DNA from: Podarcis erhardii
Taxonomy: Eukaryota
Direction: 5' to 3' (one strand)
NCBI GenBank assembly: GCA_964252035.1
Contig: OZ176203.1
DNA length: 64,000 bases
Position numbers and translations under genes: made by a program. Below, in pieces: positions 1-64,000 of this stretch. Below the pieces are notes generated by a model. It did no database searches. It worked only from the letters and a program-made list of their open reading frames with translations, and was not told where the DNA came from. Each line of letters begins with the position of its first letter. Within the stretch, counting starts at the first letter, position 1.

Positions 1-140
1 TATGAGGCTGCATTTTAATGTTTTAATGTTGTATTTTAATCTTGTTTTTAAGTTGTATTCATTCAACTTGTTTTTATTATTGGTTGTTAGCCGCCCTGAG
101 CCTGGCCTTGGCTGGGGAGGGCAGGGTATAAATAAAATTT
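1..140 (+). mobile_element. Older L2-type 3' end
   Basis: tttaa-rich stretch, then gttagccgccctgag...gggcagggtataaataaaatttattattatt terminus. Confidence 0.6.
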
Positions 141-1562
141 ATTATTATTTCCTCATGAAGATGGACTGCAAACATTCTGACAGCTTTGCTTATCAAGTAA
201 CTGGAATGTTCAGGAACATACCGTACCATCCCACAAGCTCAGCCAATCTCTATCAGGGGCTTCACAAGCATAAGTATAATACAATATAGATAGCCAAATG
301 CAGCCTTCCCCAGCATGGTGCCCGTCAAATGTTTGGGCTATAACAACTAAGGGGATTTAACAGAAGCTAGATATGGTCTGATGACTCTCTTTTGTTTTTA
401 AGCCTTGAATTGCAGCATCATGGTTGTGGTTGTGTTATTAATATAAACCAGCGACAGAATACAGCAGCCCTAGAGATACAATCCCAACTCCTATCAGGCA
501 CAGTCTGTAGTCAAGCAGCCTCTGGAGGGTATCAGGTCAGGGAAGGTTGGCCAAGAGGACTTTTGCCTTCAAGTACCAGATTCTGATGCTCAAATACCAG
601 GCAAATAAAATCATCATCACAACTATGCTTTGAGCTTCCCAAAGGCAAAGGCAACAGTGGCCTGTTAAAAATCAGAATGCAGGACTAGCAGGAACTTGGT
701 GGATTCAGCAAGGAAACTATTTCTTTTGTTAAAAAATCAAAACAGACCCAGGCATGAGAGAGAATTAAAAAATATAACTATGACAATTACATAGGTTTAG
801 ACCATTTTTGTTTTTTTAAAACAAAAATCATCTAGATGCTTTTCTCCTGGCACTTTCCCCTATTTTGCTTCGCTGTTTTATGTCAGAGTTTTAATTTCTG
901 GTGTTAAACTTGGAAACAAAATGAACCCAGGAAAATCAGGAAAGGCAAAAGAAAGTCTGCATCCACAAGACAGATAATGGCTGTATCTTCCTTCTTTCTC
1001 ATCTGTTCCAGTATAGGGAGAACCTGAGGAGCTTCTCTGCATATATATATAAAATTTCTGAACATATATCCCAAAGTGATTGAGTAAAATACCAAAGGAT
1101 GACTTTCTTTCAAAACATGCTTCATGTCACACTTTCCATTTTAAAATGGTCACATTTTAGTTTTGGTTTATCCAAAAGCAGACAAGACTACAGTATTTGA
1201 AATCACGTCACTTACTACATCTGCAGCAGTTATCACAAGCACTTGAACTCACACTTTGAAAACAAAAGGCATATAAGGCATGGGTTCATTTCTGCACAGA
1301 ATATCACTAATGCTGAAGCGCATGGCTTGGTTGAACAGACAAAAACTCTCAGTGACAATAAATTTGCAACACAGTGTCAGCATGACACTTTAATAAATTG
1401 TTGGCAGGTTGCCACATATGTGCCTCAAACAAATAACAGCTCACCTTCTATTCCTCTGCATCAGAATATGGATAATACTGGACTGATAGTAACCATCCCT
1501 ATGCCAGACAAGGAAACAGAAGTCCCAGGGGGCCTGCTAACATGCAAATGGTGAACACTGTA

Positions 1563-1758
1563 CAGTGGTACCTCTGGTTAAGAACTTAATTCGTTCCAGA
1601 GGTCTGTTCTTAACCTGAAACCATTCTTATCCTGAGGTACCACTTTAGCTAATGGGGCCTCCCGGTGCCGCGTGATTTCTGTTCTCATCCTGAGGTAAAG
1701 TTCTTAATCCGAGGTACTACTTCCAGGTTAGCGGAGTCTGTAACCTGAGGTACCACTG
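1563..1758. mobile_element. Tc1/mariner-pogo (Tigger-like) MITE
   Basis: TA|CAGTGGTACCTC...GAGGTACCACTG|TA. Confidence 0.88.
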
Positions 1759-3975
1759 TACTGAGTAAGCTAGAAGGCCTACCTTTTTCCATCATCATGC
1801 TAAACAGGAGTCAACATTTCGCTCTTTCCATAACAACTATATCACCACTCTCAGGTGAGCGCAACAGGCAAAGAACCCTTATACCCAATGTTACAGTTGC
1901 TGGGGCGGATTCATCCCAAACACTTGTGCACCAATGATTGCCACCCCTTGCCAAGCTCCAAGGTTGTGAGCAGGGCTTGGGGTCGCTTGGTCACAGGTTG
2001 CCCAGTCCACTCTACCTCGGAATGGCCAAACTTGCAAATGGGGCCGGCCCACCCATGGGGCAAGGTGAGGTGACCGCCTTGGGCAGCAGGATCCACATGG
2101 GCAGCAGCTCTAGATCTGCCACCTCCTCAGAAGCCCCCCAGTGCCACCTCTACAGTGGCTTATTGGCGAATAGCAGGCGCTGCTGGTCTCCTCCTCCCAC
2201 CCCTAGGGAGGAAATGGTGGGGGCTGCCCTCTGGGGCCTCCTGAGCTCTGCACCTGCCTGCTGTGATTCAGAACAGGTCCTGTTCCCCTGCTCCACCCCA
2301 TGGCAGCTTTTGGTTCCCACTTCAACCATCAGCTAAGGTTGATTCGACCAGCAGCAGCCCTTTCCTGATGTAGGTCTATGCTCCCTCCATTTGTTCCCTA
2401 TGTACAGCTTCATTCACTCCTCCTTCCTTGGTGGGGGCTGCAGAATGCCTTTGGGGTGCAAAGATAGGGCACCCAGCATGCCTTGTGAAGTAAGTCATTT
2501 AACTCTCTGCTGGAAAGGCAGGTGGAGGTGGTTATGGGGATGAACATGGAAATAACTTTTTTTATACTCAGCTTTCAATGCCAGTCAAAAATTGCAGGCC
2601 GCTGTTTATAAAGCGTCTACAAATGGCCACAGGGATTACTGGAAAAGCAATGAGGCTTAGCTAATGGATGTGATACCAGTGAGGGGGAGAAAAAAATATT
2701 GGCACTGCCTCCAAACTGCAGAAAAACATGATGGCAGTCATATCCTGCATATGTGCCGTCTTGCCTTCAGCCATCCACCCACAGTGGCCATCACCAAAGT
2801 AATTAAAATTTAACTGCCTTGCAGTCAGAAGCATTTAGAAAACACATCCGTCCCATTTCCCAACCAGAATTATCCCTCTCTCACACACAAATAATCAGGA
2901 AGCCATTTAACCGACTCCCCTCCTTGCCTGCAAGAGATTATATACTCTTCTCTGTCTCTCTTTGTTACCAACTAGTTGCAAGCTATCGGCGCTAGTGATT
3001 CATTGAAACTTCACTGCTAAACTAGGATCTCTGCCATCATTTTACAGTCAACGCTGATTAAAGAGATTAGGCAATACTGCAAACAGAAGTCAGCCTCTCT
3101 GGCACTACTCAGGAGAACTGTGATGGCAAATTCACACATATGGGCTTTCGCATAGAGCAATCTACGACAGCTTGTTCTCGGACATTAGAAAAACGAGGCA
3201 CTGTTAATGGTTATCTCTTTATTATGGAAATGGTTATCTCTTTATTATGGAAATATTGAATCATACCATGATGAAGCATTACCAAGCTCATATCTCTGCA
3301 AGCGGCTTGCAAAATAGGTTCCAGGGCAACTTAAGGTTTAATAAACCCGGCTGTAGGTTTGGGGGAAGCCCTGGGCAAAGCGTCTGAAGGTGGGCCCTCT
3401 TTTCTCTGTCAATGGGCCCTGAATGTGATGGCAGAGTTCCAAGCACCACTTGCCAGCTAAGTCTTTTCATCCTTGCAATTTTGCACAATGCCTAGAACAG
3501 CAAGCTTGGTGCCACTATAAGAAATTAAAAGCGTAGCTAGATTCAGCCACCTGGTGCTGCTCACGAGTGTTGGGCCGAAGGGAAGGTCTTGACCACTGCT
3601 CAAGGATGTCAGGTGCAAATGCCAGGTTCCTTAAAAGCTCACCAGGGGTTCCATAATTGAAAATGTATGACAGGCAAGCTTCTGTGAAAGACAGCTTGCT
3701 CATCGCTGCTGATACGTTGCCTCAGCAGAGTGTCTATTTTGCTCTAGGGCACAGACTCATTTCACACATGAGCAGAAGTAGGGGCCTGGCCAGGGCTATG
3801 TGAAAACTGAGTTACCCTAGAAAACTCTCCAGAATCCTCTGAAAAATGCAGTAGTTGTTGTATTGCAGACATGCTGGAGTTTACATGAAAATGTCTTTTT
3901 TAAAAAGCAAGCAAACTGAAAACTAGAATATCTGAAAACCATTATTTTCAATTATTCCCCATATATGCTCTAAAC

Positions 3976-4158
3976 CAGGGCTGTCAAATGGGTCAATCAT
4001 GATCTACCAGCCAATCGTGGGTGCCCCTGATTGATCAACAACTTTGGGTCTTCCTCCCCACAAAAAGCTCAACAACTTTGGTCAATCCAATGGGTAGATC
4101 ACTACCAGTTTTTTAGAGTGGGAGCAGATCGCAGTCTCTTGGGAGTTGGACATGTGTG
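3976..4158. mobile_element. hAT MITE
   Basis: Perfect 8-bp TSD CTCTAAAC; interior shared with 13917-14188. Confidence 0.85.
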
Positions 4159-5641
4159 CTCTAAACATTCAAACATAAGATGCACACATTAAGGTGGGGT
4201 TGGGAAAAGTTTCTTTGCATCCCACATTTCAAACTTTCTAATTCTCAAAGGGATGGAGGAAACTGAAAGCATTGCGTCAGTTTTGTGGAACACTTAAGGG
4301 AGCCCTTTAGCAGCAAAACGAAAGAGACCAGATACTTTTTCTTTTATGCATTCCTAAGAAGAAAGCGTTCTATTGTTCTCTATTTTTATAATGCAGACCC
4401 TCAAACAGTTATGAATCCCAAGCTTTCTGGTGCACGGAGGAGGAAGTACACATGATTTGCATGGGATAATGCATTCTAAGATAATGCACTGAGTAGCTCC
4501 ACAATAGGTATGGGGAACCTGTGGTCCCCTAGATGCTGTTGGACTACAACTCCCATCAACCCTGACCCATGAGGCTCATGTCATGGAAGTTGGATGAGGG
4601 TATCAGGTTTGGGCTTGGGTGACAAAGACTGCCTTCAGAAAACACAATCTGTTTTGACAGGATTTATTTCGAAGTAAATATACTTGGAATTAGGGTGAGA
4701 GGATCAAATTCTCAGCTAGCCATGATGGTCTCAGCCTACAGCTATTGTGAAAATAATAAGAGTACTTTACATACACCATGAACAGAATTCTTAACAATAA
4801 AGTCTCAATCAAGACAGTTAATTCAACTACTGCCAGGATTTCTTCATTTTTTAAAAAAGCCTAGATTTACGATTGATCAGTTAGAAAGATATCTACATGC
4901 ATTTTCCCACCAGCCATAAATGTTCTCTTTAAGAACAATGTTGCTAGTGCAGTTTCAAGCATGCATAATTTACAGCATTTGAGGAAACGGGGGGAAAAAA
5001 AACACCTTCAAGGAGCTTTTTTTTATATAAGATATATTCTGCTGTCATAAGATGCTCATGTGCCTTTGTGAAGTATTCAAGGCCTTTTCAAAATGAATGT
5101 TCCCCATAAACATCATGCTATCTAAATATACAGGACCGAGGAGCAAGTACTGGATATATAGTCTAGGATTTGTTTGTTTTTTGTTTTAAAATACAGCAGA
5201 CGCTCACACTTTATTCAAACGATGTCTAGGTTTACAAGAGATCTCAGAGGAAAAGAAAAGCCCGCTGTCTGGTCAAGGCGGCCTGTGCGCCTGTTTTCCC
5301 TCAAAACAAATCCCATATGCCCCAGCAAGACACCTACAGATGTGCCATATCCTTACTAACTCGAGGGTTGTTTCTTTTTCCTGCCAACTCAAGCTCCTGC
5401 ATGACACAAATCCAGTGCCCAGACAACGCCACAAACTGAACACAAAAACAGCAGCCTCCATCCGAGTGGGACCCGCACGACAGTTGTCCTCAAAGATGTC
5501 TCCAAGACGGCATCCGCCTTCAAAGCGCAGCACGTCCAGCTTCCCCCCGCCCTCAAAAAACGTCAAAACAAAGCATTTTTTTAAACAAGAAAAAAATGGC
5601 AAGCATCCTTACCCAAAGAGGTAGGGCACGTATCTTTTCGA

Positions 5642-5646
<5 letters not shown>

Positions 5647-5697
<51 letters not shown>
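5647..5697. repeat. Compound (CT)n(CA)n microsatellite
   Basis: Direct reading. Confidence 0.95.
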
Positions 5698-5841
5698 GCT
5701 CTTCCTCAGCTAGGCTGCTCCTTGCAAAACAGGAGAGGCAACCCGATAGGATGCGCTACGACTCGGCCACCTTTCCTGCCTCCTCCCGGCCCGGCCACCA
5801 CCCGTCTTGTTTGGGCTGCGTTTTGTCTGCCGCAGGGATTC

Positions 5842-5871
5842 CACACACACACACACACACACACGCGCGCG
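5842..5871. repeat. (CA)n(CG)n alternating purine-pyrimidine tract
   Basis: Direct reading. Confidence 0.9.
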
Positions 5872-6027
5872 GGGCTGGGGCAGAGAAGCGCCCCTTCGCC
5901 AAAGGCAAGCCGCTTACCTCGCTCCAGGTGAGCCGCTGCTCTTCTTCAGCGAGGCTCGCGCCACATGCTGGACGGGATTCCAAGCCCCCGCCCCGTCCGG
6001 GGAGACGCTGCAGCCCCTCCTTCCTGC

Positions 6028-6051
6028 GGCGGCGGCGGCGGCGGCGGCGGC
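6028..6051. repeat. (GGC)8 trinucleotide repeat
   Basis: Direct reading. Confidence 0.95.
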
Positions 6052-7734
6052 TGCTGCTCCCCACACCCCAGGGCAGCCTCTGCCGCTGCAGCAAGCCCGC
6101 CACCCAAACGCGCGTACACCCAGCCGGCTATGACGCCACAAACCAGCCAGGCTCCTCCGGCGGCTCTTCAGCAGCTGCGCCGCCCCCTACAGGAGAGACG
6201 CGGCCAGCGCAGGCCGCAGGCCGAATCCAGCGCCTCGCGCGCTCCGTGCAACGCTCTACGGTAGCTCTCCCTTTGCTCACTTCTTCTTTGCACCGTTGAC
6301 TTTTGAGGAACCACCCAGTGAGCCCGGGTTGCAAGAGGCCACGCCTTCGATTCTTCACGACACGAGTCATCTCGGTAACTGGAGTCATACATGGGAGTCC
6401 TCGTTTTTTAAAATGCGGCATCCAGACCCGTCCAGTAGGCCCAATATATCTTTACACATGTATTTTTACATATGTATGTGTACCGAATTCAGGTCATGAA
6501 GCAGGAAGCCGCAATGCCGTTTGTTAAAATGCATTACCATCCATGGTCAAATGCGCAGATTACTCAATTGTCCCTAGAAGTGGCTACACCTTGTTCTCTC
6601 TTTGAACACCATAATAGGGAGAGGAGGAAAAGAAAATTGGATCAGTGAATCTGGGAGGGAATAGAATGTGTAAAGTGAGTCACGTCTGTCATGGTTCTAA
6701 CAAGGCAGATAAGTGGAGATGGCAGGTAAAAGTTTAGGCTTAAGAGACGAATTACAATCAGGCAAATTGCCAGGTCCAGATGGCATCCATGCAAGAGTTC
6801 TCAGACGCACCTCCCCTCACAGATAATGAGATACTTTATTCAAGTCAGCACTATGCACTTCAGAGATATGGAGCACCCAGGCAGAGGCAGAATGAAAACT
6901 TTGGGGTGTGCATGTGTGAAATGGTGTGTGTGTTAATAAACAAATGTACTTCCAAAAAAAGCACATTAACTGAGCATGCACCTTTGCCTTTCTCTAATGT
7001 AAGTAAGAGACCATTGCATTAAATGAAATACACACAACTGCACCTACCTTTAAAAAACCAGGCTTGCTTCCCAATGTGTGGTAAGTGGGGAACTCATATT
7101 CATTTCCACATCTTAAGGTTTCATACGGCAGGTGTAAGTCAGTGAAAGTTGTTCTTGATCCCATTTAGAATTGCTCTGCTCAGCATTTTTATTTGTTTTT
7201 ACAAAAGAGTATTTTTGTTGGAAAGCTTGCTGAACACAATGTTCATGCACCTTATGATGAACCTTTTATCATTTTAATGTTTTCGTATGTCACCTTGAAC
7301 ACACATTTTTTAAATAAAGCTCATGTCACCACAAATTTGTTAGCCATTAAGGTACCAAGAATGATGCTGGAGTTCTTTACTGAACACAGTAACTGTGTTC
7401 AAGACAGATAGTAAAAGAATTGTGATCTTCAATTCCAAAACATAATGGAAGCATGCTTGCCGGAAAGGGAAAATTGAAAAAGCAACATCAAAATGTCCTA
7501 GTTCTGAAACTATTGCCAGTGGAATAATACCAGTTGATATCTGGAATGTGCAAGCTTGCAGTTACTTCTATACTCTGTGAGGCAGAAATCAAATTGGACT
7601 ACATACAGTCATAACAGTTCACATCCAAATCTTGGCAGTTTCTCTGGTGGTATTATTTCTAGGAGTCTGCATGCAAATACACATCCCCATCTGCAGAGAT
7701 ACAGCTAGTTCCACAGGACTTGGCTTGGTTGAGC

Positions 7735-8270
7735 ATAATCATTATTTATTAAATTTATACACCACCCTCATCCACAGATCACAGGGCCATTTACAGTATA
7801 AAAACACAAAACATAGTAGCAAAAATTAAAACCCCAATAACCACCCCCAACACATTTAAAAGGCCATAGACTGTTTAAACAGTCAAAGGCCTTGCTGAAG
7901 AGGAATATTTTCGCCACCCTGGGGATTCAACAAATGGGGAGGCACTGCAGAAAAGGCCTGTTCTCGTGTTGCTACCCTTTAGACCTCTCATGGAAGCGAG
8001 ACATGCAGGGCCTCAGATGAGGATTGCAGGGTCTGGTAGGTTCATATAGGGAGAGGCAGTCCTTAAGATACTGGGGGTCCTGAGTTGTTTAAAGGTTTAT
8101 GGGTCAAAACCAGCACTTTGGATTGGGCCCGGAAATAAATTTGTTGTGCCAGGATTTGTATTATATGCTCAAACCGTCTTGCCCCAGTGAGCAACCTGGC
8201 TGCTGAATTCTGCACCAGTTGAATTTCCAAACTGTTTTCAGAGGCAGCGACTTGTAATAATACACTGCAG
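7735..8270 (-). mobile_element. Degenerate L2 3' fragment
   Basis: Colinear with the 52-kb L2 (ggcactgcagaaaaggcc, gtcaaaaccagcactttggattgggcccggaaa) but with many substitutions. Confidence 0.65.
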
Positions 8271-8744
8271 CATGGTTATCACACTGGTTCCACACCTAGA
8301 TATCCCCTTCCTAGATCAGAATACCTATCCCTTATGTGAACAAGCTGGCTGACAACTTCTGTATCACTGCAGAATACCAAAAAGAAAGGCTAGTACAAAA
8401 ATACTTTATAACTTGGGAGACAAAACTTATCCAACCATTGAACCCCAAGAGGAAGTAATCCCAAAATGAAGCATTTCAGGTGAAGGGACTCTAAAGTGCT
8501 TATGAAGATGCAATACATTTCATTTAAAATGTGATCACCACAAATGGCCAGATTTTATTTTCACTGTAGTAGTTCTAGCATTTAGCAGCTTCAGGCATTC
8601 AGTACTTAGAACACAATTAATTTCCATAGAAGTGAAACAGGGTTTAGGGAAATGCAGTAAGTAATTTCTTTATTCCAGTCTTTAATCTCAAGGTGTCAGT
8701 GCATCCAAGATTGCCCCTGCTTGCTGCTTCGTAATGGAGAGTCT

Positions 8745-8786
8745 TCAGTATCCCTTTCTTCCTCTGAATCTTGCTCTGTTATCCAG
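8745..8786 (-). CDS. COA5: COA5 exon 3 coding part (42 nt incl. TGA)
   Basis: tttcttcttaaaag|CTG GAT AAC AGA...GGA TAC TGA; LDNRARFRGRKGY*. Confidence 0.96.
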   Translation of the reverse strand: MDNRARFRGRKGY

Positions 8787-11700
8787 CTTTTAAGAAGAAA
8801 CAAGTTTTATATTACAACCATTAACACTCTAATACTACTACCAGTTTTATTAGTGCCTTACAAAAAGGTACAAGAGACAGAACCATTAAAAGGTTATGAC
8901 CCTTAGTTTATTTTAAATTGTTATATGCCATCATTCCCAGATTTAAGATAAAAATGCAATTAAAAACCCACCAAATAAAATGAACACAATGAAAACAATA
9001 CGCTCAGCAGTAAAAAAAGAAAAATAATAAATAGGGATTTCCATTGGACAACCATCATGCCACCCTCCAAAGCCACCCCAATTAAGCACATATTGTATCC
9101 CCCTTTAAGGCCATAAGGAAGGTAGGAACTAGTCTCACCAGCCTCAGGAAGTCACTGCAACTGAGGTAACTACACTATGAAGATCCCTAGCTGTTGATAA
9201 TTTTACCACATATAATGAAGATGAAGAAAGCAGGTGCTGATAAAAAGATCTTAACTGGAAACAGGGATTATAGAGAGAGGAGGTATATATAACGTGTGTT
9301 GTTTCAAGCTGGTACAGCCTTAGAAAAACAGCAGTGCGTACTGGATATGTTCATACCCGTCCCCACATATCCATCAGATAACAACAGGCTGTGCCAATAT
9401 GCATCAGCTGCAGTTTTCAAACAATCTGCAAGTGAAGTGCCATATTAAAATATTCACAGCAGTCAATCCTCAAGCTTATGAAAGCACAAGTTAGCATGGT
9501 GAGGTTTCCCTACTCTAAAATGGGTCAGCTGCACAACAGATGCACTTGATAAAAGGCACACCTTGCACTGACACTACCTGTTTTTCCAGAACTCTAAGGC
9601 TCTGAAGAGGCTTCAGTGCAGTGCGTACTCAAAGAAGATATAAATACCAATTCTCCCAAAAGCATTGGGTTGGCCCACCAGCATCAGCCCCATCATGTCT
9701 GGATTTAACTTACATTTGTTTAACCTCACCCACTATCCTATAGTATCCAGACACTGCTGAATTTAGAGCCAAGACTACCACTCATGGACGCTGAAAGAAA
9801 TAAACAGCTTAGTGTCTTCAACATACTGACAACACCCAGCTTCAAAACTCTGGGTAATTTTTTTTATAGAATAGATACTTGACAGACAGTGCAGATAAAT
9901 TCCTATGGTGTTGAACTTGCCTCCAATTAAGACATTCCAAATGCAGTCCAATGAAATGATTTACATCATTGGATTATGAGCCCAGGCAGCCAGACAAGAA
10001 GTTCAAGCTACTACAGGAATGTTTTGGCTTATAGTATAAAAAGTTACTAAGCAGTCAGTGTAGAGCTGCCACCTCCTAGGCAGATGACTGAGAGTAAATT
10101 GGATGCTGAGCTGACACCAACGCCAACCCTGTCTCCAAGGACATGGAGATGCCAGCACCTATGCAAACAAATATTGCACACCCAACCCATTCAAAAGAGT
10201 GCCTGGATGCTTGCCCAGTCCCTGGACTCTGGCTGGCTTTTATGCTGAGCTGTCCCTGCCCTGCTCTTCAAAAAGAAGATACAGGGGGCATGTTGGTTGT
10301 TGGATCAATGTATTAACTTGAGCGTTATCATGTGTCTATACCTCTTACATACCTGCTGCACCTTCAACCTGTGCCTTACCTATGTACCATTTTGATTCAT
10401 GTGTTAAAATCTTTGGCAGATACAGAACTGGGAGTTCATATTCTTCTTCTGGCAGCGAGGGCCAGGACATCATGCTTCTTTTATTTATTTTAAAATATGG
10501 TTAACTTTTCCTCAATAAATTTCTGTATATTTTAACCTAATATTTACCTAAACTGTCACACTAAATATCCCATGGCTTTTATTTTAACTGTTACCTTTCA
10601 TGATCAGTGGAACAGTAATGCTACTGTAAATAAAACAAAAGAAACACTTGCAAGCAATAACAAATTTGTAACACCATTGATATTGTTACAACACCATCCC
10701 AATCTCCACAAGTGGTGCAATATTCCAGGGGCTGCAGGTGCGCTTACCTGGGTCTGCATTCCTTTTTGAGACAATGAGGCACAACAGAGACTCTGCTTTT
10801 TTAATATATGGTTTTATTTGCACATATATACAACTTGCACCTAGATGAAGGGATTGCAGAGCACTCACATCCTATGAGGGCCTGGCTCCCCCCTTAAGGG
10901 CAGCACTGGATTCAAAGGTGAGCAAAAGCCATCCTCTGTGTCTCTTACAGCCTGTCATATCCCCAGCTCACATGGAGGAGCAAAACTCCAAGGACCCCCC
11001 CCCCCACAGCCTAGTCATTCAAAATTAAAACCCTAAACCTGGCTTTTGCCTCTACCCATTAGCACCCAGCAGAGAAGGGGTCCCAATACCCTTGCCTGGC
11101 AGTCTTGCCCTCTGATGGTTTTCTTGATGGGCCAACACCAGCCTTTGCCTCCTGCTCATGGCCCATCCAGTTAGCTCTGCAGAGCTGGCTTGGCTTGTTA
11201 GAATAACTAAATCCACAGGGTTTCTTTTTTCGGCAAAGTTTAACCAAACTCTGATTAATTCCAAATTTCACTACATCCAGAAATTATGGGGAGGATCTGA
11301 CACCCAGGAATTTAGGGGAATTTGGCCCCCAACAAACCCGTAACAATTAAAAATCTTTCAGTTGTGTCTTATATGTAACATACTATGTGACCACAATCTG
11401 CAGTACAGTTCACCTACTCACCAATGATCTTTTGCATTCAAAAAATGAAACTAGTAATCCTTTGCAATGGCCTTCCTTCAAGCACAGTTTGGGCCCTTTC
11501 CCTTCCTGTCATAAAAGATATTAAAGTGAGGAGCCAGCATATTTATTCAGCAGGCACACAAGTTGTATCAAAAATAAAATCTTCCCAAGGCAAGTTGCAA
11601 CCTGATTAAAAACAATAGTAACAAACAATTTAAAAGAACACAAGAGACTACAGCAGGAAAATGTGTTTAAAAGCAACTAGGTAGGGCTCAGCAAGACCCA

Positions 11701-12414
11701 AATGAAACCTTGTAGAACGAAAAGGTCTTCTTCACAGCACATTGAAAGCCAGCAAGAAATGGGTTATTTCCCCTGGCGACAAAAGTTTTACACCCAATTT
11801 TCTCAATCTCATCTGAATTAACGGTATGCCAGTCTCTGAAGCCATTCTCTACCTGCAGACCCTCCAAGTGCCCCTACCCTATTTTCCAGGGACAGTCCTA
11901 GATTTACAGATGCCTTCCTGGTTTTTGATTCGATCCCAGAACGTCCCACTTTCCTTAGGACGGCCCTATTTCAATCAGAGAAATGTTGGAGAGTATGGAG
12001 CTATGCAGTGCTTTTTTTCTTTTTTGGGGGGAAAAAGGGATGCCGGAACTCACAATGAACAAGTCCCTTGTTCTCTTATAATGTCAACGGTGTCCATCTG
12101 AGAGGTGCCAGAAGAGCCAAGGAGATAAATAATTACACAACCTTTAGAAGACATTTTAAGTCGTGATGTTTTTATATAGCTGCACAGAGTGGCTAGGGCA
12201 ACCCAGTTAGATAAGCGGGGTATAAATTATTTATTTATTTATTTATTTATGCATGTTTATTATGGACCAAGGTGTCCCTAATTTCATCGGAGAAATGTTG
12301 GAGGGTATGTACCTGGATGACACAGTCGCTCTCCAGCAGGCAAGCCCTCAGGTCCTCGCGCACCCCTGCGCAGGCGCGGAAATCCTTCTCTTTATCCTCG
12401 TAGTACTTGGGCAT
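8745..12414 (-). CDS. COA5: Cytochrome c oxidase assembly factor 5, complete spliced CDS join(12313-12414,11422-11505,8745-8786), 75 aa
   Basis: Spliced translation MPKYYEDKEKDFRACAGVREDLRACLLESDCVIQ|EGKGPKLCLKEGHCKGLLVSFFECKRSL|LDNRARFRGRKGY*. It matches the remembered human COA5 (MPKYYEDK...FRGRKGY) with the twin-Cx9C-type cysteines. Both introns are GT-AG, phase 0. Confidence 0.97.
11422..11505 (-). CDS. COA5: COA5 exon 2 (84 nt)
   Basis: ttttatgacag|GAA...TTG|gtgagt; EGKGPKLCLKEGHCKGLLVSFFECKRSL. Confidence 0.96.
12313..12414 (-). CDS. COA5: COA5 coding exon 1 (102 nt)
   Basis: ATG at 12414; MPKYYEDK...SDCVIQ; donor CAG|gtacat. Confidence 0.97.
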
Positions 12415-12836
12415 CGTGGCGGCCGGTTTCCGCCTGGCGCCGCTTCTCGGTGTTGTCTCTCGACCGGCGGCGCCTTCAGCAGCCCCAGCCGCTGCCCACC
12501 GCAGCCCCAGCAGCGGTGGCGGCCGCCATCTTGGCCGACCCTTCTCACCTGCGCAGGGAGTTACTGAAAGGTCGCAGGGAACTAGACGTCACTTCCTGTT
12601 CCCCCTCCAAGGAGCCATTTTTTTTTAACATAGAGCAAGTACATTTAATAGAGCTGTCCTTTTTTTTAGTGTAGAGGTGACTTGCCAGTGGCACACCCAC
12701 ACAAACAAAGCAGCAGCAGCAAAAGGAAGAAGTTTCTCTTCTACTAAAGGTCGCATCTCCTCTTGGATCGAAGGTTGATACGTTTACGGCGGCAGCGACT
12801 CGTGTCTTTGCTGCTACCATTTGTAAGGAAGGAGAG

Positions 12837-12880
12837 AGAATCATAGAATGTCAGGCTTGGAAGGGATCCCCAGGATTCTC
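12837..12880 (-). mobile_element. CR1 3' tip inside the COA5/UNC50 promoter
   Basis: agaatcatagaatgtcaggcttggaagggatcccc is the reverse complement of the CR1 terminal (ATTCT)n region. Confidence 0.5.
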
Positions 12881-13149
12881 AACTAAACTATCCATTATCC
12901 ATCTGTCCTTGAGACCATCCTGCCCAACCACAGCTTCGTTTAAAAGTCTTGCTGTTTGCCGTCAATTTCTACGCAGGGGAAGGGAGCAAGAAATTGCTCA
13001 AGCACAGAGGGGTTGCTCTAACCTTTTTTGTGTTAAAGCTCTGTGTGCGCAACCGATGTCTAACCGTCGTCCTCTCCACCATCCGTTTTGGGCGGGGCCT
13101 ACCCGTCATACACCTCAGCGCGCATGCGCTTTGGGGGGTCCCTTTTACC

Positions 13150-13369
13150 GGAAGTTACTGAGGAAAACACGCAGATCAGCTGCTGTGAGTTGGCGGCGGC
13201 GGCGGCTGATAGGCGGCAGAAGGCGAGCTCCTGTGGGAGGGTGGGGAGGAGAGGCGCGCGCCCCTCTACCTTCCGCTCCCCCCCCCAAGCGTCGTCGCGT
13301 GAGGGACGCAGGACGTCGGGGCCGGGAGCCGCAGTGCTGCGCGGGGCGGAAGCGGCCGCGGAACGTTCC
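13150..13369 (+). other. UNC50: Probable non-coding first exon of UNC50 (TSS approximate)
   Basis: GC-rich stretch downstream of NRF1/ETS motifs ending at CC|gtgagt (13370); a second possible donor gtgagt at 13185. The TSS cannot be fixed from sequence. Confidence 0.55.
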
Positions 13370-13916
13370 GTGAGTTCTCTCGCTCGGGGTTCTGGAAGGC
13401 TCAGGTTCCGCGTCCTCCTTCTGGCCCCTCCCTCAGCAGCACCTGCTCCCCGCATTCACACGCACCCCCTACACCCGTGTCGAGCCAGGGTTAACGAGGG
13501 GGCACTTGAGGTCGTGTGAAATTATCCATACCCACTCAGCCACTGACACACCAGGTGGGGTGGGGTGGGGCAGGCTGCTTGAAACTCGTTGGGTTTTTGC
13601 TAAAAGTGACCAGCTGCCTTTTCCCTGACTTTATCCACTCTAAACAAACCGCACCCAGTCAGCTGGCGGGCTGGCATATTCTCAAAATACGGGCTGTTAT
13701 GTCTTTTCTTGGCTATTTCTGTTCTGTACCCAGCTAGATGGGCGGGGTATAAATAATAAATAATCCTCCTTCTTTTTCACCACCTTTGCAAACGTTCGTT
13801 CTCTGCCTTTTATTACCTGTCCAGTCTCATTAACTGGCTCGCTTTCCTTCCACATCCATGTCCACTGTGCTTTCTCCATTTCCAGCCCTAACTGGCCATT
13901 TGGGAATCTTGTATTG

Positions 13917-14188
13917 CAGGGATGTCCAACCAGTAGATCGCGATCTACCAGTAGATTCCCCGGCTGTTCCTGGTAGATTGTGGGATCCTTATCATGCACA
14001 AAAGGTTATTGGGGGGGGGAGCTAAAAAAACTCTTTGCAATCATCCCCTTAAAAAGCTCAACAACTCTGGGCAATCCACCCACCCTATGCATGCACACTC
14101 CTCCTCCCTCCAATGACAATGGGTAGATCACTGCCAGTTTTTTTATACTGGGAGTAGATCACAGTCTCTTGGGAGTTGGACATGCCTG
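13917..14188. mobile_element. hAT MITE
   Basis: TIR CAGGGATGTCCAAC / GTTGGACATGCCTG; TSD ttgtattg / atgtattg. Confidence 0.88.
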
Positions 14189-14740
14189 ATGTATTGTAAG
14201 TCATGGGAGGGGATAGTAGCTAGCTTGTTGCTTGTTTGCTTTTTTTCTTGTCAGCATGATGCTGGAACTTTCATCCTTGTTCATTTAAATTCTTACTCAT
14301 CAGAGTTGCTTGGCATTTGAGAAATGCATACGGCGGAGACTGATTTTTAACCCTTTGTTAACAAACTTGTAAAGCTTGTGGTGAAGCCTTTAGAGGTGCT
14401 TCATGAAGTCATGGTGCAGGATCTGGTCCTTGCTTAGGCCTCATTTTCAGTGAGATGGAAAATGTGTTTGGTACCAGAAAAATACATCTCTAATCCTAGG
14501 CAAAGGTCAAGTGGGAGTATGCAAGACTAAGGCTTGTGGCTGCAACATTGAGCTGTGGGGTTCTTGCTGCATCTGTACTAGGCCTAGATGGTGGGAAGAA
14601 GGACTCCACCCCAGTTTTTTTGTGTTGAAGGAATTTATTCAAAGCGATAAACAACTACCTGACATTCAGAAGACATCTGAAGGCAGCCTTGTTCAGGGAA
14701 GTTTTTAATATGTGACATTTTAGTGTACTTTTCATCTTTG

Positions 14741-14800
14741 TTGGAAGCCGCCCAGAGTGGCTGGGGAAACCCAGCCAGATGGGCAGGGTACAAATAATAA

Positions 14801-14833
<33 letters not shown>
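14741..14833 (+). mobile_element. L2 3' terminal fragment with (ATT)n tail
   Basis: ggaagccgcccagagtggctggggaaacccagccagatggg...(att)n is the reverse complement of the 52-kb element end. Shorter copies at about 12187-12250 and 13734-13763. Confidence 0.8.
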
Positions 14834-15766
14834 TGTATGGAAGAGCATTTAATGGAGGGGAAAGCCCAAAAGGAGAATAGTCAGTACTTCCACAAAGGAG
14901 GGAGGTTATCTTTAAAGGATGCTGTGTATTGTATCATATTTTTCAAAATGTGATAAGCCAGCCCTGATGCATTTGGAGGCTCTCTGGCTCACTCTGCTGG
15001 ATGAAGTCCTGAACATCTGCCCTGAAGTCCTGCCCTGACAGCCCCGCTGCTTGCATGTATGTAACAGCCACAGAGTCAGGGTTGCAGCAAGCTGTTAACA
15101 GTGGCAACAGGACAAAGTGGATTTAAGAAAACAATCTGTGATCTTAAATATCTCTACTTGGATGTCCAGTTGGTGCCAATGGTTGTTCTGTGATTGCAGC
15201 ATTACTTGAAAGCAAGCTCTTTAGTAGTTGTACAGATTATTGAAGGGCAGTTGCTCATCCCAGCTCTGTTCGCCTGTTCCATTTCCTTCTGCTTGCTTCT
15301 GCCAACTTTCTTTATCCACTGCTATACCACTAGCTACATTGATGCCTCCTCTATTTTGAACAGACTTTTAGCCTATTGTGGGTAGAAAAGAGTAGGATTG
15401 AGCTTTATATGCAGTTGCCGAGCGTTGAATTATGTGCTTGCAAAGCTCTCTGGGACTAAGGAAGGAAGGAATATGGTTATGATTGCATCCATGTCCTTGC
15501 TCTTCTAAAAGAGCAAAGGAGATTGCAGGTGCCCAAGTTTGTGCAGTTACTGAGAGATCTTGAACTTGATATGAGCTGTGTCTACTGTTAAGACATTGCA
15601 TCACAGTTACATTGCATTGTTTTCAGGTAGGGTAAAGAACAAAGTGGGGTCATGTGACAAGGGCATGTCATTCTAAGCCTGCTCAGAGGGCAGTAAGATC
15701 CACTAGATTCCAAGGGAGCATGTCTGCAGTTGAGCTTCAAAAGACTTCCATTGGAAGTCATTCCCA

Positions 15767-15802
<36 letters not shown>
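15767..15802. repeat. (ATT)n microsatellite
   Basis: Direct reading. Confidence 0.95.
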
Positions 15803-15989
15803 GCTCAGCTGTTATTACAAAGACTCACCTTGCCTGTGACATGCTTTATGGCAAAATTCTCTGTTTATTTGGCAGCAATCCCCAATTTGTTCCATGATGT
15901 TCACTCTGTGATATGTGTGTTTAAGGATTGTAACCTAAATGTGATAACTTGCACCTTTATTTTGTTTGTTTTTTAAATCCATTGGTCTC

Positions 15990-16748
15990 TGTCAGGGCTC
16001 CCTCTAGGTCCCAGCTCACAGAGGACCAACGCCAGGCTGATATTATGTACAAAAGTCTTTATTGAAGTATAATTTCCATTTTAAAGCCAGAGCGTGCAAC
16101 CCTACGTCTAGACTCTAGACAGGCGAAGTCCCCTCTGAGTCACTGCCCCTTCCGCACCAGTTTAAGATCCTAGCCCGGCTCCACCTCCTGCGCTGTTCCT
16201 TCCTCCTCTGGGTCCTTCTGCCCCCTGGGGTTTCCTCCCTCCTGGACTCTTCTGACACTGACCCCCCTGATTCTTGCCCTTCCTTCCGGCGGGCTTTGGG
16301 ACCTGGCTCCCTATCCGGGCTACCTGCTGTGCCGCTCGCCTGTACATTTGAACTTGGCGCGCCCGCCCAGCCGGTGACTTTCCTCTTGACCGTTTCCCCG
16401 CTCTCCGATGGAGGCGTGGCCAATCCTGACTCATCTCCTCCCTCTGGTGGTGGGAAGACTGGTCCTGATGCCTGGGACTCCTCCCCCCCACTACGCTCTG
16501 GTGGGGACGCTGGTCCTGATTTCCAACTGCTGCTCAGGGAGTCCCCGCTGGCCCCTTCCTTCTGGGGTTTCCCCCTTGGCACCCCCCTTGCCCTGGCCAT
16601 CGGCGCTCCTCTCTGTGAATCTTCCGATTCGCTGGAGAGACTCGTGGACTCTCTCTGACCACTGTCACTGCCTACACCCCCCTCGTATTCCTCCTCCTCA
16701 CTCTCCATTTGCTCCTTCTCCTGTGTCTCTGCTCCTGAACCCCTGACA
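15990..16748 (-). mobile_element. Solo LTR (759 bp) of an LTR retrotransposon or ERV, antisense to UNC50
   Basis: TGTCAGGG...CCCTGACA termini (8-bp inverted repeat, TG..CA). Perfect 5-bp TSD GTCTC at 15985-15989 and 16749-16753. Minus-strand TATA-like CTTAAA at about 16160 and AATAAA at 16058-16063. Superfamily not assignable. Confidence 0.9.
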
Positions 16749-16774
16749 GTCTCTTTTCTTTCCCTTTCAGCAAG

Positions 16775-17054
16775 ATGTTGCCTACCACGTCTCTTAATTC
16801 CCTAGATCATGACAACGGCTCTTTAAACTCTAGGGAGGCAGCCAGGCACACAGCAGGGTTCAAGCGCTACAAATACTTGAGGAGACTCCTTCACTTTCGG
16901 CATATGGACTTTGAGTTTGCTCTGTGGCAGATGCTGTATCTGTTCACTTCACCACAGAAAGTGTACAGGAACTTCCATTACAGGAAACAAACGAAAGACC
17001 AGTGGGCAAGAGATGACCCAGCTTTCCTTGTGTTGCTGAGTATCTGGCTATGCG
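16775..17054 (+). CDS. UNC50: UNC50 first coding exon (exon 2; acceptor at 16770/16771)
   Basis: tccctttcag|caagATG; MLPTTSLNS...WARDDPAFLVLLSIWLC; donor G|gtgagt at 17055. Confidence 0.97.
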
Positions 17055-20000
17055 GTGAGTACCTGAGAAATTTATTGAATACCATACAGGGAATAGTTGA
17101 CCAGAGCTGGGCTTGTTCCAGAAAAATACATCATTTGTACTGCTGTAGCTTTTTCTGTGTAAAACCCATGCTTCTATAATTTCATTCAGTGGAGAACATA
17201 TGTTCCTACACATTCCCTCTTGCGCCTCATCCATGAAAACAAGCAGTGAATAAACTATGATTGCAATACCTGCCGCATCCACACTGATAAAGATTCCCTC
17301 ACATTTTGGCTTCAGTTACTTCATACTGCAGTCCACAGCAAATCTGTTCTGTGCATTGCATGGTTTTAAAATTCTCAGTTCTGTGATCCCTGGCATGTGA
17401 CGAAGAATGACAAACCCTAAGTCAGGCATGGGCAGACTCTGCCCTCCAGATGTTTTGGGACTACAACTCGCACCATCCCTGACCACTGGTCCTGTTAGCT
17501 AGGGATGATGGGAGTTGTGGTCCCAAAACATCTGGAGGGCCAAGTTTGCCTATGCCTGCCCTAAGTGATAAAAATCCAATTACCCTGGCAAAATTATGAG
17601 GCAGGCAGAAATTCTGCCGTCTGAGAACTTACATTGTGGATTTGTTTATTTCTGCACTGTGCAACAATGCGTGATTAGCTTTTTTTATGAACAGAAAGGT
17701 TTAACTTTATTTGTGTTGATGTCCCACATCCTACACAAACATGTGCCAGAGATCACACAGTTGCCCATTTCTTGCTTTGTGTACATGTAGTGAACTCAGC
17801 CCACACATTTTACTCTTGCAAATTCTAGTTGTATTCATATACTCAACAATTTTACGCTGTAAGCCTTATAACAGCACAGCACTAAACATGCTACAAGTAT
17901 TGTTCCAGTAAAATTAAGTGAAAGAAAAATTGAGAGCATATGAGTATTGTTTCAACCTACTTTCGTGTCGAGAGTTAATCCTCTGCTGTTCATCTTCCTC
18001 CTTCAGTATCCACTATAGGATTTGGCTTTGTGTTGGGCTTGGGCTTTGTTGAAATGATAAAGCTGCTGCTCTGGGTCATCTTTATAGACTGCATAGGAGT
18101 TGGCCTTCTAATTGCAACTTTCATGTGGTAAGTCTTTAAAACAACCTGAGTAGAATTGGATGTGTGTTTTTTTGACATGTTTGAATCTTGCTGTATAGAA
18201 TATGATTGCTGGAACCTTCAACTACAGTCCTAAGCTTGTCTACTTGTAAGGAAGAAGGGTTTAAGTAGACATGTTTCACATCTCTGGGCTAGATGTGTAG
18301 TGCTGTTCCAGCAGAAGGTTTTGGTTCAAAATCTGGCAAAAAGGGAATGCTTAAGGTATAAGTATATATGCTGGGCGGTTATGTACTTTAGTATCAGGGT
18401 ATGTTTCTGAAGGTAGCCATGGAGATGGAAAACTACTCACTGCAGCTGTTAAATTGGCTGCCATGTTAATCAATATTTTCATATTTAAAATATTTGTGCA
18501 TTGCAGCGAGAGAGAAAATGTGCAAGGGACTAGGACTACAGAATTACTAGGACAGTACATTCAGAGTTAATATATACCAAACCATATTGCATCAGTTATA
18601 GGATAGAGGAAGAATCTTTCCCCTCTTGCCCTGGTTCCGCAGTCTTCTTACTGATATGTACATTTGTTTAGCTGGCTTTCAGGTAATCAGAAACATTTCC
18701 TATGTTGTAGTGTTTTCAGTAATCCTTACCAGAGCCCTGTAAGTCCATAAATGCATTTGTTCCAGTTACGGATAGGTAGCCGTGTTGGTCTGCCATAGTC
18801 AAAACAAAATAAAAAAATTCCTTCCAGTAGCACCTTAAAGACCAAGGTATCTGAAGAAGTGTGCATGCACACGAAAGCTCATACCAAGAACTAACTTAGT
18901 TGGTCTTTAAGGTGCTACTGGAAGAAATGCATTTGTGTTCTTCAGAATAGGACAAATGGAAAATAGCAAGGATTAATTTTTCTAGGCTGTAATTTTGCCA
19001 AAAAGTTGAAACTGTCGAAGTTTCATACTATTTTTTAACATGTCTGTTCCAAATTCTCTCCCTGCCCCCCCCCCGGCTCCCCAAGGTTCATCTCCAATAA
19101 GTACTTGACAAAGCACCCGAACAGAGACTGTGACGTAGAGTGGGGATATGCCTTTGATGTTCATTTGAATGCTTTTTATCCACTTCTCGTCATCTTACAT
19201 TTCATACAGCTGTTCTTCATCCATTGTAAGTAAACCTTCCCTTTCCTGACTTGAAACATTTTTTGCCTTCTCTTGCTTTGTCCTGACACTGTAATTCACC
19301 TGGAGGATCCTAGGGGGCACCACGCCCTATAGTGATGGTGGCTCCTGCAGGATTAGAGAGGCAAAATCCTGCAGTTTTCTTCTGGAAGAGGAGGAGAAAC
19401 TCCCTACCTTCCAGACCAAGAGGTCTACTGGCTAGGCTCTGTTTCTGGCTAGTCACTGCCTCTTGTTTCTTTTTAAGGGAGGTTTTGCCCCCCCCCCTTT
19501 CTGTTTTCTCCCTCCCTTTCCTTCCCCTATTTCCTGGGCTAGTTGGGGGTGGTATTCTTTTCTGACAGTAAGAGTCTGCAAACCTGGCAATGCTTCATGC
19601 CACAGTTTAGTACCACAACCAGGCTTTTTTTCCCCCCTGAGGAGTCTTCCAGATTGGGTTCCCTCACAACCATGCTCAGTGCTGGTCTGGGAGGAGTGGG
19701 GAGACATGATGTTTCTGGCTGAGGCAGTTGCTCTTTGACCTGACCCTTTTGGTGTGTTCACAGTTGCCTCCTCTGAGGGCAGGCAGACAAGTGCTTAGGC
19801 CCTGCTTATGTGAGTTTGGAGGTGGCTTCAGGCAAGGTTAGCCTGTCAAAGGACTTGGCCAGCAGCTCGCTTTGGATCAGCCAGTGGCTGAAGAGCTCCG
19901 TGGACCTTCTCTAAAGTGTCCCATATGGCTTTTCCACAGTGAGCTCCAGCCTGTTTCTGTATTCTGCTGGAGGCAACACGCCAATGGTACACAGCACCCT

Positions 20001-21232
20001 TTTTGGGACCTTCAGTGAGCAGAAGTTCACTGGGTTAAGAAACATTGGTTTTCTCTCTTGCAGATGTAATTTTATTGAATTCATTTATTGGCTATTTCGT
20101 TGGGAATACTTTCTGGCTGACTGCAATTGGTTATTACATCTACGTGACATTTCTAGGGTACAGTGGTAAGTATCGAAGCCTTTGCAACCTAGTTAGCAAC
20201 AAGAATAGTGCCTTCTTCCCAGTCCTTTTTGCTAAATCTCTGTTTCAGTATGAGTAAACTTTATAAGCATCAGGGGAGGGCTCACTCTGACAGCAACTCT
20301 ACAAGCTCTGCAGAGTGCTGTGTAATATGTAGTGGCTTTAACCCGACCTGCCACGTGACTCTACATCCCTTTGTGAAAGTACTGCGCTTGCAAATGTGGA
20401 GCTAACAGAAGCTATACTGGCTTGCAGCTATGCATGCTTTTGTCCCTGTGGGTGAGAATGTGTAAAGTCAGCTTTCTGGTTTTTTGGGGGGGTGGGGGAG
20501 GGTTTCCCCCTTGGGGATTTCCTTAGTATTTTTTGCATTCTTCAAACCTGCATTTCTCTACCTTGTTGTTTGGGATAGAGTTGGCAGTATCAATTGGGCA
20601 ACAGGCAGTGAAATTCTGGACTTTCACTCAATTTTAAATATGGTTTTGTGATGCAGCATGGTTGGAGGGTAGTTGCTGTTGCTCAAGAAACAAGGTCGAA
20701 GCTCCACAGGGCCAGTTGTGCAATCCTTTGGGTTATATATTTATGAACATGCCAGATTCCAAAGAGATGAAGTTTAAGAACGGAGGGAAGACATGTGGCC
20801 GTGTCTTATATCTTGCAGCACTACAGCGCTTTTCATACTATGCCTATGCTGCCTGGGGGTGCTGGGAGTTAATAATCCAATGACTTCAGGGAAGGCCACA
20901 TCTTAGCCACCCGTTTCAAGGTTTTCTTTTCTGTAAAGGATGGGAGGGCATGCATTTACTGGAAACAACAATTATTTTAGGCATGTATTTTTTGTTGAGG
21001 ACTGTTAATATTAAGCTGATTGTGATGTTCCTTGCCATTGGCACCTTCAGAAAATTGCATGCTTTCCCACTTTTGAAACTCTCTCCTACTTTCAGCTTTG
21101 CCATTCCTGAAGAACACAGTCATCCTTCTCTACCCGTTTGCACTTCTCATCCTGCTCTATGTGGTTTCATTAGCGATGGGATGGAATTTCACAAAAATGC
21201 TTTGTGTTTTCTATACGTACAGAGTGAAATAA
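16775..21232 (+). CDS. UNC50: Protein unc-50 homolog, complete spliced CDS join(16775-17054,18007-18127,19086-19225,20064-20165,21096-21232), 780 nt, 259 aa
   Basis: Exons of 280+121+140+102+137 nt splice in frame at GT-AG sites. Family motifs KYLRRL, MDFEFALWQM, WARDDPAF, DVEWGYAFDVHLNAF, LPFLKNT are present and the protein ends YRVK*. Confidence 0.97.
17423..17558. mobile_element. Palindromic hAT MITE (136 bp)
   Basis: CAGGCAT...ATGCCTG; perfect TSD CCCTAAGT; whole element is an imperfect hairpin. Confidence 0.92.
18007..18127 (+). CDS. UNC50: UNC50 exon 3 (121 nt)
   Basis: cttcctccttcag|TA TCC ACT...ATG TG|gtaagt; (V)STIGFGFVLGLGFVEMIKLLLWVIFIDCIGVGLLIATFM(W). Confidence 0.96.
19086..19225 (+). 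CDS. UNC50: UNC50 exon 4 (140 nt)
   Basis: ctccccaag|G TTC ATC...CAT T|gtaagt; FISNKYLTKHPNRDCDVEWGYAFDVHLNAFYPLLVILHFIQLFFIH. Confidence 0.96.
20064..20165 (+). CDS. UNC50: UNC50 exon 5 (102 nt)
   Basis: ttctctcttgcag|AT GTA...AGT G|gtaagt; (Y)VILLNSFIGYFVGNTFWLTAIGYYIYVTFLGYS. Confidence 0.96.
21096..21232 (+). CDS. UNC50: UNC50 exon 6 coding part (137 nt incl. TAA)
   Basis: ctctcctactttcag|CT TTG CCA...GTG AAA TAA; (A)LPFLKNTVILLYPFALLILLYVVSLAMGWNFTKMLCVFYTYRVK*. Confidence 0.96.
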
Positions 21233-21449
21233 ACTGCAGCCTTTATAATGGATTGCTTGTTCTTGCCTCTTGTACCACTGTCAGCAAAGGTGAGGTGCTC
21301 CTGTAAATTACTGTAAATAACTTATTCTTCACTGTAGATCAGTGTGTACAAAGTTTTGGTTTTTAAAAAATGTATTTACAACTGCAGACTTAGAGTGATT
21401 CTGTATTCTCTTGCAGTCCCTTCCTAATGAAAATGTTGTACATTACTGT

Positions 21450-21455
21450 AATAAA
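21450..21455 (+). terminator. Candidate UNC50 polyadenylation signal AATAAA
   Basis: First AATAAA clear of the stop codon, about 220 nt downstream. Alternatives at 22319 and 22353; another overlaps the stop at 21228. Confidence 0.4.
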
Positions 21456-21782
21456 TATTTTTTAAGAACAACTGTGTGCAACATTGAAAAGGCATTGACT
21501 TTGCTATTTGTAAACAGCTTTGTTAACAAATATGAGTATTACGAAGCACAGTTTCCTACAGTACTTCTGCTAGCTCAACAATTTCCTGCTTGCACAATTG
21601 AACTCCCCTCTCTCCTGAAAACATATATAAGCAGTCATGGAAAGTGAGGGAAGTAGTTCCTTGTGCTAGTGGAAGTACTTTCTTTGGCTACTGTTCTATC
21701 CCTTTACCTGGGAGTAAACCCAGTTGGATTCAGTAGGCTTACTTCTGTGTAGACGGCAAAGTAGTAAAGAGTTTTCAAAGTA

Positions 21783-21974
21783 CAGTTGTACCTTGGAAGT
21801 TGAACAGAATCTTGGTTTGTGAACGTTTTTCGGAAGCCGAACGTCCGACATGGCTTCCAGTTGAGTGGAGGAAGCTCCTGCAGCCAATCAGAAGCCGTGG
21901 CTTGGTTTTCGAAGGGTTTTGAGAGTCGAACGGACTCCTGGAATGGATTAAATTCGGGAACCAGGATACCACTG
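21783..21974. mobile_element. Tc1/mariner-pogo MITE
   Basis: TA|CAGTTGTACC...GATACCACTG|TA; internal agccaatcagaagccg. Confidence 0.75.
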
Positions 21975-22356
21975 TACTGTGAATTGGCAATGCTTGCAGA
22001 GCTCCTTGCACAGCATTTCCCAATAGTTTGACAAACAGGGGTATGGTGTATGGGAAATTCTGCAGGAGTGGGGCACTGCAAGTTCTTTAGAAAAGAAAAA
22101 GAACACTCTTAAAAATGGTTTTTAAAAGAGCATTTTCATCCCAAAGGAAACAAGTTTGGTTGATACGAACTGCTCTTGTTTCTTGCAGTTTACAGCCCTG
22201 TTTTTCTCTCTCATGAAGGAGGGGTATACATCCATCTAAAGGCACGGAAGCAAGCTATTCAATGCCTCCTTGATTTGACAGATGCTGATACACTTCCATA
22301 GAAACTGTTTCAAGGCCAAATAAAAGTGGTCTCAGAACTGAAAGCAGTAAACAATA

Positions 22357-22633
22357 AAGTCGTACCTTAGATCCTGAACAAATTGGCTCCCCAGCAACTG
22401 AAATCCGGAAGTGAGTGTTCTGGTTTTTGAATGACTTTAAGGGAAGCCGAACATCTGGCGCGGCTTCCGATTGGCTGCAGGAGCTTCCTGCAGCCAATCA
22501 GAAGCCGTGCTTTGGTTTCCGAACATTTTGAAAGTTGAACAGATTTCCAGAACGAACACTTACTTCCGAGTTTGTGGCGTTAGGGAGCCGATTTGTTCAG
22601 GAGCCAAGTTGTTTGAGTACCAAGGTACCATTG
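22357..22633. mobile_element. Tc1/mariner-pogo MITE related to 21783-21974
   Basis: TA|AAGTCGTACC...GGTACCATTG|TA; shares gctcctgcagccaatcagaagccg. Confidence 0.7.
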
Positions 22634-25600
22634 TACCTGCAGTTGGGCAGAATTTGGGCTTCAGGCCACATGTTACCCACCCCGGTATGCACCTTTCTAA
22701 AGTAGCCTTGGAAAAAGAGGGTTTAGAGAGAAGCCAAATGGTAAAGTGGTGTATCAAAAAAAGCTCTGATCCAAAAGCTGTTCTGTACAGAGTTCCATAT
22801 TTTCACTAGCTTAAGAATTCAATAACGCTTTTTCAAAATATTTATTTCAAATATTACATGGGCAGCTGTGGCACATAGAACATTGATGAAAGGCACGGTT
22901 AACATGACCCAGTTAGGTTTTCAAATATAGCAGCAAGATTAACAAAACCAAAACCTAGCTCCAAAAAATAAATTGTACTGCAAGTACTGTCAATGGTTAA
23001 TGAAAACATGGCTGGCTGTAGGGCCAAAGTTGCAGGTTCCACGAGCACAGAAACAGAAATTGGCAACCACACAGCGGACTGGGAATAAGGAGTTGGGGCA
23101 TCATTTCTCCTTTGGTGAACTAATTACTACTGACATCATTCACTTACCAAAATTGTAATCATTCCTAGCAAAGTCTAATAAAAGCAAGAAATCAAACCTG
23201 CTGGCTGTCATCCTACTCAGCTATTTTTAAGGCTTATAAACATTCACAATAGTATATTAAAACCTTAGCAAATAGCTACGCCGTAATACAAGTGACGCAC
23301 AAATCTGATCTTCAGGGAATGTGACTTAATTTGAAAGGCTTGTCATCTTTGTAGAATGGCCAGAGAGATGTAAAGAAGTTTTGGATTAAGTTAACTTACA
23401 TTTGCAGGACAGGATTTTTTTTTCTTATTTCCAATGAGTAAGGGGAGACTTTTGGTGGTTGTTTCGCCACACGATCTCTGTATTACGTCCCCTGCTTTTA
23501 GCTGATTTGTGTTCTCTCTCCCACCCAGCCCAGAATCAACATGTTCAATATACTGTGGAAGATTAGGTTGCATTTGCTGGGGGGGGGGGTAAAGCCCAGT
23601 TGGACTGCTAGGTAAAAGCAGGAAAACAACACTTTGGTTTCTAGGCAATAATTTGATCACTTGGCGGACAAAAATCAGGGGCATTAGAAGGGTAGTTGCC
23701 ACAAACGGAATGAACTTAGAAGGGGGGTGTTGATTGATGGACTCTGGGATTTAGTAATACTATGTAGCAAAAGATCAAACAACCCCTTAATTCATACCAC
23801 CAACTGTTGACACATTTTTACAAACCTTTTAGGCGTACAAGCTTGGGAGCAATACTGCCAACCTTTAATGAGGAGCTATAGCCCCCATGCTTTGCTATGC
23901 TAAGTGGAAGACCAGGGCTGTTACAAAGCTTGTTCAGAGCAAATCAAATTGGAGATACAGGTCTGCATATTATCCCCCATGCAAAACACATACAAAGTTG
24001 GCTTAGAAATTTGTCCCATGGACTTGGAATTTCTCCTACACCCCCCCTACCTTCGAGTAGGCTAGTGGTGTTACCAAATCATCAAGCACTGGTTCAAAAT
24101 GCATAAATACTTGCTCCTGTAATTGTTGTGCGAACACTGGTTTCAATGCAAGTTTGGCACCACAGACAGCATTCGACTTTTCCCAATGACAATTGTAAAT
24201 ACTTAGCATTTATGTAGCACTTTGGTTTTTTAAGTGCCTTGCACTGCCTCATAAATCTTTAGAACCACCCTGCAGCCTCATTATGCCTGTATTTCAGATG
24301 TGGAGCTAAGACAGAAATTGTGGCTTACCTAAGGCCACCCAGTGATCTCATGGAAGGTGATGTTTGAAGACAGGCTCTCGGCCACTATGCTACACAAGCT
24401 CTCTTTTTTTATTTTTTAACTATTTTTATTCGATGCCCAATAACAGTCATTCTTTGGGCAACACACATAGTAAAACAAGATAAAATCTTAAGCGCATACT
24501 TATCTTCCCAGCCAAATGGAGAAGTAAAGAGTCTCAGCAAACCTAGTCTATAAATATAGGACAGATTCAACCAAGGAAAAAAAATGGGGAGGGGACCTCC
24601 TCTATTGTGGAAACATCTTGAACAATTTGAAACTTGATTTAAAAATGTATATTATTATGACACTTTTTAGAAAAAAATGGGGGGGCAGACACCTATTTGC
24701 AGACACCTATTCGCATAAATTTTACAAAACGTTTTCACCCTTGAGAGAAGGCAGACCGTTCTTTTTTGGCAAAGCTGGCATCCAAGATGCAGAATTATCT
24801 TAAGATTCAGCTCATGAAACAAACTACCACCACTTAAGTAAACTTCTGTTTACCTGCATGAGTGACAGGTGTGCAGTTGAGGTAAAAAAACAACAACTTA
24901 GCTTCTCATATCTTGGCTAGGGTTAAGAGAGTTCTTTAAAAACTATTATTACATATTGCGTGTTTACTGTGCTGCAGAGCACAAAGTGCTAGAATTGCCT
25001 CTCTTCAAGGCTACTGACCAAGCAAGGATCTCTTCTTCTTTTCCTTGAAGTACAAAAGACAACAAGCATCTAGAATCACATGATGTCCCTTGCTTCAGTC
25101 AGCTGGAGTGCAATGCTTTTAGCGGGAGCTGGGCCCTCTTAAAGGGGGAAAAAAATCACTTTTAACACTTGAAAGTAAGGACAGACAAATCACATTTTTA
25201 AAAAAGCTCAGCTGAGGTTACTGTGTATCTACCTATTTCCACTGTTATCCCTAATAAAACGGTAAGTTTAAGTCATTCCATAAGAATGTGCAGAGATCAT
25301 ACAAAACGGGATGTGAAGCAAAAACAAAACTGTAAATGCGGAAACAGAGCGCTTTTCTATCCAAATGAATAAATTGGCTTGTTTTGGAAGATTGTACAAA
25401 GGTTTAAAAAGGAATAATCCATTATCAAAATTTCCCTTTAATGGGAGAGGATGAATCAAACTTCAGATTCACACACCATACTGAAGTACAAAACTCCTCA
25501 ACATGCTTTCTATGATTACATATTGTGGACTGTGAGCATTAGAAAGTAATGCTATTCAAAGTCCTTGCATGTTATGCCTTTGAACAACATCTCCTAGATT

Positions 25601-26347
25601 TTGGGCTTAAGCCATAGGGGAAGTTGTCCTATGCAAAATCACATTTACTTTCAATGGGTTTTGTGCAGGATAACTTTTTAAAGTTGCGTTCTTGGTATGG
25701 TACAAAAGTGCTTCATCTTTAAACTCCCATTTAACACTCCTAACCATGGCAGTATATTACAAAATATGGTCACCTCATCACCAAAGTAAATTGTAGTGTT
25801 AACCCAAGAAGTAAGATAATCCGTTTAAAAAAAAAACTGCATCGAGTTATATTACCTGCATAAAAATATGTACTTTTCAAATCATTTTAATAAATTAAAT
25901 CCCCCTAATGCTTTTGAATATATATCCCTGATAATCTATAAAAGAGGGCTTGAATTAGCAAAATAAATGGACCTCCAAAAAGTACCCCCTTCATAAAATG
26001 TATTTATATTTTTTTCATCTTCGAGGAATGTAACAATATGTACAACTTCCATGTAGCGTATCCCTATCACTTGGATCGGGGATACTGTGATCCTTAGGCA
26101 GCAGAGTCATGAAGGAACTCATGGATCCAAGATAAATAATACCGGTCAGTTTCTAGATTGTAATAAATCTTTCTTGCTGAGTCTTATCTTCTCAACTACA
26201 GTAGATTTCACAAGAGGTAGTTTCACTGAGAAGTCAGAGTTGGAAATAAGGTGCATGCTCAGTGACTTCACTCTGCAATTGGAGGGGGGGTGGATTTTGT
26301 AGAAAAGTCTTCAAAAGATGGAGATCTCTTTTGTTCCTCTTGATTGA

Positions 26348-26374
26348 TCAGTTGGGGAGCTTTTTAATATGAAT
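26348..26374 (-). CDS. MGAT4A: MGAT4A terminal exon 16 coding part (27 nt incl. TGA)
   Basis: ctctgcattgcag|ATT CAT ATT AAA AAG CTC CCC AAC TGA; IHIKKLPN*, compared with remembered human IHIKKATN*. Confidence 0.93.
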   Translation of the reverse strand: MHIKKLPN

Positions 26375-27329
26375 CTGCAATGCAGAGTTGAAAAGCAGCT
26401 GGTAAAATATACACCTGTTTATGAAAAAGACCACCACACATTACAGTAAAAGACAGTTCCTTGTAATTCCCCCCCACCCCTGTGTGACTGAACCACATTT
26501 TCTACAAGCTGCTTGACAGCAGAGACTAAACATGGCTTCTGGGTGTGCATATACTGCATGCATGTGTTTTGACACAAGAGTGCCTTTTCAATGTTAAATA
26601 TAAACCAGTCGGTTTGCTGTGGAAACGCTAGAGGTCTATCCTTGATTGTAAGCTGCCTTTTGTCATAACAAAGTCTTGTCCCACAACCATGAAACATCCC
26701 AGCTGATCTAAACTGTTGCTTTCCACACAGATACAGCTGACAAAGCAGACTCCTAAAACGCTTTTCAAACTGAATGTGATAATAGGGAAGCTGAGCAGAA
26801 CTTCCAGCACCTAACAGAAAAATGTTTGTTTTTTGAATCCCTTCCAAAAGTACTTCCTAGGATTTGGGAATTATCTGGAACAGCATGCAAGGTGGTGCGG
26901 GGGGGGGGGGATCACAAACCCTGCCATCTGCTAGCAGACACCTCTTCTGGGTTGGATATGAAGAGAAGAGCACCTTTGGTTCAAACCTAACATTCAAAAA
27001 TTACTTAATAGCACTAGGATGTCATAGGGCATGGGTAGGCAAACTAATGCCCGGGGGCCGGATGTGGGCCAATCACCTTCTAAATCCGGCCAGCGGACGG
27101 TCCGGGAATCAGCGTGTTTTTACATGAGTAGAATGTGTGCTTTTATTTAAAATGCATCTCTGGGTTATTTGTGGGGCATAGGAATTTGTTCATTCCCCCC
27201 CCCCAAAAAAAAAGTCCGGCCCCCCACAAGGTCTGAGTGACAGTGAACCGGCCCCCTGCTGGAAAAGTTTGCTGACCCCTGTCATAGAGTGCTTCAGCAA
27301 GGCAAGTGCCCAAGTGTTCTCAAAGCAGC

Positions 27330-27394
<65 letters not shown>

Positions 27395-30300
27395 TCATCA
27401 GCATTTCACACAACCGCAGTGTGTATCACTTGTGTCTGGAAGCCGCATCAATTGACTAAAATCTGTCTGCAAAATGCCAGCATGGAGAGGTTTATCACAA
27501 TAGTCCCACAGACTCGGAATGTCACAAAACACTTCTTTTAAAGTGAGACTTAAACCTGAAGTGGCTTGAAGGTTGGTTTTCTAGTCATACAAGGCATTCT
27601 GTTGAAATCTTACCTCATTTAGAATTGCCCAGACAGATGAGTTTTGTATTACTAGAAGCCGGACAGCTGCAATTGGATTTAGACTGGGATCAACTGTTCC
27701 CTCTGCCATTCCATTTTCAAATTTGCCTTCAGAAAGCAAAAAGGCATTCTAAATGAAAACGTTCAGCCAATGCAAGCCATCACATAAGAACATGTTACAT
27801 GTAAGTCTACTGTATTTAGTTTTGAAATGGGTTCACAACTGCGGCAGTCCCCAAGGCAACACAGGAAAAGGTAAGAGTTTGTGGAAGCAGTCAGAGATCT
27901 ACTTTTTCACAAAAACAGGATTTTTGTGCCTCAGTTTGAACAATGCTTCAATGCCTCATAAATCAAATTAAAAAACAGCATCCCCAAACCCTATATATTA
28001 CTTTCAACATTCATCCAAATATATTCTTTATTTGGGACTGAGATTTGCGTGCAAAAAAAAAAAATACTCCAGCTTACATATTTTTAAAATCTCAGTTCTC
28101 AATTGAAACTTCTAGATAAAGGGTTACCATAATCTCATTATTCTGTTCATATCATAAATTATCTCTGTTTCAACTAAAAGCAGCATCATAGTCAGCCTGT
28201 AAAAATATAGAACTGGTACTACGATTTGTTACTTTAGCTATCCAGAGTTTATTTTAACAATATAGGAGGACAATCAAGAATTTCCTTCATCCCTTGCAGT
28301 TGTTGGATGCTACAAGGTACCTTCTCCTACACTTGGTAACACCAAAAAGTGAACTGCTGCTCAACTGAGTCTGGCTTCTGCTGCCATCACCCAAACTTCT
28401 GTGGGGCTTTGGTAGATAAGACCAGGCCATAAGACAAGTTGCCTTAAGCCCCATCTGCACTATATAACTTTAAACAGTGATAGCTTCCCTCAAAGAATTC
28501 AGGGAATTGTAGCTTGTTACAGGTGTTGAGCTACAATTCCCAGAGTAGTGTTATAACCAATCTCTATTCCCAGGGAACTCTGAGAATTGTAGTTCTGTGA
28601 GGGGAACAGAAGTCTTCTAACAACTAACAGTTTCCACAATTCTTTGGGGAAAGCCATGGCTGTTTAAAGTAGTATGAAACTGATTTAAATGTATAGTGCA
28701 AATGGGACCTCAGTTACAAAACAGTTTCGTTGATGATAATTTTTGTAAAAACAGTTCTTTTTTTCTTTCTTTTACACAGTGTTACCTATTCTGAAATACC
28801 CATCATCCAATCGTTTCTCTTTGGTTTCTCTGCTTAATACCAACTCTTCACTCTGAAAAGCGAGATAAAAAAATTGAAGTATTAGTTATATGCCAATGTA
28901 GCGATTCATAAGGGATAGAGAAGAATTTTGGCCTTCATTTTAAAAAAGGAACCAACCCAATTTCACAGTTTCTGGCCTCATTCACTGAAGGGACAACAGT
29001 CTAAGGATCAAACACACTTCTCTGGATTTTGCAATGACATTCAGATTATAAAACTGCATGTAAAAATGCTTATTTTATGGGGGAAATGGGGGCAGGATTC
29101 ACCTAACAAGCCTGTCAGTGGAAGCAGTCCTGCACAATGGGGTTTCCCCCAAAGTCTGAAATTGGCTTGAGAGGGGGTCAGGAGAACCCTCAGTACATCA
29201 TGTAGGGGAAGGAGAGGAGGGTATTCTGTCTGGCAAACTGCAATGCTTACACAGATGAAATGTTTTCTCATAACACAATGTTGAATTCTACTCTGAATAT
29301 TCTAGGGGAGAATGCATAGAAAAGCATACAGATGCATATTTTAGAACTTAAACGTACACAGCACACATTTATGGGAAATATGCCTCAAAATGTATATAAT
29401 TTAAATGCCAATTTTTCATGATTTTTTTTTTTTAAAAACAATTCCTTGAGAACAAGGGCAGAAAAGCACATATGACTGAACACGTAAAGATGTCACAGAA
29501 ATAAGCAGATCAGTCGATAACTCTATATTACAGCAGGGTCCCTTTGTTCTGTACACAAATCATGATTAGAAGTCCCCCAAACAGAGTCATTAAAAAAGAG
29601 AAAGAAATAAAGTTTTACTTTTTGTGCAGATGCAAAGAGAGCAGCATTTAACATGTCCTCTTTTGGGGCCTAACATGCCCATCCGGGGGGATTTTTACAT
29701 CTTAAAGCAAATGTCTGGGTTTGCGGGGAGTCGTTTTTATTTGGGGGGTGGCGCAGGCTGCTCTGCACGCCGTGGCTGCTACCAACCCAAGCATGTGCAC
29801 CTCTTTCCCCAGCTCAGGCTGGCAGTGGCTCAGGCTGTCCTCTTTTTTGCTCTACAAGATATGGCAACCCTAGCTCCAGAGAATTGGAAGAACCCCTCAA
29901 TCAGATTTAGGGGAACACAAGGAGAGGACACTACAGTCGCCCTTTCTTCTTAGCCCTAATTGTACCACAACTGTTGTATGGCCTTTGTTATCACCTCCCA
30001 AGCATCCTGAGGCTGATAAGGCCACTGGAGTCAATTTCACAAGCTAAGTTCTATAAATGCTAAACCAAGTCCTACAATTCTGCATTCAGTGGGTAGTGGC
30101 AGCTCTGGTTTACCTAAGTAGGTTACACTTAGATCATGAATGTCAGCCTTCTGGAAATATACATTCCTTATTCCAGTTTTTTGAGATAAGATTTGGTGGG
30201 ATTAATAGTTCTATCTTTGGGGAGGGAGAAAACCCACATTCTCTTATATCAATAGAAGTGTCATGTATGAAAGATAGTCATTTTTACCCTTAAGATAAAT

Positions 30301-33300
30301 ACAAGGGGGGGGGGGGAGAGACAGACTTCTCTGTCTTCATACCTTAAAAGGCAACACTTCCACTGTTGTGTTGACGAATATATCTCCTGGATGTTCTGGG
30401 TTGCCGCTGTGGAACAGGAATCTATAAAAGTGAAGATTAAGAAGCCCAAGATGATCAGTCATGGCTAATGAGAAGTATGGAAACATATAAAGGCCACCTA
30501 AAAGACCGAAACCCCACAAAATCCTGTTTACTTAGAACTTAATGTGTTCAAAGGGGTTTACTCCCAGGTAAGTATGGAAAAGACTGCTGCCAATGACACC
30601 CAAAAGATTTAATGAAAGCACGTTGAAAGATTATAACATTGGGTATCCAACATGGTGCTAACTAAATGTTCCATCAGTGCAAGTATTTCTGCTTGTGCAA
30701 TGGAAGGTTTTCCACCTCTCCTATCACTACATGCTCCCTCAATCTGTTCTAGGGGTTCCTCCAACACTCTCAAGCAGATTTGGGGGTAGCTGGAGTGCAC
30801 CCAGGAGGAGGACGGGGGGAAGTCTCATTACCAAGGCAGAAATCCTTGCACTGATGATATATGTTAGTTGAATACTGCCCCTGGTTCTTGTACACAGTTG
30901 TCAAAGGAATCATAATGGACTAAAATTGCCAAATGAGATTTGTATGTTCTTAACCGCTATCAGTGTAAGGATGCCTAGAAGGAATTCAACCACAGTGGTA
31001 CCTCGGATTACAGACGCTTCAGGTTACAGACGCTTCAGGTTACAGACTCCGCTAACCCAGAAATAGTGTTTCAGGTTAAGAACTTTGCTTCAGGATGAGA
31101 ACAGAAATCGTGCGGCGGCAGCAGGAGGCCCCATTAGTTAAAGTGGTACCTCAGGTTAAGAACAGTTTCAGGTTAAGAACAGACCTCCAGAACGAATTAA
31201 GTTCTTAACCCGACGTACCACTGTATGTTTAAATAAGAAGTATGTTTATATTACAACCCCCAAATCAATTCAGTAATTTCAAACCATGAATGGGTAACCT
31301 TGCCCCCTGAATTTGTTGTTAAGACTATCAAGTCCCATTAGTCCAGCCAGCATGGTCAATAGCTATGGATAGGAGTTGGTCCAACAACACCTGTAAGCCA
31401 CAGGTGATCTACCCCTGCTTTAAATAAATCTAGATCTTTTGTCAGGAGTGCTATTTTGGCATGCACAGACAGTGACATGAAAATTGTGAATATTTCCTCA
31501 AAGGGGAACCTTAACCTAAAAGCAAACTAGACATCCTATCTAGAGGGAAGTGTGAGGTCCTAGGCAGGAACATGGGGGTGGAGGATGCCTTGGGAAGAGC
31601 CCAACAAGCTACAGCAACAGGAGGTCTCTGGGCTGGCGATCCAAAGGGCACAATTGTTTGGGCAGATTTCAAGTAAATCATGAGAAAAGCTGACCAAAAG
31701 AACCCCTAAATATAAATCACTTTCACTTATTTCTGTTACTTGCAAGCTGTAAAAAAGAGGACTGCCTATACAGTTATAAATCCTTACACATTACAGCATG
31801 ATAGCAGAAAGTAAAGTCCAATGTATGTAAGCAATTCTGTTCCTTGCTCCCCCCCACCCTGTAACCATTCATTTGACCTATAGTGAAATGAAGTTCCTGC
31901 AATCTTATGCACACTTATCTGAGAGAAAGTCTCAATTAATACATGTTAACTTCCAGGTAAATAGTCATAGGATTATTCTGTTTGTGTCTTCTCAGGAAAC
32001 ATTTCCATGCAAAGTTAATTCTTCTAATTTTATTGATTTTACATAAGCAGCTTCTATTTCGAAGAAATACTCCGTCCCACAGCTTCAAATTACAGTACTT
32101 TCCATCTACATATATGCAACTGCTTCCCTTATCTTAAAATTCAAAGCAGTTGTAAAGTAGTATTTACCAAGCAGATGGCCAAAAAATAGATGTAGATAGA
32201 AATTCATCTGAAACCTGAATGGCTGAATACAATTACATATATAAATAGTCCAAAAGAGATGAATTAAAGCTGACTCAATTCCTACACATGGACGATGAGA
32301 ACACAAGCACAGATTAATTGGCATCAGTATACACAACAACATGTTGTTGTAAATCTGTCACTTGCTGCCTTGTTTAATATACTGTAAGCAATCTTCACAC
32401 AAAATATTACTTCAGAACTGTTTTGAACTTTAAGTTAAGGAAAACAGCTACATCTTCATATTGTACATATCTTTGAATCCATGTAGCAAGATCTCTTCAA
32501 TGTAGAAAAAGCCCCTGTGACTTGAATGAAACAGAAGACTTAACTTGAATGGAAATGCTATTTTTGCACAAGACACCATGACAAACTTTACTGTTGCGTG
32601 AGGAACATCAAGGCGAAGAAGGTCCTTAGCCACCGCTTTCAACCATTTGAACCTCCACAGAAATGTCAGTACAGTGGTACCTCGCAAGACGAAATTATTT
32701 CGTTCTGCGAGTTTTTTCGTCTTGCGATTTTTTTCGTCTTGCGAAGCACGGATTTTGGAAAAGCTTCAAAAATCACCAGTCTTCAAAAACCTCAAAAAAG
32801 GCTCGAAGTCAAGTCGCAACTGCACCCCCTGAATGCATGGTTTCAATAAAAAGGAAACAAACTTGCAAGACGTTTTCGTCTTGCGAAGCAAGCCCATAGG
32901 GAAATCCGTCTTGCGAAGCAACTCAAAAAACGAAAAACTCTTTCGTTTTGCGAGTTTTTCGTCTTACGAGGCATTCGTCTTGCGAGGTACCACTGTAAAA
33001 CCTTTAAGAGTTCAGGTAACATTCCTTACAACATATGATACACATTTACAGTGGTGCCCCACAAGACGAACGCCTCGGAAGACGAAAAACTCGCTAGACG
33101 AAGGAGTTTTTCATTTTCTTAGCCGCTTCGCAAGACGCATCTCCCTATGGGCTTGCTTCGCAAAACGAAGCTTGCCCCGCAAGCTCCGGGGATAGCAGGG
33201 AAGCGCAGCGTGTCTTCCCTGCTGTCCCCGGACCTCTTTTGAAGCAAGGGTTGGCGGGGAGAAGATCGCTTCTCCCCATTGCCAGCCCCGCGCGCCTTCC

Positions 33301-36300
33301 CCTCTGTCCCCGGACCCCTTTTGAACCAAGGGGCGGCAACGCGGAGAAGCGATCTTCTCCCCTCCGCCCCTTGCTTCAAAAGAGGGGACAGAGGGGAAGG
33401 CGCGCACCTTCCCCTCTGTCCCCCGACCCCTTTTGAACCAAGGGGCGGCAACGGGGAGAAGTGATCTTCTCCCCGTTGCCGCCCCTTGCTTCAAAAGAGG
33501 GGACAGAGGGGATGGACGGTCTCCATAGGAACGCATTGATTGATTTTCAATGCATTCCTATGGGAAACCGTGTTTCGCAAGACAAAAAACTCGCAAGAAG
33601 AAAAAACTTGCGGAACGAATTAATTTCGTCTTGCGAGGCACCACTGTACATATGAAAAGGTTCCCTGGTCCTAATAATACATTTGCCTTGGCAAAACTGA
33701 TTGCTGCACACATTAACGTTATCAAGACAATTTTGTAAAATATACAATAGGACATAACATCTCCTATTTTAAGGAGCATCTTGTGTTACAAATATTCCTA
33801 TTTCAAGATGGCAGCTGTTAAAAAATGAGCTTATTTTTCAGCATTTCAGCTAATAGTTTCCTTGTCAACATGAAACAAATCAGTAACAATCTCCCGGAGA
33901 CAGACATGTATGACTGAGTTTTTAATGGTTGTGTAAAAATGACTAATTCATGAAATCTGTGGTTTCTAACCCCATTGTTCAAGCAGAATATAAAACTGAT
34001 CTTCCTTTATTTGAAATAATGTTCCCTTTTTGTTGAAACCAGGAGAGAAAATTATCGAATCTGTCCTATGCCTCTCATTGTTAATTTTTAAAATCAGTAA
34101 TAATTGAAGCCGCTTGATGTAGGATTTGAAAATGTAATATTTAGTGTTCTGAACACCATTTTGCTATGTTCTCTCTGCAGTAGAGATCAAAGAAAGACAA
34201 ATAAAACTGAAAATAAGCTTGCCTATTATCTAATATGGATGTCAGTGTGACATTACGACTTTCCATTTTCAAAAAGATAACATTCAGTTTGGGGGTGTTG
34301 GTAAAGCTAGGTGATCTTACAACTTACATCTATTTTGCCATGCTGACAGCAAAACTTAACTTGTCTTATTTCTCATCCTTCCAGATTAACAGCTGCCCAT
34401 GCGCACTTAACTACCCCAAATTAGTTTATAGCATTATAAACTAATTTTGCAGACCACTTATAGCCCCTGGGTTGTTATTTGAATTGAGGTGGTGCGGGAG
34501 ACACCCCAAATCTGTGCCCAAGATATTGCAAAATGATCATGAAGAAGCATGATATAATTAGTACCTTTCAAAAGATAAATCAATTTTACTGTTTTAAAAA
34601 GTGAGGTGGAAGGTGGAGTGCAAGTTGCGACAGGTTACAAATTGTCCATAGAAACATCTTGTGATGTTTACACAAAACACAAAATTTGGCAATTGTAAAC
34701 CTCCCCCTTGGTGGGGCACCCACAATTCAACTTTTTTCAAGTAAGCTCTGCCAGCAATATCTCTAGTGGATGAATCAGAAATCAGCAAGTAGTTGCTTCT
34801 TAACCCACAGCTGTAATATTTTGAGAACAAGTTCATGGTCAGTGATGTTAAAACAAGGTTGACTCTTCATCTGTCAGATTCCTAAGGACCTATTCCAATG
34901 TGAAATTTTGATAACCCAGCTGATCATTTAACCTTCTGCTTAGATATAACCTTCTGCTTAGTCACCAGCATTTAATTTAAATGACCATGAAGCTCTTCTG
35001 CAAAATTAATTTCCAACCTCATGACAGGATTAATAAGCATGTCTAAGCAACGGAAACTGGAAAGAATTCCCGTAGAGATGTGTGCATGAAAACATTAAAA
35101 CTGAGTGCTAAATACACTTAGAACTTAATAGAACTTAAAAGCTGTTAACAGTACACTTCTATCCTAACCTAATAGTACAAAATGGTTTCCTGCACAAATT
35201 TTTCTTTGCAAGAAGAAAAGTGACATTACACAGAGCCAAATTTGCAATCTGCATTCCAAAATGGCACAAATAGCAACTGGGCTATTTTAATTCTAAACAA
35301 CCGGTGTGGCTTTGTTTTGCCTAAAATACCAAACATTTGACAAAAAAAGTCCAACAAGCAGACTAATCATTCTATTGGATGCCATGAACAATTGTTTATA
35401 AAGCTGGTCGATTTACTGTAATTCCAACCTCATTTCAAGACACCGTTCAGCAGAAGCTTCATTTTGTCATGGAAGCACTTACCTTTCTACATTGACAGGC
35501 TTGTCAAATTTAAAGAGGATATAATCTCCAGCAACTGGTGTAACAGCCCAAAAGAAATCTTCACCCATGTAGGCTTTTTCAAGAGCATGACCCTGATAAA
35601 CCTTCAAAGTTGTAGAAACCTCTGCAGGTGGATTGACATGAATTTTATGCAATAATGGTTTCAGGAAGTCTTTATCCTAAAAAGACGTTAAGATTCATTA
35701 AGCTAGGAACCGAAGAAGAGGTCAGATGCAAAACAGACTCTGCTTCAGTCAGCTGTAGCAAAAAAACCTGCCTGAAACAGCTTTTATCAAGAGGCATTAA
35801 ACATTTCCCTTGGCAGGAAATTTTCCTCAACACACGTTGGGAGTCTATTGTTCAGTCTCCTGTTTTCCTTTTCTGATTTTTCTGCAGTTTTTACTGATCC
35901 TCTCTCTGTTGTCAAGCTGGCCATCAGCCATAATATATTTTCTCCCTGCTACTGGCTTATTTTGCAGTTAAATAAAAATTCAAAGTCAATTAACATGAAT
36001 CAACAAGTTTACAATTTTAAGAAAGTTTACTTAAAAAGTGAGAGAGTGTGTGAACAAGACAGCTTTTATTAGAGATGAGAAGAACAAGATTTTTCCCTCT
36101 ACCCTGTAGCAAACAAGGGATAATATCCTCTCCCTCACTGACAATACTGCACAATGAAACTATTGCTCCTCCATCCCTCTTTAGCCTTCATGTATCCCAA
36201 AATCTACTCTGGAGGGTGGGGGGAACCTCTGGTGAAGATGGGGGTTACAAGAATAGGAGAAAAAGCAGTAGACCCATCACAACCAGTGGCACTTTTGCTT

Positions 36301-39300
36301 TATCATATTTGATCGTCAACCGTGGGGCCCTGCAGTAGCCAGAGACAGCTGTAATTTGCAACATTACCCAGAAGATTGATTAGTATGCGAGTTGCAAAAC
36401 CTGGTCTTCCAAGAAAAGGAAAGGAAGCATAAAGTACTCACTGTAAGTTTCTGTATCTTTCCTGCTAGGGAGGAGTGCAGACCCACATGCTGGAAAAGTG
36501 AAGGCCTGAAGCGTATTCTGAGATTTGATTTCTGTCTATCGCAATGTTTCTGAAAAGAAAAGTTGGGGTGTGGCGGAAGACTTTAGTAATGCAGAACAAG
36601 TTAAACGCTATCCTTACGCATGATGACTTAAAAATAAGTGAGCCAAAATATTGTGCAGCGTTCTTGATGCCGGCCTTCCATAGCCCCGTAGTTTTGTTTG
36701 ATGCCTTGCCTTTCATCCAATGAGAAAACAAAACCTTACTGTCACTAAAGGAACAGCACAACCTGCCCACATAAAGATCAAGGACCCTGTGCCAAGGGAT
36801 GAAATATTAACTATCAAGGAAGGCAGTCCACCACCCCGCTCTCATAGCAACCCAACTTCAACAGAAAGCAGGAATTTATCAATAGCAGTCAGTAGACCAA
36901 AGTGGGTTTTACGGTGTGGAAGAAACCAAGAAGGCTGCACCCAGAATGATTCACATCTGTAGCTCAGTATTACAGATCAGTGTTAATGCCAAAGGAATCA
37001 CAACACCCAGATGGCAGGCCACCATAATTACAGTCTATTACAAGAACCATGGTGATGAGTAATTCTGTGCAACTCTTCAGCTAATTTTAGCAGTTATGCC
37101 ATCTGCACAGGCAGTCTGAGACGTGGAACTTTGTTTTTAACATAGTCAAGTGCTCAGGTTTCTTTGGAGGCCATAATAAAATACACCTTTTAGAGATTAT
37201 AGCTCCCCTACAAACAAAAGGCTTTAACTTCTGCTTGCAACCTTTCAAATAAGCATTTTACATCCTCACCAGTCTGAAGAAATTAGAAAATGGTTGTTGG
37301 CCACTACTTTTGTAGCACCCCATTATGTTTAGATTCCACTACTTTTGTAGCACCCCATTATGTTTAGATGGCAGCACCCTTATTTCACAGAGATATCTAC
37401 AATAAAGTGACTTCTTACATTGTTCTTGTTCACATGTAATGCTAAACTAAAGAATGGCTTAGTGTGAACAAGCACACTTGTAGGCTCCTGGAGAGGAAAT
37501 CGTGGCTGTTCTGCTCCTCCCTAGTCAATCCACTGCTGCACTGTGCTGAAATAAGTCATGGTTTGGGTTGGCATGTCATCCAAATCCAGGGCCCTGGCTT
37601 AGCTCCTTCCAGATGAAGCATGAGTTGTAATCAAGGTTTCTCCTATTGTCTAGAACTGGTGGTTCGTCTGGAGAGAGCTAAACCATCAGCCCACGTTCAG
37701 ATGACATGCTAAGCCAGTGATGGAGAACCTGTGCCCTTCCAGATGTTGCTGAACTCTTAATACCTATCAGCCCCCATCAGCATGGTCAATGGTCAGGGAT
37801 GATTAGAGTTGTAGACCAGCAACATCTGGAGGGCCACAGGTTCCTCACCCTTGCACTAAGCCAAGCCATGGCTTTGTTCAGCAGTGCAGTGGTGGAACCA
37901 AAGCAGCCAATCTTCTCTCCATTTGCTCATTCACACTAAGTCGTGGTTTGGCTTTGCATTACATGCAAACCAGGCCATTCACATAAGACAGTATTTATGA
38001 GAAATACTTAACACTCAAAACTTACTGCATCTTTCTCGGGGTTGCAAACTTTCACCCAAAGAATGTGATCCAAGAGCCAGTCAATAGGTTTCTCTTTATA
38101 AAACATAAATATGAACTCTACAATGAGTGTAATATCTGGAGACTGAAACATTTTACCTGGAAATAAAATGAAGTTATATCAGCAGCTATCCAGAGCTTTG
38201 TAAATGCAAATTCAGCCTGCCACCCCCAAAGAGCCACTTTAGCTAGTATGACTAAAAGTAACAGAAATTCCAGAAGCAGGCTATTATATATAAATATCTG
38301 ATGCTCAAAAAACCCTCACCTCTGAAGATTTGATGGGTTGCTTTTTTTAAAGAATCTTAACGCAAACTAGTAAAAGAAAAGATGGCACTCAAAGAATTTG
38401 GGGCAGAAGGTTTGCAGAGACTGAGAATTTTGGAAGAAAGTTGCCCAGATATTCCTTGGTTTATAGGATATTTAACAAAAACTGAACATGTGCTATGTTT
38501 CTCCCCACCCATTTCATGTCTTCAACAATGCTTCTTTTAAAAAATTACAATTCCGAAAAATTGGTCTCCCATAATCTGCACTGAAAATCACATGCCACCC
38601 TTTTGTGGTAGATCTACAGCTCTAATGTTTCCGGTTCCTCATTTAATCTGATCAATAGACATTCTGCACGTACAGGAGCCATAAGACTGCAGTTTAAGCT
38701 TCCCTGTCCACAAACACTGCCCTCTTCACTTCAAAGGTAGGAGCATCGCAATGAGAGCAGAGGAATCTGCCCTCTTCAGTCAAGTGAATACCATATTGAA
38801 AAGGAAAGGACTGATTCACTTCAGTCAAGTGAATACCATATTGAAAAGGAAAGGTTGAAGTCACTGGCTTTGATAAAGGCAGGAAAGCTGTAGTGGGAAA
38901 CCTCTAAAACGAGGGAAGCTCTGCATTGAGCCTAACTTCCACGGGAAATCGTTCGTTTATTTTAAAAATAAAATAAAATAAGTTTTTCACAATTATAACA
39001 AATAGAACATAACAAAAAACAAAAACAAAAACAAAAAATACCATAGAAAATCAATACAATACTAAAAAAACAAAAAAGAGAACCAAGTCCATGGGAAATA
39101 GGTTTAAATTACTGGAGCCCAAATAGAAATTTGTCATGTTCTGAGATGGCAGCCACTGCTATAGAATTATTCTAACTTTCAGCAGCTGGATTCTGTCACA
39201 ACAATCAGCGTGCAACTGAATATGTGGAATTATACAGGGAAAGTCACAAAATTAAAAAAAAATTAAAAACTCACTGTATTTCCATATTTTAAAAGTTGGG

Positions 39301-42300
39301 ACATTTTTGAGGATTCTCTGCCCTAGTTCTGGATTTCTCTTCTTCTTTCCACCCTTCCCTGCACCTGCCCAGCGGCGGAGCAAGCCAATCAGGCACCTGG
39401 GGTGGTGCGCATGCCAGGGCAGGACATTCCGCGGTGCCTCCGAGGAGTCTGCCTGTCTCCTCCCACTCAGCCACCCTACAGCTGAGGGGGAGGTGGCCGG
39501 CAGACCATTTGGAGCAGCACAGAGCCTGCGGGCACCCAAGCCCCGCGTCACCCCAGGAGAGACGCGTGGCTCAGGTGTGCTGCAGGCCCCGCAGTGAGTG
39601 CTGCCCAGCATTTTGTCACCCCCCTCAGTGGGGACACCCGGGGCAGACCACCCCCACTGTACACCCCTTCCTCTGCCCTTTTCAAACCTGCTAAAGAGGA
39701 ATTTCTCTTACCAATGAATCCCAGCTGAGAAAATTCAAGAATCATCCAATCTTCGGATGACAACTGAAGCGCAAAATTTTTTATTGTGCTGAAGTAATTC
39801 TGCTTGACAACAATGTCATCCTCAAGCTAAGGGAGCCAAAGAGCAAGACCAGCAAAAGAAAGAAGAAATGAAATGTGAAAAAGAGTGTGTTAGGCAAACC
39901 ACATTTCAAACTCAAACGTACATTTGAACTTCTTGGGCTGCATCCAACAAATGCATTCCATTAACATAACTTTTATTCCCTCACTTCCCCCCCCCCCACG
40001 CCCCCCCAATGTTCTTGGGAGCACAGAGAGGAGAAGAGGTTACGTTGTAGAAGCAGAAGTCATGGTGTTAATAGAATGACTTTGTTAGATACAACCTCAT
40101 TATTTGCCTCAACTGCAATCACTGGGAGGGGACTGCAAACTATAAATGAAATGGGCAATCATTTTTGAGAGGCTGCAATCCTATACACGGTAAGGGGTAT
40201 ATTGCAAGATGCCTGCCTTTCATTCATGCATTTTTTAAATAAAAAAAAAATGGGCAGCATCCCAGGAACATCATGGGCATCAAAATGCCAGTGCATATTT
40301 TGTTTGAAATTTAATCTAAATTTATCCTTTCCAAGCAAAATCCATTAAAGGGGAAAAAACACCCTACTGTTGTGATATCTGAATGACTTGTTTGCACTAT
40401 TCTAGTCCCTATCTGGAAGTACCCTGAATCTCACTAATTAATTGCAACTCACTTCTGAGCAGGATTGTCCTGTTAACATTAAATGGAAAACAAAAACAAA
40501 AACATGCTTTTGGTGATCAAAACTACATTGCCCATCAACAAGAACATGTCCCATTGCTAACAAGGTTATTTTTTTCTCATTGAGGTTTAACCTTCTTGCC
40601 CTTATGAGAAGTCCATTACTGATGAAATTTTAGGGTTGAAGAGACCCTAAGTTGGTCATCGTCTAAACAGAAATATTTGAGAAGGGTCTGAATCCAACAT
40701 TTGATTCAGTGCAGGCTTCCATGAGAACCATGGACACAAACTTCTCCGATCTCCAGTTGTGACTCCCCCTCTGCCACCGAACATATTGTTCCATGGGTGC
40801 CCCAAACCTCTGGAGTAGAGTTCAAGGGGTGCAAAGGAAGCTGAAGGGGAAAACAGCAAAAATCACCTCCCATGTTTCCACTAATGGAATCCTCCAAAAG
40901 ATTAAAAATGCATTCAGTCAACAAGATGGTCACATTCGGAAACAACACAACACCTCCAATATTATTTCTTTCCATGGTGCCAAACTAGAGACTGCATGAC
41001 CACACAGCCATGCCTTTAAAATCCACCTACACAGTTAGATTTATCACATGGAATAACACTGGTGGAACAATATCAACAGAGAGGGGTTTTTTATGAGAGA
41101 CAGCATTTTTAAAACAAAAACAACCCTGCACAATAGGTTTCTTAAAAGCTGTTTATTGTACAGGGACACAGTTATATAAGGATGTTATCTGGGATCTAAT
41201 AAACTTCCAAAAAGCTTGTGCATGTGAAAAGGGAATACCAGGGGGGGGAAACCCAAATAGTGCAGGAATTATCATGTCAGACATTGACTCTATCCATTTC
41301 TCATTGCAATCCCATCTTTTATGTGCAGATAGGATATGGAATGGCTGGCTTTATGCAGGGGCAAGGCACTGCAGGAGAATCACTTAAAGGATAAAATGTG
41401 TTATTTCCAAATTTACTTTGATGATGTAGGATCGAAGGCAGAGCTGGAAAAAAAACATTTGTGCAGCTCTGTAGTTATTACAGGCTTTTGCTCTTACTGT
41501 AAATCCTATTCAGGCAAGAAATGACGCAGCTGCTCAATTTTACAGGAGCAAATTAGATTCACTGAATTAGAGTCAGCTACTTAGACAGTGTGTGAAACTA
41601 AGCATGTGCATATCAATCTTGGTCTTATTGCAGCCATATGTAACGAACTAAACCATATTTGCAAAGCATCACCTTGGCAATTACAGCTGTTTCTAAAGTA
41701 ATAGCAACCAAATCTGGAAAGAATCTTAGCATCATTTCTTAACAATAAAAAAAAACCCAACAATATTTAACTAAGGCATTTTATATTTTAAATTAAAACA
41801 TTTAAAGGGAAAACACAACTACAAATCACCTTACTTGTTTTAGCTCTATTTTCCTAAAAAGTTATGATTTACATACCCATCATCTTTAGCTGGCTTGGCT
41901 TTTTGTTTGTTTGGTCTATCTATCAAACACTTATAATCAATTCCCATATACTATGCCAACACTGCAATTCAACTAAATAACTGTTCTTATTCTGATTACA
42001 AGAGCACAGGACATGTCTTGGATACTAGTTTTCACCATTCAAAGTAAAACAACAACAACAACAACAATTTACCTGAATATAGTAAACACCCTTTTTCTGT
42101 GCATACATCATAAGGAAACAATAATCCAGATTCTGCTTTGTCCGCCATCTGAAATTAAATACAGTTAGTTTTCTAAACTAAGCATCTCAGTAAGCAATGA
42201 AGGCATATACAGGGTTTCAGGAGGTAGCATTCTTATCATGGTGGTGAACCCTGAAGTCCTCTTTGGAGTCACCATTTGGGGAGCTGACCTGCCAGAAGCA

Positions 42301-45300
42301 ATGTAGTCTGCCCTTTCAGTTGTTTCATTGCAGGATTCTCCCACCAAGCCAAGTGCTGTCAAGCTGTGGCCTGCTACAAGCCATCTTACCAAGCAGTCCC
42401 ACAAAGAAGCAGCAAGATTTCAAGTACCTATTTGTTTTCCCTGTAGGGTGAACATCATGGAGAGGGAATTTCAAAACCAGGAGAACAGCATGGTGCAGAG
42501 AAATTAACTTTTTCCCCTATGGAGGCAATCTGAGTATTTCACCCCCAGTTACTATTAATACTAGGGGGCGGGGGAACATGGCAGTTTCCATTTATGAAAT
42601 TTCCATGTCCTAAATTTTCAATGCACTCTACAATCTACAATGAATGAAGTTGTTATTCCCCAGTACCCTGAGAAATTCTTACCTGACTCTTTCTTTTGAG
42701 TCTCCAAACGTCTCTTTTAGGTTTGTCAAGTCAGGATAGTAGGTTGCAGGTGGAGCTATTACTTCCACCAAGCCAGAACTGATTTCTTTAGAAAACCTGT
42801 ATTCAGAAAGTTAAAAATTGTCATTATATTCTATTCTAGGAAACGCTGCACTCCAAAAACCCAATGTGGTGATCAAATGTTGGAGCTGGATTGTTCAGTC
42901 ACAGTGCTCACCCAGTAGCACCGGGCGAATTAGTATCAGCCTAATCATATTGTGGCCAAGTTAATATCAGCTTAACCCAGGCAAAGGCAAACTCGGCTCT
43001 CCAGATGTTTTGGGACTACAACTCCCATCATCTCTGACCACTAGTCCTGTTAGCTAGGGATGATGGGAGCTGTAGTCCCAAAACATCTGGAGGGCTGGGT
43101 TTGCCTATGCCTGGCTTAACCACTAATGTAGATTTCATTTATAAAGTGATATGTACAGGTTGGGGTCCAAAGGCCGTGAGGTGACTTCTGTGTGATCTCT
43201 CCCTTCCACAAAACCTCCCTATGTCCCTTGAAAATCCCACTGGCATAGAATGCAACAATGCACAAGCAGCTGCAACTAGCAAGAACTGGCAGCCAGGTCT
43301 TCTACAAAAGCAGAAATTGCTTTAAGGTCTGGCCTTAATTCTCATAATCTATTATTTAAAACCACAATATGCATTAACTTCTTAAGTATGCAAGTAGCTG
43401 CTTCTATACATCAGCGCTAGCATAGCAGCTTTAGCATAGGTGCTTTGCAATCCATTTATTTCATGCCAACATAATCCGTTTATGACAGACTGAACCTTTT
43501 AATCCCATTTGCTGTTTTGCAAGTTGAGACCATCTAATTGCTCCATGCAATTTACCACAGTATGCAACCCATGCATATGAAGAAAACTATTACTAAAACT
43601 GAAATAAACAATGGATAAACAATGAAATAAACTTACTCCTTTTCTAGGCTTGCTACAACGCCATTTACATAATCAAGATCTGTCTAGGGGGAGAAAAAGA
43701 GGCATTTTAAAGCAACATTTTTGAACCAAGTATAACAAATTAAATGATTGTATAATTTCTACAGCATTTTTTCAAAAATTCAAGTAGCAGTGAAGTGGCT
43801 TAGAAATTATTTAAATCAGTGTTTCCCAACCGGTGTTCCGCAGCACACTAGTGTGCCGCGAGACGTTGCCTGGTGTGCCGTGGGAGGGAGGCGGGCGAGT
43901 CGGGCGGCGAGAGGCGGGGCGGCGGCGGCGAGCACATGCGGGGCGGCGAGCGAGCTCCCTCCCACATCCCATCGCCGCTCGCTTCGGCCGGCCGCCCCGT
44001 GCTCCGCGCTGGTGTTGGCCAGCCTTGCGCACCCGGGGGATCTCCCCCCGAGAGCGCAAGGCTTGCGAGCGGCAGCCGGCAGCACGGAGCACGGGGCGCC
44101 CTTCGGAGGCCATTCCGTGCTCCGCGCTGTTGTTGGCCAGCCTTGCGCACCCGGGGGATCTCCCTCCCCCGTGAGCGGAAGGCTTGCCGGTGGCAGCTGG
44201 CAGCGCGGAGCACGGGGCGCCCTTCGGAGGCCGCCCCGTGCTCCGCGCTGGTGTTGGCCAGCCTTGCGCACCCGGGGGATCTCCCCCCGAGAGCTCAAGG
44301 CTTGCGGGCGGCAGCTGGCAGCGCGGAGCACGGGGCGCCCTTCGGAGGACGCCCCATGCTCCGCGCTGGTGTTGGCCAGCCTTGCGCACCCGGGGGATCT
44401 CCCCCCGAGAGCGCAAGGCTTGCGGGCGGCACCTGGCAGCGCGGAGCACGGGGCGCCCTTCGGAGGCCATTCCGTGCTCCGCGCTGGTGTTGGCCAGCCT
44501 TGCGCACCCGGGGGATCTCCCCCCGAGAGCGCAAGGCTTGCGGGCGGCAGCTGGCAGCGCGGAGCATGGGGCGCCCTTCGGAGGACGCCCCGTGCTCCGC
44601 GCTGGTGTTGGCCAGCCTTGCGCACCCGGGGGATCTCCCCCCGAGAGCGCAAGGCTTGCGGGCGGCAGCTGGCAGCGCGGAGCACGGGGCGCCCTTCGGA
44701 GGCCATTCCGTGCTCCGCGCTGGTGTTGGCCAGCCTTGCGCACCCGGGGGATCTCCCCCCGAGAGCGCAAGGCTTGCGGGCGGCACCTGGCAGCGCGGAG
44801 CACGGGGCGCCCTTCGGAGGACGCCCCGTGCTCCGCGCTGGTGTTGGCCAGCCTTGCGCACCCGGGGGATCTCCCCCTGGGAGCGCAAGGCTTGCGGGCG
44901 GCAGCTGGCAGCGCGGAGCACGGGGCGCCCTTCGGAGGACGCCCCGTGCTCCGCGCTGGTGTTGGCCAGCCTTGCGCACCCGGGGGATCTCCCCCCGGGA
45001 GCGCAAGGCTTGCGGGCGGCAGCTGGCAGCGCGGAGCACGGGGCGCCCTTCGGAGGACGCCCCGTGCTCCGCGCTGGTGTTGGCCAGCCTTGCGCACCCG
45101 GGGGATCTCCCCCCGAGAGCGCAAGGCTTGCGGGCGGCAGCTGGCAGCGCGGAGCACGGGGCACCCTTCGGAGGCCGACCCGTGCTCCGCGCTGTTGTTG
45201 GCCAGCCTTGCGCACCCGGGGGATCTCACCCCGGGAGCGCAAGGCTTGCGGGCGGCAGCTGGCAGCGCGGAGCACGGGGCGCCCTTCGGAGGACGCCCCG

Positions 45301-48300
45301 TGCTCCGCGCTGGTGTTGGCCAGCCTTGCGCACCCGGGGGATCTCCCCCCGAGAGCGCAAGGCTTGCGGGCGGCAGCTGGCAGCGCGGAGCACGGGGCGC
45401 CCTTCGGAGGACGCCCCGTGCTCCGCGCTCGTGTTGGCAAGCCTTGCGCACCCGGGGGGCGCGGGGGGCGCCCTGAAACAGAGGGTTCCCCATGCTGCGG
45501 ACTGTAGCCTGCCGCCCGACGCGCGGGGCGCCCTGAAGCAGAGCGCCCCTCGCGCCAGGCAGACATGGGCCAGCCCCACAAGCTCGGGGGACAGCGGGGA
45601 GGCGCAGCACCGCCATCCCACTGTTCCCCGACCTGGTTTTGGGGGGGGGAATAAAGGAAAAAAAATTTTCCTTTATTTCCCCCCCCCCCCAAAAAAAAGT
45701 AGGTGCGTCCTATGGGACGGAGCGTCCTATGGGACGAAAAATACGGTACTTACTATTTCATAATAAAGTAATTATAAAATACTTTCTTTGTGTTTATTTG
45801 ATGCCTATTAAAGAGAGTTACTTTATATATAGTCAATATAGGCACAGAGTTAATTTTTTAAACATTTTCTAATGGTGGTGTGCCTCGAGATTTTTTTCAT
45901 GAAACAAGTGTGCCTTTGCCCAAAAAAGGTTGGGAAACACTGATTTAAATACATAAATTAATTATTAATGTTCATCAAAAAGTTAGCATGACAGAGGTCA
46001 CAAAATGTGTCCATTCAAACACAGAATAGTAAGGGGTTGATTTCAATCTCGTACACTGGCCAGCACAATTTTTAATTCAATTCAGAAAATTGTGTTTATG
46101 AATTTACTACATTCACGTCAAGTTAAGCAAATCCCAGTGTTACGGCCTTCAGTGAGAATAGAGCCTATGTGGTGGTATAATAACCATGGCCATTATCAAC
46201 TGTGAATGACACATGTATCTTTAAAGCAATGCTCTCCATGGCTAAATAAAAAAACATAAGGGATAGGGAAAGGTTCCAGTCCCTGCTTCTATGTATGTTG
46301 TTGAGAAAAACAGTAATTTAAAACTAGGATGATCAAGGGTCTAGAAGCCAAGTCCTATGAGGAATGGTTGAAGAAGCTGGGTATGTTTAGCCTGGAAAAG
46401 AAGAGACTGAGAGGAGATACAATAGCCATCTTCAAATATCTCAAGGGCTGTCACATGGAAGATGGAGCAAGCTTGTTTTCTCCTGCTCTGGAAGGTAGGA
46501 CTCGAACTGATGGCTCACAGAAACTCCTTGGAACCTAAGTCTCACTCCTGTCCCCTTTTCCACCTTCCCCAGGTTGCTTCTCCCACTTACAGAAACAATG
46601 GATATGTACATTTGTGTCATCACGTCTTGGCAGTCACACAAAAATTAGTTTCTGAACGGATCTGGGGAATGAAGAGGCTTTTATCCTGCTCTATATAAAT
46701 GTCAAATCTGAATTTACCCCAAGGGTACAGAAAAATCTCTCCAAATCCATTAGAAAAGCACGTAGCTCAAATGGTTGCTAAACTACTGTACACTGCTTAA
46801 GCCACCATGGTAGTTTTTGATACATTTGCTCTACATGCAATCTGTAGGGTTTTTCATGTTGTATATTTAGATTGTTTTATAACTTTAAAGGCAGTATGTA
46901 TTAACATATTTGCACTGTGAAGCGACCTTTACCTTACCTTGCAGTCTAACACACCATTCTAATAAAAAAGGCATCGCTTTTGCTTACTCTGAGTGTCTCA
47001 GTGCCAACAAACCACCACCCTGCAATAATCTACCTCTGAAGGCAGCCTAAGAAAAGCAACAAATACAGAATGTTCCCTGCCCTTCTTGTGCTAACTTCAA
47101 CAAACTGACCTGCACTTCTTTCCATCCTGCACGAAAGTTCCAACAAAGCATTGGAAAATAAAATGTGGTTCAATACATACCAGCCAGAGTTTTTCCTTTT
47201 GACTGATCATATGTAAAACTATAAACAGCTAAAAGCTGAATTTTTACAGACACAAGCAAAGTGCTAAAATGAATAATCAGAAATATCTCACTTGTCTACA
47301 ATACACATCTACCTTGCAAGTGCTCTCATCTCTGAAGTATGGTGCTAAGAGAATTGCAGTAGGAAACTGACTCACAAAGCCTCTCCTGTATTTCACACAT
47401 GTTTTTTTACCATGCACAGAGCCCATGAGTTATCCTCTGGTTTCACATTGTTTTGTGTACCAAGCTCTCTTTGGAAGCTGTGTGGTCTTCCCAGTTCCTG
47501 TTTTGGATGCCCTGCTTCATAGATCTATGAAATCAATTGCATTACATCAGTTGTAACAGCAAAAAAGTGGTATCTAGGGGGCTAAATAGGGACGCAGGTG
47601 GCGCTGTGGGTTAAACCACAGAGCCTAGGACTTGCCGATCAGAAGGTTGGCGATTCAAATCCCCGTGACGGGGTGAGCTCCTGCTGCTCGGTCCCTGCTC
47701 CTGCCAACCTAGCAGTTTGAAAGCACATCAAAGTGAAAGTAGATAAATAGGTACCGCTTCGGCGGGAAGGTAAACAGCGTTTCCGTGTGCTGCTCTGGTT
47801 CGCCAGAAGCGGCTTAGACATGCTGGCCACATGCTGACCCGGAAGCTGTATGCTGGCTCCCTTGGCCAATAAAGCGAGATGAGTGCCGCAACCCCAGAGT
47901 CAGCCACGACTGGACCTAATGGTCAGGGATCCCTTTACCTTTAGGAGGCTAAACGGCATTTTCCTTGGGTAAAAGAACTGTAGAGGTCTGAGTACTGAGA
48001 ACCTGCAGTATCTCCATGATGGAAGTACAGTTCAGGAAAAATACATGCTCCAAATTAGAAATTGGTGCACCGTTTAGAAAGACTGTTTTTGCTTTTTAAA
48101 AAACAAACAAACAAACTTCATACAATAATTCCTCCTTTACATGCAACACAGAAGTGTACTACATCAAATACAGGTTTACATAACTTCCAGACTGACTCTG
48201 TTTCTGCTCCAGGCTCAATGCCAATAGTAGCTTCTGCAGTTAAATAAGCAATATGTAGAGTCACGGCAAACAGTCTTAACCATATATTTGCAGAGCTGGC

Positions 48301-50557
48301 TGCCTTGGTTAGCAAACAAGGTACAGTATATGTTCCCCCCCAAAAAAATTTTGGGACAGGAGATACTCCACAATGCTCATTTTGTACAGCTCAAACTATC
48401 TTATAAAGGAGCACATTCATATTTCTAATGAAGTTAGCTTAAGCAATTTCTTTCAAGCCTCACCGTTACAAATTTATATAATTAAAAAAATGTACAAAGA
48501 ACTGGCAGGCTTCTACATTTTGTCTAAAACTCTTCTGGCTGCTGTTAAAGGTATTTCAGCATAAAGAGTATATTTTCAGTTGTAAAGCACATGTGGAAGA
48601 TTCCAGGTTCTGTCCCTGGGATCTTGAGGCAGGACTGGAAAGGTCTCCTGGCTGAAAGCTCCTGCAGAGCTCCTACTAGTCAATTTAAACCAGTGTTTCC
48701 AGCTGTTTTCGACTACAATTCCCATCATCCCTAGCCAGCAAGACCAGTGGTCAGGGATGATGGGAATTGTAGTCTGAAAACAGCTGGAAACACTGGTTTA
48801 AATTGACTAGTAGGAGCTCTGCAGGAGGCTCTGGGCACTTATCACTAATTAAAGCACAGCCGCTTAACTTTCATATCCAGGATCAGGACCTAGCAATACT
48901 CCTGGGCTGTGGAGTAGCAAGAGTTCACACTGCTGCTCTGGTGCTGCTTTTAAAAACTGAGGCAGGGTGGCAGTGCCCACAACACCTCAAAGACTACCTT
49001 CTTGCCACTGCATGCTTGCACCAGATAGAAACTGGAGGAAGATGGTTTTTTCTCACATCACAATTACAAGCAAGCTCTGTCTTGTTTGTTTGTTTGTTTG
49101 CAGAACATCACTGTAGTTGCGGCATAAGTCTGTTTCCTCTGTTAAGTGCCTTTAGCAGCTGATAGCATCACAATTGTATCTTACTACAGGAATAACAAAA
49201 CTATCACCCATACGTAGCTCAAACCGCTAGCCAGAAATCACCATTTTCCATCAGAAATGCAAGTTTTATTTCACTGTCCATACAAATGCACATGCAAATG
49301 CAAGCAAAGTATTTAAATGAGAACTATTTTAAAGATAAGCTTAATTCTCCCTACTGAACTTAAGCTCACTCAGTGTAGCAGAGTGGAATAAGATATAATT
49401 CCACACGCAGTGAGCCTCTTCATGTTCAGAGAAGGCAAAACATTTTCAATATGACTATACAGCAGGAAGAGATGAAACACAAAACTGACAAATAACGTAA
49501 GCAGCAGTAACATCCCACACACTGGTGCTTCTTGCAATCAGAAACAGAGCTACAATGGTAACAGCCTGCCTTGGGCTTACCTCTCCTATGAAGACAACCA
49601 TAACACAGTCTAGTTTCTCTTCTGGAGACAGCTTGTCAATCAGTGAGTGAAGAGTTTCTGTAAGGTAAGATTTTACTTTTCTCTTTACAGTCGGAATTCC
49701 CATTACTATAGAAACTGAAAAACAACAATGAGCAATTCACTCGGGTGGTTTGAACAGGAAAGAATGTGGTTTGTTATGCAAGGTGTAAAAATACTTTAAA
49801 ACATAACAGAGTGAAACAGGGCATAATCAAGGGGTGATTCTTTTGTTGTTTGATTTGGATTTCGGTGTAAAGGAACAAAAACAATTTCAATACTACAGGT
49901 ATGATCAAAACAGGAAGCATACATTTGGGCGGGGGGGGTACTCTTATGGGTGGTGTGTTTGTATAAAAGTCTCAGTTTTTGTTTCAGCCTCTCTTTGGTC
50001 AGGAAAATTGAATTTTGTTCAAATGTTGGATTGTGCAAGATACAACATTCCCCCCCAAAAGGCTCCCTTTACTCTGAGTTTTTCATAGCTACATAGCTCC
50101 TATCCATTATGACTAATCCAAAATCAGCATCACCTACTTTTTCTTCCTCAGTTCCTGTACAGTAATTGAAACCCCTTCCCCAATCAACTTTATTAACACA
50201 AGCAGCCTCCTCAGTCAATGGGTGGTAAGAAACCATTGGAGAACAACTGAAAAACCATCACAGTTTTTTTTTTTTTAGGGAAGCTGCTGAGCTGGTTGTC
50301 TGAAGCTGTCCCAGAACTGCCATCTTTTCTTTTTACAGATTTTAAGTTGGATTTTTGCCAACAAGTGTATGATACAAGTCATACAAGTCACTTGCCTGAT
50401 GAAACCCTTTCCATTAAAAAGAGTTTTCATGCATACATATAAACCATATGTATAAACCATAATGCTTGATCATGTGCCTTTCATACCTGACATGCATTAA
50501 AACACACACCTCTCGTTAAATCCAAACAGTACAAAATCCACAAATGCAAAGCCTCTC

Positions 50558-50596
<39 letters not shown>

Positions 50597-51890
50597 AAAG
50601 CCAACCAACAGAAGTTGGATTATGAAAACTTTGGGCTACTAGATAATGCAGACTTAACAATCCATGCAGAGCAACGGATGTGAAAATAATGTTTTGCAGA
50701 CAGACATCCATAATTCAATAGTGAACATTTCTCAGGAGATGTCTTCATGACTCAAGTCCTACTAATCTGTTTTGCAGGACTGGCATTCAGTAGCATAACA
50801 TGAAAGAATCAAAACTGAAGGAGAATGTACAACCCATTTACCTTGGGCCAAAGATCTACTTACGCAGTGAGTCTTCCTTCATTTTCTCAACAACTCCTCT
50901 GTACCTTATGAAATACTATACAGGTCACTTCACACACCAAATTTTTCTGGGTGCAATTTCAGAACAAGAAGCACACATTTACCATCATGGTTTATAAACA
51001 ACCAGTGAACCATGGCTTGCAAGTGTGGTTTGTTTGTGATTAACAAACCATAGTTATAACACTGGGCCAGGTTCAGATGGTCAAGTTATAAACCATGGTT
51101 TAGTGTCATGTGGGAACCAGGCCAATGTCTGAAGTGCACTGTTAGTTTTCCTTACTACGTATAACACCATCCTATTGACACGGGAGTGTCAGAGACAATT
51201 TCTTGATGGGGCTGCAGAGGAGTTGGCAAGGAGAAAAATAAATAATAGTCCCCACTGTGCATGCAAAAAAATTAATAAGCAGCAGTTGCATTGGTCTCCT
51301 TGGACCAAGGTGATTATATTTTATTGGAACTACTTTGTGTACTTTAAACACTTGCCAAAAAAAGCAATAAGCAACTAAAGGAGACCCAGTTACCTACCCC
51401 TATATTCCACATTCTACAGTCCCTACACAGGATGGAAACAATGGGCAGGACTGACTTAATGTGCCCATCAGTGGAACCCTGTGCAAGGATCTCCACTTGT
51501 CCAAAGGGGCTTCCCCACCTCTCCTCCCCCATGCCCCCCAATTGGTTCTGGGGGGGTCAGGAGAGCCTCCAGAAGAGCATGCGGGGAGAGGGGAAGGGAG
51601 GAGGGTCATTCCATCTGGCAAGCTGTAATTGCTTGCACAGATGGAACGTTTGTAACAGCACAACATTGAATTCCACCCCAGCCTACTAATTTGTGAGCAT
51701 GTGGAAAAACCCATGCATTGTTATTTTTAAAAACTTAATTTAAGAACAGGCATGCTGCTTTAAATTAGTGGGGGTTTTTTATTATACCTTAACATCAAAA
51801 GTGTGGGATCTGCATGAGACAATAAAAGAGAAGGTTAAAGACAAGCTTCTTCGACCTTGGATTCAACCTGAATTCTAAGAGACAGCTAAC

Positions 51891-51931
<41 letters not shown>

Positions 51932-54602
51932 TTATTATTTATACCCCGCCCATCTGGCTGAGTTTCCCCAGCCACCCTGGGCGGCTCCCAATCAGTATTA
52001 AAAACAATACAGCATTACATATTAAAAACATCCCTGAACAGGGCTGCCTTAAGATGTCTTCTGAACGTCAGGTAATTCTTTATCTCTTTGACATCTGATG
52101 GGAGGGTGCTCCACAGGGCGGGCGCCACTACCGAGAAGGCCCTCTGTCTGGTTCCCTGTAGCCTCACTTCTCGCAATGAGGGAACCGCCAGAAGGCCCTC
52201 GGCGCTGGATCTCAGTGTCCGGGCTGAACGATGGGGGTGGAGACGCTCCTTCAGGTATACAGGACCGAGGCCGTTTAGGGCTTTAAAGGTCAGCACCAAC
52301 ACTTTGAATCGTGCTCGGAAACGTACTGGGAGCCAATGCAGATCTCTCAGAACCGGTGTTGTGTGGTCCCGGCGGCCACTCCCAGTCACCAGTCTAGCTG
52401 CCGCATTCTGGATTAATTGCAGTTTCCGGGTCACCTTCAAAGGTAGCCCCACGTAGAGCGCATTGCAGTAGTCCAAGCGTGAGATAACTAGAGCATGCAC
52501 CACTCTGGCGAGACAGTCCGCGGGGAGGTAGGGTCTTAGCCTGCGTACCAGGTGGAGCTGGTAGACAGCTGCCCTGGACACAGAGTTAATCTGCGCCTCC
52601 ATGGACAGCTGTGAGTCCAAAATGACTCCCAGGCTGCGCACCTGGTCCTTCAGGGGCACAGTTACCCCATTCAGGACCAGGGAATCCTCCACACCTGCCC
52701 GCCTCCTGTCCCCCAAAAACAGTACTTCTGTCTTGTCAGGATTCAACCTCAATCTGTTAGCCGCCATCCAAACTCCAACCGCCTCCAGGCACTCACACAG
52801 GACCTTCACCGCTTTCACTGGTTCTGATTTAAAGGAGAGGTAGAGCTGGGTGTCATATAGATTCCTATATCTCTTGTCTGCGAGTAGTCGTGTACTGAGC
52901 CTTTTTGCTACAGCCACAAGGGTTTGTATACATCTTTAAGTGCATCAATCATAGAAATATTGTCAGTTTTACCTCCGGTTCTTCCAAGGCCAACCTGCAC
53001 CGAAGGTCGAAGGCTTCCTTCATTTTTCAATAAATGAGGCAAGTGGTAATATATATTTGGCACTTGAAGAGCTTTCCTGCTTGTTAACTCCTTTAGCAGT
53101 TTTAACGTTTCGTCTGAAAACAAATATATACATTATATAGCTATGCAGCCATCCTACCAAAATGGACCCTAGCCAAGTATCTAACCCAAAGTGTAAGGAA
53201 CTGTACACATTTCACAGGTTTATATGAAACAGAATATTTTTTAAAAAAAAATCTAAAATAAAAGCAATAGTCATAGAATGTAACAAAATAGTGGTTTGCC
53301 TGGGAATGGAAGCAGCATTCTGTGAAACATTTGAAAGTCGGCTACACAAATGAAGAGGGCTTGTTGCTCTTTTTCAAACTAATGCAGCTTAGGTCCCCAC
53401 CTAATGCCCTGTACATTTAAAGCATTGTATGACCACTTTAAACAGCCCCTAAGAATCCTGAGAACTGTAGTTTGTTAAGGGTGCTGAGAGTTCTAGGGAA
53501 ACTTCTGTTTCTACAATTCCAAGGGTGGTTTTACAACCAATCCCTCTGCCTGGGGAATGCTGGCAATTGCAGTTCTGTGTAAGCTAAGTATACTAAAGTA
53601 GAATTGTTTTCCAGTCTAACCAATTGCACTACTACATTAACTTACATGGGTTTAAGAAACAGTTGTCATTACGAAAACAAAGCCTAGATGAGTTTTTGCA
53701 CCTGAGGGAGTCCAATCTGGTTTTATGTATTCCCCCCCCCCCCCGGCCGCCCCATGGTTAATCTATAATGAAGTCACCAAAGCAAGAAGTTTGGCACCAG
53801 GGGGCTTTAAAAGAGAACGTGCCCCCCCACTGGCCCAAATGGATAAATTCTCTGCACACATTATACAGAGATCAAATCCAGAATCCTCCATGGAACCAAA
53901 TCATATCTCAAGACGCTGGAAATAAGAAAGAATGCAAATATAGTCAAGCAGTTGACATCTGTCACGGATGCTTTAGCTGAGATTCCTGCATTGCAGGCAG
54001 TTGGACTACATGACCCCTGGGGGTCCCTTCCAACGTTACAATAAATGACATTTATTCCTGTACTGGGAAAATGAAATTTTATTTAGGTATTCATAGCCTG
54101 GATATCAGGTTGCTTCACCAAAGCAACAAAAACCAGGTAATAATCTCTAGATGCAAGGTATAGTGTATTTCCTTCATGTTCAAACATTCAGCACAGAGCA
54201 AGAAATTGGATCCTGTGCAAATCTGAATCTGAGAACTTGCTTCTCACACGCACTCTAAAGGTGGAACAAAGTTAATTCTGAAGGAAAGAGCAAGGAAGGA
54301 AATATTAGCTAGTTTTTATTTACAAACTCGTGTCAACAAATGAATATTTACAAATGCACAAGGAGAAAACATGTCAATCTTTGATTTGTATTTTTAAAGA
54401 AACATTAATAATAAACAAGAAAATTAGCCTGTACCTGAAACACTGCTCAGTGCATCCTTACTTCCATTTGTTTCTGCGACTGCCCGTCTGAACTGCTCCA
54501 AGATGGCATTTAATTCAGAAGAACGCTGCAGGGTTCGGTGCTCAGCTACGCGAAGACGTTCTTTCAAAGCATGAAATTCCCTTTGATAAGCAATCAGCTT
54601 TT
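26348..54602 (-). CDS. MGAT4A: Alpha-1,3-mannosyl-glycoprotein 4-beta-N-acetylglucosaminyltransferase A (GnT-IVa); 14 coding exons, 5' end outside window
   Basis: Exons of 168,141,134,47,114,76,115,131,108,194,79,67,113,27 nt (1514 nt) splice in one frame from [10 protein letters not shown] to IHIKKLPN*. The peptide includes [26 protein letters not shown] and [10 protein letters not shown]. No exon encoding the N-terminal MRLRNG transmembrane segment was found up to 64000. Confidence 0.97.
27030..27281. mobile_element. hAT MITE
   Basis: catgggtaggcaaact...agtttgctgacccctg; TSD tcataggg / tcatagag. Confidence 0.8.
27336..27388. repeat. Compound (CA)n(GA)n microsatellite
   Basis: Direct reading. 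Confidence 0.95.
27614..27726 (-). CDS. MGAT4A: MGAT4A exon 15 (113 nt)
   Basis: gctttctgaag|GC AAA...GAG|gtaaga; (G)[37 protein letters not shown]. Confidence 0.95.
28450..28706. mobile_element. Palindromic non-autonomous DNA element (unclassified)
   Basis: Terminal inverted repeat cccatctgcactata / tatagtgcaaatggg; internal gggaattgtag / ctacaattccc repeats; related decayed copy at about 53395-53580. Confidence 0.65.
28786..28852 (-). CDS. MGAT4A: MGAT4A exon 14 (67 nt)
   Basis: ctcgcttttcag|AGT...ATA G|gtaaca; [22 protein letters not shown]. Confidence 0.95.
30343..30421 (-). CDS. MGAT4A: MGAT4A exon 13 (79 nt)
   Basis: cacttttatag|A TTC...AAG|gtatga; [26 protein letters not shown]. Confidence 0.96.
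30993..31223. mobile_element. Tc1/mariner-pogo MITE, same family as 1563-1758, opposite orientation
   Basis: CAGTGGTACCTC...CGTACCACTG|TA; internal gttaagaac motifs shared with 1563-1758; a tandem acagacgcttcaggtt duplication. Confidence 0.85.
32672..32995. mobile_element. Tc1/mariner-pogo MITE (324 bp, AT-rich interior)
   Basis: TA|CAGTGGTACCTCGCAAGACGAA...TTCGTCTTGCGAGGTACCACTG|TA, perfect TIR of 22 bp or more; repeated TCGTCTTGCG subterminal motifs. Confidence 0.92.
33049..33646. mobile_element. Tc1/mariner-pogo MITE (598 bp), same ends as 32672-32995, inverted, with a GC-rich hairpin-repeat interior
   Basis: TA|CAGTGGTGCC...GGCACCACTG|TA; both ends align to the opposite ends of the neighbouring element. 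Confidence 0.9.
35483..35676 (-). CDS. MGAT4A: MGAT4A exon 12 (194 nt)
   Basis: tctttttag|GAT...GAA AG|gtaagt; [64 protein letters not shown](R). Confidence 0.96.
36442..36549 (-). CDS. MGAT4A: MGAT4A exon 11 (108 nt)
   Basis: tttcttttcag|AAA...ACA|gtgagt; [36 protein letters not shown]. Confidence 0.96.
37715..37853. mobile_element. Older palindromic hAT MITE
   Basis: cagtgatggagaacctgtgccc...gggccacaggttcctcacccttg; TSD tgctaagc / cactaagc. Confidence 0.75.
38026..38156 (-). CDS. MGAT4A: MGAT4A exon 10 (131 nt)
   Basis: ttttatttccag|GT AAA...GCA|gtaagt; (G)[43 protein letters not shown]. Confidence 0.96.
39712..39826 (-). CDS. MGAT4A: MGAT4A exon 9 (115 nt)
   Basis: ctcccttag|CTT GAG GAT GAC...ATT G|gtaaga; [38 protein letters not shown]. 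Confidence 0.96.
42073..42148 (-). CDS. MGAT4A: MGAT4A exon 8 (76 nt)
   Basis: aatttcag|A TGG...CAG|gtaaat; [25 protein letters not shown]. Confidence 0.96.
42683..42796 (-). CDS. MGAT4A: MGAT4A exon 7 (114 nt)
   Basis: tacag|G TTT...GTC AG|gtaaga; [37 protein letters not shown](R). Confidence 0.96.
42978..43113. mobile_element. Palindromic hAT MITE (136 bp), same family as 17423-17558
   Basis: Perfect TSD GCTTAACC; colinear with the 17.4-kb copy. Confidence 0.92.
43637..43683 (-). CDS. MGAT4A: MGAT4A exon 6 (47 nt)
   Basis: tttttctccccctag|ACA GAT...AAG GA|gtaagt; [15 protein letters not shown](E). Confidence 0.95.
43817..45942. mobile_element. Non-autonomous hAT (Buster/Charlie-like) element, 2126 bp, with an internal tandem array
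   Basis: 15-bp perfect TIR CAGTGTTTCCCAACC / GGTTGGGAAACACTG; perfect 8-bp TSD ATTTAAAT (43809-43816, 45943-45950); no transposase ORF. Confidence 0.93.
43999..45458. repeat. GC-rich tandem array, 118-bp unit, 12 full copies plus a partial copy
   Basis: Unit starts at 43999, 44117, 44238 (3-bp insertion in unit 2), 44356, 44474, 44592, 44710, 44828, 44946, 45064, 45182, 45300, 45418. Confidence 0.97.
46328..46515 (+). mobile_element. CR1 LINE ORF2 C-terminal fragment
   Basis: [40 protein letters not shown] matches the CR1 consensus MIKGLE.LSYEERL.ELGLFSLEKRRLRGD...YKYLKG. Confidence 0.88.
47589..47943 (+). mobile_element. Sauria SINE (POM-like), full length
   Basis: tRNA-like head GGGACGCAGGTGGCGCTGTGG with A box and B-box-like GATTCAAATCC; (CCTTTA)n tail; TSD tagggggctaaa / taggaggctaaa with 1 mismatch. 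Confidence 0.9.
48585..48690 (+). mobile_element. Degenerate tRNA-derived SINE fragment (Squam-like)
   Basis: ccaggttctgtccctgggatct...ggactggaaaggtctcctggctgaaa resembles the B-box region and body of squamate tRNA SINEs (from memory). Confidence 0.4.
48691..48795. mobile_element. Palindromic hAT MITE with shortened ends, embedded in a larger fold-back palindrome
   Basis: Core gactacaattcccatcatccct...agggatgatgggaattgtagtc is related to the 17423 and 42978 copies; no TSD. Confidence 0.75.
49581..49714 (-). CDS. MGAT4A: MGAT4A exon 5 (134 nt)
   Basis: tttttcag|TT TCT...GAG|gtaagc; (V)[44 protein letters not shown]. Confidence 0.96.
50558..50595. repeat. (ATT)n microsatellite
   Basis: Direct reading. 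Confidence 0.95.
51891..52856 (-). mobile_element. L2-clade LINE, 5'-truncated 3' end (RT C-terminus plus (ATT)n tail)
   Basis: Uninterrupted frame DTQLYLSF...RLNPDKTE...LGVILDSQL...SRLDYCN...IQNAAARL...LHWLP...AFSVVAP typical of L2 ORF2; 3' stem region followed by an ATT-repeat tail; breaks inside YADD. Confidence 0.92.
52973..53113 (-). CDS. MGAT4A: MGAT4A exon 4 (141 nt)
   Basis: ttttcag|AC GAA...GGA G|gtaaaa; (D)[46 protein letters not shown]. Confidence 0.96.
53943..54040 (+). mobile_element. CR1 3' terminal fragment
   Basis: gattcctgcattgcagg...ttggacta.atgacc...gtcccttccaac is a typical CR1 3' UTR end. Confidence 0.6.
54435..54602 (-). CDS. MGAT4A: MGAT4A exon 3 (168 nt)
   Basis: ttccacttctag|AA AAG...TCA G|gtacag; (E)[55 protein letters not shown]. 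Confidence 0.96.
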
Positions 54603-54883
54603 CTAGAAGTGGAAATAATGCAGGTTATTCACTGTTTTAAGTCTGTCATGACATATGTGAACGCTGCTTCTCCTGTAAAAAAAATGTTTTCATTTCAAGG
54701 AAATAACACAGAGACTCCAATCTAGTAATATAACATTTCTTCAGATACAATTTAGCAGGTGGAAATAGACCGAAGGACTTATCTGCACTATAGGAAGGAG
54801 AACCAAGAAGAAATACAATTACACTGTAACAGTATTATTTTGCAAAATGAGTCTTTGTGAATATGTTCATGTATACTGTTATT

Positions 54884-55242
54884 GGTGGCGCTGTGGGTTA
54901 AACCACAGAGCCTAGGACTTGCCGATCAGAAGGTTGGCGGTTCAAATCCCCGCGACCGGGTAAGCTCCCGTTGCTCAGTCCCTGCTCCTGGCAACCTAGC
55001 AGTTTGAAAGCACGTCAAAGTGCAAGTAGATAAATAGGCACCACTCCGGTGGGAAGGTAAACGGCGTTTCCGTGTGTTGCTCTGGTTCGCCAGAAGAGGC
55101 TTAGTCATGTTGGCCACATGACCCGGAAGCTGTCTGCGGACAAACGCCGGCTCCCTTGGCCTATAGAGCAAGATGAGCGCGCAACCCCAGAGTCGGTCAC
55201 GACTGGACCTAATGGTCAGGGATCCCTTTACCTTTACCTTTA
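54884..55242 (+). mobile_element. Sauria SINE (POM-like), near full length
   Basis: Colinear with the 47589 copy; GGTTCAAATCC B box; CCTTTA x3 tail. Confidence 0.9.
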
Positions 55243-56882
55243 CTGGTTTTATGTCATCAGTTTTAACTTGTATGAATGGGAGGAGAGTGAGCGAGTCTTT
55301 GGAAAGGTGGCTCTGCAACATTGCCAGAGTCAGGAAAAGCAAATTCTAGTGACTGATGACAACAAACAGGACTTCATTTTAAGCAAAACATAAAATTAAA
55401 GGCCAACATCATTCCTTGGGGAGAGGAAACTGCACATTCCAGAGCATCTGTGCCCATTTGACTAGACCCTAAAAGTACAGTATAAGGAAAGAGCTCGTGA
55501 CCTTTGATTCCTGTAGCAAGAAGAAATCTTGCAATCCCAAGACCTAGAGGCATTCGGAAGGGGGCCCGAAAGATGATGCAAGGATCTTGCAATCTTCCAA
55601 GTCTGCTTTGCAGTCTAGAGAACAACTACAATCAAGACTGTGCCATGTAGTTAAAAGACTGAGCTGAGAGTGTAAGAATGTTGGTGTCTGGAGCAAAAAC
55701 CTAGGCAGTGCCCCACAATGCAGTATGGCACTTCAGCATGGTTGCATTCTTGTCACTTTATGAAACTCAGAGGTTATGGGTGGCATCTCTGAATGGAAGA
55801 AGCTTTTCTCTTCAAAGACATACTTCTTCCACCCACAGAGTGACAATTTCAACTGCTACCCATTACGCATAGAAATGCTTAGTGGCTTTCCCACTCCCCA
55901 CCCCCATATTGTTCTGATCTTAGCATCATAACCTAGGGATACTATATGCAATTTGTAGTTGAGCGTCGGAGCAACCCAACATTGTAGCACTAAAAGTTCT
56001 GGGCAAACATCCAACCTGTTCTCTCAGTATAAGAAAACAAAAGAAAAGTGACGAAGCTCAGTTTTGATTCGTAACACAGGCAACAACAGGGTTCAAGGAA
56101 GTAACCCCGTTAGTTCCACGAACCCTAGTTTCACCTTATGAACCTCCTATAGTCTGCTTCTTTTGGCTTAGATGTATTTACAAAGAGGAGAAAGAACAGG
56201 CATTCCTGTGGTTAAGAATCTGTACACTCAGGTGGTGCATGAGCCAAGTTCTTACAGGTAGTAAACCTCCATATGCATTGCAACACTCCAGATCGTGCAT
56301 AAGGATTCACATGCCAAGGTTCCCCCCATACAAGGAATCCCCTGCTCACAGAAAACCTAGGTATCAAGAATAAAGGTTTCTCTCCCCCAGCTCCATGGAG
56401 AAGCATGCAGTCATGTGATCTCCCCCCACACACACACACTACCAATATGACCCTAGCTTCTCAGTTGCCAGGTGGGCACATTGTAGGATAAACTCCTGAT
56501 GGAACCATTCATGACTTCCATTATTCCTAACCAACTTCTAAATTAAGTACAGTGGAACCTCAGTTGTCAAATTTTTATCTGTGTTGTTTTAAATGAGACC
56601 ATCTTGACTGTGAGCCCTGGAAGACCTGCACCCTGCCTTGCTGGCCCTTTCCCATCTGGCCTGGGAGAATGGAGTGCTGACTGACTCCAGCTACAAAAGC
56701 TATTTTGTTGTGTACTTTTTGATATGTTTTATTTATTGTTTATGACTTCTGTTATATTTGTAACTATGTAAATCTTGTCATGTTGAAAGCTACCTTGAGC
56801 ATAATTTCAACTATGGAAAGGCAGCAAACAAATAAAATGATAATGATGATGATGATGTTGATGATGATGTTGATGATACAGG

Positions 56883-57426
56883 CAGTGCTTGAAATCAGCC
56901 AGGTGCCAGACACATTTTGCACCTGGCTATTGACCACTTGCGACCAAGTGAAGATGCCTGGGCACCAGGATGGGCCTAACATCTCCATCATCTAGAGGTG
57001 CACACCTGGGGATCATTGGATCTTGACTGTTTTCACACACTGATACCACAACCTGTAGAATACTATCTGTTATATTTTATCTGCTCAATTGGTATAAATT
57101 GCAGGAACCAAAACGCTTTTTCTGTGCAGCCTGAGCAGGAGCAGTCACCATTAAGAAAAAGAGGTAGGTATAGCCCAATATTTATGTGGACTGTCCCTGG
57201 ATCAAGTGCCTTTTCTTCTTTGAGTTCTCAGAGTTCTTAACCTAGCTCAAGGTTGTAATCTGAACTAGCCAGATGTTCAACTGAGAATCAATCAGTCAGT
57301 CCATCATTTGAAAAATAAGACTTTAGAGCCATCTTGCCCCAAAATGGCAACTAGACATTCCGTTCTGGTGACTGTAACCTTGGTTTAAGGAGCCATTTGG
57401 TGCCTAACGTATGTATCTGAGTTTCT
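56883..57426 (+). mobile_element. Unclassified interspersed element, probably hAT-derived; copy 1
   Basis: About 200 bp colinear with 60144-60350, plus a shared 3' block aaccttggtttaaggagccatttggtgccta. Confidence 0.55.
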
Positions 57427-57880
57427 AACAGGCAAGGCTCTTGAAGCTGAAAACACACTTTCATATTACTCCTACAATATGGTGGCAAGGCCACTAAATA
57501 GCAAGGACTCCAATTCCTCTTGCTTCTCATTTGCCTCCGATTCCTCTAGCTTCAGCATCAAGTGAAATAAACTGCTATTTTTTAAAGAAAAACAGATTTG
57601 CATGCCATCAAGAAACAAAAATCCATTAAAAACTCCATTTAAAAAAAATACATGCAGCACAACTTTCAGAACCAGAAGCGAAACTAGTTATCTTTCAGAC
57701 TCTGAAATTTTAGTTATGCTAGAATCATCTACTTGGTAGTGCTTCTTTTGCGGGTTGGCATCTTTACCACCAGCCAACCACCAATTTTATCTGCAGAATC
57801 TCACTTCCATGCTCTGGAAGGAAGTGCTTGAACTATGCCATCAACTGCCTGGGGCCAGGGAACCTGCTATACCCATGCTA

Positions 57881-58227
57881 TAATAAATAATAATAATAAT
57901 AATAATTTATTATTTATGCCCCGCCCATCTGGCTGGGCTTCCCCAGCCACTCTGGGCGGCTTCCAAAAAAAATTAAAATACTATAATACATCGAACATTA
58001 AAAACTTCCCTAAACAGGGCTGCCTTCAGATGTCTTCTGAAAGTCTGGTAGTTGTTATTCTCTTTGACATCTGGTGGGAGGGCGTTCCACAGGGAAGGCG
58101 CCACTACCGAGAAGGCCCTCTGCCTGGTTCCCTGTAACTTGGCTTCTCGCAGTGAGGGAACTGCCAGGAGGCCCTCAGTGCTGGACCTCAGTGTCCGGGT
58201 AGAACGATGGGGGTGGAGACGCTCCTT
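57881..58227 (-). mobile_element. L2 3' fragment, same family as 51891-52856
   Basis: Near-identical to 51930-52255 including the tail. Confidence 0.88.
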
Positions 58228-59029
58228 ATGCTATGCCCATAATGTAATTGTATCTGTGTATGGATTTTAATTGTTAGTTACTTGGGAAGTCAATGCTGGC
58301 TGAAAAGCAGGGGATAAATAGGATAAATAAACACAGCCCCCCTCTTCCTTCCTTCACTAATCACAACAAAATAATATAACTAGGGGCAGAATCCCTACCA
58401 GATCAATTTTAGATGAGTTTGAGGGATGTGTGGGGTTTTTTGCAACTTAGCTACTGCCTAGAAAGCTCAATCTCAATGTCAGTTGATTGAGGTTTACCAT
58501 TACAGTACCAGTTGCTGGCCTTAGAATTGCTTTATTATGTCTCCTTCACTAGACTGTAGAGTTGCAGCCAAAGAATCACATTTTTTCATTCTTTTGCAAC
58601 AGGACTAAATAAGCCTTTGGCCTTCAGAAATAAGATTGTGTTATCCTTGGCAAGGATGAGGACAGGAGATTATTTCTGTTAAGAATTCCAGAAATCCTAT
58701 GACTTCCTCCGTTCTTGAATTACACTAACCTTTTTTTTTATCCCTAAAGCCTGGTTATCAGTGATAAAATACATTTTTAAAAGAGCTTTCCCCCCATTTT
58801 GTTTAATACTTCCTACTGACAACTTCCTTTCCTTAAATATGAATGCCCTGGTGGCTGTACTGCCTGATTTGGCCTCAGAGGAAAAACTCATTCTTCAGTT
58901 ACAGCTTACAACAGACATTTATTTAACATTTGCACTGGTACAGCATACAAGTCTAGCCAAACAAGTGTGACCATGGTCAGAGACTATCACGAGTCAAACC
59001 CAGAGACAGTCTAAACATGTGGTAAGTCA

Positions 59030-59235
59030 GATCCTAGAACTGCAGTGTCAGAAGGGACCTCAGATGTCATCTAGTCTAACTCCCAGCTCAATGCAAAATC
59101 TGTAATGCAGGATACAACTACAGCATCCTTGGCAGATGTATATCCAGCCTTCACTCAAATATTTCCATATTTTAAAAATATTTTTAATGATACTATTCCA
59201 AACACCACATCCACTCCCCAGACAAGAAAAGGGCA
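59030..59235 (-). mobile_element. Degenerate CR1 3' fragment
   Basis: agaactgcagtgtcagaagggacctcagatgtcatctagtctaac is the reverse complement of a CR1 3' end. Confidence 0.5.
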
Positions 59236-60143
59236 AGGAAATACATACACTACAAAGAAAAGTTTCAGATGCCATTGTTTACAGTCATGTAATGGAAATT
59301 TCATAAAGTGGGCTAAATACTTCAATCCTTGTTTCATCTTCTTTCTTTACATGTCTGCAAAATCCAGACTAATTTTGTGCTGTATTAACAATCTTCTCTT
59401 ATCTCCTGGGTAACAAATGTTACCATAGAAGATTTCGGTTTTTAAAAATCTAGAATGTTTTTCGCTCTATTATTAGATCTGCTCTCTGCCCCCCCACCCC
59501 CACTGGCCAAATATAAAAAGCATTTTTATACAGTATAGTGAAATGTTTTCACAAGAGCTTTCAGGGGCATGAAAAACAGACATAATATAGCATTCAGGAA
59601 CTGCCAGTGTAGAAGGGTTTTTTTTGTCTCAAGACATTGCATAAGAGCGTATAAAACTCTGTTATTATTGTGTAATCCACTTCAGAAATTAAATGTAAAT
59701 ATTTGAAGAGGCTTGACATTTCACATTCTGAGAAAAGTAACTCTGCCTACACCTTCATTGGATTTCATTACACAACCTTTCCCCATCCTCAAAGCTTTTC
59801 TCCAAGACAGATTTAAATACACCCCCACAAATTTTCATCAGGCACAACCATTCTTGCCTCCTTCCCACATAAGATACGGGGGGGGGGGACCCTCATTGGG
59901 CCTAGGCAATTCCACATCATCAGAAAAGAAGGTCTCTGTATCAAGCTAAAAGAATCCACAGTAGCAAATGCACCATTATTGCCTGATATCCAACACATAT
60001 TCAAGAGTGCCGCTCTCCAGAAAGGAAGATGTATAGTCCTTGGCAGGATTCCTGTTTCTGAAAGGGGCTGGACCAGTTGCCACCATCAATACTATGGGCT
60101 AGTTCAGAAAACCACTACTGCATACAGAAGAGTTATTTCTGTA

Positions 60144-60410
60144 TAGCATTCGAAATTAGCCAGGCGCCAGGAGCATTTTGCACCTGGCTATTGGCCATTT
60201 GCGATCAAGTGAAGAGGCCCGGGCACCAGGATGACGCCTGACATCTCCACCACCTGGAGGTGCATGCCTGGGGATCATTGGATCTTGACTATTTTCACAC
60301 ACTAACAACACATCCTGTGGTATTCTAGCCATTGTATTTTATCTTCACAATCAGAATGAATCTTAGGAACCTTGGTTTAAGGAGCCATTTGGTGCCTAGC
60401 TTATTTATCT
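60144..60410 (+). mobile_element. Unclassified interspersed element; copy 2
   Basis: See 56883-57426; lacks the about 250-bp middle segment present in copy 1. Confidence 0.55.
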
Positions 60411-61052
60411 AACACCGTCTCTGGTGCATGGTATGTTGCTGGTGGCCACATAGAACTCTTCAGCCAGTACCCACCACCATGAGAATCACAGTGATGTGTG
60501 TACAGAGATCAGTCATCATTAAGAGACCGCCTCTACGTGACCCTAGCAGTGGTGACTTATGCTCCCATGGTCCTCACATGTGAGGTGCTATATCAAAGTC
60601 ACCTCTATGGGAGGAATTCAATGCCATGCTCTTCTGACTGCACCATCAGGTGCCAACTTGAATAAAATATTGGGGGAGGAGAGCAGGTACGCCCTGCTCT
60701 GCATAATCAATAAGAAGACATGGCACGTGCACACCATGTGAATGGCAATGCCCATCAACTTTGGGGTGCTCAGCCCCCTCAAATATTTTATGGGGTGCTC
60801 CGAAGGGACCTCAGCCCCCAGGAGTTGGCTCCTATGCATCAGGGTAAACATTTCTGCTTGCTAGCCAGAATGATTCCCCCTCTCCTCCTCCTCCACTCCA
60901 CGTTGCACTGTTCTGGGGGTTCTCCTAACGTTCCAGAAATGATTGGGAGCAGGTGCAGGAGGAGAGGGTGCAAACCCCATTGCACTAATGGGAGCCCTTG
61001 TGCTGACATTTGCTAGCATGCTGGGTTAATTGAATCCCAGCCTATGTTTCTG

Positions 61053-61407
61053 TAAAGGTAAAGGTAAAGGGACCCCTGACCATTAGGTCCAGTTGTGACC
61101 AACTCGGGTTGCAGCGCTCATCTCGCTTTACTGGCTGAGGGAGCCAGTGTACAGCTTCCGGGTCATGTGGCCAGCATGACTAAGCCGCTTCTGGCGAACC
61201 AGAGCAGCGCATGGGAACGCCGTTTACCTTTCCGCCAGAGCAGTACCTATTTATCTACTTGCACTTTGACGTGCTTTCGAACTGCTAGGTTGGCAGGAGC
61301 AGGGACTGAGCAACGGGAGCTCACCCCGTCGCGGGGATTTGAACCGCCGACCTTCTGATCGGCAAGTCCTAGGCTCTGTGGTTTAACCCACAGCGCCACC
61401 TGCGTCC
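61053..61407 (-). mobile_element. Sauria SINE (POM-like), full length
   Basis: Reverse complement of the two copies above; perfect 13-bp TSD CTATGTTTCTGTA (61042-61054, 61409-61421). Confidence 0.92.
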
Positions 61408-61876
61408 TCTATGTTTCTGTACTGAGTATAATTGGCTGACTGAGAGTCAGTGAGCAGACACTCAACTCATATAAGATATAGTCAACAGGTGGGCCATATG
61501 TCCAGATAACTAGTGTTCAACCTGTTCACATGGGGGTTGCTCTACCCCAAAGATCCGATACTGGGGGATGCTCACTGATCCATCTTTATAACTAGAGGGG
61601 GAAAGTAGTCTGTGACCCCCAGGACACTGAGACCTGGCTGCAATTCTACCTGGATAGCAAGAGTTTTGCTTCATTGATCTACACCCTAGTAGTCTCCCAA
61701 ATGAAATACTGACTTTAAAACTAGTCTGGAAATTACCAGAACATGGCTAAAAGTCTGCCCAACATAATCACATCAGGGCAGTAATTAGCCATTCGTTGGC
61801 TCACACGCCATTTATGGGCCCAATTCAAGATGATAGTTCAGAAACTTGGGTACATGGAAGTCCATCTCACTGCATA

Positions 61877-62135
61877 CCATATTTTTCGCTCTATAAGACG
61901 CACCAGACCACAAGACACACCTAGTTTTTGGAGGAGAAAAACAAGAAAAAAAATATTCTGAATCTCAGAAGCCAGAACAGCAAGAGGGATCGCTGCGCAG
62001 TGAAAGCAGCAATCCCTCTTGCTGTTCTGGCTTCTGTGATAGCTGCGCAGCTTGTATTCGCTCCATAAGACGCACACACATTTCCCCTTATTTTTTAGGA
62101 GGGAAAAAGTGAGTCTTATAGAGCAAAAAATATGG
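61877..62135. mobile_element. pogo/Tigger-like MITE
   Basis: TA|CCATATTTTTCGCTCTATAAGAC...GTCTTATAGAGCAAAAAATATGG|TA; internal 25-bp perfect inverted repeat cagaagccagaacagcaagagggat / atccctcttgctgttctggcttctg. Confidence 0.88.
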
Positions 62136-64000
62136 TACATACCCACCTGACATTAAGACCCTTCAAGGTTTTTCTCCAAACACTCCTGCAAAGTGACTAC
62201 AGGACAGAAGCACTCCAGCTGCAAACTACCCTCCCGAGAGAGGTTCATTTACTTTGGTATCAGTTTAACACTAAGCAATTATCTTTTTTATTTTTATCAG
62301 TTCTGAATCTGAGCCGCTTTACCCTCTGCAACAATTTTCTATGCTGCTTCTATACTAATGGTTTTATAAGAAAAAGGATAGCAGGAAGGCAAGACCTTAG
62401 ATATAAGCCACAAATGATAGCAGCACATGAGAAGGTCAAAACACAACAGTTAATGTTATCTTGCCCCTGCAACATTCAGAGTGCATGACATGGGTGAATA
62501 ATTTCTGTAGAATAAGCAGTCCCACCAAAGCAAAAAACAACAACCAAACACAGAACAACTACTCCTATACTATCAATCAGGGAGATAAAAGGGAGAGGAA
62601 AGAAAAGTTCTACAAGCTATTTAAATTGGAAAAGAAGTGTGCAGATGGAATCCTATACCCATTTTAATTGTTAGATGAGCAGATATATAAGCTAATCACC
62701 AAATGGGACCATAAACCTGAGTTGCAGTTGCCACAATGGAATGTCTAGGCCCCATATTCCCCCACAATGGGATTTGTTGTTGTTGTTGTTGATGATTTCA
62801 TTTCTATATCGCTATAACAAGTCTCAAAGTGGTTTACAACACATTAAAACATCAAACAGAACAACCTAGAATAAAACAAATATTTCAGATCCTTCTCTAA
62901 GTGACATTTTGCTTTCCCCGGTCATCAGCCTGGCATCCAGAGATCTCCACATGGTTGTGATTGGACCAGCGCCAGTCACAAAACACGCCTAGTGGTGGGC
63001 TAATTTCTAACACTGCCCACTTACATGAGAATAAATCCCATTAAATTTCATGGGACATAGTTGTGAATACAAGGCTGCACTGTAAACTGAAAATTAAAGA
63101 AAGAAAGGAATATATCTAGATAATTCTGTACAGATGTAAGGGCAATACCCAACGCTTCATGAGTGGACACAATAGGACTTCCCCTTTCTTCTAGTCTGTG
63201 CCTAAAAATGTACTCTGAGAGGTCCCCCAATGCACAAAAGCGGGTCTGGGGATGCTGTAAACTAGTGGGTAGGGAAAAGAGGAAATCCCAATGCATGGGC
63301 AGGTCCATTCTGCAAGTGGGTTGAGAGCTTTGGCTGGTGTGAAAAACATGGCCAAAAGTCAAATTTAATTAGATTTCGTTTTGCAGGTTTATTAAACTGT
63401 GAACGCATTATCTGTTAGAAGTATTCAGTTCCCTCAAGCCCTTTAATGGTTTTTTTTTGGGGGGGGGAGATTAACCCCCCCCCAAAAAAACCCTCAAACC
63501 AATCAACCAGACTTTGAATTGGTAAATAAAGCTCTCTAAACTTTACACACTTAGGTAATTTCTTCTAAACTATTAAATAATCCATCAAGTCAATCTATTC
63601 CCCCATTCACCAAGGAATAGTAACAGGGATTGTTTCTCATATTACACTTGAAAGACACAGGTGCATTGGGAGTCACACCAACATTAAAATGTCTATGAAA
63701 ACACAGTGTAAGAGCTTAACCATGTGCTTTTGTCTTTAAGAGAAGAGGCATACCAGAATGCCAGGGGGACTTTCTGAGACAGGACATTTTATCTCAGAGA
63801 CCAATGCACAAACAGGACTTCTGATTAACTGTTAGCCTGGGGAACAATTCCTATGAATCAATGTCGAATATAATGTGGAAAAACAAACGAAGTCACATCT
63901 CTACTGACTAGTAAAAGCCAGCATTTAGTTGCTTTAATTTGACACATCTGGCTACAGAATAATCTTTCTGCAAGGATGTGACTGGAAGAGGCAAAGGCAG

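What the first reader, a model, noticed from the sequence alone, without database searches (positions are those of the whole stretch)
43817..45942. Young hAT element carrying a 118-bp tandem array with two interleaved symmetry axes per unit
Seen: perfect 15-bp TIRs and an 8-bp TSD enclose 12.3 copies of a CpG-dense 118-mer with little CpG decay. Within a unit, nt 1-13 pair with 82-94 (GTGCTCCGCGCTG / CAGCGCGGAGCAC), 23-32 with 56-65, and 36-41 with 47-52 around a GATC apex. In the alternative register, nt 82-100 pair over 19 bp with nt 113-118 plus 1-13 of the next unit, around CCCTTCGGAGG. That loop reads c-UUCG-g on the plus strand and c-GAA-g on the minus strand. Established: cUUCGg is an extra-stable RNA tetraloop and cGAAg an extra-stable ssDNA mini-hairpin. 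Inference: the array is effectively (A,A-inverse)n and more likely grew by iterated fold-back or template-switch synthesis than by simple slippage. It may be a switchable cruciform or structured-RNA cargo that is mobilised in trans by a hAT transposase.
Basis: partly seen in the sequence, partly recalled or inferred. Interest (0 to 1): 0.8.

Follow-up and report, generated by a model that had tools for sequence, protein, structure and literature searches.

The report
hAT transposon carrying MITE hairpin minisatellite
A young 2.1-kb cut-and-paste (hAT) transposon in a wall-lizard genome carries a piece of a second, smaller transposon. That piece includes a GC-rich 118-bp tandem array built of hairpins. 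The arrangement is a known kind of nested repeat, but the hairpin stems have stayed base-paired through many sequence changes between two lizard species.

Summary
The element spans 43817-45942, with perfect 15-bp TIRs, an 8-bp TSD (ATTTAAAT) and a 118-bp x 12.4 array of strongly self-complementary units (fold z about -10). The interpretation needs correcting in three ways.

1. The array does not belong to the hAT. A homologous 115-bp x 7.8 array (about 74% identity) lies in a Podarcis lilfordi contig, inside a TA-flanked MITE with ends TACCGTATTTTTCG...ATAGGACGCAC and no hAT end on the 4,984-bp contig, which is cut off inside the MITE's right end. The same MITE arm sits next to the array here (45748 inwards, minus strand). 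The hAT cargo is therefore a truncated MITE.
2. The array grew by head-to-tail copying of whole units. Units are 95% alike, whereas each half is only 71-73% like its inverse half, with a 10-nt asymmetry shared by all units and both species. Iterated fold-back is not supported.
3. The UUCG loop and the GATC apex are not conserved.

One result is more notable. Between the two arrays, stems diverge as fast as loops (26% vs 32%), yet 9 of 40 pairs changed on both sides and stayed paired (about 1 expected). Both arrays keep CpG o/e near 0.85-0.89. With only two lineages, selection and template-switch homogenisation of the arms cannot be told apart.

Other first-reader notes in this genome report similar hAT-plus-array elements; I did not check them.

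The parts
43809..43816 (.). Left target-site duplication ATTTAAAT
   Evidence: Identical 8-mer directly outside both TIRs. It fits the hAT target pattern nTnnnnAn (established knowledge).
43817..43880 (+). hAT left arm: 15-bp TIR CAGTGTTTCCCAACC (43817-43831) plus a subterminal region with GTGTGCC at 43851 and 43873
   Evidence: Perfect TIR match. All four plus-strand GTGTGCC copies in the 64-kb window lie in the two arms of this element.
43881..43992 (.). GC-rich spacer of unclear origin. Its right part looks like a degenerate array unit.
   Evidence: GC 0.73, CpG o/e 1.07 for 43817-43992. Weak array-like BLAST matches begin at 43919. No other match in the window or in L001.
43993..45458 (-). 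118-bp palindromic minisatellite, 12.4 units. The strand given is the one that matches the plus strand of the P. lilfordi MITE.
   Evidence: TRF; unit table; unit identity 95.4% with lag-2 above lag-1 in units 3-8; folds; homology to L001 3867-4765.
45459..45635 (-). GC-rich MITE-type interior. It has a 24-nt direct repeat (45460-45483 and 45520-45543) and a ~70-nt hairpin module (45572-45641) shared with the unrelated MITE at 33173-33241.
   Evidence: Sequence; local alignment z = 17 against shuffles.
45636..45698 (-). Poly-G / poly-C A-T hairpin typical of the MITE's subterminal region
   Evidence: Sequence. Aligns with the same feature in the P. lilfordi MITE and in the window copy at 61.9 kb.
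45699..45748 (-). Terminal arm of a TA-flanked (Tc1/mariner-like) MITE: TACCGTATTTTTCGTCCCATAGGACGCTC plus a second CCATAGGACGCAC
   Evidence: Pattern match at 45720-45748 (-) with 1 mismatch, 0 expected by chance. Alignment to L001 3755- and to window 61875-.
45749..45942 (+). AT-rich hAT right arm with GTGTGCC at 45878 and 45908 and the TIR at 45928-45942
45943..45950 (.). Right target-site duplication ATTTAAAT

Best explanation
This is a composite, non-autonomous hAT transposon that inserted recently at an ATTTAAAT site. Its interior is mostly a truncated copy of a different transposon: a TA-flanked, Tc1/mariner-like MITE (ends TACCGTATTTTTCG...ATAGGACGCAC). One sublineage of that MITE carries a GC- and CpG-rich minisatellite of about 115-118 bp. 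Each unit has the form X-I-X'-L, with 19-bp inverted arms X/X', a partly palindromic 68-nt interior I and a 12-nt linker L.

Shown:
- the anatomy of the element;
- the MITE origin of the array;
- growth by head-to-tail duplication of whole units;
- conservation of pairing through compensated changes.

Inferred:
- A MITE inserted into a longer hAT. An internal deletion, of the kind abortive gap repair makes during hAT transposition, then removed one MITE end and the hAT interior. The remnant is moved in trans by a hAT transposase.
- The array expands and contracts by unequal exchange or replication slippage, which the hairpins themselves promote.
- The arms stay complementary mainly through a mutational or amplification bias, not through a host function. 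The bias could be short template switches between inverted arms that copy one arm from the other, preferential amplification of well-pairing units, or both.
- High CpG reflects escape from germline methylation, rapid turnover, or both.
For: hAT hallmarks:
- Perfect 15-bp TIRs and an 8-bp TSD.
- Subterminal GTGTGCC x2 at each end; these are the only four plus-strand copies in 64 kb.
- No Pfam domain in the element's ORFs.
- The TIR CAGTGTTTCCCAAC with an 8-bp TSD is published for hAT2_NA MITEs (PMC3845634).

MITE origin:
- phmmer of the array's minus-strand ORF hit one protein, CAI7935525.1 of Podarcis lilfordi.
- Its contig (L001) has a 115-bp x 7.8 array, about 74% identical to this one, local-alignment z 31.5.
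- That array starts about 110 bp inside a MITE end, TACCGTATTTTTCGTTCTATAGGACGCAC. No hAT TIR is present on the contig.
- The same arm, in the same orientation relative to the array, is at 45748-45630 here.
- An array-less copy of the MITE lies at 61875-62137.

Direct duplication:
- Unit-unit identity averages 95.4% (up to 99.2%), with lag-2 higher than lag-1 in units 3-8.
- Half versus inverse half is only 71-73% identical, with 10 nt of indels.
- The same asymmetric internal loop is present in every unit of both species.
- Shared variants (nt 53, 77, 112-116) sit in direct register.

Pairing kept:
- 93.4% of cells are paired, against 35-45% when partners are slid by 1-3 columns; 11 pairs have changes on both sides, against 2-4 when slid.
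- Consensus against consensus: 21/80 differences in stem columns and 11/34 in unpaired columns. Of the stem differences, 18 fall in 9 fully compensated pairs, 2 are wobble changes and 1 breaks a pair. About 1 compensated pair is expected by chance; P(>=9) = 8e-7.

Mechanism by precedent:
- Template switching between inverted arms is documented to create and maintain hairpins and to homogenise the arms (PMC8794818, PMC8604942).
- Tandem-repeat-bearing MITEs and other TEs are documented (PMC3879986, PMC4079207, PMC7492417).
Against: - Only two independent arrays could be compared, so the nine compensated pairs may come from very few events. Selection on structure is not excluded.
- Stems evolve as fast as loops yet stay paired, and CpG o/e stays at 0.85-0.89 in both arrays despite 26-28% divergence. 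Both are also what a selected, unmethylated structural element would show.
- The nested-insertion-then-deletion history is inferred. No second MITE end or deletion scar was identified, and the origin of the left GC-rich spacer (43881-43992) is unknown.
- I could not verify copy number, the other hAT-plus-array copies noted in this genome, or whether the orthologous site is empty in relatives.
Confidence: 0.7

Rival explanations
1. The hairpin array is a selected structured-RNA module carried by the MITE and hAT. Each 48-50-nt X'-L-X hairpin or ~106-nt X-I-X' hairpin would be processed into small RNAs (miRNA-, hpRNA- or piRNA-precursor-like).
For: Nine compensated pairs between the two arrays, with stems as divergent as loops. 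Strong predicted RNA folds. Hairpin size is close to that of a pre-miRNA. Sub-threshold, generic matches to miRNA-hairpin models.
Against: - All Rfam hits are far below their gathering scores (31-34 bits against 70). They occur on both strands, as expected for any palindrome.
- The loop sequences (UUCG, GATC) are not conserved.
- The two strands fold equally well, so nothing points to a transcribed strand.
- There are no expression data, and only two lineages.
- Template switching can produce the same pattern with no function (PMC8794818).
Confidence: 0.12
2. The array acts at the DNA level. It would be a CpG-island-like, unmethylated, cruciform-prone block that benefits the transposon (for example by resisting silencing or aiding excision and repair) or has been co-opted by the host as a regulatory or insulator element.
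For: CpG o/e is 0.85 here and 0.89 in P. lilfordi, against 0.21-0.23 in the flanks, despite 26-28% divergence between the arrays. Single-stranded DNA folds reach -24 to -53 kcal/mol per hairpin, z -6 to -10. Other unchecked notes in this genome describe hAT elements with CpG-island-like cargo.
Against: No methylation, chromatin or expression data. Eight of 29 within-array variant cells are CpG transitions, so some CpG decay is going on. High CpG could simply reflect recent amplification from a young master copy. No known protein-binding motif was tested.
Confidence: 0.08
3. One reading: the array is (A, A-inverse)n and was built by iterated fold-back or template-switch synthesis, each half copied from the previous one.
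For: The unit is significantly self-reverse-complementary: best ungapped rotation 70/118 against a shuffle mean of 55.5, sd 2.9. There are two dyad axes per unit.
Against: - Half versus inverse half is only 71-73% identical with 10 nt of indels, while whole units are 95-99% identical.
- The asymmetric loop (about 14 nt against about 8 nt) is the same in all units and in P. lilfordi.
- Variants are shared in direct register. The one mirrored pair (G1A in unit 4, C94T in unit 5) consists of two CpG transitions that do not face each other across an axis.
Confidence: 0.04
4. Pack-type capture: the GC-rich interior is a host CpG island or promoter fragment picked up by the hAT, as reported for other hAT elements in this genome.
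For: CpG-island-like composition. Followed-up notes describe hAT elements carrying gene 5' ends elsewhere in this genome. The origin of the left spacer (43881-43992) is unexplained.
Against: At least 45572-45748 of the cargo, and the array itself, are homologous to MITE sequence. No protein or Pfam similarity was found for any reading frame.
Confidence: 0.04
5. Assembly artefact: the array length or structure is a mis-assembly.
For: Tandem palindromic arrays are hard to assemble. The P. lilfordi contig shows many single-base indels between units.
Against: The units carry an aperiodic pattern of distinct variants and one 121-nt unit. The flanks, TIRs and TSD are intact. An independent assembly of another species has a homologous array.
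Confidence: 0.02

Closest known systems
Tandem-repeat-containing MITEs, e.g. DTC84 of the clam Donax trunculus (PMC3879986)
   Same: A non-autonomous, TIR-flanked element whose centre is a short array of satellite-like repeats, with unit number varying between copies (here 12.4 units, against 7.8 in P. lilfordi).
   Different: Here the units are GC/CpG-rich nested palindromes. The array-bearing MITE is itself truncated and carried inside a hAT element. The host is a vertebrate.
Tetris foldback transposon of Drosophila virilis (PMC4079207), and Helentron-borne satellite-like arrays in the oyster (PMC7492417)
   Same: Transposons that carry and spread internal tandem repeats which can seed satellites.
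   Different: In Tetris the repeats build the long terminal inverted repeats. Here the TIRs are 15 bp and the array is internal and in one orientation. The element is not a Helitron.
hAT2_NA MITEs of insects (PMC3845634)
   Same: The published 14-nt TIR CAGTGTTTCCCAAC matches the first 14 nt of this TIR exactly, and both have an 8-bp TSD.
   Different: Only the TIR was compared. The interiors are unknown to me and no homology beyond the ends was tested.
Template-switch mutations that create and maintain hairpins or homogenise inverted-repeat arms (PMC8794818, PMC8604942, PMC10710096)
   Same: Clusters of complementary changes on both arms of a stem, with pairing kept and no need for stepwise selection.
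   Different: Those cases are rRNA, miRNA or coding sequences traced on phylogenies. Here the process is only inferred, from two arrays.
Pack-type gene-fragment-carrying DNA transposons (reported for other hAT elements of this genome in earlier notes)
   Same: hAT ends enclosing foreign, CpG-rich cargo.
   Different: The cargo here is another transposon's sequence, not a host gene fragment.

Membership tests
hAT superfamily, non-autonomous element | 8-bp target-site duplication | tested here: met
   ATTTAAAT on both sides.
hAT superfamily, non-autonomous element | Short terminal inverted repeats (about 10-25 bp) starting with CAG or TAG | tested here: met
   15/15 bp CAGTGTTTCCCAACC. The first 14 nt are published for hAT2_NA.
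hAT superfamily, non-autonomous element | Mobilised by a hAT transposase (BED/RNase-H/hATC protein) encoded elsewhere | not testable with these tools
   No Pfam domain in the element's ORFs, so it is non-autonomous. No partner transposase was searched for in the genome.
TA-flanked Tc1/mariner-like MITE (TACCGTATTTTTCG family) | Both terminal inverted repeats, flanked by TA | tested here: not met
   Only one arm is present (45720-45748, minus strand). The cargo is a truncated copy, not a complete member. Complete or near-complete copies: window 61875-62137, and L001 from 3755 onwards.
TA-flanked Tc1/mariner-like MITE (TACCGTATTTTTCG family) | Sequence homology of the arm and interior to other members | tested here: met
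   Alignment A2. Array homology z 31.5.
Tandem-repeat-containing MITE / TE-borne satellite | Internal head-to-tail array whose copy number differs between copies | tested here: met
   12.4 x 118 bp here, 7.8 x 115 bp in L001.
Foldback element | Long terminal inverted repeats built of the tandem repeats | tested here: not met
   The TIRs match for only 15 bp. The array is a single internal block in one orientation.
Pack-type gene-capturing transposon | Cargo homologous to a host gene exon or promoter | tested here: inconclusive
   No protein or Pfam similarity, and most of the cargo is MITE-derived. The host genome could not be searched for a source of 43881-43992.
Any Rfam RNA family (including miRNA precursors) | Score at or above the family's gathering threshold | tested here: not met
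   Best scores are 35.1 bits against 43 (SNORA36) and 34 against 70 (mir-3155), with hits on both strands.

The most novel reading that the evidence does not exclude
The nested-hairpin array is a conserved, selected structural module of a Podarcis MITE lineage that escapes germline CpG methylation. It would act as an RNA (a small-RNA precursor cluster) or as cruciform-forming DNA. It spreads on at least two transposon chassis (the TA-MITE and the hAT), making it a mobile, structure-constrained, CpG-island-like element in a vertebrate.
Probability: 0.15. Interest if true: 0.7.

Novelty: new member of a known kind. Interest (0 to 1): 0.35.

Why it matters
As a nested transposon with an internal minisatellite, this is ordinary genome furniture. 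Its practical value is for annotation:
- It explains a CpG-island-like spike in the sequence.
- It explains a spurious "hypothetical protein" in the P. lilfordi annotation.

Two observations deserve a proper census. First, the stems have stayed paired through 9 double changes while diverging as fast as the loops. Second, CpG density has stayed high in both species. If many independent copies show the same pattern, the family would be a clean natural system for separating selection on structure from template-switch homogenisation of inverted repeats. It would also let one ask how transposon-borne CpG-rich DNA avoids methylation decay in a reptile genome.

Tried and rejected
- Protein-route searches for more copies:
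  - Plus-strand array ORF: nothing.
  - Minus-strand ORF against 1.84 billion representatives: one hit only, P0001.
  - P0001 itself: only itself, in a cluster of size 1.
  - The opposite strand of the L001 array: nothing.
- Metagenome scan with the conserved inner-stem pattern: 70 loci, all chance GC-rich palindromes with no wider similarity.
- Rfam: only sub-threshold generic hairpin hits.
- Literature search by TIR or MITE-end sequence: the hAT TIR matches hAT2_NA of insects. The MITE end gave only unrelated primer hits.
- A Podarcis-specific TE literature search returned nothing relevant.
- Homology between this array and the 33.2-kb array in the same window: rejected (z -0.8 and 1.1). A flanking 70-nt module is shared, however.
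- Other copies of the hAT ends in the window: none.
- I compared the unit with the CTCF motif by eye. It did not fit, and no motif tool was run.
- Not possible with these tools: testing the orthologous site for presence or absence, and access to the other copies noted in this genome.

Full report
**Observation.**
The element is as described. The 15-mer CAGTGTTTCCCAACC occurs perfectly only at 43817-43831 (+) and 45928-45942 (-) in the window. It is bracketed by ATTTAAAT on both sides.

Tandem Repeats Finder reports a 118-bp unit, 12.4 copies, 43993-45458, 94% matches. The array has GC 0.75 and CpG o/e 0.85, against CpG o/e 0.21-0.23 in the flanks.

Two units fold at -110 kcal/mol as DNA (z -10.2) and -193.9 kcal/mol as RNA (z -10.7). 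Single hairpins fold at -24 to -54 kcal/mol with z -6 to -9.

Two refinements apply. The outer stem is 19 bp in both registers. And two axes per unit follow automatically once a unit holding an inverted repeat is tandemly repeated.

**What the hAT part is.**
- Beyond the TIRs the two ends are not inverted copies of each other.
- Each end carries two copies of GTGTGCC. These are the only four plus-strand copies in 64 kb.
- No ORF of the element hits Pfam. The long ORFs exist only because the array has almost no stop codons in any frame.
- The TIR CAGTGTTTCCCAAC with an 8-bp TSD is published for hAT2_NA MITEs of insects (PMC3845634).

It is therefore a non-autonomous hAT-type element. The perfect TIRs and TSD argue for a recent insertion.

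**Where the array comes from.**
A phmmer search of the array's minus-strand reading frame against 1.84 billion representative proteins gave one hit. That hit is CAI7935525.1, a "hypothetical predicted protein, partial" of Podarcis lilfordi. It is encoded on a 4,984-bp contig of GCA_947686815.1, fetched as L001. A paper search confirms that accession as the P. lilfordi assembly.

- L001 holds a 115-bp x 7.8 array at 3867-4765. It is about 74% identical to this one, with my plus strand matching its minus strand. The local alignment has z 31.5 against shuffles.
- In L001 the array begins about 110 bp inside a transposon end, TACCGTATTTTTCGTTCTATAGGACGCAC, followed by a poly-G/poly-C hairpin.
- The other side of the array runs into ...CATAGGACGCACACACATTTCCCCTTCATTTTTGGAGGGGAAAAAGTGCGTCCTATGGAG, where the contig ends.
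- L001 has no hAT TIR.

The same arm lies in my element at 45748 inwards on the minus strand, immediately before the hAT right arm. It has the TIR, a duplicated CCATAGGACGCAC and the poly-G/poly-C hairpin, and the same orientation relative to the array. A 263-bp copy of this MITE family without an array, flanked by TA, lies at 61875-62137.

The array therefore belongs to a sublineage of a TA-flanked, Tc1/mariner-like MITE, and the hAT carries a one-ended fragment of it. The most economical history is nested insertion followed by internal deletion. That history is inferred, not shown.

The segment 45572-45641 is also homologous (z 17) to 33173-33241, which lies inside a different MITE that has its own hairpin array. 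The two arrays themselves show no detectable similarity (z -0.8 and 1.1).

**How the array grew.**
- Units are on average 95.4% identical, up to 99.2%. In units 3-8, identity at lag 2 (98.3%) exceeds that of neighbours (94-96%), which suggests duplication or conversion in roughly 236-bp steps.
- The half-unit between the two axes is only 71-73% identical to the inverse of the other half, and the halves differ by 10 nt in length.
- That asymmetry is an internal loop of about 14 nt on one side and about 8 nt on the other. It is present in every unit and in P. lilfordi.
- Variants shared between units (nt 53, 77, 112-116) are in direct register.
- The only mirror-image pair (G1A in unit 4, C94T in unit 5) consists of two CpG transitions that do not face each other across an axis.

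Iterated fold-back copying would make neighbouring halves as alike as neighbouring units, and would erase the asymmetry. It is not supported. The array grew by ordinary head-to-tail duplication.

**Are the hairpins conserved?**
I aligned 11 units of this array (minus strand) with 8 units of L001 (alignment A1).
- RNAalifold recovers the nested hairpin, with 40 pairs.
- On that structure 93.4% of cells are paired, against 35-45% when partners are slid by 1-3 columns.
- Eleven pairs show changes on both sides, against 2-4 when slid.
- Between the two consensus units, paired columns differ at 21 of 80 sites and unpaired columns at 11 of 34. Stems are therefore not conserved in sequence.
- Yet 18 of the 21 stem differences form 9 fully compensated pairs, 2 are wobble-compatible and 1 breaks a pair.
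- With independent sides about one compensated pair is expected; P(>=9) is about 8e-7.

However, these are effectively two lineages. A handful of template-switch events that recopy one arm from the other would give the same picture without any function; such events are documented (PMC8794818, PMC8604942). Preferential amplification of well-pairing units would do the same.

In L001 the linker is CCCTCCGGAGGG, which makes a perfect 48-nt palindrome around CCGG, and the apex reads GACC rather than GATC. Both strands fold equally well. All Rfam matches are generic, two-stranded and far below threshold.

**CpG.**
Both arrays keep CpG o/e at 0.85-0.89 despite 26-28% divergence. Youth of this one copy alone does not explain that. 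It needs either a lineage that escapes germline methylation or fast turnover from young masters. Eight of 29 within-array variant cells are CpG transitions, so some decay does occur.

**Comparison with known kinds.**
MITEs and other transposons carrying internal satellite-like arrays are well documented: DTC84 (PMC3879986), Tetris (PMC4079207) and Helentron-borne arrays (PMC7492417). Nested and internally deleted hAT derivatives are textbook. I therefore class this as a new member of a known kind.

First-reader notes in the same genome describe at least three further hAT-plus-array elements, one with a 118-bp unit 32 Mb away. Several followed-up hAT elements there carry CpG-rich cargo. This suggests the composite is a multi-copy family, but I could not read those loci.

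**Limits.**
- No lizard genome, Dfam or Repbase could be searched by DNA.
- All further protein-route searches and a metagenome scan were blank or gave only chance hits.
- Not tested: the orthologous site, copy number, methylation, transcription and long-read support.

Noticed in passing
L001:4229-4684 (Podarcis lilfordi CANTUW010001212.1): The annotated protein CAI7935525.1 ('hypothetical predicted protein, partial') is an ORF read straight through the MITE-borne 115-bp minisatellite. It is almost certainly a spurious gene model: its cluster has one member and it has no homologues.
   Followed up: partly
window:61875-62137: A complete 263-bp TA-flanked MITE of the TACC(A/G)TATTTTTCG...TATAAGACGCAC family, without an array. 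Its centre is a ~70-nt hairpin, CAGAAGCCAGAACAGCAAGAGGGATCGC...GGCTTCTG.
   Followed up: partly
window:45572-45641 and window:33173-33241: A ~70-nt hairpin module (GGGGA.AGC.GGGA.GCGCAGC...CTGT.CCC.GACCT..TTTTG) is shared between the hAT cargo and a different MITE (TIR CAGTGGTGCCCCACAAGACGAA) that carries its own ~113-bp hairpin array. Alignment z is 17, while the arrays themselves are unrelated. Hairpin modules seem to be exchanged between MITE families.
   Followed up: partly
L001:3530-3650: A second, short MITE-like palindrome, TACCGTATTAGGCGACTGGGCGTATAAGACC...GTCTTATACGCCGGAATCTACGGTA, lies just upstream of the array-bearing MITE. It looks like a relative of the same superfamily.
   Followed up: no
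window:45585-45696: A sub-threshold Rfam match to SNORA36 (35.1 bits against a gathering score of 43, E 9e-4). It overlaps the poly-G/poly-C hairpin and is probably an artefact of the palindrome.
   Followed up: no
window:43817-43831 / 45928-45942: The first 14 nt of the TIR are identical to the published TIR of hAT2_NA in Manduca sexta (CAGTGTTTCCCAAC, 8-bp TSD). They differ by one base from the Bombyx and Rhodnius copies (PMC3845634). Whether this reflects a shared hAT lineage, or even horizontal transfer, was not examined.
   Followed up: no
window:45460-45483 and 45520-45543: A 24-nt direct repeat, CGCG(G/C)GGGGCGCCCTGAA(A/G)CAGAG, spaced 60 nt apart, between the array and the MITE arm.
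   Followed up: no
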